A DNA stretch of 64,000 bases from Gracilinanus agilis. Taxonomy: Eukaryota. Under the pieces are notes generated by a model. The model saw only the letters and a program-made list of their open reading frames with translations, ran no database searches and was not told where the DNA came from. Positions 1-64,000 of this stretch are shown piece after piece; within the stretch, counting starts at the first letter, position 1, and each line of letters starts with the position of its first letter. The translations under genes were made by a program, and so were the position numbers. The stretch spans positions 562,971,577 through 563,035,576 of the forward strand of contig NC_058131.1 of the NCBI RefSeq assembly GCF_016433145.1. Reading direction: 5' to 3'.

Positions 1-321
1 AATCAAGTTGATTTGTCCAAGGCCACACAGCTAATAAGTGTCAGAATTAAGATTTTCATTCCAAAGTCAGTCATTTTTCTACTATAACATCACAAAGATA
101 TCAGCTACTCTCTTGCTCAAAAGATTAAATTCCTCACAAAAAGTGATTATTGACTGACTTACTACTTCCCTATTTTTGAGCATATTTAAAGTCTGAAATT
201 GCACTCTGAATCCTGTTATAGTAATTCAGCTGATTAGAACTATTGATTCATTCAATTCAATTATCAATAAACATTATCAAAGACTTCGTATGTGCTAGGC
301 ACTATGCTAAACATCAGGGGT

Positions 322-545
322 TTGTTCAATTGTTTATCAGTCTGTTCTATTCTTTGTGACCTCATTTGGGGGTTTTCTTGGCAAGGATACTGGAGTGGTT
401 TGCCATTTTCTTCTCTAGCTCATTTTACAGGTGAGGAAACTGAGGCACACCAGGTTAAATGACTTGACCAGGGTCACAACAGCTAGTAAGTGTCTGTGGC
501 TACATTTGAACCCAGAGAGGAGTTGCTTTATCCACTTCACCACTA
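322..545 (-). mobile_element. Mar1-type CORE-SINE
   Basis: CORE motif plus the GGAGTGGTTTGCCATTT RTE-like tail, in reverse orientation. Confidence 0.7.
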
Positions 546-1154
546 AAAGTACTATGCATACAAATGCAAAAAGAAAGAATGCCTACCATCAAGGAGGTTA
601 TTATTTAATAGGAGGAAGACAACATCCCCAAAATAATCAATAGGCAGGTGAAGTGGGGTGAGATATTTATTCAAATCAACAATGATCTGTTCAGCACCTG
701 CCATTATGCCAGTCACTGAATAAACAAAGACAAAATAAAAACTGTCCCTGCCTTGAAGAAGTTTAAATCCTAGATTTAATAGGATTTAAATAGAATCGTT
801 TTGTAGACATGATAAACTTTGAAACAACATTAGGGGTAGATAGCAGCTACCAAAGTAGATTAGACAAGCCTGGAGATGAGAGGTCCTGGGTTCAAATTGT
901 GGGCAAGTCACTTATAGCCTTCATTGTCTAGCCCTCACCACTCTTATGCCTTGGAACAGATATTTAGTATTGATTCTAAGACAGAAGGTAAGGGTGTGAA
1001 AAAAAAAAAAAGGACATTAGAAAACATCCCATCCACCCCACTCCTCATTCAGAAACTGAGATCTAGGGAAGGGATATGACTTGCCTAAGGTCACTTGCTA
1101 AAGAGCAAGTAACATATAATAATAAATACTACACATCCAATTAAAAGGCTTTCA

Positions 1155-1351
1155 GGGGCAGCTGGGTAGCTCAGTGGATTGAGAGCCATGCCTAGAGACG
1201 GGAGGTCCTAGGTTCAAATCCGGCCTCAGACTCTTCCCAGCTGTGTGACCCTGGGCAAGTCACTTGACCCCCATTGCCCACCCTTACCACTCTTCCACCT
1301 ATAAGTCAATACACAGAAGTTAAGGGTTTAAAAATAAAAAAAAAAAAAAAA
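1155..1351 (+). mobile_element. SINE1_Mdo-type, young short-tail copy
   Basis: GGGGCAGCTGGGTAGCTCAGTGG head, CORE, poly-A. TSD AAAAGGCT. Confidence 0.9.
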
Positions 1352-4300
1352 GGCTCTCATCTCCTCTAGAGACAAATCCAATAAAGTTATTCCACTGGTT
1401 TCTGTCCATCTGGGCGTCTAGGAAGATAGTTTCAAGAAAACAAATGTTTAGTCTTTATGTTCAGTCAGCTCCTCAGGCATGAGAGCAAATGGATGTGTTG
1501 TTGGTTCTTTCTTGCTAAGGGGCTCCTATCATGGGAGTCCATAGAAATAAGGGTTTCTAGCTTGTTTGGTGACATGGTAAGTAAGAAGGTGTCTCTGGGT
1601 CATTGCTGGATGAACCAAATGCAAGTAACCTCAAGTGCTTTAATCTGTTCATGATGAAGAGAGGCACCAGGATCACAGGATTTGAGAGATGAAAAGGATC
1701 TTAAGAGATCATTTCAGCTAACCATCTTTGTATTACAGATATTAATTCATTAAGTTTCTCCCAGAGAGCAGAAGGCAGCACTGGAGTATGAACCCAGGAC
1801 CTCTGACCCTCCTTCCAGAACACTCTCCACTATAGCATGTGTTGGAACTTCTGTATATAACAAATTAGTTGAAGCCCCGTCTCCCAAGACCTAGCAGGAT
1901 AATTGGCAATACTATCCCTCTTCACACCAGTCTCTTCTCCTTTGCCTTTCCTCAACTCAGGCTCATGATCCCCAAAGAAAATCTTAAAAGTTTGTTTTTT
2001 CTAAAAATCAGACTTATCCTTGGAACTCACCACTGTCTTGTTCGTATGCTCTAGTTGCAATTTCTTACAGATGTTTGAATCTACCCGGTGTTGAAAGATG
2101 CCCCCTTCTACTCGTTCCCTGAATCTGCTGTGTATTCAGTTCTCTCGTCTCTGGGGCTCATGGCTAATAGGACTTGAAAATATTGTTTTCTATCTTAATT
2201 TCTTTTTTCTTCTCCTCAAGAAGACTGGTTATCAAGCAAAAGTCCAAAGGAAACCATTTATTTTTCCAAACTGTAAAAATAATTTTTTTTTAGTGTGACC
2301 CAATTTTAGATCTTTACAAGATTTGGACTTTTTTGTTTCCTTTTTGGCCTTAGAGGCAGGAAGGGGGCCACCAGCCCATGGAGGGAAGGGGACCGGCATA
2401 TGGTTCAAGGCCATGTGGGACCGGGGTTAGAGAAGTGAGAGCAGGAGGAGGGAAATGCAGGCTTTGGGCCAGCCAAGTGGGGGCCTCGCTGAAATGGAGG
2501 GGAAGCACACACGGAAGACAGACACGTGGAAGCTGGACACAAAAAAGGAGAGGATGGATGATATGGGGTGGGGACTGAAGTGAGGTAGCTAAGTGCAGAG
2601 ACAGACACATGGGCCTCGTCACTCAGGTGGGTGGGAAGGTCTCAAGCCAAGCCGCCCATGCAGTGCAGCAGTGAGGAGGGAGGGCAGCAATCTGTTCTAC
2701 TTTCACTTGGAGGATTTTTAAGTCTTTTTTGATGGGGTCAGGGAAGGCTACCCAGCTAGAAGCAGAGGGCAAAGTAGACATAAGTTTTTTTTTTAATGCA
2801 GATTGCTCTCAAAATTCTTTGCCTAAAGTCAAATTTGCCTAATAAGAATTTACTTAACACAAGAATTGTGTATAGTCTTAGGGGCGCTTTTTCCATTATG
2901 TCACTAGGTATTTACATGCCAAATGCCCAAGTTTTCAAAGCTATTGCCCAAAGGTCATGGTAATTCATTGTTCTGCTTTTTTTTTTTTTAAACCCTGACC
3001 TTCTGTCTTAGAATCATTACTGTGCTAGTGTCTGTAACACCGGAGGTCTCATTAAAGCTCCTTAAATCGTTTTGCTCCATGGCCCCATTGACTTAGCTGC
3101 TCTGCTTCTCAGCTTCGCCATTTATAAAACAGCATTAATAGCTACTCTGCCAACTTCATTTCTGGACTCTTTGAGAATGACCTGTGCATAAACTGAGGGA
3201 TATGAAAAGGGAGCAGGAAGACTTCTGCAGTTTTTAAGTGCAAAAACCATCTTCATAATTATACAACCAACTTTTCCCTTCATTACTCATCGTTCAGCTC
3301 ATATACTTTCACCCTAACATGAGGCATGCTAAGTTCAACAAAAAGAACCATCCACCTTTTTTTTTCCCCTCAAAAAAACAAAAACAAAAACCCTTACTTC
3401 TTTCTTGGAATCAGTACTATGTATTGGTTCCAAGGCAGAAGAGTGGTAAGGCCTAGGCAATGGGGGTTAAGGGACTTATGTGATATTGGAAATTTGGGGG
3501 TCCTTGAACTAATTTTGAGGTCCCTGATCTAAACTTCCTGAGGACATTTAGATCTCTTTCAAACTACATTCCCCATGATTCCTGGCTTACCCAAATGACA
3601 GAGGCAATTACCTAATAATGTAAATGAAGATTAAAAAGTGAATGCCTGAGATGGTATGCACTCTATCTTTTTTGGGATTGTGGAGCAAGAGGATGGGAGG
3701 AGCGGGTAAATGGCGGGTCCCTTTATAAATAACTCAACAGGCATGTGGCTTCATTTTTCTAAATGGCTTTCAATAAACCCTTTGAAATCATGATATTTTT
3801 AATTTTATCACTATATTAATTTTATTTCTTACGCTCACAGCTAGGAAGTACTTGAGTTCAGATTTGAACCCAGGACTTCTGGTCTCTGGGCCTGATACGC
3901 AATCCACTGATCCATCTTGCTGCCTCCAAACTATATACTTTTAATGTGACCCAATCATTGAACACCTACTCCCATCTTTCTTGCCTATGTTTTAAACACT
4001 ACCTGCAGATTAGTTAATGAGTGGGGACTTATTTGGTGATGGCCACCCATAAAACAAAGAATAATAAAGTGTAAAGTACAAAGGCCAATTCTGTTTTTCT
4101 TTCTTTGGGGACCTGAATATTTACCAGATTTAAGACTTCAGGCTGAGAATCCAAATAGTTTTTGCTCCCTCTTTCACAAGGATAATGCAGAAATGGGGAG
4201 AAGGAAGGGCAGTTAAGGAGATTTGGGTACAGGTTGTACAAGATTACCTGTGAGGTTCTTTCATATTTGACATTCTGAGACCTACACAGCAATACCAGGA

Positions 4301-4509
4301 GTCAATTGGTGACCAGGGATGGGTTTATGCCACTCACCCCTAGAGTGTGCTTATTATATTCAAATATATTCATGAAAATAAAATTATATTTAAACTCTCA
4401 CATGGAGTTTGAATCAAACTTTCTATCTGACCTTTATAATTTCTCCTTCACCCATTCACATGTAGTATCCTACAGGGACACTCAACAGTACCAACAATAG
4501 GAATGAAAA

Positions 4510-4712
4510 AGGGGCAGGAGGTGGCTCAGTGGATAGAGCCAGACCAAGAGATGGGAAGTCCTGGATTTGAATCTGGTCTCACTTCCTAGCTGTGTGATCC
4601 TGGGTAAGTCACTTCATCCCAATTGCCTAGCTCTTACAGCAATTCCATGCCTCGGAACCAATACATGATATTGATTCTAAGTTGGAAGATAAAAGTTAAA
4701 AAACAAAAAATG
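4510..4712 (+). mobile_element. SINE1-type (older)
   Basis: Head, CORE and long tail recognisable but diverged. Confidence 0.75.
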
Positions 4713-5019
4713 AAAAGGTGCTACGATATCACAGCTTGTGGCTGTCCTATGAGTGGTAGAGAGTTTTTACAGGTAAAAGCTGGACCTGGTGAATACAGAG
4801 ACCAGATGTAAAACTGCTATTTGAAAGAGGAATTAATGACTTTATCATCTGGGACTCAGGAAACATGCCAGGCCTCTGAAATCTGCAGATGACTAAATCT
4901 ATATATGGGCGTCCTGACACTGTCTGACAATTCCACATCCTGCTAAGTCATCCATTATGGTGGGATTTGTTGACATCAGCCTTCAAGTTTTTATTTAGGA
5001 CAGGATTGTTCCTATTTCA

Positions 5020-5345
5020 ATTAACCCCAGCAACAGTGCCATTTACATTCTCCTTTTTCTTTTCAAACATTTTACTGATGATCTTGGAAGAAAAAATTGT
5101 AAATTGCTTTACAATGAATCCCCTTCTTCACTCCAGCTCTCCCCAAACTCCCCACAAACTATCTCTTTCTTATAACAAAGAAGTGTGTGCAACAAATCAA
5201 CATGTTGTCCTTGTTTGACAATGTATGCCTCTTTCTCCACCTGGGGTTCACTGCCTCTAATGAGAGGTAACGCCTCAACATCCTCTGGTGACCTTGCCAC
5301 CACTCACAGTGAACTGTGTACCCTATTGAGGCAATAATATCAACT
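5020..5345 (-). mobile_element. Old L1 3'-end fragment
   Basis: T-rich strand resembling marsupial L1 3' UTR. Boundaries approximate. Confidence 0.45.
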
Positions 5346-5364
5346 GCTTGCAAAATAAGTTGTT

Positions 5365-5573
5365 GGAGGGGTCAAACATGTGGCCTGTGCACCCATGAGG
5401 GCCACAACACTCCCAAGCAATGCCTGAACTGGATTGGTTCTCGTCTGATTTTAATGTGTTGATATATTCATGAAAAAAAAAAATGAAAACGTGATTTTCT
5501 AAGTTAATATACGATCTGGGATCCTTGTGTATGGATTGATGACCCCCATTTCTATTTGAGTTTGACATCATGG
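5365..5573. mobile_element. Older hAT-type MITE
   Basis: Imperfect TIRs GGAGGGGTCAAAC ... GAGTTTGACATCATGG. Interior resembles a common marsupial MITE as recalled. TSD not discernible. Confidence 0.5.
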
Positions 5574-6687
5574 ATTTAAGTGATCTAAGTATTGCCCATT
5601 CAAAGCAAGTGTTGTGTGAGGTTAAAAACATATCTTATTATGTATCAAATATATTATTATATAATTTTAGAAACCTGTGATTTTGTCTAAATGGTGTCCA
5701 CATCGACTGACACAGAAGACAGCCATAATCTACCTTAGTTTGTGTCTTCCTGAGGATCTACAGCTGAAAAAAATTGATTCTTGGTAGCCAATCTGCTGCC
5801 TCCCAATATCCCTAAACTCAACAAAAATGGTCCTCTTTGGATGACAGGCATACTAGTTGGCGGCCAGGCAGAGCTTATTCTGTGCTATCAGCCTTCAACA
5901 ACTGTAATAGAGAAGATAGAAGCCCAACCTAGGTTCAAATCTGACCTCAGATACTTCCTACCTGTGTGAGCCTGGGCAAGTCATTTAACCCCAATTGCCG
6001 AGCCTTTGCCATTCTTTTTTTTTCCTTCTCAGAATTGATACTAACACAGAAGGTAACAGTTTAAAAAAAAGAATTGTAGCAGAAGAACACAGTTAATGAG
6101 CCTTATTCATTCTAAAGGTGGTCAGCAGCTGTTCTATTGTCTGTGTCTTCGGAAAAACAGGACCACAACCGAGCTTTTATTTCAGGATGCTTTGAAACAA
6201 TTTTGAGAATGCAGAGAATCAAGTTTCCACGTCTGTCTCCTCTCCAGGACCAGTTCCACACAACAAAAGCCCACCTGATTCCTTTTCTAACAGATTTCTT
6301 GTTAGTGCTCTAGCTCGTAGGTAGAGGAAGATATGAGAATAATATCCTGGCCTGTATTAATCACAAGCTAAAACAGTTTCATCAGGGACAAAGCCTTTTT
6401 TTTTTTTTAATTTTACCTAAAGCTAGAATAGGCTTTAATTCAGCGAGAGAGTCCTGTCTCATTTTCCAGATGCTCATTCTACAAGGGGCAAACTAGGATT
6501 TGAAACACAAACAAGTCAGGATTATCAACAGGTGCTGTACCTCTCCCAGGGGACCAGGAAAACAACCTCAAGGTACGCAGTCTGGGAGGGACCATTTCAA
6601 GAATGTAAATCCCAAAGCCAAGGACAAGGCTTGGGAATAAATCCCTATGATACAGCTAAATGACTCTGTAAGAACTTTATCCCCCAA

Positions 6688-6955
6688 GGGAACCTAGGTG
6701 GCTCCATGGATAGAATGTAAGACCTAGAGTTGGGAGGTCCTAGGTTCAAAGGTGACCTCAGACACTTCCTGGATGCGTGACTCTGGGCAAATCACTTTAC
6801 CCAGTTTACCTCATCTCCTCATCTATAGAATAAGCTGGAAATGGCAAACACTCCATTATCTTCACCCACTTAACCCCAACTGCCTAGCCCTTTCTGCTTC
6901 TCTGCCTTGGAGCCAATATTTAGTATTGATTCTGAGACAGAAAGTAAGGGTTTTT
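6688..6955 (+). mobile_element. Chimeric SINE1/Mar1 element
   Basis: SINE head and CORE, then a ~70-bp Mar1 segment, then a second CACTTAACCCC and a SINE1 tail. Confidence 0.7.
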
Positions 6956-7515
6956 CACCCCCTGTGATCACTGCAAATAATATAAGACTCAATATGGTGG
7001 TTAGGTTTGCTGAATTAATTTTTAAATATCCCTTTTAATAAAAAAGGGTGTTTTTTGGAAGGAATAATAAGGGAATAAATATAAATAAATATAAAAATAA
7101 AGGGAATAATAAGAAATATAGGTGACAAAAATAAAAGAAATAAATTTAAAATATATTAACAAAAGAGAATTTCAAACTCTGGCTACAAGTATGTGAAAGA
7201 AAAAGTTTTAGGAAAGGAATTCTACTCTTTTTCCAGAGGAAATGAGCCACACATAGCCAAAGAGTGCCTAATTCCCCAGTTTTCTTCTGTAGCTACTGTC
7301 AAGTATACAGAAAACACATTCCAGCCAAGAATGCAGAGCTCAGCTCGTCACTGAAAAAAAGTAACTATAATGCTGCCAGTGGACCACGAGAGGCCCTTAG
7401 TGAGCTGTAGCTATCTAAAAGTTAGCTGTGCTAAGAATGGAGAGTAGGAAGCCTTAACAACAATAATAACAACAACAGTGATGGCATTTATTTAGCACTA
7501 TATGCCAGCCAAGCA

Positions 7516-7755
7516 CAGCTAGGTGGTGCAGTCAATAGAGTGCTGGTCCAGGATATCAGAAGATCTGTCTTCCTGCGATCAAATCCAGCCCCACACTCTT
7601 ACTAGCTGTGTAACTCTGGGCAAGTCACTTCACCCAGTTTGTCTTGTCTCCTCATTGATGAAATGAACTGGAAATGGCAAACACTCCATTATTGATGCCA
7701 AGAAAATCCCAAAAAGGGTCATGAAGAGTCAGACATGACTGAATAAACAACTGAA
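7516..7755 (+). mobile_element. Mar1 CORE-SINE
   Basis: Head, CORE and GGAAATGGCAAACACTCC ... GGGTCATGAAGAGTCAGACATGACTGAA tail. Confidence 0.8.
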
Positions 7756-7864
7756 CCATAAACCTGCCTGGCAACATGCTTAGCAATTTGTAATCACTGC
7801 CCATCTCTTTCATCTCTCTGTCTCCATCTGCCTCCCTCTCTCCCCCCCCCCCCTTCTTCCTTTT

Positions 7865-8028
7865 ATTAAAGAAAAAAATCCTTGTCTTCAGTCTTAAGAG
7901 TCGATTTGAAGTTCTGGTTCTTTTAGAAGAGCAGTAAGGGCTAGGCAATTAGGGTTAAGTGACTTGTTCAGGATCGCCTCTCAAGAAAGTGTCTGTGGCT
8001 GGATCCGAAGCCAGGGTCTCCCAAATCC
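7865..8028 (-). mobile_element. SINE1-type (older)
   Basis: Ends in CCACTGAGCCACCTAGCTGCCCC, the reverse of the head. Confidence 0.75.
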
Positions 8029-9171
8029 AGAGCTGCCTCTCTATCCACTGAGCCACCTAGCTGCCCCTGTAAATCTCTTTCTATAGGACTGGTAATATGT
8101 GTAATTTCTATAAAGGGCATCTGAAAGCCAGGCATGCGTTTAGGTCTTCCCTATTAAATCCACAGCAATAAAATGTAATCAGATGTGAATTAGGTGGAAA
8201 GACAGAAAATTGATGGACTCATCTGTCTAGAAACTTTACCACATCCTAAACTGGCATCTTTTAAAAATCCCTAGTCTCCCCAGCTCCCTAGAACCTTTCT
8301 GCTTGGGACAATTAAGTATGGAATTGGAAACCGCGATGACACAGACAAGAAAGGCAGAACTTGAAATCTGCTTTAGATTATGCAGCGATCACTCTAGTGC
8401 CAGGATTTTGAGGCTAGTGAGGCAGCCACTTAAGCACATGCAGCTTTTGAATTTCCCAAGTACCAAAGTTTCTGCTGTTTGTGTTGATTCCACTTTAAGA
8501 ATTTTGAGAGCTTGGCTTTTCCCGCCCCCCTCCCAATTTGTTTAAACAAGCAGTTTCCTGGTGCTCATCCCCTGTATCATTCTTTGTAAAATGGGGACCA
8601 AAGAGCTCCTCTGGAGGGGGGAATCAATAACCTCCAGAAGGTCCCAGAAACATGACTCAAAGAGGAAAGACTTAGAATGGAAAGCTATGGGGATTAGAAG
8701 CCTCTCTTCCTGTTTTCCATGCACTTAAGAGCTGTTTCCTCTCATCAGGGTTTCATGAGGATGAGGGGTTTTCCAGGTGTAGTTTTTAGCCCCCAGAGTC
8801 AACCCGGACGACTTGGTGATGATTTCTGGACCCAAAGCTTGCTGTAACCGAGCAGGGCAGCCAAATGGGCTGCAAGGCAGCTGCTAGGGAGGGGTGGCCC
8901 CCGCCTGTGGATCATGTTGCAGCAAAAGCTGGTCCTTGTGGGCATCGCTGTGGTTACTCAGCCTTGTTCCCTTCAGTCTGCAGGGTGGCCTTGGACAGCG
9001 TTCTGTGGCTTTGAATCGCGAGGATCACCTTCACCTCACAGAATCCTTGGCTTTAAGGCTCAGCTCAAATATCATCTTTCCAGCCCTGTTTTCTTCCTGC
9101 TCCTCTCTTCACCCTACCACCAGTTACAGTGGCTTCTTCACTAAGATTACATTTCAATTATGCCAAATGTA

Positions 9172-9663
9172 GGGGCAGCTAGGTAGCACATTGGATAGAG
9201 AGCCAGGCCTGGAGCCAAGAGACCTGGGTTCAAATCTGGCCTCAGAAACTTCCTAGCTGTGTGAGCCTGGGCAAGTCACTTAAACCATTTTGCCTCAGTT
9301 TTCTCCTCTGTAAAATGAGCTGAATAAGGAAATAAACCACTTCTGGGCAAGTCACTTAACCTTGTTTGTCTCAGTTTTCTCCTCTGTAAAATAAGCTGGA
9401 TAAGGAAATGACAAAACCCTCCTGGGAAAGTCACTTAACCTTGTTTGCTTCAGTTTTCCCCTCTGTAAAACTAAAAGAAGAAGGAAATGATAAACCACTC
9501 CTGGGCAAGTCACTTAACCCTGTCTGCCTCAATTTCCCTCTCTGTTAAAGGAGATGAAGAAAGAAATGACAAACCACACCAGGAGAAGTCACTTAACCCT
9601 GTCTGCCTCAGTTTCCTCCTTTGTAAAATGAGCTGGAAAAAGAAATGGCAGACCACTTCTATA

Positions 9664-9704
<41 letters not shown>

Positions 9705-9965
9705 TTTTTAAACCCTTAACTTCTGTGTATTGGCTCCTTGATGGAAGAGTGGTAAGGGTGGGCAATGGGGGTCAAGTGACTTGCCCAGGTCACACAGCTG
9801 GGAAGTGTTTGAGGCCGGATTTGAACCTAGGACCTCCCGTCTCTAGGCCTGACTCTCAATCCACTGAGCTACCCAGATGTCCCCTCACTCCAGTCTATTT
9901 GCCAAGAAAACTAATTGGGGTCATAAAGAATTGGACACAACTGAAATGACTGAACAACAACAAGA
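9172..9965 (+). mobile_element. Mar1 SINE with internal 5 x ~79-bp tandem array, interrupted by (AT)n and a SINE1
   Basis: Units start at 9267, 9343, 9422, 9501 and 9580. The Mar1 tail resumes at ~9886. Confidence 0.85.
9696..9884 (-). mobile_element. SINE1_Mdo-type, short-tail
   Basis: Near-consensus reverse copy with poly-T and an adjacent (AT)n at 9661-9696. Confidence 0.9.
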
Positions 9966-10359
9966 AGGGTCAAAGAAATGGGTTTGGATCCCATCTCTAC
10001 CCGATTAACAAGCTATTTGGCCTTGAGTCAGACCCTTCAATGTTCAGCTTTAGCTATAAAGTAGGGATAATAACACATGCACTAATTCACAGGGTTCTTT
10101 TTAAGGATCAAATTAGGTAACATATGCAAAAGGATTTTATACACCATGAAGCATTATACAAATGCAAACTGCTATTATTACATCCACAGCCATAAATAGC
10201 TTCTTGGTGTTTTGTTCCCATTGTACCAGGGTCCACGTGGCTGCTCATGAAGTTAAGATTTCCATTTTGAGAGGAAGGAAAAAAAGAAATTATTTCTGCC
10301 ATACTGTTTGTGCAGGTGTTCTCTAAGACCCCCCTCCAGCTTTACTTGTCTATGATTCT

Positions 10360-10562
10360 TTTTTAAAAAAATTCTTACCAACGGTCTTAGAATTGATATT
10401 AAGTATTGATTCCAAGAAAGAAGAATTGTAAGGGCTTGGAAATTGGGTTAAGTGACTTGCCCAAGGTCACACAGCTAGGACGTATCTGAGGCCATATTTG
10501 AACCCAGGATGTGTCATCTCTCAGACTGGCTTTCTACCCACCGAGCCACCTAGCTGTCCCTG
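10360..10562 (-). mobile_element. SINE1-type (older)
   Basis: Reverse head and CORE motifs. Confidence 0.75.
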
Positions 10563-10674
10563 ACTATGATTCAAATACCCTTGGAAAACAGCCATTAACC
10601 TTTCCTTGACCATTCCTGGCAGGTTGCAGGGAGAGATGGTGTCACCTGGATTTAGGATATATTTTGTTACTCAC

Positions 10675-10820
10675 CTGAGAGACACAGACAGAATTCTCTC
10701 CATTTCAATTCTCCTCTTCAACACCTCCTTCATCATGCCCTTGTCGGGCCCCTGCTTCACCTTTTCTCTCCCGATCAAATACAAACACTTTGGGGTAAGA
10801 ACCAAGTCTCTCTTTATGCC
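10675..10820 (-). CDS. MYO1E: MYO1E exon 22 (TH1)
   Basis: [48 protein letters not shown](S). 146 bp, acceptor ttacag, donor gtgagt, phase 0 to 2. Residues match MYO1E rather than MYO1F as recalled. Confidence 0.97.
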
Positions 10821-11032
10821 CTGTAAAGAGAATGAGTACAGTCAGGAGTCTGGGAAGAGTTGGTGGTGGTTCACCATGAAGGGCACCCTTGGAAGGGCTG
10901 TGAGCAGGAATCCTGAATGGTTTAGCTTTGGGGTAGTAAAGTTGTCGTACGTGAAGCTACCACAGAGATGATCATGGCTGGACTCTCCTACTTCCTGTAT
11001 GACATGGACCCCTTACTCAGAATAACATTTTT

Positions 11033-11214
11033 TTTTAAACCCTTATACTTTCGGTGTATTGTCTCATAGGTGGAAGAGTGGTAAGGGTGGGCAATGGGGG
11101 TCAAGTGACCTGCCCAGGGTCACACATCTGGGAAGTGTCTGAGGCCGGGTTTGAACCTAGGACCTCCTGTCTCTAGGCCTGACTCTCACTCCACTGAGCT
11201 ACCCAGCTGCCCCC
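11033..11214 (-). mobile_element. SINE1_Mdo-type, young short-tail
   Basis: Full length. 16-bp TSD TCAGAATAACATTTTT (11017-32 / 11215-30). Confidence 0.93.
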
Positions 11215-12619
11215 TCAGAATAACATTTTTAAGTGCAAAAAATAAAGGAAACCAATTATATTAAAATATAGTGATCCAAAGAAAAAAGGTGAAGAATCCC
11301 TCAGTGATCTCTTTCCATTCTAGATCTAAGATCCTATTAAGGATGCTGGGAAACTAGGCCAAAGGCAGACTACTCAGAGGCTCCCGGGACCGAAAGTGGC
11401 TCTCCCCATGCCCACATCAGCAGCAGGGTCAGCATCCAAAGACAGCAGCTTTTATAATTGCCTCCTGATCGTCTGTGGTGTATCGGTGGTAGAAAATCTC
11501 ATGGCAATGCAAAAACTAAAACTTCTTTTTCAAAAAACCCAAACTGGAGCATCTACATAAAGCAACATGGTTTGTGGTTTGAGCTTAAGCTATTTCCCCA
11601 GTCAGTCTCTGGGGAAGGGGCTAACAGGCAGTGAAATAACAAGAACGTGGCTAGTGGTGGCACCATGGAACAGAGCATTCAGAACACCCTCACACTGGAT
11701 CATTACTCCCTAAATTATCAAGATTCTTTGTGCCCTTTTTCACAGGAGAAACATTTCTTCCTAATGAGGAAACTGTTTGTAGCTGCAGAAGACACACGGA
11801 AAGAAGCTCTATATTTGCTGACTGGAAACCAAGTTGCCTATTGTGAAAGGACCTTCTTTAATTAACCTTCAGTGTCTCAACTGCAATTATCAACCCCTAA
11901 TTCTCCATGCCTGGGTGTTATGCTAGCATGTATGGGGCATAATGTTGGTGTTGGGGGTCAGGAAGACTCAAGATAAAATTCTACATCAGTCTTTGTGGAA
12001 TCTTGCATCCTTCACAAAGCCCCTCAGCCTCTCTTTCCTCATCAGTAAAATGGGGTTAATAAATAGATCCTTATAGGGATGTTGTGATATGTAAGGATTT
12101 TCCAAATTTCAAAATGCTGTATAAATATTAGCTATTATCCAGTAACAACAATGATAACTACAGATACAAAGGATGCTGGAGGACTTTTTGGGGTTGATTG
12201 TGATTGATTCTCACTAAAGAGCCCTCGGAGAGGGAGAAAGGCAAAGGTCAGAGATATCTCTTTCTATTTTATGGGTAAAAAACAAAACAAAACAAGACTA
12301 GCAAAAGTAATCATGCTAGTGATCTGGGATTGGCAGAGGTAGTCTCCCGAATCCAGGTCACCCTGCCAGTCTAGGATTTCATCACTGACACTACCTCATT
12401 TGCCACAGATACCTTTGAGGTGTCTCATTTTTGTGGCACTCCTTGCTTCATTTTTATAAGTCTTCCTCTCCTGCCTCATCATTTCTTATGATTGTCTCCA
12501 ACTGGCACCACTCCTTCCATGGTTTAGCACCATTTTCTAATTCATAGATTGTTAGGTCCCAGATATCACTACTTAAGTAATGGTGCATTGGATGGAAGCA
12601 TTCTTTTTTCTTCCTTTTT

Positions 12620-12820
12620 AAAAAAAAATAATCCTTATCTTCCTTAGAACTGATAGTAAGTACCAGTTTCAAGGCAGAAGAGCAGAAAGGGCTAGGCAAT
12701 TGGGATTAAGTGACTTAGCCTGGATCACACAACTTAGAAGTGTCTAAGGCCAAATTCGAACCCAGGACCTCTTGATTCCAGGACTGGCACTAGGTCCACT
12801 GAGCTACCTGGCTGCTCCAA
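12620..12820 (-). mobile_element. SINE1-type (older)
   Basis: Reverse head, CORE and tail. Confidence 0.75.
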
Positions 12821-13852
12821 GGCATTTTTAATGATTAAAGAATGGTAGAAGAGGTTGGGAAGAGTTATAGAAAAGAAGAAAGGAGTATCCCCAAAACGAG
12901 ACATCCCATCCATGACAGTGGAGGTGCTGAAATCTTCAACTGGCAGAACAACCTGGATTTAGCTTCCAGTGAGCTACTCTATTAGAATTTCTAGAATCTC
13001 AGATTTGGAAGGCACCCCAGAGACCATCTATTCTAACCCAGCCTTGACCAAGGATCTTCTCTACAACATCATAGCAATGTTAGCTGTCATTCAGATGGCG
13101 TTTTATGGGCTATCAAGAGTTTCACATACATTATCCCATTTATTGTTCTGTGAACCAGGTGCTATAATTTCCCCCATTTTATAGGTAAGGAACTTGAGGT
13201 CCAGAGAGCAGTCAACAGGAAGTGATTTAGATGGTGTTTGAATCCAAGTCTTACTGACTTCAAGCCATCGCCACTTACTCATACCATATCAACTTAAAGA
13301 CATCTTATAAAAGGGAAATCACTTCCACTTGGAGCACTCCATTTCCTTTCTGGAAAGCTCTGATTGTTAGGGAGTTCTCCCCTTACATCAGGGCTTAAAT
13401 CTGCCTCTCTCAAAGACAGGGCTATCTTCTAAGACTCTTTGCTGGATTCAGCAGCCTTGAAAACATTTACCCATCTATAATTTATTATTTTGTGTAAGTA
13501 GGAAAATTAAACCAAATCAACATTTATTTCTCACTTGGCATAAATCAGAAGATATGGGCATAGGCATGGCCACTATTGGTCCTGGTTGCCTCTGAGTAGT
13601 CTGCCTTTGGCCTAGTTTCCCAGCAACCTTCATAGGATCTTAAATCTAGAATGAGAAAACACCTTAAGAGATCATTCAGGGATTCTTAACTTGGGGTCTA
13701 TGACCTATTATTTTTCCCTTATCTATACATCAATTGGTTTCTTCTTTCATCCTTCATATTTGTTTTTTTACACTTAAAAATGATAAAAATCTAGTTGCTC
13801 AAAAGGAAATTATTAACTATTTTTCTTTTCACATCTGGGCCTTGGTGCCTAC

Positions 13853-14022
13853 CTTGAATCTTCTGTCATACTTGATGACTGTATCTGCAAAGTCAATCTT
13901 CTCTCGCTTGCCCACAAACTGCCGGAGTTCTGGATGCTCATCCATCCCAATGTAATCGCCAATGAAATTCCTATTAATGCTATTTCTCCTTCTCTCTTTC
14001 TTGTTCAGGAGCAGGTCAGAGG
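13853..14022 (-). CDS. MYO1E: MYO1E exon 21 (start of TH1 tail)
   Basis: (A)[56 protein letters not shown]. 170 bp, acceptor tctcag, donor gtaggc, phase 1 to 0. Overlaps ORF-track entry 13829..14053(-). Confidence 0.98.
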
Positions 14023-14236
14023 CTGAGATTTCCCCAGAAGTCAAAGAATACAAAGCAAAGAAATGATTGTGTAAGAAGGGAGTAGGGAAGAACTTAGCAT
14101 GAAAATACAGAATATTGTATGACTCTTTTAGGGGAATTGTATGTTAATATCCTAGCAAAAATAATGCTAATTTCCATACCCATATGGTGCCAGACTAGTC
14201 TCAAGATATTGATAAATACATGGTCAAATTTATTTA

Positions 14237-14359
<123 letters not shown>

Positions 14360-14550
14360 TTAAATGAAGAAGAAAACAAACTCAGCTATTTTCTAAAGAG
14401 TTTTATTGATGCCTTTTATTTTACACCAGTCATTTCTCTGTTCATCCCTCCCCTGGTGAATCCTTCCTAGTAACAACAAAAAAGTCAATCAAAGCAGACA
14501 TATCGAGAGTTTCTGACACTACATACAGTAATCCACCAGCCATTTTTTGG

Positions 14551-14785
14551 TTTTATTTTGAGACTTAGTCTTCCTAGTTTTCCCAAGCTGTTTTCAAACT
14601 GGGCCAGTTCCCCTTCTATAGGTGGTCTGATAGATAGTCCACTGCTCCCAGCTCCCAAAGTCTCAACATATTGGTGCCAGATTTAGTGTTATAGACCTCT
14701 GAACTCAGAACACCCAAATTCAAGAGACCCACTAATCTCAAGAGTCCTGGAGGCAGGGACTTGAAGGCATGTGTCACTATTGATG
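14551..14785 (-). mobile_element. 7SL (SRP) RNA-derived retroposon, P7SL_MD-like
   Basis: The minus strand matches 7SL blocks in order (GTGACACATGCC..AGTCCC; CACTAAATCTGGCACCAATATG; GAAGGGGAACTGGCCCAG; CAGCTTGGGAAAACTAGGAAGAC..GTCTC), followed by an A-rich tail. Part of the S domain is missing. Confidence 0.8.
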
Positions 14786-15867
14786 GTTCCCACAAATCAT
14801 CTTAGAAATTGTGAAAAATCATGTCGTTTTTACTAACAAAAACATTCAGTTCAATTACTCAGTTGAGGGAACTTTTAATTTTGTGATTCATCCTGAGATA
14901 AGGAAATTAAGGGTTTGAATCAGAATCACATGCTTCTTCTTCTTTGGGAGGAAGCATGGTACAATGAAAATAAGACTATTTCTTGAGCCAGGTATTCTGA
15001 ATTGAATTTCAAATTCTGCTAATTACTACATTAGTGACCTTTGGTAAGTGAGGATTAGATGACCTCCAAAGTTTCTTCTAGCTCTGAATCAATGATCCAG
15101 TAAAGAGGTAGAGATTGGGACTGGGTTTATTATGACCTCATTGATATAATGAACTTCCAGGGAAATGAGCTTTCTCTACTAAGGCAGGTTAGCACCTTTT
15201 TGATCATTTATAGTTTTAGAGAACTGTCTAGAACTTTACAAGGTTAAATGACTTGCCCAAGGTCACAATGCCATTAGGTGCCAAGAGCTGGTACCTGAAC
15301 CCGAACTTTGATCCAGTTCTCGCTCCCCTATGCCAGGCTGTTTCTCAGTTGCCTTTCCTCAAATAGGTGGGAAAATATTTCAATGATTAATTATTATTTA
15401 TTTCTCATTAAGAGCTTGTAATAGAAGACAAATAGATCTGATTGTATAGCTCATATTATGGAATTTAGCACAGTCTCATATAATTTTGTTTTTATTGAAA
15501 AGAATAACAACTAGGATTTATATAGAGCTTTAAAGATTTACAAAGTGCTTTACAAATATTATTTCGTTTGATCCTCACAGCAAATCCTGGGAGGTTGGGT
15601 GCTATGCTTGTTTAACAGATGAGAAAACTGAGGGATGCAGTATTTAAGTGACTTGTCTAGGCTCACACAGGTAGCAAGTATCTGAGGTAAGATATGAACT
15701 TGGGTCTTCTTGCCTCTAGATCCAATGCTCTACCCACTGTACCACCCTACTGCTTCATGTCTTATTTTCCTAATTGCATGGTAAAATTTTTGAGGGTAAG
15801 GATCATGTCTTATATGTGGCGTCCCTTAAAGTGTGAAAAATATCAGATGCTTAAAAAATGCCTATTT

Positions 15868-16107
15868 AAGAGGTAGCTAGGTAGCACAGCGAATAGAGTG
15901 CCAGGCCTGGAGGCAAGAGGATTTTGGGTTCAAATTTGGCCTCATACACACCTCCTAGCTGTGTGACAGTGGGCAAGTCACTTAATTCCAACTGCCTAGA
16001 CCTTATGGCTCTTCTGCTTTGGAACTAATACTTAGTATCGATTTTAAGACAGATGGTAATGGTTTAAAAAAAATTGATACAAAGGCAGAAAGTAAGAGTT
16101 TAAAAAA
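15868..16107 (+). mobile_element. SINE1-type with duplicated tail end
   Basis: Head, CORE, tail and then a second GGCAGAAAGTAAGAGTTT end. Confidence 0.75.
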
Positions 16108-16470
16108 TGGACGTCTGTACTAGCAGCAATGCAATGACCCAGGACAATTCTGAGGGACTTATGGAAAAGAACGCTGCCCACGTTCAGAGGAAGAACTACA
16201 GGAGAGGAAAGATAGAAGAAAAGCAACTGCTTGAACACAGGGGTTGAGGTGGACATGATTGGGGATGTAGACTCGAAACTACCACACCAATGCAACTACC
16301 AACAATTTGGAAATAAATCTTGATCGATGACACATGTTAAAACCAGTGGAAATGTGCATTGGCTATGGGAGGGGGAGAGGAGGTTGGGGGGTGAAGGGGA
16401 AAGTAAGAATATGAATCATGTAACCATGATAACTTTTCTAAAAAATAAAAATTATTTTTAAAAAAGGAAT
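16108..16470 (+). mobile_element. 5'-truncated L1 3' end
   Basis: CAATGCAATGACCCAGGACAATTCTGAGGGAC..., G-rich 3' UTR tract and A-rich tail typical of opossum L1. Confidence 0.8.
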
Positions 16471-17282
16471 TTTAAAAAATGCCTATTTTTTGAAGCAATT
16501 GATCTCTGGTAATATATTGGTAATCCCTTTAAAGAATTTGAAGAGTTTCCATTTCAAAATACATACAAGGTAGATTTTGGGGTCCTGAAAATGAGAGTGA
16601 CTAACGTTTCATTATCTGAAAACATCAGCTTCCCATCTCATGTGACTTTGCAAATCATTTCCAGACTGAAAGTGATGAAACACAAATGTGTGATGGTAAA
16701 CACTTTTGCCACTGTAATGCTCCATCGGTTTAAGGGTGCTGAAGCAAAGGGTGATTGGCATAAATTAATCAATCATGAAAACACATATTAAATGGGCAAA
16801 ATGATTTCCTTGCTTTTTGCTGTTTTTCTTCTACTACTTATCAAAGTTTTTAAGCACGGAGCAATGTTCCTGACTTCACAGAATGAAACTGAAGGGAAGA
16901 ATAAAATTCCACAATGTAGAAAACTAAAAGCCCATAGTAAAAATATTCTGATATAAATAACTGGGCTTAGTTATGAAGGAACAGGACTTTATTTCTTGTT
17001 TCATATTTCTATATTCCTCGCCACCCACATTCTCATCAACTTCTTGCAATCTGTCTTCTGTACCCACTGTGCTACTGAAGCTGTTCTCTCAAAGCCACCA
17101 ATGACTTCTTAGTTACCAAACCCCATGGTGGTGATAAAGAGATGGTTGATCGTTGTTCCCCTCAACCTATCAGACAATCAGTAAATCACTCTTAAGCAAC
17201 CACTATTTGTCAAACACTGCATTATACACTCTTTCCTTGCCTGTCTTCAGAGATGCCACAACTTCTTTAAGTTTTTCTCTCA

Positions 17283-17520
17283 TCTTTCTCTTTTTTTTCT
17301 CTCTCTCTCTTTCTTTCTCTCTCTCTCAAAACTTTACCTTCCATCTTAGAATCACTACTGTATATGGGTTCCAAGGCAGAAGAGTAGTAAGGGCTAGGCA
17401 ATGGAGGTTAAGTGACTTGCCCAGGGTCACACAGATAGGAATCTGTCTGAGGCCAGATTTGAACCTAGGACCTCCCGTCTCTAGGTCTGGCTCTCAATCT
17501 GCTGAGACACCTACTTATCT
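17283..17520 (-). mobile_element. SINE1-type long-tail with (CT)n-converted tail
   Basis: Reverse SINE at ~17328-17520, preceded by a CT-rich tract. Confidence 0.8.
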
Positions 17521-18654
17521 TTATAGGGGTTTCTTACCTCTTCTCCCGTGAGCCGTAATGCTCGATGTGCCCCTAAGTTCCATCCTTGGTGTTTCTGTCT
17601 TAGGTTTTGTCCTATATTTTCTACATTCTCCTCTTTGAAACTCATTCCTTCTCATGGCTTCTACTATCATCTGAATACAATTCACTTCAAAATCTATGCC
17701 TTTGCACATAAATATGGAAGTATGTAACTATAATATGGACTTATATAGCCAACTAATGACCTGGCATCTCAACCTCAGCATCTCGCATCAGTACCTTAAA
17801 CTTGGGCCATAAAATCATAGCTCTAGATTTTGAAGGGACTCTAAGAGTCATCTAGTTCAAGCGCCTTATTTTAGAGAAGGAATCTGAGACTCCAGGACTT
17901 GCCCGATATGGCACACTTAGGGAGTAAGTGGTAATGCAGGTCCTTGGACTCTGAACCCAATATTCTTTCTACTGTGCCACATCATGAGGAGAAGGAAAAG
18001 CAATGGAAAATCAGCAGTAATTAGGCATGTGTGCCAGGCACTGTGTTAGATATCATCTCATTTGATCCCCACAACAGCTCTATGAAGTAGAAAGCTATTC
18101 TCTCCACTTCACAGTTGAGGAAACAGAAGTTGAGGAAGGTTAAGTGATTTTCCCAGGGACAGATAGATGGCTAATAAGTGTCTACGGCCAGATTTGAATT
18201 TAGAACTTCTTGACCAAGCCCTCCTTTATCCAATATGCCTCTTTGTTGCCTCTAATAATCCATCAAAAGGGGTTTCTTCTTTGGATTTGACTGGCGTGGT
18301 TAGTGGCAAGAATATTCACCTAATCCCCCACGACGGAAACTTTGGTGTTCTCATGGACACATTTGCTCTCATTTGTACCATCCAGCAGGCTACCAGGCTT
18401 CACCCACTTTACCTCTGCAGTATTTCTTGCTTCCTTGACCAGGTCTTTATTTTCATTTTTACCACCCCAGTATACTACCACACTGCTGGAATCTCAAGGG
18501 GTCAGCCTGAAAACTCTTTCATCTTCATTCTCTGTCCCTTCAACCATCCCATTGCTCATATAGTGGACAGGCATCTTCTTTACAACGAGATCTACTCAGA
18601 TCACCCACTTGCTCAAAACTGTTTCATGACTCTATTATCTGTTATGTGCCAGGT

Positions 18655-19090
18655 AGCTAGGTGATGGAGTGGATAAGAGTGCTGTGCTTGGAGTTAGAAA
18701 GACCTGAGTTCAAATCCATCCTCAGTCACTTGCTAGCTGTGTGACCCTGGACAAGCCGCTTAATCTCTTTTCCTCAGTTTCATCATCTATAAAATGAGCT
18801 AGAGACAGGCTTAGAGATAGGAGATCCTAGGTTCAAATCTGACCTCAGACACTTCCCAGCCGTGTGACCCTGGGTAAGTCACTTAACCCCCAATGCCTAA
18901 CCCTTACCATTCTTCTTCCTTGGAACAAATAAACAGCATTGATTCTAAGATGCAAGTTAAGGGTTTACAAAGAAAAAAAAAAGGGGAGGGGGGCCGGAGA
19001 AGGAAATAGCAAATTACTCCAATATCGTTGCCAAGAAAACCCCAAATGGCGCCATGAAGAGTCAGATACATCTGAAATGACTGAACAGCA
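18655..19090 (+). mobile_element. Mar1 SINE with nested SINE1 (~18805-18985)
   Basis: Mar1 CORE, inserted SINE1 body with A tail, then the Mar1 tail resumes (GAAGGAAATAGCAAATTACTCC). Confidence 0.75.
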
Positions 19091-19464
19091 ACTATCTACT
19101 TAACAAAATTAAAAACTCCTCTGTCTGGAATTCAAATCATTCCAGAGATCTTCTATTTAGAGCTTGGAAGAACCTTGGAGGTCATCTAGTCCAACTGCCT
19201 CATTTTAGAATTAAGATAACTGAGGTCAAGTGACTTATCTAAGGTCACAGTGGTAATAATTAGTAGAACTTGAGATTCAGCCCAAATTATCTGGTTCAAA
19301 AATTTAGTCAACAAATATTTTATCAAATGATGCCTTCTCTAGTGTGGGATGGGGGAATGGGGGGGAAGACACCTGGGACCTTTAATGTAATAAGCAAATT
19401 CAAAAGAGGTCATACTCAGTGCAACACTCTCCCGCCCCCCCCAAGTCATTTTAATACTCTTATA

Positions 19465-19640
19465 CTTTTCTTATAAACTTAAGAAAATATACCATTGAAT
19501 AATATGGAAATAGGTATCAAGTGATAACATTTGAACAACCCAGTGGAATTGCTTGTCAGCTCTGGGAGAGGGGGGAGGGAAAGAAAATGAATCACGTAAA
19601 CATGGAAAAATATTTTTAAAAAAATAAAAATTTAGAATGA
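19465..19640 (+). mobile_element. L1 3'-end fragment
   Basis: AACAATATGGAAATAGG-like motif ... GAATCACGTAAACATGGAAAAATA. Confidence 0.7.
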
Positions 19641-21161
19641 AAGAAAATATGACTATGTCCATAAGATCCCACGAAAACCAAAGAAGGGAGAGTTCACTTG
19701 TACCTATTGGTTTATCAGCCTCATTTCTTAAGCGATCTCAGTTCATGTTGGTTGTCCAAAGTAATCCTTCCAAATAGGATAAATGAGCATTTCTTATCAC
19801 ATGGAGCATTTTTAAGCCAATACATTTAGCTCCCTTTTGGTTTGGGGGTTATTTTGAGAGTGCCATAGAAAAGACACTAGTGAGTCACCAAACAGAACAA
19901 AGAGGCTACCAATTCACAACTGCCTAGACGCTGTTGCCATGCCAAGTGGGATCTTTCCCTCCAAGATCAGCTCGATTTTGTATTGCTTGCAAAAAACCCC
20001 TGGGGCTAGAAACCAGGGAGGTTAGCAAAAGGAAAAACATCCCCATCATTGAGCTTTACTGTCCAATGTGGCTTCTCAAAGCAAATAGATCATTTTGCAA
20101 ATTCAGCAGAGTCACCAGAAGGGCCAAGTCTAAGTCACATGGTGAAAGATGCCTTTGGGAGAGCCCTGGGAGGCCAGGGATGAACGTGTGCAGAAGTTGG
20201 AGGCGGGAAGTAGGGTGTTCAAATAATGTCAGTCAGAGGGATAAATTGAAAAGAAATAAAAAACAACAACAACAAAAATAGACCCTTGGAATTTTGGAGC
20301 TGAACCTCCCAAATCAACAAAGGGTAGAAGGAGGGTGAAAGCAAAAAAGGGCAATAAAATGTGCTGGCTGATTTAATTACATAGAAAAATCTGCAAGTTG
20401 AAAAGCAAAAGAGGATCTAGAACTACAAGAGGATGTTCTGCATTGGACCAATAAATCAGTTGGTCTCATTTTAGAAAAATTAGAAAAAACAAAACAAAAC
20501 AAAACAGGAACTATTCTGTGGGTTGCTTAATGATATATGACACAACATTTTAATTTTAAATATAGAAATGAAGTCACCACTGTGATGCTACAAATAACCC
20601 AAAGTGCAGAATGCTACCACATCCTTTTCATAAATGCATTTTATCGATGTGTGCCATTTAATTTCATATTTTTAAGGCCAAGAGGCAGATGTTCTGAATT
20701 GGAACAAAAAGGGGTAAAAACACTCTGAATCCCTTAGCCTTAGGAAAGCATCTCAAAATCCTATGAAAGATTCTCTGAGGTATCAAAAGCAATTGCACAG
20801 ACATGATTAAATATTAACATGACTTTTGTGACTTTCTTCTAGGTAGTCATTACTTAAAAGACAGACAAATGAGACCTTGCCAAGCAAAGAGGCCACAGGC
20901 TCCAACTTGGTACAGCCCTCGCCTCATAACCATTTTCTTTCCTCTCCTGACAACACTGATGGTTGTAAATGTGTTGGTTTTTTTTTTCCTTGAGGCTCCC
21001 TTATAATAGAAACCAACCTCTGCAGTCATCGATTGAATTCAATAACCATTTATTAAGCAATTACTATGTGTAGGACACCGTGCTGAGAACTTGAAATACA
21101 AAGAAAAATGGTAGCTGCTCTTCGGGGGCTTACACTACTGGGCAAAAACAACATGTACAAA

Positions 21162-21343
21162 GGGGCAGCTGGGTAGCTCAGTGGAGTGAGAGTCAGGCCT
21201 AGAGACGGGAGGTCCTAAGTTCAAACCCAGCCTCAGCCACTTCCCAGCTGTGTGACCTTGGGCAAGTCACTTGACCCCCTTTGCCCACCCTTACCACTCT
21301 TCCACCTATGAGACAATACACCGAAGTACAAGGGTTTAAAAAA

Positions 21344-21374
<31 letters not shown>

Positions 21375-21375
21375 A
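21162..21375 (+). mobile_element. SINE1_Mdo-type, young short-tail
   Basis: Full length with long poly-A. TSD AACATGTACAAAG. Confidence 0.93.
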
Positions 21376-21524
21376 AACATGTACAAAGATTTGAAGAGGA
21401 AGAGAACCCTGACAACTGGGAAGTTCAGAGAACTGTCCATGGGCTGAATTTTGAAGGAAGAGGATTCTAAGAAGGGGAGCTAAGGGACTTCTTTAATAGA
21501 AGTTGCCTATATTCTTATTATTTT

Positions 21525-21718
21525 AAGCTCTTACCTTCCGTCTTAGAATCAATACTGTGTATTGGTTCCAAGGCAGAAGAGTAGTAAGGGCTAAGCAATG
21601 GGGGATAAGTGACTTGTCCAGGGTCACACAGCTAGGAAGTATCTAAGGCTACATTTGAACCTAGGACTTCCCAACTTTAGGCCTGGCTCTCAGTCCACTG
21701 AGCCATACAGTGGCCCCC
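21525..21718 (-). mobile_element. SINE1-type long-tail
   Basis: Reverse copy ~150 bp from the 21162 element. Confidence 0.8.
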
Positions 21719-22406
21719 AATTTTATACTACTTGACATAGGTATATGTTTTCCAACATATTTTTCACCATCCTTCCATCTTTGACATAAAGTCACTTATG
21801 TTTGTTTGATTTGAAAAGTCTCAATGGAGTGCACAGAATTTCTCTACTTCTTCATCCCTCCACAACTACGGTTGGCCCATAAGCTGAAATTACCTTTATT
21901 TTGGTCTTTTAACCGATTCTACCAAGAATACTGCAATATGAAATGATTAAATGCCCAGTGATATGATCTTGCCTAGGATATACACACATCAAAGTCAGCT
22001 TCACTTGCTTTCTTGGTCTTTCCATGTGCACCATCTTTTCCTTTCACTGTGACTTCTTTTGATCTTCTGTTTCATACCAGAGTGAGAATGTCAAGATGAA
22101 TAGGTTCATCCAGAACCAAATTCCACTCCATCACTGGACAAGGATCTCACATTTGCAGTACAAACTGTTTACATGGATTACATCAGGGACTTCATTTCGG
22201 TTTGTTATTATAGCCCTAGTGCCAAACATTACCCAGAGTTCTCACCTAATACTTGATGAATAATGATATAATTTTTTTTGAACCCTTACATTTTATCTTA
22301 GTAACAACTCTAAGAGAGAAGTGCAAGGGTTAGGCAAACAAGATTAAGTGACTTGCCCAGGACTTGCCCACTTTAACTCAGATTCTCTAGACTCTAGATC
22401 TTAGCT

Positions 22407-23201
22407 TGTGGAAAGGGAATCCTTTGTTCTCTTTGCCTAGTTGAAGTTGATACTTTGGCAATAACTTAAGTATCCCTACTTAGTACCTCTCTAGATTGTG
22501 AGGACAAGATTAGCTCTCCTTTGTCTACCTTTTGATTGAATCAACACAGGCTTGGAACTAGGTGGAGGAGCTCACAAACCACTTAGTGAGTTCACAACTT
22601 ATTTGATGCGAGGTGAGAAACCAGCAAGATACTTGGAGAGCTCCACCTTTTCCCCCAAACTCAAACATCCAGAAACTTAAAGAGTTCACACACTCAGAAA
22701 AGCATGAATCCAAAGGTGACAACTCAGACAACTTGGAAATTGTGATTGGTCCCCATGGAAAGGAGCAGGGACAGGAAACCACCATAAAAGCCATGAAAAT
22801 CCCTGAGCAGTGAGTCTGGTGAAGGTGACTTCAGTGAAGAATGTCTCCTGGAGATAGTCTTTGAGGGAACTTCATTGGAGACTGGCTTAGACTGAGGCAT
22901 GGATTGTGGAATCAACCTTGGATTCTGACTCCTGGACTACCTAGTTGGGTGAGTGAAAAGGACTGACTATTTTCCTAGTTTTCTAAGAGACTAGCTTCCA
23001 TCTTGGAGGAGGCTGGTAGTTTCTCTACCGGCCCTCCTGGCTGAGGACTAGTATAGGTATTTTCTCTAACCTCTCTCACATTTCTCTACCTTATTGTTTC
23101 CCACTCTATTTTTGTAAATAAACTTCCGACTTGAGATAGAACTCTGGCCAACCACGTAATTTCACATAATTTAAGTCCAATCACTAAATTTAAATCTTAT
23201 A
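22407..23201 (+). mobile_element. Solo ERV LTR (~795 bp), antisense to MYO1E, inserted into a SINE
   Basis: Starts TG and ends TATA (degenerate CA). Flanks AGCT/AGTT fit a 4-bp TSD. ATTGG at 22745, CATAAAAG at 22783, AATAAA at 23117. The interrupted SINE resumes at 23205. Confidence 0.75.
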
Positions 23202-25185
23202 AGTTTTATCCACTGTGCTACCCAGCTGCCTTTGTGTGAATGATTCAATTTAAAAAGAATCTACTGAATATTTGTCACTCAACAAGCACTTATTAAGAGC
23301 CTATTATATACCAGGTACTGTGCTAGAGACAAAAATATTACAAATTCCTACCAGCAAGGAACTTCTAATGTAGAAGACAGCATAGGTTGAGTATATGCAG
23401 AATAAATATAAAAAGAATAGTTAAATACAAAGTAGAGAATGAGGATAATAATGGCTGAGTCCAGGAAAGACCTCTTAGAAGGTGCTTAGGTGCTCAACAT
23501 TCTGATAGATGCCAAGGAAAGACTATAAGGAAGAAATAATGATTACCCTATTTCTGCTAAAGGAGCACCCTATTGCATTGGGAAGGTAAACCACAGCCAC
23601 TATAAAGCCAGTTTACAGGAACAATAATTAAACAGCAAAATGAGTGCAGAACCAGACCTTGAACTCAGGTATCCAGACTCCAAGTCCACTGTTTTCCACT
23701 AACTACACTGTCTTTGGTTGTGGTATACAGGATTGACTAGAGAGGGGATAGAAATGGATGCAGAGATATAAGCTGCTATGGTAACTCTGGTTGAAGTGTG
23801 GAACTGGATCCTAACAATAGGAATAGAGAGAAAGGGGTGAATGGGAGAGTTACTTTGAAGGAAGACTTTGAATATTGAGTAGACAGATAAGATAAAGGTA
23901 AAGGAAGAATCAGAGATAATCCCAAGGTTGAAATGTCTATAAAGCATTATTTTTAAGAAGCAGATGATCTAAAGCAGGAAGGTCATTTTTTTGTTGTTGA
24001 AGAATTTGTATTTAATCCTAGAGGGAATAAGGAACCACTAAGGTTTTTTGTGTACATTGAAGGACAGAGGGAATCCCTCCCTTCCTACCAATCTCCTTTC
24101 TCTCTCTCTCCCTCCATCCCTTCCTCCCTCTCTTTCTTTTTTCCTCCCACCCTCCCTTCCTTTCTTCCTTCCTCTTGCGGTACAATACTTCATAAAACAG
24201 CACCATACTTGGGAATGAAACTCTGGACAGCAATAATAGGGTGTTCAATTTAAGTTAGCTATGATGGAAAAGGACATGATGGTGAGTCTAATAAAATGAC
24301 TTACTAGATAATTGGAGCAAAAGAAGTTTCCCAGGAAAAGAATATGACCCTCTGAAAAGAGAAAAAGCTTATATTGGGTAATAAGGAGTCCCTCCTGTGG
24401 TGTTAAGACGCCCTTGTTCTCTCCCCTCAGAGGGTGTTCACAGGTACATTGAGAGAACAGAATGTTTCAGTTCTTTTTCATACCTAGTATTTTTTCTCTT
24501 CCTTTAGAGATTTGAAAGAGGCATGATTTGCTTTCCCATCCCATCTATATTTTCTGTTCCCTTGGGATGCAACTGATATTGGCTCCAAGTCTATTGGATT
24601 GAGACCGAGCAGACCTGTATGCCATTCTTTGCTCTGCCAATTATTTGGTTGCTATTGGGTAAGTCATTTAATCACTATTTACCTCAATTTCCTGTAAAAT
24701 AATGAATTAGATTAGATGTTCTCTAAAAACCCTTCTAGTTTTAACATGCTCTGATACTATGACTTAAAAACTGGCTGTGTTCCCTTTCAGTTTGCTCCAA
24801 TTCGGTGATTTTATTTTTTTCCTTGGATTCCATTTTCTAAATCTTTTCCTTTAGTGTGTGTATTTGAACCTTTCCCAAGTTCATGTTCTTCTTAAGCTGT
24901 GAAGCACAGAAAAGAGCCTATGATATTCTAGTAAAAATTTCATGCCTAGATGTAATAGCTTAATTTCCACATAATTTTAAAATGCTTTTATCAAGGGCTT
25001 AGCTGGTCCGGTCCATGATGCAAACACTATTTCTTAAGTCTACTTTTTTGGGTTAGGAATGGATATCTGGTATAGTCTTCATCTTCTGCTTCTTGTCGAC
25101 AGTGAGAGTATTTCTTCCTACCTACAAAAGTCTTTTGTAAAACAGGTAGGGCAACCTTCTCCAAGAAGGAACCTAGAACATAATA

Positions 25186-25440
25186 AGGGCAGCGAGGTGG
25201 CACAATGGATAGAATACTGGACTTAGAATTAGGAAGTCTTATCTCCCTGAATTCAAATATGGCCCTCAGATACTTGCTGGCTGTGTGACCCTGGCCACGT
25301 CACTTAACCCTCTTGGTCTCAGTTTTCTCATCTCTAAAATGAGCTGGAGAAGGAAAGAGCAAATCGCTCTAGTATCTTTGCCCAGAAAAATTGGGGTTGT
25401 AAAGAGTCAGACATGAGTGAAAAATGACCAAAACCAGAAC
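25186..25440 (+). mobile_element. Mar1 CORE-SINE
   Basis: Head, CORE and AAAGAGTCAGACATGAGTGA tail. Confidence 0.8.
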
Positions 25441-25544
25441 AAAGGAAATAAATAACTGCTTATTGATGATGTCAGTTAGTCTGGTGCTCTCCCATTCTTG
25501 TAATAAGTTACTGAGTTTCATCTCATAATTCGGTTTCTCTCTTT

Positions 25545-25742
25545 TTTTTAAACCCCTTATCTTCTATCTTAGAATTGATACCAAGTACCAGTTCCAAGGC
25601 AAACAAACAGTAAGGGCTAGGCAACTGGAGTAAAGTGACTTGGCCAGGGCACACAGTAAGGAAGTGTCTGAGGCCACATTTGAACCCAGGACCTCCTGAC
25701 TCTAGCTCTAGTATTCTATCCATTAAGCCACCTAGGTGTCTC
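25545..25742 (-). mobile_element. SINE1-type (older)
   Basis: Reverse head, CORE and tail. Confidence 0.75.
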
Positions 25743-26189
25743 TAATTTTATTTGTATGTATCTTTTATTTATGATATGCAGTCTGGCTTGGTAATATATT
25801 TTATAAAATCTGTTGGTTTCATCAAAAGGGGATTTTACAGCTCAGAGTAGGGCATTAGAGCCCAAACTGTCAGAATTCTGTCACTAATAAATCTTCTGAC
25901 CTAGAATTTATTCATTTTAAAGTTGCTCCTTGATAATTTGGTGACCATATTGGGCTTTCCCCCATAGTGGGAAATTTTATGTCAGTCTCTAACACAGAGT
26001 TAACTTCCTCATCAGAAATGACAGAGAATTCTCTAAAATGGCACATTGAGGTCTGACAAGCGTGAGAACTACAAGATATTTATGCTTGACTGGGTTACTT
26101 GCATAATTAGTGTTTCTATCAACCTAGTCAAAAGAGCTTTTCTCTTTTTTTTGTTCTCCAGTGAATCCAAAAATTAGTACTTGTTATTA

Positions 26190-26388
26190 TTTTTCTTAAC
26201 TCTTACCCTCTAAGTAACTGATTCCAAGTATTGATTCTAAGACAGAAGAGCAGTAAGGGCTAGGCGATTGGGACTAAGTGACTTGCCCAGGGCCACATAG
26301 CTAGGAATTATCTGAGGTCACATTTGAATCTAGGCCTTCCTGACTCTAGGTCTGGTACTGTTACCTACTGTGCAACCTAGCTGCCCCC
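26190..26388 (-). mobile_element. SINE1-type (older)
   Basis: Ends in CCTAGCTGCCCC. Confidence 0.75.
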
Positions 26389-26876
26389 AAACTAGTATTT
26401 AATAAGTGCCTACTATGTGTGCCATGTAATGTACTAGGTCCTGGGGATACAAAGAAAAAAAATGAAACTTTGTTCTTGAAGAGCTTATATTCTATCAGAA
26501 GAAGAGAAACAAAATTTTCACTTATAAGTAAAGAAAAAACATGTACAAAGTAAAAGTAAATTCACTAGGGGACCATAAGGGATGAACATTAGTGGGCAGG
26601 GAAGAGAGGAGACTAATATTTCATGTAGGAGGTAGCATTTAAATTGACCTTTGACAAAAGAAGCACAATGATTTAATCCCAGAGTGAGCCCCTCCAATAC
26701 CTTAAAAAAAACCAACACTTTTTTTCATTTACATGTAAAAACAATTTTTAACTTCTTTTTAAAACATTTTTTTTGAGTTCCAAATTCTTTCCCTCCCTAT
26801 ATTCCCTTCCCCCTCATTGTGAACACAAAAAATTTGATATAGGTCATACATGTGCATTTGTGTAAAATGTATTTCT

Positions 26877-27087
26877 GGGGGCAGCTGGGTAGCTCAGTGG
26901 TTCAAGAGCCAGACCTAGAGACAGGAGGGTCCTGGGTTCAAATCTGACCTCAGATTCTTCCTAGGGGTGTGACCCTGGGCAAGTCACTTAGCCCGATTGC
27001 CTAACCCTTACCACTCTTCTGCCTTGGAGCCAATACACAGTATTGACTCCAAGACTGAAGGTAAGGGTTTTTAATTAAAAAAAAAAA
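26877..27087 (+). mobile_element. SINE1_Mdo-type long-tail
   Basis: Full length. TSD AAAATGTATTTC. Confidence 0.9.
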
Positions 27088-27406
27088 TGTATTTCCATCT
27101 TCTGTACCTTTTTAACAAGTCATTCCCAAGCATGCTAAATCCATTAACTTCAACCTTCCTTTATTCTGAGGTTCTTCCTTCCTTCCCATTTTGACATTTT
27201 GATACTTTCCTATGAAATTCTCTAAGCTATGGAGATATACTGAGTAAACATCCTTTGCTTTGCTCAGCCTTCTGGGACGAGGCATCGATAAGATTTGCCA
27301 GATATGTGAGTGCCACCTTCAACAATTTAGTGGTCATATAGGTTTCCATAAGTCCTCTCACCTAGATGACCAAGAGGTCCTTCCCCATTCAGCCATGTAC
27401 TGTTCA

Positions 27407-27601
<195 letters not shown>

Positions 27602-27674
27602 TCAGACTTTAGTGGGCTTTTCCATAAAAAAAAGAGGGTAGGATTCTTGGCTCAAGTGTTCCCAGGGTCCAGAG

Positions 27675-27890
27675 CAGGGGTCGGCAACCTTTTTGGCCGT
27701 GAGAGCCATAAATGCCACATTTTTTAAAATGTAATTTCATGAGAGCCGTACAGTGCTCACAGTGCGCGCTCCTGTAACAGCTGGAACTGATCAACATCCA
27801 TGTTGTTTCTCATCTCCTTTCCATGATGGCCAAAAAAAAAAAAATGACTTTATGGATCCTGCAGAAAGAGCCATAGGTTGCTGACCCCTG
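27675..27890. mobile_element. hAT-superfamily MITE containing captured MYO1E exon-19 sequence
   Basis: TIRs CAGGGGTCGGCAACCT / AGGTTGCTGACCCCTG (1 mismatch). 8-bp TSD GTCCAGAG (27667-74) / GTCCAGTG (27891-98). CpGs retained. Confidence 0.9.
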
Positions 27891-30184
27891 GTCCAGTGGT
27901 TATTACTGTTGCAAGAAGGGCTGAGAAACTTGGGAATCCCTTGAAAATCATTGGGAAAATGCTTACACGCAGTGTGTTTAGAAAGCACTTTGTTGTAATC
28001 AGCAATTTTAGAGCTACACATCTCCTTATCTAAGCATTTCTGTCTTAAGCCTCTAAAACCTAGCTTTGAATCTTCTTCTGTCCTCTTAATAACAATAATA
28101 CATTTTTAAGGGGAAAATCTAAACATCTTAGATTTTCTATTTCTTGGCAGTTTTTAGCACACTGTTCTTTATTGCAATGCTATCTTTTCTTGACTACTGA
28201 GCACTTTAACGTCCTGCTTTTCTTCTTATGTCTCTTGTGTCCTTTTTGCCCCTACCTTGGCCCTCTGTTTTCCTCTTCTTTCAGTAGGGGGTATCTGAAA
28301 ATGTGCCATTATTGGGTCTCTACTTTTTTCCCCTTATATTCACCAAATCTCTCCCAACACCCTAATCTTTCATATAGGCTTTCACATGAATGAAGATGAA
28401 TTCCACATTATCTTCAGTTCTTACCTCTTTCATTACCTGTATTCTACAACTAACAAAATATCTTCACTGAATATCCCTATATCAACCTTCATAAAACAAT
28501 GCTTTCATAATGCATCCCCCTGCCCCAAAACCTGCAACTTCCCATTATATTAAGCTCCAATTCCTATCCTTAGTTTTTAGGCTCCCCTATAGTCTAGATC
28601 TAAATTTCCTACTCAACCTTATTTCCTTGGTTCCCTAACCAATTCTGCTTCTGACAGATCCATTATTCAAAAGGCAACATTACTAGGTTCTTCTTAATAA
28701 GGCACCACTTTCAACTGGCAAGTGAAATTGTGGTATGCATGGTTGCTGCTTCAAGTATTTTAAAAACACCCTCAAAGTTTTTTTTTTCCCTTCCTTGAGT
28801 AGAACAAACATTTGCCTGCATATATCTGGTCTATACTATTAAATTGTGAATTTACATCACATCTTGTGAGTGAGTTGTGAGAAATAAACTTCTGAATTTA
28901 TTCAGAAGTAAATTCCAGCCCTGCTCAAGTCCAGATGATCCTGAATCCTGACCAAATCAATAAGGGTCTGTTAATGAGACTTTGATATTTGTGGTTCTCA
29001 ACTTATATCTACATATTCTAACTCTTCCATTTTGCTTTTCTATAAATCCTGCTTAAAGGATCTACTAAATTTTGGGGAAGGTTTTCTCTGTTTGTTTGGG
29101 ATTTTTTTTTTTTTTAAAGACATCAATGTAACATTAAGGTACTCTACCCATCTATTAGTCTTCATTTGAAAACATTTCTGCTTTACCTCTTTTTGTAATC
29201 ATACTTATTCGTGATGACTTTTTATGCCATTAGTACAAGTTATACATAATATATTCTCATCCACTGTATTTCCACTGCCCCTTGGGCTACCTGCAATTTC
29301 AATCCCTGTGAGATTAAGGCACATCGAGATTGAAAGCCAAACAGCAATCCTGGGAGAATACTGGTGTTTAGAAGTAGAACTTTTGTAACCATAAGCATCT
29401 CGGGATCATTTAAAATGTTGTACAATTTCCAAAATGGTATCAAATAAGGGAAAGGGGAAAAGCATTTATTTGGGAACTGCACTTTACAAATATATCTTCT
29501 CATTCAGTTCTGGGCTTAGGCTATTTTCGTTTCAAACCCTATCTTAATATTAATTCTAAGACAAAAGAGTGGCAAGGACTAGACAATCAGAGTTAAGTGA
29601 CTTGTCCAGCTAAGAAGTGTCTCAGGGCAGATTTGAACCTAGGACCTAGTTCCTGGTGCCAGGCTTGGTGCTCTGTTCACTGTGTTACCTAGCTGCCCTG
29701 CTGTTTTCTGAAAAGGTGTAGTAAATAGCACCCTTCTTCTCCCTTTCCCTTTCCTTCTCCCCCGCCCTCTGTCTCTCTCTTCTTCTCTGCCCTTTTTTTT
29801 CCATCCTTCCATCTATTTATCTATCCATCCATCCATTCTAATGGAAACCCAAGGGGTTGTCCATTCAAATACAGGGCATAACATGAACAAGATATAGATT
29901 ACTGATCAGAGCCTCAAGGTTTCTTAAGAGATTGGTATTCCAATTGCCCCATTCTATGCTTGAGGAAACTGAAAATCTCTGAGAGATCACATGCTCAAAG
30001 TCAAACAGACTATAAACCAGAGCTAGATTCAGCACCTCAACCCTCTGCTTCCAGATGTTTTCCATTCTTCCATTTTAGGTAGTTAAGCTCATCTTTTTTT
30101 GAGTGACAACAGATATCAAAGAGGAGACTAGAATTTTGAGATTCAATGCAATTATTATTTTCCTAAGATTAATTTATTTTTCTT

Positions 30185-30371
30185 TTCTTTTTTTTAAACC
30201 CTTAACTTCTGTGTTTTGGATCCTAGGTGGAAGAGTGGTAAGGGTGGGCAATGGGGGTCAAGTGACTTGCCCAGGGTCACACAGCTGGGAAGTGTCTGAG
30301 ACCAGACTTGAACCTAGGACCTCCCGTCTCTAGGCCTGACTCTCAATCCACTGAGCTACCCAGCTGCCCCC
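30185..30371 (-). mobile_element. SINE1_Mdo-type short-tail
   Basis: 15-bp TSD TAATTTATTTTTCTT (30170-84 / 30372-86). Confidence 0.92.
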
Positions 30372-32065
30372 TAATTTATTTTTCTTAAACAAAACATCAT
30401 CAACAACAAGTTAAAATCCCAAAGCCCATAAAACAATGAAAGAAAACCATGTCAAAAAGTGGTTGTGAATGATTATACATTATTATTTTTGTTGGCTAAT
30501 GTTTATAAGAGGTTTAAGATTTGCAAAAGAATAAATATTCTCTCATTTTATCCTTACAGTAATCCAAGGAGGTATTATTATTATCCTCATCCTCATTTTA
30601 GAGATAAGGAAACTGATGCAGAAGTCAAATGATTTGCCACTTAAGTAAGTAAATATTTGAGGCAGGTTTTGAATACATATATTCCTGGTTCCTGGTCTAA
30701 TGCCCTAGCCACTGCACCACTGAGCTGCCTCTCATCTATATTGTCCATGTTTTACCATTAGATTTGGTGCTTTTTGATGTTTTCTTCCTTGAAAGCAAAG
30801 TGTATATTATTCTTCATATAGTAGTTTTTAGTCTTTATCACTTCATGTAAGTTTTATCATGTTTCTCCGAATTCATAAAACCATAGTCTTAGAACAGAAA
30901 GCAATCTTAGAGGCCATTGAGCCTAATATCTTCTTTTTCCAGATGAGGAAACTGAGACACAGTTAGGCAGGATCACAGAATTAGTGAGTTTGCCTGGAGG
31001 CTAGATTTGAAATCAGGCCCTCTTACCTCCAATACTTATTATACCATGCAGCCCCTCATTCTTCATATTCAGTATTCCTTATGGCATAGCAAATATTCTG
31101 TGGCAATTATATTTTATTCATATACCAGTATTTATTTAGCCACTTCCCCAAAGACACATAATTTGTTTCTAGCATTGGGGGGGGGGGGATTTTTTGCTGT
31201 TACTGAGACTATTTTTCTACAAATAGGTCCTTTTCTTCTACCTCTTTTTTCCCTACACAGAATATGAAAAGGGATGGCAGGTCCAAAAAGTATGGAGATT
31301 TTTGCAACTTTTGTCGCTCTGTGATAAATTTTATTCTAGTTTACATTGTTTCCCAACATGACCAAATCAGTTCTTGACTAGCAGAAATGAACTGGCATGT
31401 CAGTCAGCATTGAGTTTTGTCATTTTTTACCATTTCTGGTATGAGTAGACTACAGCATTTTACCAATGAAGAAATCTAAGTACTGTGGTAAAGAAGGCTA
31501 TTAAAAGAACGTATGATAAGATGACCTGACAAGTGGCAAGTGTGAGATCACAGGTGGCAGCCAGAGTACACCATTGATGCTTCACATTGTTAGGAGAAAT
31601 AAGTAAGGCTTCAAACGCATTGGATGGACCCTCTTGGGGAAACTTATGAATACTTTAAAATTACTTAAATATGAATTTCTTTATTTTTCCTCATATAATT
31701 ATTAACACTTAAAAAAAAATACTGTTGGAGGACCTCCTTTTGAGAGCACCTTGTTTTTATCTTTTGACCATGTCTTGATGAAAGGGTCACATTCTTAAAG
31801 AATCGTATCCAGGGGGCAACTAGGTGGCTCAGTGGATTGTGGCTAAACAAATAGGGCTAAGTGACTTACCCAAGGTCACACAGGGCAAGTGTTAGAAAAA
31901 AAAATCTAAGACCAGATTTTAATCAATCTTCCCATTTCCAGGTCTGGCACTCAACCGGATCATTGTGCCACCTAGTTGCCTCTATCTCTTAGTTAATTGT
32001 AGGAATGTTGGAGAACAACTCTGTTGCTTGGTATAGAAAAATAATTAGAAAAAAAAACTATCTTT

Positions 32066-32275
32066 GGGGGCAGCTGGGTGGCTCAGTGAATTGAGAGTCA
32101 GACCTCGAGACGGGAGGTCCTAGGTTCAAATCTGGTCTCAGACACTTCCCAGCTGTGTGACCCTGGGCAAGTCACTTAACCCCCATTACCTACCCTTACC
32201 ACTCTTCTGCCTTGGAGCCAATACACAGTATTGACTCCAAGATGGAAGGTAAGGGTTTAAAAAACAAAACAAAAC
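32066..32275 (+). mobile_element. SINE1_Mdo-type long-tail
   Basis: 15-bp TSD AAAAAAACTATCTTT. Intact 3' hairpin at 32192-32256. Confidence 0.92.
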
Positions 32276-35200
32276 AAAAAAACTATCTTTTTTCCTTTAT
32301 TGTTTTCATCAAGAATAACCTCAATGCATTTATTTAATTGTTTATCTTTGGATTTCTTTTGATTTTAAAAATGAATGTTTTATTGATGTCCTTCTTTATA
32401 ATGCTGAAAACTGATTAAGTAAAATCAACAGATGAGACCATAAATGGCAGCATATGTAACATTCTCTACCCTTGGTTCCCTACCAATTCAAGGAAAGGAA
32501 GGAGGTACATTTCCTCATCTTTATTCTGGAGTGAAGATAGCTCATTATAACTGGGCAGTAACTAGCTTAATTTCAGCGTTTATTTTTCATATATGTTATT
32601 ACAGTTATTCAGTCTAGTTTTCTAGGTTTTGCTACTTTGTTCTTTATCAGTTCATTCATGTCCTAGGTTTTTTGGAATTTCTCACATTTGTCCTGTCTTA
32701 TGTCATAATATTCTATAATATTCATTTACCACATTTTTCTTCCTAGCATTCCCTAAACGATAGTCACCCAGAGTGTTTCCAGTTTTTTGTTGCCATTGCT
32801 ACCTCTCACACAGCATACTGCATGCCAGAATAGAGTTCAAATGCGGGCAGTGGTTCTAGTATCGTGATCATGTCTGTCTCATCTCCTGTCTGTAGGTTGT
32901 CTCCTGTCCAGTTGCACCTGTAAAAATACTGATGATGATCTGGTCGAGCAGGTTCTCATGCCAGGTTTTTGGCCCAGACCTCTTTTGTTTTCTAGTCCTC
33001 CTTGTATAAGGGAAACGTTCATATTTGTCAGTGACTAGTCATAATAGTAACTGAAAACTAAGCTAAAGGAAAGAACTCAGTTCAGAGATCTGAGCATACA
33101 TGTAAAAACTTTATATGAGAGCTCTAAAGTGTGGTCTTCATGCAAAGTGTTTTCCAAATATGTACATTTATGTATGACTTCCATGATCTAACTGCTAAGC
33201 CCTTTAACTATGAATGGATGAGGGATAGAGACTGAACAGCTATTTCACTGGCACAGGAAACTCTGGGATGAGCAAACTCAACCAATGTAATGTCAGCATC
33301 AACTTGTGGTCTTTAAATAAACAAACAAACAAACAAACATACACACATGTATGTATATGTGTGTGCATATATACACATGTTCAACTTTATTTTAATCTTC
33401 ATTTTAAAAAACTTGAGTTCTATTTTCCCCTCCGTGCACTGAGCCCCCCCTTATTGAGAAGGCAAGCAATATGGTATCAATTACATGTGAAATAATATAA
33501 AACATATTGTCATATTAGCTATGTGCTGCAACTTCTCATCTAAAGAGGATGGCTTAGAGCACGAGGAGGTAAAGGGTCACAGTGCCAGTATATGTCAGAG
33601 GTGGGTCTTGAACCAAGGTCTTATTGGCTTCAGAGTGATCTCTTTATTCCATCATGTTGCCCTTCTAGATATATAAATTCAACCTTTCATATCTAAATAC
33701 TTTTTTTTTGTCCTTACTTTGAGTAGATATTAGCTACTCCCTGTTTAATTAAATTAGAATGAAAAAGAATGAGTTCCTCCCACTACTCAATCTTATAAAA
33801 TCACAAAAAAGGCTATGAGTAAAAAATGACTATGAGTCAAAAATAATCTACCTTGACATGCTTTTGTACCATCAAAAGAGTACACTCATAATGTAAGTTG
33901 GTATCTATCAATTAGCCCATGATGGGGACAGGTGGATGGCTCAGTGGTTAGAAAGCCAGATGTGGAGATAAGATGGTCCCCTGCGCTGGCGGTTCCCAAA
34001 TTTCAATTTGTTTGTTTATTGAAATTTCAAGGAAACTGTTTTGGCAAAATCGTAGACTTTACCAAATAAAAACTTCACATCCCTTAAGAGTATGTGAATA
34101 ACCCCATTTATTCCAGGAAAACCCTTTTATTCATGTTAGATGTTTGACATTTTTGCAAAACCAATTGCAAGTTAAAAGACCAAGCACTTGACTGGGAATG
34201 GGGGAGTCGGTCCATTCTCCATGAGAATGCTAAAGAATCATAGACTATCAGAGCTAAGGGAGCGCAACAGATCTATAGCTGGAAGGCACCCAATCACTCA
34301 TGCCCAGGGAAGTTAAGTGACTTGTCCAATGTACAGCTGAGCAGATCTCATACTAGAATCTGATAACAACAAAAATGTAGTAATTACTGGAGCGGATAGG
34401 GGGAGAGAGATCCAGGGTTCAAATCTGAACTTAAGACATTTCCTAGCTGTGTGACCCTGGGCAAGTCACTTAACCCCCATTGCCTAGCCCTTACCACTCT
34501 TCCGTCTCATATTCCAGATGAGCTACTTGCATTTCCCAATCAAGTAAGTAACAGTTACCATATAAAGTCCAGACATTTACCCTACTTAAACGTCTCCCAT
34601 AGAGCTTATTATACCTGGTAGGTCGTTGGCCAAGTGGCATATTTACAGAAAAGGTCACTGTGTGGTTACTCTTATTTCACTCAAACATTAAAAGCTGTCA
34701 TCCCCAGCCTCACTACTTTTTTTTAACGTCAGTTGACATCTTGTGCTAGTCCTGGTAATATTGCCAGGCAGTCTTAAACATATGATACCAGAAATAGAAC
34801 ATGAGCCCAAAAGGAAAAATGGTCTTCTAGGAAATATTGGGTTTCACAGGCTAGAGCTGAGCCTTTCCAGAGTCTGCCAGTTCTCAATTACCTCATATCT
34901 TTACATCCTGTTTTTAGGTTACTAGAACTAATTACTTGGAACCTTCTCCAGTAGAATACAATTATTCTCCAGCCAAAACATGGCTATATTACAAATTCCA
35001 GGTAAGGGAGGAGATGGAAGAGATACTCAAAATGCAATGAAACCTCTGGGAGATTCACTTAAGCCAGAAGACACATTGAATTAAAGTCTGAACTATAGAA
35101 GAGTTATCAAAAAAGACTGTAGTTTTTCTCAGTGAATTGAGAGTCAGGCCCAGAGATGGGAGGTCCTGGGTTCAAATCTGACCGTAGACCCTTCCTAGCT

Positions 35201-35499
35201 GTGTGACCCTGGGCAAGTCACTATATCCCCATTGCCTAACCCTTATGACTCTTCTGCCTTGGAATCAATACACAGGATTGATTCCAAGATGAAAGGTAAG
35301 AGTTAAAAAAAAAAGGATTATAGTTTTATTATTTTTATAAATACCCCAACAAAGAAATATCAACAAAGTAGAAGTCCTGTCAAATCTGAACTAATGCATT
35401 TTTTCCCATTTGTTCAGTTATTTCCAGTCATGTCTGACTCTTAATCATGGATAATCATGGGTAATTAGGCTATCGACTGACTACCCTAGACATGTGCTC

Positions 35500-35760
35500 T
35501 TCAGTGGCTTCTCGGGCTTCCTTCAAGTCCTAGCTAAAGATCCACCTTTCCCAATCCCTCTTGATTCTAGTACCTTCCTCTGTTGATGATTTCCTACTTA
35601 ACCTCTATATGGTTTGTTTCTACTTAATGGTTTGCACTTTGTCTCCTCAATTAGATTGTGGGCTCCATGAAGGCAGAAAACTGTCTTTTGTCTTTCTTTA
35701 TATCTCTTTGCAAAGTGTCTGGCATATAGTACACACTTAAATGTATATTGACTTATTAAA
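35500..35760 (+). mobile_element. L2 3' end
   Basis: ...TTAGATTGTGGGCTCCATGAAGGCAG...GTGTCTGGCATATAGTAC, an L2 terminal motif. Confidence 0.65.
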
Positions 35761-36019
35761 ATACTTCTAAAACTAGTTTAACACTCTTCTGAAACCTTGT
35801 TTGATATATACTGTTAACTTGAAGAGTAAACCCCTTTTCCATTCATACTACAAAGACAGACCAGCAAAGCTAGGGTACCAATTACAATGATCTTTAAATT
35901 GATGATGCTTTAGTAGATTGACAACCTCTAGGGCACAGTTTGTGCCCTTGTTTTTGCAAAACATTAGTCCCCTATTGAAAATCTGTCACTGAGTGGACAG
36001 TGAGGTCACTTGTTCATTA

Positions 36020-36154
<135 letters not shown>

Positions 36155-36314
36155 TTAAATAACATCTAATGGTCCTTTACTTTACATTTCTTAGTAAATA
36201 TTTCCCTTCTATAATATATTCCTAACTCACAAATGGAGGGAAATGTTGAAATACCATAGAATGTTTATTTCTGTCCCTGTTTGGACCAGGAAGTATGCAT
36301 CATATACTTTGGAT

Positions 36315-36513
36315 TAGTGATAGCAAACCTTTTAGAGACCAAATGCCTAAGCTGCAACCCCCCCTGCCTTACGCCAGACAGGGAAGGGAGGAAACTCTCC
36401 CATTAGGCTGCTCGGCAGAGGGGTGGGTGATGTGAGGAATGTCCTTAGATGTGGTGGAAAGGGGGAAGGGAGCAGCCCTTTCTGGCACACATACCATAGG
36501 TTTGCCAACATGG
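36315..36513. mobile_element. hAT-type MITE (~200 bp)
   Basis: Ends TAGTGATAGCAAACCT ... AGGTTTGCCAACATGG. Flanks CTTTGGAT / CTCTAGAA resemble the hAT nTCTAGAn target. GC-rich interior. Confidence 0.7.
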
Positions 36514-36809
36514 CTCTAGAAAAATCTTATTTCACTAATTTTTTTAATTTTCTGAGCTATAACAAAAAGTATTATATAAATATGTGCTATTGTAATATCT
36601 ATGTTGGGAAGGTTGTGTCCTGTAATTTCACTGTGGTAAATTTCCAATGTAGAAACTCCTTTCAATGAGGCAAACTGGAAATTTTTGGTAGATGAAAGTA
36701 TTGCCTGGGGCGCTGTTAATTGATTTGCTTATGGTTTCACACTTACATTGTGTCAGAGTCTGGACTTCAACTGAGATTTTCCTTTCTCAGCCCTGGTAAC
36801 TTTACTAAA

Positions 36810-37500
36810 GAGTAGTTTGACTATGTCACCTCCCTACTCAATAAATTCCAGTGGATCCCAATTGCCTACAAATTTAAAATCCTGTTTAGTATTCAACCTC
36901 CTTCCTAACCTATTCCCCCTGCCTTTCCAATATTCTTATATTTTACTCTCCAACATGTACTTTATGATCCAGTGACTCTGGTCTTCTTGTAGTTCCTTAG
37001 ACAAGACGCATCATCTCCTGACTCCAGGTATTTTTATTGGCTCTCTTCCATGCCTTGAATGTTCAGTCTCATTTCCACCTCATGGCTTCTTACAAGTTTC
37101 AGCTAAAATGCCACCTTCTATAGAAAACCTTTCCCCACTCTTCTTAATTCTTTTTACATTTATTTTTAAATGTTATTTTCTCACTTACATATAAGAACAA
37201 ATTTCAACAAACATTTTCTGAAATTATAAGATCCAAATTGTGTGTCTCTCTTCTTTCTCTACCCCCTCTAAGAGAGAGCAAACAATCTGAACTCGGCCAA
37301 CTCCTCTTAATTCTAGTGTTGTCCCTCTCTTATGTGCTTCCTATTTATTCTGTACAAAACTTGTTTGTACACATTTGTATGCATGTTATATCCCCCATCT
37401 GTGAGCTCCTTGAGGGCAAGGACTATCTTTTTCTTTTCTTTGTATGCCCAATGCCTAGAACACAGTAGGTGCTTCATAAATGCTTACTGACTCATTGACT
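36810..37500 (+). mobile_element. L2 3' region with an inserted reverse L1 fragment (~37150-37290)
   Basis: L2 terminal motif at 37395-37495. The insert is flanked by ACTC(T/C)TCTTAATTCT repeats. Confidence 0.65.
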
Positions 37501-37859
37501 CTTCCTCTTCTTTCTACATTCTGTCTTGGTGATCTCATATCTCCATATCTAGCTCATCATTTTTTGAGCTATAGTCCCTCACTTTCAAAGGCACATCTAA
37601 AAGGCACCTCAAACTACATACACTGTCTTATCTTCTTTTTCGGACTCTTCTTATTATTTCTATTTCTATTAAGGACATTCACATTCTTCCAGTCACCCAG
37701 AATCATAATCTGATAGTCATCCTTGATTCCAATATAGCTCTCCCTTTTCTCCTCTTTTTCATTTGTTTTATTTCAGAGTTTTATTGATTCTACCTCCACA
37801 ATATCTCTTGTATATCTCCATTTCTTCACTCACCCTACGCCTACTGAACGTTTCATCAT

Positions 37860-38140
37860 CTTTTGCCCAAATTATTATTATTATCATGCAAAACACACTT
37901 TCATATTGGTCATATAACCAAAACCCCAAAATAAAACCATAAATGCACCGATGCAAAAGACGACTCCAAAAGACGTCTTCCAGGATTGTCCCAGATCATT
38001 GCATTGATGAGAGTAGCCAAATTTTCACAGATAATCATCATAAAATATTGCTTTTACTGTGTACAATGTTCTCCCAGTTCTGCTTATTTTGCTCTGCTTC
38101 AGTTCCTGCAGATCTTTCCAGCTTCAAATTATTATGATTT
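37860..38140 (-). mobile_element. L1 3'-end fragment
   Basis: TTCCAGGATTGTCCCAGATCATTGCATTG is the reverse of the L1 motif seen at 16125. Confidence 0.7.
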
Positions 38141-39897
38141 TTAATAACCCTTATACCTTCTGACTTGTCAACTGGCCAATAAGAAAAAAAGGCTACCCCT
38201 CCCCAAACAACTAACTATTTATTCTAAGACAGGAAAGCAGTAAGGGCAAGGCAAATGTGTTTAAGTGACTTGCCCAGAGTCACACAGCTGTTAAATATCT
38301 GAGAACAAATTTGAACTCAGGTCCTCCCAAATCCAAGCCTGGTGCTCTATCCACTCTTTTACCTAGCTTCCTATCTTGCCTAAATTATTGTAGTACTCCT
38401 AATTGATCTCGCTCTTTCTATCTTCTTCCTTTTTCAATCTATTTTACATATAACTACCAAAATGATATTTTTAAAGGGCAAGTCTGTATGTATATGACTA
38501 CTTAAGAAGCTTCAGTGGCTTGGGAGCAGCTGAGTGGATAGGGAGCCAGATCTAGAGACGGGAGGTCCTGAGTTCAAATCCAACCTCAGATAGCCATGTG
38601 ACCATTGGGCAATCTTTTAATTACCATTACCTCCCCTTTGGAACCAATACACAATATTGATTTCAAAATGGAAGGTAAAAGGTTAAAAAAAAAAAAAAAA
38701 AAAAGAAGCAGCAGCAGCTTCGGTGGCTTGCCATTGTCTTTAGGATAAAATGTAAAATCTTCTGTGTGATTTTTAAGTCCTTTAAATCTGGCTCCAGCCT
38801 GTATTTCTAGGCTAATTACACATGATTCTTCCCACCTGAATATATAGTCAAACTGGCATTATTGCTGTTCCCTGTACATGACTTTCCATCAGAGCTGTGT
38901 CTCGTTCCAGGAATGATCTCTCTTCACTTTTGCCTTTTGGAAACTCTTAAAACCTACCTCCTCCAGAGACCTCCAGTAGCAAACGTCTCCCTCAAAAGCA
39001 GGGACTTTAGTCTTTATTTTTGTTGTTTGTGTTCAGTTGTTTCAGTAGCATCTGACTCTTCATGACCCCATTTGGGGTTTCTCTAGCAAAATACTTTGCC
39101 ATTTCCTTCTCCAGCTCACTTTACAAATGGGGAAACCGAAGCAAACATTACCGGTCTTCTGCTTTGGAACCAATACTTGGAATCTCTTCTAAGATCTTAG
39201 ATCATAGAGGGTAAGGGTTTAAAAAATAACAATAATGACACCACCTACCTCCCAGGGATGTTGTTTCTATTAAATGAGATAATATTTGTAAAACACTTTG
39301 CAAATAAATATTAAAGTGCTACCTGGTTAGGTATTATTATGCTAGATGCTTTTTGACTTTAGTAGAAAGATTCTGGACCCAGAATGAGTTCTTTTTCTGT
39401 TTTCTGAACTGAAGTTTAATTCTGATGCAAGTCTGAAGAGACCATAGCTTTTGACTATCATCTAAATTTAGAAGAAGACTAATAAAAGCTCTTAACTACA
39501 AATGCCCACACAAAGTACTTGTGACCAATGAAAGCTCGAACATCTTTGTTCTGCAAATCCTTTTTTTAGTATCTCTATTTTTCTTTTTGTCAGTACACAG
39601 CACAAAACTAACAATGTATTTTGGAACATGCAAGGAATATAGTGGATGTTGAGAAAATCATCCTAGAATCTACCACCTAATGTTCCACTGGGTAAACCAA
39701 GACTATTTTTGATACGGCAATAATTTCTCATGACTTGTATAGTCACACATTTGGAAATACCTAGATCATTCCTGTTGCTAATTTTATTAGATGTTTCCTA
39801 GGACAAGATAGGAAGAAACAAAGGCCCAAGCCAATGCACATCAATGTCTTTGTTCGTTTACTGAAGAATTGACAACCATTTATTAAACACCTTTTAT

Positions 39898-40100
39898 GGA
39901 GCAGCTAGGCGGCTCAGTGAATCGAGAGTCAGGCCTGGATTTGGGAAGATTTGAGTTCAAATCTGGCTTCCGACACTTCCTAACTGTGTGACCCTGGGCA
40001 AATCACTTAACCCCAAATGCCTAGCCCTCAATGCTCTTTTGCCTTAGAATCACTATTTAGTATAGAAGTTAAGACAGAAGATAAGGGTTAAAAAAAAAAC
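39898..40100 (+). mobile_element. SINE1-type long-tail
   Basis: Head, CORE, tail and A-run. Confidence 0.8.
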
Positions 40101-40502
40101 CCAAACCAAATTATACAAGATAAAAAAGTAAAACACCTACTTTCCAGGAGTTTAAGTTCTAATGTGGGAGACAAAATGGACATGTATCGAGAATACTAGA
40201 GAAATGAAAGAATAGAAGGGAGTTTTCCCTAGTAGAGGACCACTCAGGCAGCAGAGAAGAGTGCTGTGCATGTGAAGTGGGTTACCTCAGAAAAATGGGA
40301 CTAGACAACCAGAAGTTCAAATTAGTGGAACCAATATTAATAAACGTACTTAACAACTTTCCTAAGTGAGAGCTGCCCCGAACTCAAATTACAATGCAGT
40401 TTTTATAGGGTTCAAGATACAAAGAAAATAATGTTCATTCCCGAGACATAACTTTGAAACTTTTATCATCTGGAAGTTATTTTGGTCAGTAACATGGGCT
40501 CC

Positions 40503-40594
40503 GGGACTTTCCACCGTCTATCTTGTCCTGGATTGTGAGGCAGCTATAGAGAGTTACTTTCTCACGGATCCTGAGCTGACTGACCTTCACAGAA
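40503..40594. promoter_or_regulatory. Candidate intronic enhancer motifs: NF-kB site, nuclear-receptor half-site and GAS
   Basis: GGGACTTTCC at 40503-12, TGACCT at 40581-86 and TTCACAGAA at 40586-94, in non-repetitive sequence. Motif match only. Confidence 0.3.
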
Positions 40595-40669
40595 AAGCTC
40601 ATTTCTGCTTTTTACTTTTCCCCAGGGAAAAACAGGTTTTCTGGATAATGATTTAGTTTATCTTATTTC

Positions 40670-40870
40670 ACATGGAGTCAGGAAGACCTGAGTTTAAATC
40701 CTGTCTCAGATATTTACTAGCTGTGTGACCCTAGGCAAGTCATTTAATCTTCGCTGCCTCAGTTTCCTCAGCTGTAAAACAAGGATAATAATACTTAATG
40801 TTGTGAGGCTGGAATAAGATAATATTTGTAAAGTTCTTTGTAAATCTTAAAGTGCTTTATAATGCAAGCT
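40670..40870 (+). mobile_element. MIR
   Basis: CORE plus GTTGTGAGG...AGATAATATTTGTAAAG MIR tail. Confidence 0.75.
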
Positions 40871-41189
40871 GTGATGATGATGTAGAAACTGGTTCGGAAA
40901 TTTTAGCATTAAAGGAGACTGGGGGATTTTGAGAAATGGAATTAAAGAGGGAATGAATTCCAGGGAAGAGAGACAACTGAGGCAAAGGCATAGAAGTGGG
41001 AGATCTCAAGCAGGCCAGAATGGCTGGACTACAGATTACACGGAGGGAAGTAACATGTAATATGACTCTCAAGGTTAGAAGGGTTTGGGTTGTGAAAAGT
41101 ATTCTAAATCAATAGCTGAGGACTTTGGAAGAATGGAGAAATACAAAATTGTGAAATCCCTTTCTTTTTATTTAAAAATTGAGATACTA

Positions 41190-41385
41190 GGGGGAAACTG
41201 GGTGGCTCAGTGGATTGAAAGTCAGACCCAGAGACAGGAGGTACTGGGTCCAAATCTGACCTGAGACACTTCCCAGCTGTGTGACCCTGGGCAAGTCACT
41301 TAACCCCTATTGCCTAGCCCTTACCACTCTTCTGCCTTGGAGCCAATACCCAGAATTGATTCTAAGAGGGAAGGTAAGAGTTAAA
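41190..41385 (+). mobile_element. SINE1_Mdo-type long-tail
   Basis: TSD AAAAATT(T)GAGATACTAG. Confidence 0.88.
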
Positions 41386-41694
41386 AAAATTTGAGATACT
41401 AGAGTCTACTTAGGCAGAAAACTGGCCAACTTAACTTACTTTGAACACAAATCTGTGATCATTTGAGCTAATGATTTTGGGGACCACCAATATTATTAGA
41501 GATCAGACACCACCTGGTCCAACTGCCTTATTTGATGGACAATGAAACTGAAACCCAAAGAGGTCCAGAGAGTTGGCCGAGAGTATAGGAATGAGTAGCA
41601 TAGCTATGCCACAGATGCAGGTCTCCTGATTATACAGCCAGTGTTATTCCCTGTCTTGGGTCCTCTCCCTGCTCACCTTTAAAGTCCCCTTCTA

Positions 41695-42042
41695 GGGGAG
41701 GGCTGGGTGGGTCAGTGGATTGAGAGTCAGGCCCAGAGATGGGAGGTCCTGCGTTCGAATCTGGCCGCAGATACTTCCTAGCTGTGTGACCTTGGGCAAG
41801 TCACTTAACCTCCATTGCCTAGCCCTCATCTCTCTTGTGCCTTAGAACCAATACACAGTATTGATTCTAAGACAGAAGGTAAGGGTTTAAAAAAAATTTT
41901 TTTTAAAATAAAGTCCCAAGGGGGCAGTTGGGTGGCTCAGTGGATTGAGAGCCAGGCCTAGAGACGGGAGGTCCTAGGTTCAAATCTGGCCTCAGACACT
42001 TCCCAGCTGTGTGACCCTGGGCAAGTCACTTGACCCCCATTG
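41695..42042 (+). mobile_element. Two tandem SINE1 copies (41695-41909 full; 41920-42042 3'-truncated) in an L2 remnant
   Basis: AAGTCCC target repeated at 41682, 41911 and 42043. Confidence 0.85.
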
Positions 42043-42099
42043 AAGTCCCCTCCTTCACGAAGCCTTCCATCATCTCCTCAGATATTAATGCCTCCCTAT

Positions 42100-42450
42100 C
42101 AATAATATGTATATATACACAGATTATACATAATATCTACATTATGATGTATATAATATGTTAGCACATCTAATATACTTTATAACAAAATATATGATCA
42201 TATAAGTATCATGTACAATGTTACATAACATCACATAAAGCATATGATATATAAATAGAATATACTTATGATATATAAATAGAATATGCATGTATATATG
42301 ATATAAATAGAATATGTATATGTGGTATATAAATAAACAGAATATACATGTATATTTGATATAAATAGAATATGTATGTGTGATATATAAATAGAATATG
42401 TGTATATTTGATATATAAATGAATAGAACATATTATTTATATATCTATTT
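42100..42450. repeat. AT-rich low-complexity tract with a TAAATAGAATAT-core minisatellite
   Basis: About 7 core copies at 24-33 bp spacing between 42250 and 42430. Confidence 0.85.
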
Positions 42451-45400
42451 ATGTGGGATTCTCTGGCAAAATTGTAAGCTTCTTGAGAGGAGAGATTATT
42501 TCAGAATCATAGCACAGTGCTTGGCACAAATTAGGTGGTTAATAATTGTTTGTTCAAAAGCTGATAATGTTATCAGTGCATGTCATTCATAAAACTTAGC
42601 TATTGATTCCAATGGAAAATGAGAATCAGGAAGGTGCTTTCTCAGTAAAAAAAAAATTTAATTTAAGATCTTTATTATTTTCCTAGTTCTTCTAACAGTT
42701 AACACAAATCGGGGATGGGGGGTGGCTTCATCTTAAAAGGTCCAGGATGAACAGGATGCTTTGAGAAATGTTTGCATATTTTATAAAGAAATGTATAAAT
42801 GCAATTGGTATAAGACTAAATAATCAGGACTGTCTAGACAATTCAGGAAAAAAAAAGAAAAAGAACCTCCTCTCATCCCAAATATCTGGGTAATGGCAGC
42901 TGCATACTCTGACTTTCAAAGGATTCAATTATTCCAATTCAGAGTAAACAAGCTTCCATTTTTTCCTTTCTATTTGCTCTTACAATCAGATTCATCCACA
43001 TTTCAGGAGGGAGCTCATTTTAATAGGAATTTCATAATTTTCTAATTTAGCTTCACTGAGATTTTAAGTTCTGGAGTTACTGTCCATAAACGTAAATGAA
43101 AACATTCCTTTGATATAAATCACATGTAAAAAGGAGAATATTTTTCAGTTTAAAAAATGTGTTCTGATTCACTCAAGTAGTTAAGTGATTTCTGTCAGAG
43201 AAGACAGATTTGTGGTGAAACAGACTTGCTGATCACATCTCCTGTGAGAGCACCAGAAATCAGTAGACATTTTTTTGCAGTCAAGGAATTCAAGGTAGCC
43301 CTAGGTCCGACTCCTAACAGTAGCCACACCACTTTTACAGTAAAGATAGGATGTTTAAAAATTATATTTTCCTGTTTGTAGCTTTCTCTCATGTTCACAT
43401 GAGCTGGAAACACTGCCAAGCTTCACTATTCTTTCCTTTGCCGCCTCCTTACCAACATCAGCCAGTTTCTAGCAACACCACATTGTTCCAGACCCTGCAC
43501 TGTTTTCTCCTCCAGGGAGGAGTCCTCTCGTCAAGTCTCCATCAGTCATTAACCTCAAGTAGGTCAAGGCCTGAGAATTGTGCTATGGCAGCATTTCAGA
43601 TTTCAGGCCAAGTGGTTTTGCCAGGATCCAAAGAGAAACACATTTTTCAAGGAAGATGAAAAAACCCAAACCCACAAAGTACAAACTGCACACAATTTCT
43701 GGTCTAGGTCACAAAGTCCACCAAGAATGAAAATCTGACTGATATGGACACCCAGCAACACAGATGTCTTTTGATTAGTCACTGACATTCAATATCCTTA
43801 ATTGTGTCTCCTCACAATTCATAGGTGACACAGATTGGATAATCCCAGAAAAGTTGGTCCACTGGGAAGCTACATAACTATTTGCTCCATAAATACCTTG
43901 GTGGCAATGAAAAACCAGTCTACTTCCTTAAAGCCATCCTGTAAAGAAGACTCACGGAGTAAACTGATGCTACAACCTCAGCTGTCCCATTTGTTGTGGC
44001 TTAACTAACCAAACATAAAAAACCAGAAAGTAAAAATGTTAAAAAAAAAAAAAGTTAGTTGAATTAGAATTTTTTAAAAAATTGATGCTCTCACAGTGCA
44101 TTTAGGTTATATCTAAAGATAAAATGCTTGATACTGACTTATTGATACCCAAGAATGGGTGAACATGGGAGGGATATGATAGAATTCCTTTGCTAGACTT
44201 CTTAAAATTGAATAGTTGACTCCCAGCTGTTTATTGTCAGCTTTTTCACTGAGCTATGAATTAGCAATTTGGAAAATTTTTATCCTAGCTCTACTGTCTG
44301 TGACCAACCACTTTATAATGACATGGATTGGACTTGAAGTCAGAAGAAACAGAGTTCATTCCTCGATATAACACTTATGACCTAGCTATGTGCAAATCTC
44401 TTAAACCTCTCTAAATTTATAAAATGAGTGTTGGACTAAATGACCTTTAAGGTTCCTTCTGACCAAAGGTTTGCTATAAATATCTAATATTTATACCCAT
44501 TTATAATCATATTTCAAAGCGTATATCTACAAAAGCATATACATACACACATATATTTATAAGCATAATTCAATAGAACTGGTTTTATTTATAATCCGAT
44601 CTATTATAATGTATGAATTTACAAATAGTCTGAGAAAGGATGCAGAGGCTTCGCCAGCCTGCCAAAGGGATCTGGGACCACAAAAGTTAGGAACCTCTTA
44701 TCTAGTGGATGAAACTGGTGCTCTCTCTAAGATTCATGGTTGTTGGATGCCTATGATTTCTCCCCTTATATTCCTTTTCATGCCCCCCTTAGGTTCAGGG
44801 TCAGGATTCTTGAAATTAGATTTCTCAGTTTGGGACAATGACTGCATTTTTGAATTACCTTCTAGTGCTATCTATTCTCAATTAAGTATTTTACATATCC
44901 TGAACAGGACAGCTCCCTCAGAGATATTTATGAGGGAGAAGGATCTGGGCAACTGCAACTATGCATCTGTGTGACATGGGGCTCGTTAAGAAGCCAAGGA
45001 ACTGTGGCGAGGATCTCTGAATGCCATCTATGTTCCACATCTCTCCTAGAGTTGTTTCCCCTCTAACACAGACACTCTTTGAACATCAGTACTTTCCTTG
45101 GATTGGGAGACAGAACATAGAGTATTTTCCCCTTGCTGCTTTTATAAGCAGGCTGATTCATGAGAGGAAAAGTAAAGGGCAGCCTGCTTTTTAAACCAGC
45201 TCTCAGAGTTAATGTTTTCGAGGCAGAGCCTAAGCATTTCATGCCACATCCTGTTAGTGCCTTCAAGAATCTGAGTACATAAAGAAAGAAAGCCTGCATA
45301 TAGCTTAGGACTAAATTTAAAACCCATCACCACCCAGTAGTATTGTCAAATCTGAGGAATTTTTGTTCTGGACTGTGCGTAAGATGGCCAAAATCAACAC

Positions 45401-45617
45401 AGGGAATTGTTAATTCAGAGCAGAATGGCACTGCTTTAATTTTCAGAGATAATAGAGAGTATATAGGTTTGAAATTGTAAAAATTCCACAGAAAGCTTAT
45501 GATAGGCATATCTGGGAACCATTTCAAACTGTCTTTGTGGTAGGATGATATGGAATGAGTAGAGGGATGACCATTTTCTCTGATGCCTTTATATTATACC
45601 TTTAGCTGTACTTATGC

Positions 45618-45619
<2 letters not shown>

Positions 45620-45665
<46 letters not shown>
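45620..45665. repeat. (CT)n microsatellite (also at 47047-47102)
   Basis: Uninterrupted CT dinucleotide run. Confidence 0.97.
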
Positions 45666-45666
<1 letters not shown>

Positions 45667-45737
45667 ATAGCGAACAGGACTCAAAGACAGCACTGTTTAT
45701 AACCAGCTTCCTTCCTCCATCTTTTGACTTCACGTTA

Positions 45738-45890
<153 letters not shown>

Positions 45891-46655
45891 TCAATGTGTA
45901 GTAAATTTCAGATCCTTTACAAGGTGTTTTAAAAGAAACTTTGCTGAGTTTGAAGATATTGATATAGATTTTAATAAGGCACCTGACATTTTATTAACAA
46001 ATAATATCCGTTGACTTTTCTTGCTTTTTTCTGTAACACTCCTAGTATTTTTTTTTTCCTTGTACCAAACATGCTGATTAGAACTTTTCTCAATATCCTT
46101 GAATTCTGCACATTCCTGTCAAGAAGACATTTCTAATGCCACTGATAAAGCCTGTTTTCATCTTAAAAATTCAAGCTCAACAACCCAACTCAACATGACA
46201 AATATTTATCAGATGCCTATAGTGAATAGCATTCATGGTGCAAGACAATGAAGGGTTTGCAAAGTTTGTAAAAGAAGCTCTCCCTACTCCCAGGGAATTA
46301 CTGACTAATGAGGAAGCAGATCCAGACCCAGATAACAATGATAGACCTATTGCATAAGAGAGCTACCAAAACACAGTTCTAAGTGAGCTCTGAGGAGGAA
46401 GTGACCAATAAATGAAATCAAGAAAGACTTCATAAAGGAGGGAATATGTTTTTTAAAGGATGGGAGGAAATGTGACAAAGCTGGTTGAAGGAAGACATTT
46501 TAGGCATAGAGAGCAGCTTGAGTAATTTCTTGGAGGTGAGAAAGTATATATTATGCTCAGGATTCCAGTTTGGCTGAAGATGTGATGGGGAATAGACTGA
46601 AATCAGGGTCAAAAGTAGGTTGGGGGGCAGCTGGGTAGCTCAGTGGATTGAGAGC

Positions 46656-47046
46656 NNNNNNNNNNNNNNNNNNNNNNNNNNNNNNNNNNNNNNNNNNNNN
46701 NNNNNNNNNNNNNNNNNNNNNNNNNNNNNNNNNNNNNNNNNNNNNNNNNNNNNNNNNNNNNNNNNNNNNNNNNNNNNNNNNNNNNNNNNNNNNNNNNNNN
46801 NNNNNNNNNNNNNNNNNNNNNNNNNNNNNNNNNNNNNNNNNNNNNNNNNNNNNNNNNNNNNNNNNNNNNNNNNNNNNNNNNNNNNNNNNNNNNNNNNNNN
46901 NNNNNNNNNNNNNNNNNNNNNNNNNNNNNNNNNNNNNNNNNNNNNNNNNNNNNNNNNNNNNNNNNNNNNNNNNNNNNNNNNNNNNNNNNNNNNNNNNNNN
47001 NNNNNNNNNNNNNNNNNNNNNNNNNNNNNNNNNNNNNNNNNNNNNN
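46656..47046. other. Assembly gap (391 N)
   Basis: Run of N. The left edge ends inside a SINE head and the right edge begins inside a (CT)n tract. Confidence 1.
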
Positions 47047-47053
47047 CTCTCTC

Positions 47054-47103
<50 letters not shown>

Positions 47104-47174
47104 ATAGCGAACAGGACTCAAAGACAGCACTGTTTATAACCAGCTTCCTTCCTCCATCTTTTGACTTCACGTTA

Positions 47175-47327
<153 letters not shown>

Positions 47328-48059
47328 TCAATGTGTAGTAAATTTCAGATCCTTTACAAGGTGTTTTAAAAGAAACTTTGCTGAGTTTGAAGATATTGAT
47401 ATAGATTTTAATAAGGCACCTGACATTTTATTAACAAATAATATCCGTTGACTTTTCTTGCTTTTTTCTGTAACACTCCTAGTATTTTTTTTTTCCTTGT
47501 ACCAAACATGCTGATTAGAACTTTTCTCAATATCCTTGAATTCTGCACATTCCTGTCAAGAAGACATTTCTAATGCCACTGATAAAGCCTGTTTTCATCT
47601 TAAAAATTCAAGCTCAACAACCCAACTCAACATGACAAATATTTATCTGATGCCTATAGTGAATAGCATTCATGGTGCAAGACAATGAAGGGTTTGCAAA
47701 GTTTGTAAAAGAAGCTCTCCCTACTCCCAGGGAATTACTGACTAATGAGGAAGCAGATCCAGACCCAGATAACAATGATAGACCTATTGCATAAGAGAGC
47801 TACCAAAACACAGTTCTAAGTGAGCTCTGAAGAGGAAGTGACCAATAAATGAAATCAAGAAAGACTTCATAAAGGAGGGAATATGTTTTTTAAAGGATGG
47901 GAGGAAATGTGACAAAGCTGGTGAAGGAAGACATTTTAGGCGTAGAGAGCAGCTTGAGTAATTTCTTGGAGGTAAGAAAGTATATGTTATGCTCAGGATT
48001 CCAGTTTGGCTGAAGATGTGATGGGGAATAGACTGAAATCAGGGTCAAAAGTAGGTTGG

Positions 48060-48234
48060 GGGGCAGCTGGGTAGCTCAGTGGATTGAGAGCTGGGCCTAG
48101 AGACAGGAGGTCCTAGGTTCATATCCGGCCTCAGACACTTCCCAGCTGTGTGACCCTGGGCAAGTCACTTGACCCCCATTGCCTACCCTTGCCAATCTTC
48201 CACCTATAAATCAATACACAGAAGTTAAGGGTTT

Positions 48235-48262
<28 letters not shown>
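48060..48262 (+). mobile_element. SINE1_Mdo-type short-tail
   Basis: 13-bp TSD AAAAGTAGGTTGG and long poly-A. The head is also present at 46622-46655. Confidence 0.92.
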
Positions 48263-48266
<4 letters not shown>

Positions 48267-48333
48267 GTAGGTTGGTTCCAGACTATGGAAAGATTGGGAA
48301 GCCAGGAAAAAAGAGGTTAGAAGTTAATAAGCA

Positions 48334-48540
48334 GGGGGCAGCTGGGTAGCTCAGTGGATTGAGAGACAGGAGGTCCTGGGTTCAAATCTGGCCTCAGACA
48401 CTTCCCAGCAGTGTGACCCTGGGCAAGTCACTTGCCCCCCATTGCCTATCCTTACCACTCTTCTATCTTGGAGCCAATACACAGTATTGATTCCAAGATG
48501 GAAGGTAAGGATTTTTTTAAAAATTTAAAAAAAAAAAAAA
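48334..48540 (+). mobile_element. SINE1_Mdo-type long-tail with short internal deletion
   Basis: Lacks the ~11-nt GCCAGGCCTAG segment of the head. The rest is near consensus. Confidence 0.88.
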
Positions 48541-50043
48541 AGGTTAATAAATAGTAGGAATCCACCAAAGATTTCTTTGCATTTTATGTTCAGATCATCT
48601 GACAATGGTCTTAAGCATAATGTGAGAATTTATTTTCCACATACTCTATTAAATCTTGTATCAGGGTATGGAGTGGAAAGGCCCAAATTCCGGTATATTA
48701 GGGAGAATTGCTGTGTATTCCAGTGTCTGGGGTCAGGGTCAGAGATCCAGTCAACCACTTTTTTGCATTTTCTTTGTTCTTAGGAATTCCAATCCTTTTA
48801 AAGAGAATTTGGTTAAAAAATGAAGAGGACAAGTATTCTTTTCTTATGGACCTGTTCCCCATCAACTGGGAATGGGGAGGGGCACATGGTTTGATGTAAA
48901 GCCAGTTTGCCAATTAGAGATGCCTGGGGATGTTTAAGGGAAGGGCTGAATAAATGAGCTCCAAAAAAATATTTCTTAAACTGCCTTACCAGAATTCAGG
49001 ATATGTCATCATTCTAGAGGGACATAGACATGAATATCACTTTTGGTTCTGATTCTGGCCTAATCAATAAATGGGCATATTCAATAAACTGATATTCTTA
49101 CCCCCAAATCAGTCCCTTGAAATAATTTTAATTGTAATAATAGTGAGAAGAGAAGAGTGACAAATAGACTTGTGATTCAGAAAGATGGGGAAAAACACAT
49201 ACACAACACATTTTAGATAGCCAGCTTAAAGGGCCTTTTCTTCTTAATGTCATAAATAAATTATCTTGTCCATTTTGTATAAAAAAAATAGGTATGCGAG
49301 AACATTTTTTCAACAATCCAGGAGATTTGGGATGAGGTCCAATACAGGGATTGTCCCAGTGGTTTAAAAAGAGAATAAATAAATCCCCAAAATAGTACAG
49401 TTGTAAGATCAATAGAATTTTGCAACTATTAGACATGAGAGTTGAGGGAGAAAGAAGACTCAACAGATAATAGGAGAGGACCACTGATAGAAACAATTAA
49501 ATCAGAAGGAGAAAGCAAGTTTAGGGAAAAGAGAAACTCAGTTTTGTACATGATGAATTTAAGATGCCTGTGACACCCCCATGAAGTTCAAGACTAGAAA
49601 TACAGAAGCAGCATAGTGCAGTGCTAGATTTGAAAGTCAGGAAGACTACAGTTCCTATCTTGCTTCTGACAATTACGTAACCTTGGACAAACCACTGCTA
49701 AGAGAGAAAGAAGCTGAGAGGGTCAAGGATAGATCCTTGGAGAAATAACTTCCTTGAAAGGTAAAGTGATAAAGATAATCCAGGAAAGGCAATAGAGAGG
49801 TCTCATTTAGAGATGGAGGAGTAAAACCAGGAACCAAAGGAAACAAAAAAATGGCAAGATGGTCAGCAATGTCAGAACTTATAAAAAAGGATGAGGAGGA
49901 TGAAGTTTGAAAAAAGTTCATCTGATCAGGCAATTAGGAAGTTGGTACTGACTTTCTCTGGAGCAGCTTCAGTATAATGGTAGGGATCAAAGTTAAGAAT
50001 GCAAAGGCTTAGGGGCAGATAAATTTTTAAAAGATATTTGGCA

Positions 50044-50136
50044 CTGGGCAAGTCACTTGACCCCCATTGCCCACCCTTACCAATCTTCCACCTATGAGAC
50101 AATACACCAAAGTACAAGGGTTTAAAAAAAAAAAAA
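50044..50136 (+). mobile_element. 5'-truncated young SINE1
   Basis: Starts at CTGGGCAAGTCAC. Flanked by AAAAGA(T/C)ATTTGGCA TSD. Confidence 0.88.
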
Positions 50137-50869
50137 AGACATTTGGCAGTCTGGATAGAAGAAGAGAGACAGAATGGTAGAAGGAGAGGCTTAAGCATCC
50201 ATAATCCTATCTTACCATCCAAGCAAAATGGTATGTAATTTTTAAGATAGGAAATTAAGTGACTCCATCTTTCTCTTTTAAATAGGAAATGAATTCTGGA
50301 CTCAAAGCTGATTCATTTAGAATAATAAAGGGAGAAAAGAGTGAACAACTTCAGAGGTAGGTTCTAACAAATCTCTCTCTCTCTCTCCCTCCTTCTTTCT
50401 TTCTCTTCCCCCCTTTCTTCCCCCTCTCCCTCCCCACCCCTCCCCACGCTCTTTTCTGGGTGGAGAGATGAACTAGACTAGAAAGATTTTAAGTGGTGGT
50501 TTGACATTAAAACTTCCACATATTAGCATTAGAAAAGGCCAAAAGGCCAGACAAAAATGACTTAAGTTTATGAGTCACATGACTCAAAATCCTGGCTCTC
50601 TAGCAATAAAGGATGATTTAGAGAATTAAAACACAATGAATTACATCAAACGAGTGAGGCAGTTTTTGGTAGGGTCCAATAATGAAATGGAGAGACATCT
50701 TTATCTTTATTAAAATAGCTATCATATTGAGATTCCAAAATGAAGCTACTAGACTTCTCTAAGAAAATCAGAAAATTATCGGAAACAATTCTCCCACTGG
50801 ATCACAGGGAAACTGAAGGGTGTAAGTTAGAATCCACTCTTCCAAATACTATCACTAAAGATTAGACAG

Positions 50870-51125
50870 TAGGTGTAGGTGGTACAGTAGTTAAGTGTGC
50901 TAAATCTAGAGAAGGAAGGCCTAAATTCAAATATGGCCTCAGATACTTTGTTAACTGTGTTACCCTGGGCAAGTCACTTAACATTTCTCAGTTTCCTTAT
51001 TTGTACAAGGATGATAATAAAGATCCTACTTCCCAGAGTTGTTGTGAGGATATAATGATATAATATTTACACAGAATTTTGCAATTCTTTAAGTGTTACT
51101 TAAAGACTAATTGCTATTATTATTA
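50870..51125 (+). mobile_element. MIR
   Basis: Head, CORE and GTTGTGAGGAT tail. Confidence 0.7.
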
Positions 51126-51769
51126 GCAGGTCTCCAATTTTCAGTCATACCAATTCATGGCTATCCAATCTGGACAGAACATTATATTAGGTACTAACCA
51201 AATATAGGAAAAAAAAAAAAAAAAAAAAGGTCTCCATCCCCCTTCTCTGACATATCCAAGATAATTTTAATCTGCCGCTCTACCACCACATATGATTCAG
51301 TATTAATCAATTTCTGTTGGGTACAACTTTTGTCCATATGGTTATTTTTTTTAGCCTAGCTCCTTTATTTTATATTTTAATTTTATTTTAAAAAATATTT
51401 TTCCATGTTTCCATGATTCATTTTCTTCATTAGGTTATTTGTGATGAGAACTTAATTTACGTTAAGAAATTAAATTAGAAATTAAATAATGAATTAAAGT
51501 CTGACCTCATCTCAAATATATATACATTGAATGAATTTAGTTTCTGTACCCATGGAATTTGTTCTTTGTCACAGAGCGATAGATAAAATATTCAAATTAG
51601 GAAAAGGTGACTGTGTCAGCTATAGATTCAAAGAATTATAAAATCACACATCAAGAGCAGGAAGGAAACTTGGAGGTTATCTCTTCTAATCCCTCAGCAG
51701 GAAACTGAGACCTTGGGGTGTTCAGTGACTTGTCCCAGGCCACAGAGGATTTTAGTAGTTAAAAATCTT

Positions 51770-51970
51770 GTTTAATTGTTTTTAGTCATGTCTGACTTAT
51801 CATCACCCCTTTAGGGTGTTTTCTTTGGCAAAGATTTACAGATGAGCAATTGAGGCAGAGTTAAGTGACTTGACCAGCATCACACAGATAGTATCTGAGG
51901 CTGATTTGAACTATGAAAGATGAGTCTTCCTGACTCCAAAGTCAACACTCTATCTACTGTGCCACTTAGA
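51770..51970 (-). mobile_element. Mar1 (reverse)
   Basis: TTTAGTCATGTCTGAC tail and reverse CORE. Confidence 0.7.
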
Positions 51971-53029
51971 AGCCCATCTTACAGATGAGGAAATCAGGCC
52001 CAGAGAGGTCAGTTGACTGACTTACTTGGCCAGATTCACAGAGTTAGTAAGCATTTGAGGTAGAATTCAAATCCAGACCTTCTTGACAGAAAGTCCAGTA
52101 TCCTAAATTCTACGTCCTGTGCCACTTTGCTTCTTTACTGAGGCAAGTGGATCAGAACCAGCTTTTGTTTGGGGCTGCTAGGTAGCCATCTGAATTAAAT
52201 CACAGTCTGAGGTGTCTATTTTGGTATTCAGGGCGGACAAAAAGCATATTCAAGTAGAAGAATGGAGTTAGGGCCACTTGGGCCATTCCTTCCAAGTTAC
52301 CAATAAGGGACAATAAAACAGCAGCAGTTCTCTTGGCCAGCCTTCATTGTTAGAGCTCTCCCTGGCCTCCAGTTATAAGCTATCCCTGGCCCTAATTTAT
52401 AAGGCTATCCCTGGCCCTGTAAGCTACAGTGTGTGGGGTTCTGGAATTTTTTGTTTTGTCAGAAGTTGATGAATTAAGTAGAAGCCTCTCCTGGAGGAGA
52501 GGAGATGCAGAGAGCCAATTCCTATCCATGCACTCACCGTTCTTATGATGGCAGTTCTAGTGACATGGATGAGGGAGAAATAGACAGTTAAAAAAAATCC
52601 CCCATAGATCTTTGGGTAAAACTTGTCCACTCAGTCAAAATATTGACTCTAGACTAATCACGAAACTACAGATTTGGGAGGGGAAGTTTATGGGTGGGAA
52701 ACAGAGGGAAGGCAAGAGAGTTAGGTAATAATATACAGTTTTTATGTAGCATAATAGAGAACTTAATCTATTATTTCTTTGGCAAAAAGTAGCTTACTAG
52801 TTCCTCAGCACAAGGTCCAAAGTGGATGGGACTCTGGCCATAAAAAGAAGTAGGAAGGGAAGTACATAACAAGGGAATATTTTCTTCATGTAAAGCTTGG
52901 GAAAGTGCTCTATAGATCCAAGGGCCATAGATGGGAATTAGTAAGCAAAAGATTAATAAAAGGGAGTAAGGGGAAATGTAAGGAATAGAAAGAAAAGTGA
53001 AATAGATGGAATTGCAGAATTTCTAAGCA

Positions 53030-53520
53030 GGTAGGGGTATCTGCGGCATATGGCTTGACTCCCCCCGCCCCAACAAATGATCATGCAAGCTCTGAAGATG
53101 TATAATGAAGAGGAACTCACTACTTCCCAGAATCGTCTTTTTTTTACTTTTGAATGATTTGTTGTTACGAAATATATTCTTTGATTGAACTAAAAATTTC
53201 TTCTTTGTAGTCTAATATAAATTTCTTGATAGTGAAGACTAGCACAGGATATTAAACATGGAAGGCTAAAACTTGTTTATATATTGTTCTAAATTCTGCC
53301 TTTGGTGGCAAAGCAGAGCAAGAGTGTGATTGTGTCTCTTCTCTCTTCCTCACGTCATTTCTTCTCCAAGCTAAATATCCCTAGTTCTTGAACTAATCCT
53401 CCTATGGTTTTGGCTTTTAGTCCTCTCACCAATCTGGCTACATCTTCTGGACAAGCTCGTTTGTCAATGGTTTACCTATAACTTGGTGATTAGTACTAAA
53501 GGCAATACTCCAGACATGGT
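53030..53520 (-). mobile_element. L3/CR1-like ancient LINE fragment
   Basis: TCTTCTCCAAGCTAAATATCCCTAGTTC ... AATACTCCAGACATGG motifs resemble CR1/L3. Highly diverged. Confidence 0.45.
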
Positions 53521-54718
53521 ACAGAATTTAAACTCAGCTTATTTCATAATTTCCTCTAGGGCCAGGCTGAGCAAAGGAGCCCCCCGCAGACAAATCCATT
53601 TCATGAGCCCAGAGTCTCACTAATGCCAGTGTTTTCAAACTTTTCCTCCTCTACTAAGTCATTAGAAGAGCTACTAACAAATAGATTCATTTGCTTGAAT
53701 TAAATTTTGCCAGAGTGGAATTGTGGAGTTGGAATCAGAAAACTTGAGCTCTATCACCTTAGCAGGTCTTATTTAAAACCTCTTTTTCAGAGCTTCACTT
53801 CCCTGGTCCATATGTATTTATGCAAACCTCTGATATTATTTCAGTGGGAAGTACTTGGTAAGCAAACTCTGCCAGAGATGCAGATCCATAGCTTGCCTGC
53901 AATGAATGGCCTCAGCTTTGCTAGGTTAGGGGGTCTTCCTTTGGGTTATGAGTCTGACAAGCCTTGAACCAAAGGTCTTTCTGACTTGAAGATGGTCTTC
54001 TACTCTGTAGTCACACTGCCTCATTTTGACACAAGGATGATAATATTGATAGTACATTATCACAAGGTTGTTCTGGGATCAAATGAGGTAATCACAAAGT
54101 GCAGTATGAACACACACACTGAGATTACCTCTCTTTCTTTAAGGAATTGTCTTGGGAACAGAAGGAATTAATTTGAAGGAGAAACACACCAAAAAACAGC
54201 TTTATACATTTCCCTTCATTTGGCCTCTTTCATAATTTTACATATGAATGGTCTTGATATAACTAGCTCTTAAGTCGTAGATGTGCTATATAGTAACCAG
54301 AATCGTTGGGGCATGATGGGCTCCATTAATTCAATTTTCTGTTTAGCTAAGGGATGATATTTACAATCCATGGATTATTAATTTTTAAAGAATGTTATAC
54401 ACAGTAATATCCTGCACTCAAAATTCAGTGCACACATTTTAATTCTTAGCACTAAGAACATAATGAACATTATCTTTCTTTGATGGTTCAGAAGGCATTC
54501 TGGGATAATGGAGTCTGAGAATTTTAGAGAACTAAGATCTAATGATTCTATCACTACCACTAAACAAATATTTATTAAATATGTAATTATGTGAAAGGCA
54601 TCTTGGCAATGTGGATAAAGGGCCAGCCTGGGAGCAGGGACATATATTAGCCCAGTGACCCTAGACAAGGACCTTCAATTCTCAATGTCCCAGATAGCTC
54701 CCTAAGACTATAAATTGA

Positions 54719-54920
54719 GGGGCAGCTGGGTGGCTCAGTAGTTAGAGAGTCAGGCTTAGAGACAGGAGATCCTGGGTTCATATGTGGCCTCAGGTACTTC
54801 CTAGCTGTGTGACTCTGGACAAGTCACTCAACTCCTACTGCCTAGCCTTTCCTGTTCTTTCTGCCTTGGAACCAATGCACAGTATTAATTCTAAGACAGA
54901 AAGTAAGGGCTTAAAAAAAA
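54719..54920 (+). mobile_element. SINE1-type long-tail
   Basis: Head, CORE and tail. Confidence 0.85.
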
Positions 54921-57900
54921 TAGATTATTATTCCCTGGAACTGTAGATATAGGAAGTATAGGGCCAAGAGTGCTGAGAAATGAATCTATCTAGACTTGAT
55001 GATTTAACTTGTTAAAGAAAATGGTAGGTGTTAGTTACTCATTATTTAATAATGAATCATTTACTTTGGAGGCAAATCAAACTCAGGGAGAGTACAGTCT
55101 TGCTCTCCCCCAACACTATCCCCATCTCCATGTAGGTTTCTCTCTTTTTATTCAATTCCTTTCTCCTCCTTTGAGACCCCCCAATATCTCCCGTCTGCAG
55201 TCATATCTCCTTGTCCTTTGCTTCTCCTCATCCTTTCAGGACCAGCCTCTCCCCATCTCTTTACTGAACTTTACTGAACTACTGAGCTAAACTTGACAAT
55301 TATTGTACCAACATGTTTATCAATTATGATAGTAATAGATGAAAACTATGGGTATTCCTCTGTGTCTTACCTCTAGTTCCAAGGGCAACGTGTATATTAT
55401 TTGCTCTTATTATTATATTGTATTTACTTGAATTAAAGATAAAAATGCACTGATGAGGTGGTATGAAATCTCCACAGTATACACATCCCACTTCTATCTC
55501 AGTTCTTTAATAAGTTATAATTTCAAGGGTCATGAAAAATGAAGGAATCAGTTCAAAATAAATTCTTATTATGGTGATAGAAAAATAGTAGCAGCAACCA
55601 AAACTGATAATAGAAAATATAAGGAAATCAGAAAGCACTTAAGATATTATTTTTTTAAAATTTTATATACCTGCGCTTTCTTTTAACAACCGTAAATAAT
55701 AATAGTTAACATTTACTAAGCGTTCACAGACAGAAGGTAAGGGTTAAAAAGAAAAAGAATCATTTCTTGTTCTTTGCTTCTTTAAGCATTTTGTCTTTCT
55801 TGTTAAAGTATCAAGTTTTGTTTTTCTCACCCAGCAGAATTGAAAAAGGCATAGCCTCCTGGGCAGTGGGTTTGAGCTGTGTCTCTGCAGCCTTAATTCC
55901 TATACTAAAGAGGCAAAAATCTTCACAGTCTTTGTCTGCATCCTTTTGATTTTCAGCATTTAAATCATTCTCCATTATGTCTCATACTGTAAGTACCACA
56001 ATATGCCACTTCCACCACCTTGTCAACAGCTTCAACCCACTCTTTTTCATTTGAATTAAAATCTGTTCGATTGGAATATCTTTTGCCATCTTGGGATTTT
56101 AACTCTTGGTTTCTTTCAAAACATATTCTGGAGCCTTTGTGTTTGTCTTCACCAACAAGGTAGTGTGCAAGTAGAGTGGAAAGAGTGTTGGATTTGGAGT
56201 TAAAGGGCCCACATTCAATTCTTAGCTCAGCCACTAACGAGTGTGACCTTGAACCAGAGGTATGCTAGACTAGCAGTGCCTTGAAAGAGATGATTTTTAA
56301 GTTTTCAGGGAGTGGCTTCAGATATCTATAAATACTACATAAATTAGGGCTTGACCTATTATTTTGTGGATTATTTTGGAAAGTGATGTAGAAAGAGTGA
56401 ATAATAAAGGTTAAACTTAAACTTGTATACTGCTCACATTTTCCATGGGGAGAGCTGGTTGTTAAATATTTACCAGCATACTTTTGCTTTGAACAAGTCA
56501 CTTTAACCTCTCTAAGCCTTAGTTAATTAAGGTATGTGATAAATGGGGGCTTTGGACTAAATTACCTCTAATTTATAATTCTAAATCTATGATCCTATTA
56601 AGTCATACTGATGCTCTACAATACTAAGCTACAACATCCCCCTAAGACCGCCTTCTTATTTCAGTTATCACAGAATTTCAAGGACACACAAATTAAGAAT
56701 TTTGCCTTCAAAGTTATGAAATGAGATGGAATATCTGGCATTATTAAGTAGATCAACTTTAAGAGCAAATGTCTTTTGTAATAGCTTTTTGAATTCGGAA
56801 GGGTGCCCAGGACCATAGGAAGATGGCCAAATTGAGCTTATAATATTAGGGAATGCTCTCCAAATTTACGGGCTTTGTCATTTTTAGGGTAAATCTATTT
56901 TTCTAATCTGCACTTTCTCTGTAGGTACAAAAATATGGGACAGAGAGTCCAAAAAAAATGTGCTTTGCTCATTTCCACTATGACACTGTGGTTTGAAAGA
57001 AAATGTTGAATGTAAAGCATATTTGAAATCCCTGTAATAGTTCTATGGTCTCATTGCCAAAAGTTTTCTAATTGTGGGCTCAAAGCATTAGTTAGTATAG
57101 AATCAGTTGATCTCTCTGTACCCTGCTCAAAACTGGTTGACTATGAATCCACTTACATCTTCTAGGAGAAAATCTGGCAAGAGAGATGCACATAAATTGG
57201 TTTTATTAGCACCATGAAATGGCTCAAGGCTGAGATGGTGATCATCGGCAATGACATTCCTAAAAAAAGATTCACAGATTTTTTTCTCCCTACAGTGTTG
57301 TGATCATCTGATTGCTTTTCACTGACCACATTTTTATTAGATGTTTACCTAATGTAGACTTTAAAAATACAAGGGTGTATTCAAAATAGGTCCTTTAAAA
57401 AAATGACTCAACCAATTTAATTAGCAACTTCCTGTACCAGAATGCCCTGCCTGCCATGGCCACCAGTTGAAATCTTACCTGTTGCCCCCAAAGCCCAGTT
57501 CAAATGCCACTTCTGGATTCTCTCCAATAATAATATTCGTTAACTTCTATGTACAACTTGAAGGTTTTCAAAGCACTTTACAAATGTTAAGTCATTTGAT
57601 CTTTACAAAAGGTAGTTACTAATAATTATCCCCATTTTACAGATGAAAAAATTTGACTAGGATTTAAATTCAGATATTCTTGACTATCTACTATAGCACT
57701 GCTCAAACAGATTTTCCCCTTTGGAACGCTCAGAGTATTTTGGTCTACCTTTGATGAAGGTGTGGCATGTTGTCTTAGAAGGAGCTCTGGATTTGGGATC
57801 TGGGTTCATATTCAGCCAGGCAGTCTATTATTTCAGTAACAAATGGAGAAGTCACTCAAACTCTCCAGGTCTCAGTTTCTTTACATATAAAATGAAGGGG

Positions 57901-58949
57901 CTGTATTTCCAAGTTTAAACCTATGATCTATTTAATTTCTCACTCCATTTTTTAATTAGACATTTGTTTGTGTCAAATTAATTCCCCTATTATTGGACTG
58001 TAGGATCCATGAAGGCACTGGGGCCATGTCTAATTCCTTTTTATTTCCACCTCACTGACTAGGACAGTATAATAAATATTGACTGTGCTGAATTAAATGT
58101 GTTTATAAGAAAAAGTGTGTGTCTTTCAAAGACCAAACAGGAGCCAGACTGAATAATTGTTAACTGACATATGAAACATACAATTGGATTGGAACCCAGG
58201 CTTAACTTGAAAAAATGTTTTCTCTACTATACTCCCCAATAGCTTTGTTAACCATCACTGATTTATACTACTAAATTATACTAAAATTTAGATTTTCTTC
58301 CCAAAGACTCACTTATCTATTATATTCCTTTGCACAATAACAGTAGTTAGCATGTATATAGTGCTTTAAGGTTTATAAAGGACTATCTATGTTACCTTAG
58401 TTGGTCCTCACACATCAACCTTGCAAGTTAGGCGTAATTATTACCCTTATTTTATTTATAGATGAAGAAACTGAGGCTAAGAGAGGTCAAGTGACTTGCC
58501 TATAGCCACACACAATTGAGTATCTGAGGCTGGATTTGAACTCATGTCTTCCTGCTTCCAAGTCCAGCACACTATCCAATATACTTCATATACTATGTCT
58601 GGAGAAGGGCACTTCAAGTAGCCCTATGCTCTTACAGCCTCATGTACAAATCTCTCTCCACTTTATTTTTTTGTCTTCTCTCATTTGCGCATTACTATAA
58701 CTATCTCCAATTTGCCCTAAATGTTGTCCTTTCTATCACAAATTTCTTCTTCCCAAAACAACAAAAAAGTCCAATTTCTTCTTTCCACAAAGTGCAACGT
58801 CTGCCATTTTCTTATTTCTCATGACCCTGGCAGTATTCTTCTTTTATAACCTCTTACTCAAAAGGCTAATTGTGTCAGACAAATAGCATTGGCCTTGGAT
58901 AGACTTTGGATCTTCTAAGAGGCATTTGAGTTGGTTTTATTTTTCATCT

Positions 58950-59180
58950 TTTTGGTCTTGTCTACATGACCATATTTAGAATTTTCTTGGAATAGACATT
59001 AGTGTGGTTTGCCATTTCCTTCTCCAACTCATTTTACAGCTGATGAACTGAGTCAAACGGGGTTAAGTAACTCATCCAGGGTCACCCAGTAAAGTGTCTG
59101 AAAGGCAGATTTAAACACAGGAAGATGAGTCTTCTTGACTCCAGGCTCAGTACTCAATCCATGGTATCCCCTAGCTGCCC
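58950..59180 (-). mobile_element. Mar1 (reverse)
   Basis: GTGGTTTGCCATTTCCTTCTCC ... CCCTAGCTGCCC. Confidence 0.75.
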
Positions 59181-60294
59181 TTAAAATCTTTTTCAAGAAA
59201 TGTGCTGTAACAGTCTCAAAGAGGGATCCTGAGGAAACTTATTGTAGGAGGCATGATTCAGGGCAGCAAGTTTTGAGAGGGTTCAAATCTGGCCTCAGAC
59301 ACTTCCCACCTGTATGATTCTGGACAAGACAGTTAACCCCAATTGCCTAGCTCTTCTGGTTCTTCTTTCTTTGAAATGATACTAAGACAGAAGGTAAGGA
59401 TTTAACTGCCCCCTCCATGTCCCCAAATGAGCTGCTCTTAAATTTTTAGGAGTCCGTGTTAGGTCTGGGTAGTTGTGGGTTTTAGTTTTGTCATTAATAA
59501 TACCCAGAGAACAAATTCTATTCTCAAGGAAACTTTATATTCGTAGTAGGGGAATTTATTAATTTTTTTCAAACAATAAGGATTTCTGGTGTCTAATTAT
59601 TTCTATTACTTTTTCAGCCTTCTGTGGTATACTGCATAATTTCTTCCTTTTTCTTGAAAAATCTGCACCGATGTTTAAGTTCTAAGAATGAACTTCTTAA
59701 AGTTTGTGAAAGCGATGGCCTCTTATTTCTATCAACAGATCCTTTTCACTCAGTCATTTGTTTAAGGCTTCACTACAAATTCTTGATTATGTTCCTGGGG
59801 ATGTATTCTTTGCAGAGAGGGGCTTTTGGTTCCATCTTGGATCTTAGTCATTTAATACATGCTATTTGAGGCATTCAAAATATCCACTCTTGTGCAATGA
59901 TGATTAGCCTTTGCTCTGTCAAATGGTGTTTGACGAAGCATCATTTCTGCAAACTTAAAAACTTTATTATACAGCATGAGAATATCTCTTAGTCTTTTTC
60001 CTCCTTTCTGAAGAGGTAGTCTTAATATTTTTTAGATGCTTTGGAGTAGTGGATCCTATATTTTATTAGTACAACGGTTTTTCCACAGATTTTCCTTAAA
60101 ACAATTATTTTCCATTGTAGTATTCCAAAGCTATACATTAAAACTAGCATTGCAGAAATTAATTGCTGTGAACACATTCTTCCCATAAAAGCTTTGACTT
60201 CAGAATGGCCAGAGTCTCTAGACATGTATAGCTACAACTTACTCCTTGACAGCTTTATGTTTGTGTCCCACTTAGGGAAGACTTAAACGATATT

Positions 60295-60545
60295 TATTGT
60301 TGTACAGTCATTTTCAGTCATGTCTAACTCTTTGTGGCTCCCATTTAGGGTTTTCTTGGCAGAGATACTGGAGTGGTTTGCTATTTCCTTCTCCAGATCA
60401 TTTTATAGATGAGTAAACTGAGGCAAACAAGGTTAAATGATTTTGCCTAGGGTTATACAGATAGTATCTGTAATCGGATTTGAACTCAGGTCTTCCTGAT
60501 ACCAGACCCATCAGTCTACCCATTGTGCCACCTAGATGCCTCATA
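60295..60545 (-). mobile_element. Mar1 (reverse)
   Basis: TTCAGTCATGTCTAACTC tail through to the head. Confidence 0.8.
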
Positions 60546-61799
60546 TATTTGCCTAAGATATTTGTAGGCATAACCTTTATCAATTGGTTGCTTCTCCCAA
60601 ATTAATTAATTAATTAGTCTAGAATGTTCTTCCATGGTTACATGATTCATGATCTTTCCACCTACTCTTCCCTCCCTACTCCTGGAGCTGACAAGCAATT
60701 CTACTGGGTTTTATAAATATATATAGCATTATCCAAAACCCATTTCCATATTATTCATATTCTAATAGATCCCTGGATTCAATTGAAAGCCTTCTCTCTA
60801 ATTTTCCTTGGCATCCATTGAGAGTTTTTACTTATAGAGTCAAAAGGACATTTTACTATTATTAGAAAATTGTCCTGAGATTAAGAAAGAAAAACCTCTT
60901 TTAATACATTTTTGGTCGATTCATATACCTTGAGGCCATCCATATATACGATATATACAGCACGAAAGGTCTAGAGATAGAAGAGACCTCTACTTGAATT
61001 GTTTAATTTTATAATCGAGGAAACTGAGGTTGTGACTTGCCAAGGTCACAAAGGTAGTCATCATCAGAGACAGGATTTGAATCTAGGCCTTCTGACAAGC
61101 CAGTGTTCTTTTTACTATGTCATCTTCATAGAATCATATGTAATATGTTTTAGTACAGTTATCATTATTAATATTCAACATTGATTCTGTAGCTATTGGT
61201 TTTCCTTTCCCTCTTTTTTAGGGGGAAAAGGGAACAAACCTGGGATTCTTTTTGGCATAGGAAACAATCCCTGTTGTGGCAGGTCACCTACAACGTCTAA
61301 CATTTGATAGTTAGTTGAGGTACCGAGAAGGCAAGTGATTTGCCCTGAGCCAACCAACCACTGCCTCCTCACAACCCCCATTGCCTAGCTCTTATTGTCC
61401 TTCTGCCTTGGAACCAACATACAGTATTGATTCTAAGACAGAAGTAAGGATTTTTATAAATAAATCAATAAATCTTCTTTTTTGGTTTGGGCTTATTGAA
61501 AAGAAGAAACTCAGTAAACATGACAGAAGAAGCATATGTTGGAGACTGAAGAATGAAAAAGACCTCCCTCGCCACCTGTCCCAACGTTTGTACCACTACT
61601 TTGCCTAGCCCACTTTTTATTTTTAAACCCTTACCTTCTGTCTTAATATCAGCTAAAAGATCAAGGCTAAGTGATGTGCCCAGGGTCACATAGCTAAGAC
61701 ATATCTGTGGCCAGATTTAAATCCAGGTCCTCCCAACTCCAGGTCTGGCACTCTACCTACTGTGCTCCCTCCAAGCCTTTATGTGTACTTTAAAAAAAA

Positions 61800-61992
61800 A
61801 ATATTTTTTTTCTTTAAACCCTTAACTTCTGTGTATTGGCTCCTAGGTGGAAGAATGGTAAGAGTGGACAATGGGGGTCAAGTGACTTGCCCAGGGTCAC
61901 ACACCTGGGAAGTGTCTGAGGCCGGATTTGAACCTAGGACCTCCTGTCTCTAGGCCTGACTCTCAATCCACTCAGCTACCTAGCTGCCCCCC
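61800..61992 (-). mobile_element. SINE1_Mdo-type short-tail
   Basis: TSD CCTTTAT(G/A)TGTACTTT. Confidence 0.9.
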
Positions 61993-63339
61993 TTTATATG
62001 TACTTTTAAAAATAAGAGAAAAAAAACAACAAAAGATGTTAGACTCAGAGTTATGGGGAAAAGTGCTGATTTCTAAACTCTGCTATGACTAGCAATTTTG
62101 ACACCAAGGACAAGACACTGAACATGACCTCAAGTCAAAATTTTAAGACAAATTCAGTAAGATGGTGAGAGGTTTTTGGACACTGTTAGGAATGCCTGCT
62201 GGACAGAGAATTAAGAAGGTCAAGAAAGAGTCCAGTTGGGGTGTAGTCAGTGAAAAGTTCATTTTAGGTACAGCTGAAGTCTCATGGATTCCTAGTTCTG
62301 CCAAACAAGGTGTTAAACTCAATTGTTTCTATACTATTCTGAAGAGCTATTTTACCACCAATGCTAAGGGACCCAGGCTATTTTCTTTGTCCTAGCTGTG
62401 ATTCAGGGAGTCAGGATAAAATAAAAAAAGAATTAATTGAAGGAGAAAAAGGAGGACTTTGGAGGACACATTAGAATCTAGTCCAAATGATGCTTTATAG
62501 CTGAGGGCTACAAGGGCAGACAAAATCAGAGAAAAAAAGGAAGTAGAAACTGAGTGTGATGAAGCCACTGGCACCTGTAACCAACCTGTGGGAGAGGCTG
62601 TGTTTTTCTGGAGAATTCAAAGTTCAGTCATCCTCCACCCAAGCTTGCTTTGGACTTTGATCAGCTGAAAGGATCGTTTTGCTCTATCGTGTCCTAGAAA
62701 ACAAACTGGGAACAGCAGCATCTGGATTTTCACTAAGCTTCTGCTGAGAGTTTCACCATGTTTTTCTGCTAATTTATAGTTGGCTCGGTGGGAACCAAAG
62801 GAAACATTTTTTTTTTCTGTCTCATAAAATGGGTATTCAAGTGCCATTGGCATGGATTTCTACACTGTTCTTACTTCATATCCCTACAACCGTGGCGGAG
62901 AAATCTTCTCCCAACTGCCACGTACATCATTATGCAATGCACTAAAATCCTCTTAATGTTTTTCAAGGAACTTCTTAACTGGGGAAATAGTTATAAGAGG
63001 GGGAATGGAAAGTTATGAATCTGCAGACAGATGCTAAAATTTCAAAGTACCCAATGGGAAGAAATGTCTTAAAATTATTTTATAATACAGACCAGTACCG
63101 TATGTTTTGCTTCATTTTGATCTGGACTTGTAATTTCATCATTTTGGAAGAATTCTCAGTGTGGAAAATTTCTCCCCTGATAAAGATCAGCAACACACCT
63201 TGTATAGTCTTAGAGAGTTGCTTGGGAACACTGATTTGCCCAGGGTTTGATGACTAGTGTGAGTGGATGGTAGGACTTAGAGCCAGGTCTAACTGACTCC
63301 AAAGTCCTCTCTATTCGCTGTGACATGCTGTCTCAAAAT

Positions 63340-63535
63340 AATAGAACCTTGAGATAGTTAGGTAGCATGAAGAGTCAGGCCTAGAGTTGGAAGGCCCTGG
63401 GTTCAAATGTGGCCTCAGACACTTTCTGGCTATTTAACTATGGGCAAGTCACTTAACCCCAATTGCCTAGCCCTTATCTCCCTTTTGTATTAGAAATTAA
63501 TACTTAAGATAGAAAATAAAGAATTGAAAAAAAAG
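63340..63535 (+). mobile_element. SINE1-type (older)
   Basis: Head, CORE and diverged tail. Confidence 0.7.
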
Positions 63536-63918
63536 GAATCTCTATAAAAGGGGGTGGATCAGTGTTTTCCAGTGAATCACATGATAAAAGACAGAAAGAA
63601 GAGATCAATGAATTGGGGATGCAAATAAAAAAATGAAAAAGAACAAATTTAAACTCCCAATTTAAACACTAAATTAAAAATCCTAAAAATCAAAGGAGTA
63701 ATAAATAAAATAAAAAGTAAAGTGACCCACGTGGCATAGAAAGTGGGATATGATGGAGGACTTAAGTGAGCAGATTGCAAATGTTACTGGATAAACTGAA
63801 AATCAAACCAGATACTAAACAAAGACCTTCTTCATTGGCCACCAATGCTAGCCATTAGCACTGTTTATGGCAATGTTACTTATTAAATCACAGAATTAAA
63901 ATAAGAAAAGGTATTCAC

Positions 63919-64000
63919 GGGGCAGCTAGGTGGCACAACGGATAGAGTGCCAGGACCTGGGTTCAAATCTAGCCCCATACACTTCCTAGCTGTGTGACCT
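63919..64000 (+). mobile_element. CORE-SINE head, cut by the window edge
   Basis: GGGGCAGCTAGGTGGCACA...CTTCCTAGCTGTGTGACC. Confidence 0.8.

What the first reader, a model, noticed from the sequence alone, without database searches (positions are those of the whole stretch)
27675..27890. Young hAT MITE has captured a rearranged copy of the adjacent MYO1E exon 19
Seen: inside a MITE with 16-bp TIRs and an 8-bp TSD, bases 27779-27833 consist of two exact pieces of exon 19. AGCTGGAACTGATCAACATCCATGTTG matches 27459-27485 (27 bp) and TTGTTTCTCATCTCCTTTCCATGATGGCCAA matches 27512-27542 (31 bp). They are joined through a 3-bp TTG microhomology that skips the 26 bp lying between the two source pieces. 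The outer junctions are compatible with AG and AA microhomology. The donor exon lies only ~290-320 bp away in the same orientation. Established: locally templated, microhomology-joined insertions are the signature of polymerase-theta end joining or aborted gap repair, the route proposed for Pack-MULE-type gene capture, which is known mainly from plants. Inference: this is a snapshot of host-exon capture by a mammalian DNA transposon. The exact identity to the exon implies a recent event.
Basis: partly seen in the sequence, partly recalled or inferred. Interest (0 to 1): 0.78.

Follow-up and report, generated by a model that had tools for sequence, protein, structure and literature searches.

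The report
Exon-derived filler inside a hAT MITE
One copy of a very abundant small transposon relic, sitting in an intron of a class-I myosin gene in an opossum, carries a 51-base patch copied in two pieces from the exon about 300 bases away; this is a tidy repair or replication scar of a kind already catalogued in animal genomes, with no sign that the transposon carried the exon piece anywhere else.

Summary
Bases 27779-27805 and 27803-27833 are exact copies of 27459-27485 and 27512-27542. They overlap at TTG and lie inside a 216-bp TIR-bounded element (TIR 15/16, TSD 7/8). The donor is the last motor-domain exon of a class-I myosin on the minus strand.

About 13,000 paralogous contigs from one public run show that the family has GCCTG plus an A-run where this copy has the insert. 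So the insert is private, not part of the family consensus. It replaces 5 nt with 51 nt. The three joints carry 3, 3 and 2 nt of microhomology (joint chance about 4e-4).

Independent read support is only indirect. A contig of that run starts at exactly 27513, as a k=31 graph predicts only if the exon 30-mer has a second context. No contig was laid over piece 1.

The best reading is microhomology-guided template switching during repair of a lesion inside the MITE. That makes it a small single-copy "Pack-TIR". Tan et al. 2021 described 370 of these in animals (33 in human, 2 in opossum) and attributed most to transposition-independent gap filling. The data do not support the "mainly plants" and "captured by the transposon" framing, or mobilisation. 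This is a new member of a known kind, of modest interest.

The parts
27675..27890 (.). hAT-type MITE copy, 216 bp now and about 169 bp before the filler arose
   Evidence: TIRs and TSD. About 12,900 paralogous contigs were laid on its arms at a depth 10^4-10^5 times that of the unique flanks.
27675..27690 (+). left TIR, CAGGGGTCGGCAACCT
27875..27890 (-). right TIR, 15/16 match to the left TIR (CG versus CA)
27667..27674 (.). left target-site duplication, GTCCAGAG
   Evidence: it fits the hAT target pattern nTnnnnAn
27891..27898 (.). right target-site duplication, GTCCAGTG (7/8)
27782..27831 (+). filler proper: the letters with no counterpart in the family; the family reads GCCTG at this site
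   Evidence: In one search, paralog contigs stop at 27780/27781 and resume at 27834-27838. The letters between are GCCTG and its CpG-decay variants.
27779..27805 (+). copy of exon piece 1 (27 nt); its first 3 nt, AGC, are shared with the MITE
27803..27833 (+). copy of exon piece 2 (31 nt); its first 3 nt, TTG, are shared with piece 1 and its last AA with the MITE A-run
27832..27844 (+). A-run of 13 (the family has about 8-9), where synthesis returned to the MITE
   Evidence: loose-end consensus
27459..27485 (+). donor segment 1, inside the exon
27512..27542 (+). donor segment 2, inside the exon
27423..27561 (-). class-I myosin exon (end of the motor domain), the donor; the MITE begins 113 nt upstream of its 3' splice site in gene orientation

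Best explanation
A lesion arose inside an already inserted hAT MITE copy, at ...AACAGC|GCCTG|AAAA. It was either a double-strand break or a stalled fork. It was repaired by synthesis that switched template three times at 2-3 nt microhomologies. The growing strand ending in AGC re-annealed 320 nt back, in the neighbouring exon, and copied 24 nt. It slipped forward 27 nt at a TTG and copied 28 nt. It then returned to the MITE at the A-run through AA. Five MITE bases were lost and 51 gained. The product is a small, single-copy, cis-derived 'Pack-TIR' made by transposition-independent gap filling (TMEJ or MMBIR/FoSTeS-type). It has no expected function and was not propagated. Shown here: the sequence identities, the family sequence at the site, the microhomologies and the single-copy state in the one run. 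Inferred: the order of the switches, the enzyme pathway and independence from transposase.
For: The exact two-piece identity occurs nowhere else in the window. The family reads GCCTG plus an A-run at the site, so the insert is private and is a replacement with a 5-nt loss (joints, letters between, loose ends). Microhomologies of 3, 3 and 2 nt have a joint chance probability of 4.4e-4 under random switch points. The gap is 3% of the element, the breakpoint lies at relative position 0.63 and the donor is under 0.4 kb away in cis. These are the features Tan et al. 2021 report for single-copy animal Pack-TIRs and attribute to transposition-independent gap filling. Summed depth over the filler is 4.57 and 50.9 against about 25 for unique flanks and 10^5-10^6 for the arms, so no multi-copy carrier of the filler was seen. 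One contig of run X1 spans 27513-27693. A k=31 graph of the window starts that unitig at 27513 only when the insert is present; without it the unitig runs back to 27025.
Against: No contig of the only available run was laid across piece 1 (27786-27803). In addition, 9 of 62 sampled words were missing, about the number of insert-specific words. So the insert could be absent, heterozygous or polymorphic in that sample, or its contigs were dropped or filtered. The donor distance of 290-320 nt is longer than the roughly 100 nt typical of catalogued MMBIR or TMEJ templated inserts. A single event cannot separate transposase-induced gap repair from a spontaneous break. The pre-insertion sequence is inferred from paralogs, not from an empty allele.
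Confidence: 0.68

Rival explanations
1. Transposase-dependent abortive gap repair. The MITE was excised while the family was active. The gap was refilled from the sister chromatid by SDSA. The two nascent strands met inside the element after a detour onto the nearby exon.
For: The copy is close to the family majority sequence: only two positions differ, both CpG decays (table 3). The filler therefore cannot be shown to be younger than the insertion; 0/55 differences is compatible with the same age. Filler DNA at internal junctions is a classical outcome of P-element and Ac/Ds gap repair (established knowledge, cited in PMC8277862).
Against: Abortive gap repair is expected to give larger internal deletions with breakpoints biased towards the termini. 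Here only 5 of about 169 nt are missing and the breakpoint is internal. In primates most such single-copy events post-date transposon activity. No autonomous partner or activity date could be tested.
Confidence: 0.17
2. Assembly or sequencing artefact. The 51-nt patch would then not exist in the animal's genome.
For: No contig of run X1 covers 27786-27803. The share of words held (0.85) equals what is expected if all insert-specific 31-mers are missing. The same window holds an evident assembly artefact elsewhere, a ~1-kb duplication flanking an N gap.
Against: Three microhomology-mediated joints and a clean 5-nt replacement are a biological signature, not a typical consensus error. The X1 contig boundary at exactly 27513 implies a second context for the exon 30-mer in the reads. 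The depth of 4.57 in bin 27786-27805 fits a contig starting at 27804, as expected for the filler-to-A-run path, although that decomposition is not unique. Logan contigs drop low-coverage paths beside high-copy repeats, and the tool itself warns that a hole proves nothing.
Confidence: 0.1
3. True Pack-MULE-like capture followed by mobilisation. The chimeric MITE would have transposed and exist at other loci.
For: The TIRs are nearly intact, the family is extremely abundant and the copy is near consensus.
Against: Summed depth over the filler never exceeds about two single-copy equivalents, while the arms reach 10^5-10^6. There is no second copy in the window. Only 4 of 281 unique animal Pack-TIRs are multicopy.
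Confidence: 0.03

Closest known systems
Single-copy animal Pack-TIRs (Tan et al. 2021, Nat Commun 12:4280, PMC8277862)
   Same: Host sequence lies between the two ends of one TIR element, and hAT is the commonest carrier. The parental copy is in cis within a few kb. There is microhomology at the breakpoints, a tiny gap in the TE, internal breakpoints and a single copy. Exonic sources are over-represented.
   Different: The filler is only 51-55 nt, while their pipeline required more than 100 bp. It is built from two non-adjacent donor pieces and covers 65% of the donor span, against their 80-120% rule. It is therefore below and outside their catalogue. Their two opossum cases are other loci.
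Pack-MULEs of rice and maize
   Same: A gene fragment sits between transposon TIRs.
   Different: Pack-MULEs are often multicopy, several hundred bp long, GC-rich, frequently transcribed and carried by Mutator-like elements with 9-bp TSDs. Here there is one copy, 51 nt, a hAT-type carrier and an 8-bp TSD, with no evidence of movement.
Templated insertions of polymerase-theta end joining and MMBIR/FoSTeS
   Same: Short patches copied from nearby DNA, serial template switches, 1-4 nt of microhomology at each joint and a small deletion at the break.
   Different: The donor lies 290-320 nt away, against a usual distance within about 100 nt. The total length is at the long end for TMEJ. The enzyme cannot be assigned from one scar.
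Filler DNA in internally deleted Ac/Ds and P elements (abortive gap repair)
   Same: Filler from flanking DNA sits at an internal junction of a cut-and-paste element.
   Different: Those events delete large internal parts of an autonomous element. Here a MITE lost 5 nt.

Membership tests
hAT-superfamily MITE | 8-bp target-site duplication | tested here: met
   GTCCAGAG / GTCCAGTG, 7 of 8 identical, directly abutting the TIRs.
hAT-superfamily MITE | Target consensus nTnnnnAn | tested here: met
   This TSD fits the pattern. The flanks of paralogs give the consensus CTCTAGAG on both sides (loose ends). The pattern itself is recalled from the literature.
hAT-superfamily MITE | Short terminal inverted repeats starting CAG, small size, no coding capacity, many copies | tested here: met
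   16-nt TIRs match at 15/16. The element was about 169 bp before the filler. 12,942 contigs were laid, and arm depth is 10^4-10^5 times the unique depth.
hAT-superfamily MITE | Termini shared with an autonomous element encoding a hAT transposase; named Repbase/Dfam family | not testable with these tools
   No repeat library or whole-genome search was available. The TIR string has no hit in the paper library.
Pack-TIR (operational definition of Tan et al. 2021) | Both flanking parts cover at least 10 bp of the termini of one TIR element | tested here: met
   Both TIRs are complete, with 107-nt and 57-nt arms.
Pack-TIR (operational definition of Tan et al. 2021) | Internal non-TE sequence with a unique parental copy at 90% identity or more, and a parent not flanked by TEs within 100 bp | tested here: met
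   Identity to the exon is 100% and unique within the window. The MITE starts 133 nt from the donor's end. Genome-wide uniqueness was not tested.
Pack-TIR (operational definition of Tan et al. 2021) | Internal sequence 100-5000 bp and 80-120% of the parental length | tested here: not met
   The internal sequence is 51-55 nt. The donor span is 84 nt, a ratio of 0.65 because 26 nt were skipped. It works like a Pack-TIR but falls under the catalogue's thresholds.
Mobilised gene capture (Pack-MULE sense) | Two or more copies of the chimeric element with different TSDs | tested here: not met
   No second copy in the window. Summed contig depth over the filler is at most about two single-copy equivalents in run X1. 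This rests on one run and contigs only, so the test is weak.
Microhomology-mediated templated insertion (TMEJ / MMBIR) | Insert identical to nearby sequence, microhomology at every joint, small loss at the break | tested here: met
   Microhomologies of 3, 3 and 2 nt, joint P=4.4e-4. 5 nt were lost. The donor is 290-320 nt away.
Microhomology-mediated templated insertion (TMEJ / MMBIR) | Dependence on Pol theta or on break-induced replication factors | not testable with these tools
   This needs genetics; a single germline scar cannot assign the enzyme.

The most novel reading that the evidence does not exclude
The filler arose while the hAT family was still being cut and pasted in the opossum lineage, during repair of an excision gap. 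The chimeric element kept working ends, so this would be a nascent, potentially mobile exon-carrying hAT MITE in a mammal, and it may be polymorphic in living animals.
Probability: 0.07. Interest if true: 0.6.

Novelty: new member of a known kind. Interest (0 to 1): 0.3.

Why it matters
It is a very clean, fully resolvable example of serial template switching in a mammalian germline: three joints, each with microhomology, and the donor and recipient 300 nt apart. It also shows that published Pack-TIR catalogues, which require more than 100 bp, miss a class of shorter, composite fillers. It does not change what is known about how such structures arise, and no effect on the myosin gene is expected.

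Tried and rejected
- **Family consensus from the window.** There is no other copy of the MITE, even at word size 7, so I took the consensus from paralogous contigs instead.
- **Independent runs.** Only one run was served, and only as contigs.
- **Exact look-up of ORFs.** Two ORFs that read through the joints were absent from the 15-billion protein collection. Two control ORFs from the unique flank and exon were absent too, so the result says nothing.
- **TIR string in papers.** No hits.
- **Hairpin-tip breakage.** In a DNA fold of the reconstructed pre-insertion element, the site lies in a small internal stem, not at the apical loop. I dropped this as a specific cause.
- **Retrocopy with a poly(A) tail.** Rejected, because the A-run belongs to the family and the copied strand is antisense to the mRNA.
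- **Spliced protein model.** I did not build one.

Full report
**What is in the sequence**

The stretch 27675-27890 is a 216-bp element. Its 16-nt terminal inverted repeats read CAGGGGTCGGCAACCT on the left. The right arm matches at 15/16, with CA where the left has CG. Directly outside lie GTCCAGAG and GTCCAGTG, an 8-bp target-site duplication with one mismatch.

Inside the element, 27779-27805 is identical to 27459-27485 (27 nt) and 27803-27833 is identical to 27512-27542 (31 nt). Both are in direct orientation, overlap at TTG and skip 26 source bases. Neither string occurs anywhere else in the 64-kb window, and shuffles expect none. The only correction is that neither the TIR nor the TSD is perfect.

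**The donor**

The segment 27423-27561 on the minus strand has splice-site-like borders. One frame reads [45 protein letters not shown]. This matches the last ~45 positions of Pfam Myosin_head and residues ~640-690 of solved myosin-Ib, -Ic and Dictyostelium myosin-IE motors. So it is the exon that ends the motor domain of a class-I myosin.

I did not verify that the gene is MYO1E or that this is exon 19. The MITE begins 113 nt upstream of this exon's 3' splice site in gene orientation.

**Is the insert part of the family?**

The window has no second copy of the element. The one public run that holds the locus (X1, contigs only) was therefore laid at 80% likeness on 27566-28165.

- Unique flanks have depth about 24-26.
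- The left arm reaches 0.8-4.7 million and the right arm about 1.1 million, from 12,942 contigs. This is a family of tens of thousands of copies or more.
- Paralogous contigs align up to 27780/27781 and resume at 27834-27838.
- The letters they carry in between are GCCTG or its CpG-decay variants (ACCTG, TGCCTG, GCATG), followed by an A-run and TGACTTTATGG.

The family therefore reads ...TGTAACAGC-GCCTG-AAAAAAAA-TGACTTT..., while this copy reads ...TGTAACAGC-[51 nt]-A13-TGACTTT. The insert is private to this copy, and it replaced 5 nt.

**Junctions**

Against that family sequence the left joint shares AGC (3 nt), the middle joint TTG (3 nt) and the right joint AA (2 nt). With random switch points in the same sequences, the chance probabilities are 0.056, 0.059 and 0.163, and 4.4e-4 jointly. 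This is the signature of serial microhomology-guided template switching. One consistent order of events is:

1. A 3' end ...AGC leaves the MITE and anneals at 27459-27461.
2. It copies to 27485.
3. It re-anneals by TTG at 27512-27514.
4. It copies to 27542.
5. It returns by AA to the A-run, bypassing GCCTG.

**Does the insert exist outside the assembly?**

The evidence here is mixed, and I could not settle it.

*Against, or neutral:*

- No contig was laid over 27786-27803, where the bin depth is 4.57.
- X1 holds 0.85 of 62 sampled words. The 9 missing words equal the expected number of insert-specific 31-mers (84 of 570).
- The tool warns that holes prove nothing. Logan contigs drop low-coverage paths that hang on high-copy repeats, and human-like contigs are silently removed.

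*For:*

- Contig record 1 is 181 nt long. 128 nt of it lie on 27566-27693 and 53 nt run off to the left, so it starts at 27513.
- The 31-mer 27512-27542 is the only word shared by the exon and the filler. A k=31 de Bruijn graph of the window starts the unitig at exactly 27513 when the filler is present. It runs back to 27025 when I replace the filler by GCCTG. A break at that exact base is not expected otherwise.
- The 4.57 in bin 27786-27805 equals 45.7 x 2/20. That is what a contig starting at 27804 (the first word after the shared 31-mer on the filler side) would give. This decomposition is not unique.
- The flanks of X1 are identical to the window over 128 + 305 nt.

I put the probability that the filler is real in the genome at about 0.85-0.9. 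Whether X1 is the assembly's own sample is unknown.

**Mobilisation**

Summed depth over the filler is 4.57 and 50.9, against 10^5-10^6 on the arms and about 25 on unique DNA. No multi-copy carrier of the filler is visible. This test is weak, resting on one run of contigs, but it points to a single copy.

**Age**

Only two arm positions differ from the letter carried by most of the family: 27713 (TG for CG) and 27739 (CA for CG). Both are CpG decays, and five CpGs are intact. The copy is therefore fairly close to its family's majority sequence. Most paralogous contigs are 90-99% like it.

The filler has no CpG and no difference from the exon. That only bounds pairwise divergence below about 5.4% at the 95% level, and at 1-2% divergence zero differences is still likely. 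So 'recent' is permitted but not demonstrated, and the filler cannot be shown to be younger than the insertion.

**Mechanism and comparison**

Tan et al. 2021 (PMC8277862) searched 100 animal genomes for host sequence between the ends of one TIR element.

- They found 370 'Pack-TIRs': 208 in hAT elements, 33 in human and 2 in opossum monDom5, both at other loci.
- Nearly all are single-copy.
- 57% lie within 15 kb of the parent, mostly under 5 kb.
- 68% have microhomology, with a median of 2 bp.
- The TE gap is a median 4.6% of the element, and breakpoints are skewed to the interior.
- In primates most arose after DNA transposons had died.
- They conclude that most come from transposition-independent gap filling after a break inside the TE.

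The present case has every one of these traits: cis donor at 0.3 kb, 2-3 nt of microhomology, a 3% gap and a breakpoint at relative position 0.63. It falls under their size cut-off (more than 100 bp) and their length-ratio rule, because it is short and composite.

It therefore works like a Pack-TIR and is best filed as a small, previously uncatalogued member of that kind. The enzymology cannot be assigned from one scar; candidates are Pol-theta end joining copying from the opposite resected tail, and MMBIR/FoSTeS at a stalled fork. The donor distance is longer than the roughly 100 nt typical of catalogued templated insertions. Transposase-induced abortive gap repair remains possible (about 0.17), because the copy is near consensus, but the tiny internal gap argues against it. 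A DNA fold of the reconstructed element does not place the site at a hairpin tip.

**Verdict**

It overreaches in calling this capture by the transposon and in treating it as rare outside plants. Novelty: new member of a known kind. Interest: 0.3.

Noticed in passing
window 45655-46655 and 47092-48092, flanking the N run 46656-47046: About 1 kb of near-identical sequence is repeated in direct orientation at an offset of 1436-1437, on either side of the 391-N gap. This looks like unmerged overlapping contig ends (a false duplication at an assembly gap) and not a biological duplication. I did not try to fill or look up the N run.
   Followed up: no
flanks of paralogous copies laid at 27671-27675 and 27890 (loose ends): Flanks of other family members give a weak consensus...TTAATCCTCTAGAG before the element and CTCTAGAGGATTAA... 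after it. That is a palindromic preferred target, CTCTAGAG as the TSD, within a wider palindrome. It could be a strong target preference or frequent nesting in another palindromic repeat. Agreement is only about 0.4.
   Followed up: no
window 27693/27694: The X1 contig from the left flank stops at 27693, inside the TIR's T-run, although its last 31-mer still holds 12 unique flank bases. That implies a branch at 27694. The cause could be a T-run length allele in that sample, or another family copy that shares 11 flank bases through the target-site preference.
   Followed up: partly
window 27675-27780 versus 27846-27885: Summed depth on the left arm (up to 4.7 million) is about four times that on the right arm (about 1.1 million). 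The left arm seems to be shared by a larger set of related MITE families than the right arm.
   Followed up: no
window 9507-9780, 30260-30306, 32151-32187, 34440-34470, 41264-41301, 48059-48183: Other exact local repeats of 24-47 nt in the window are pieces of dispersed SINE-like repeats (shared cores GCTGTGTGACCCTGGGCAAGTCACTT and GGGGGCAGCTGGGTAGCTCAGTGGATTGAGAG), not templated insertions. In this screen the exon/filler pair was the only exact local repeat of 24 nt or more, within 3 kb, that involved the exon.
   Followed up: partly
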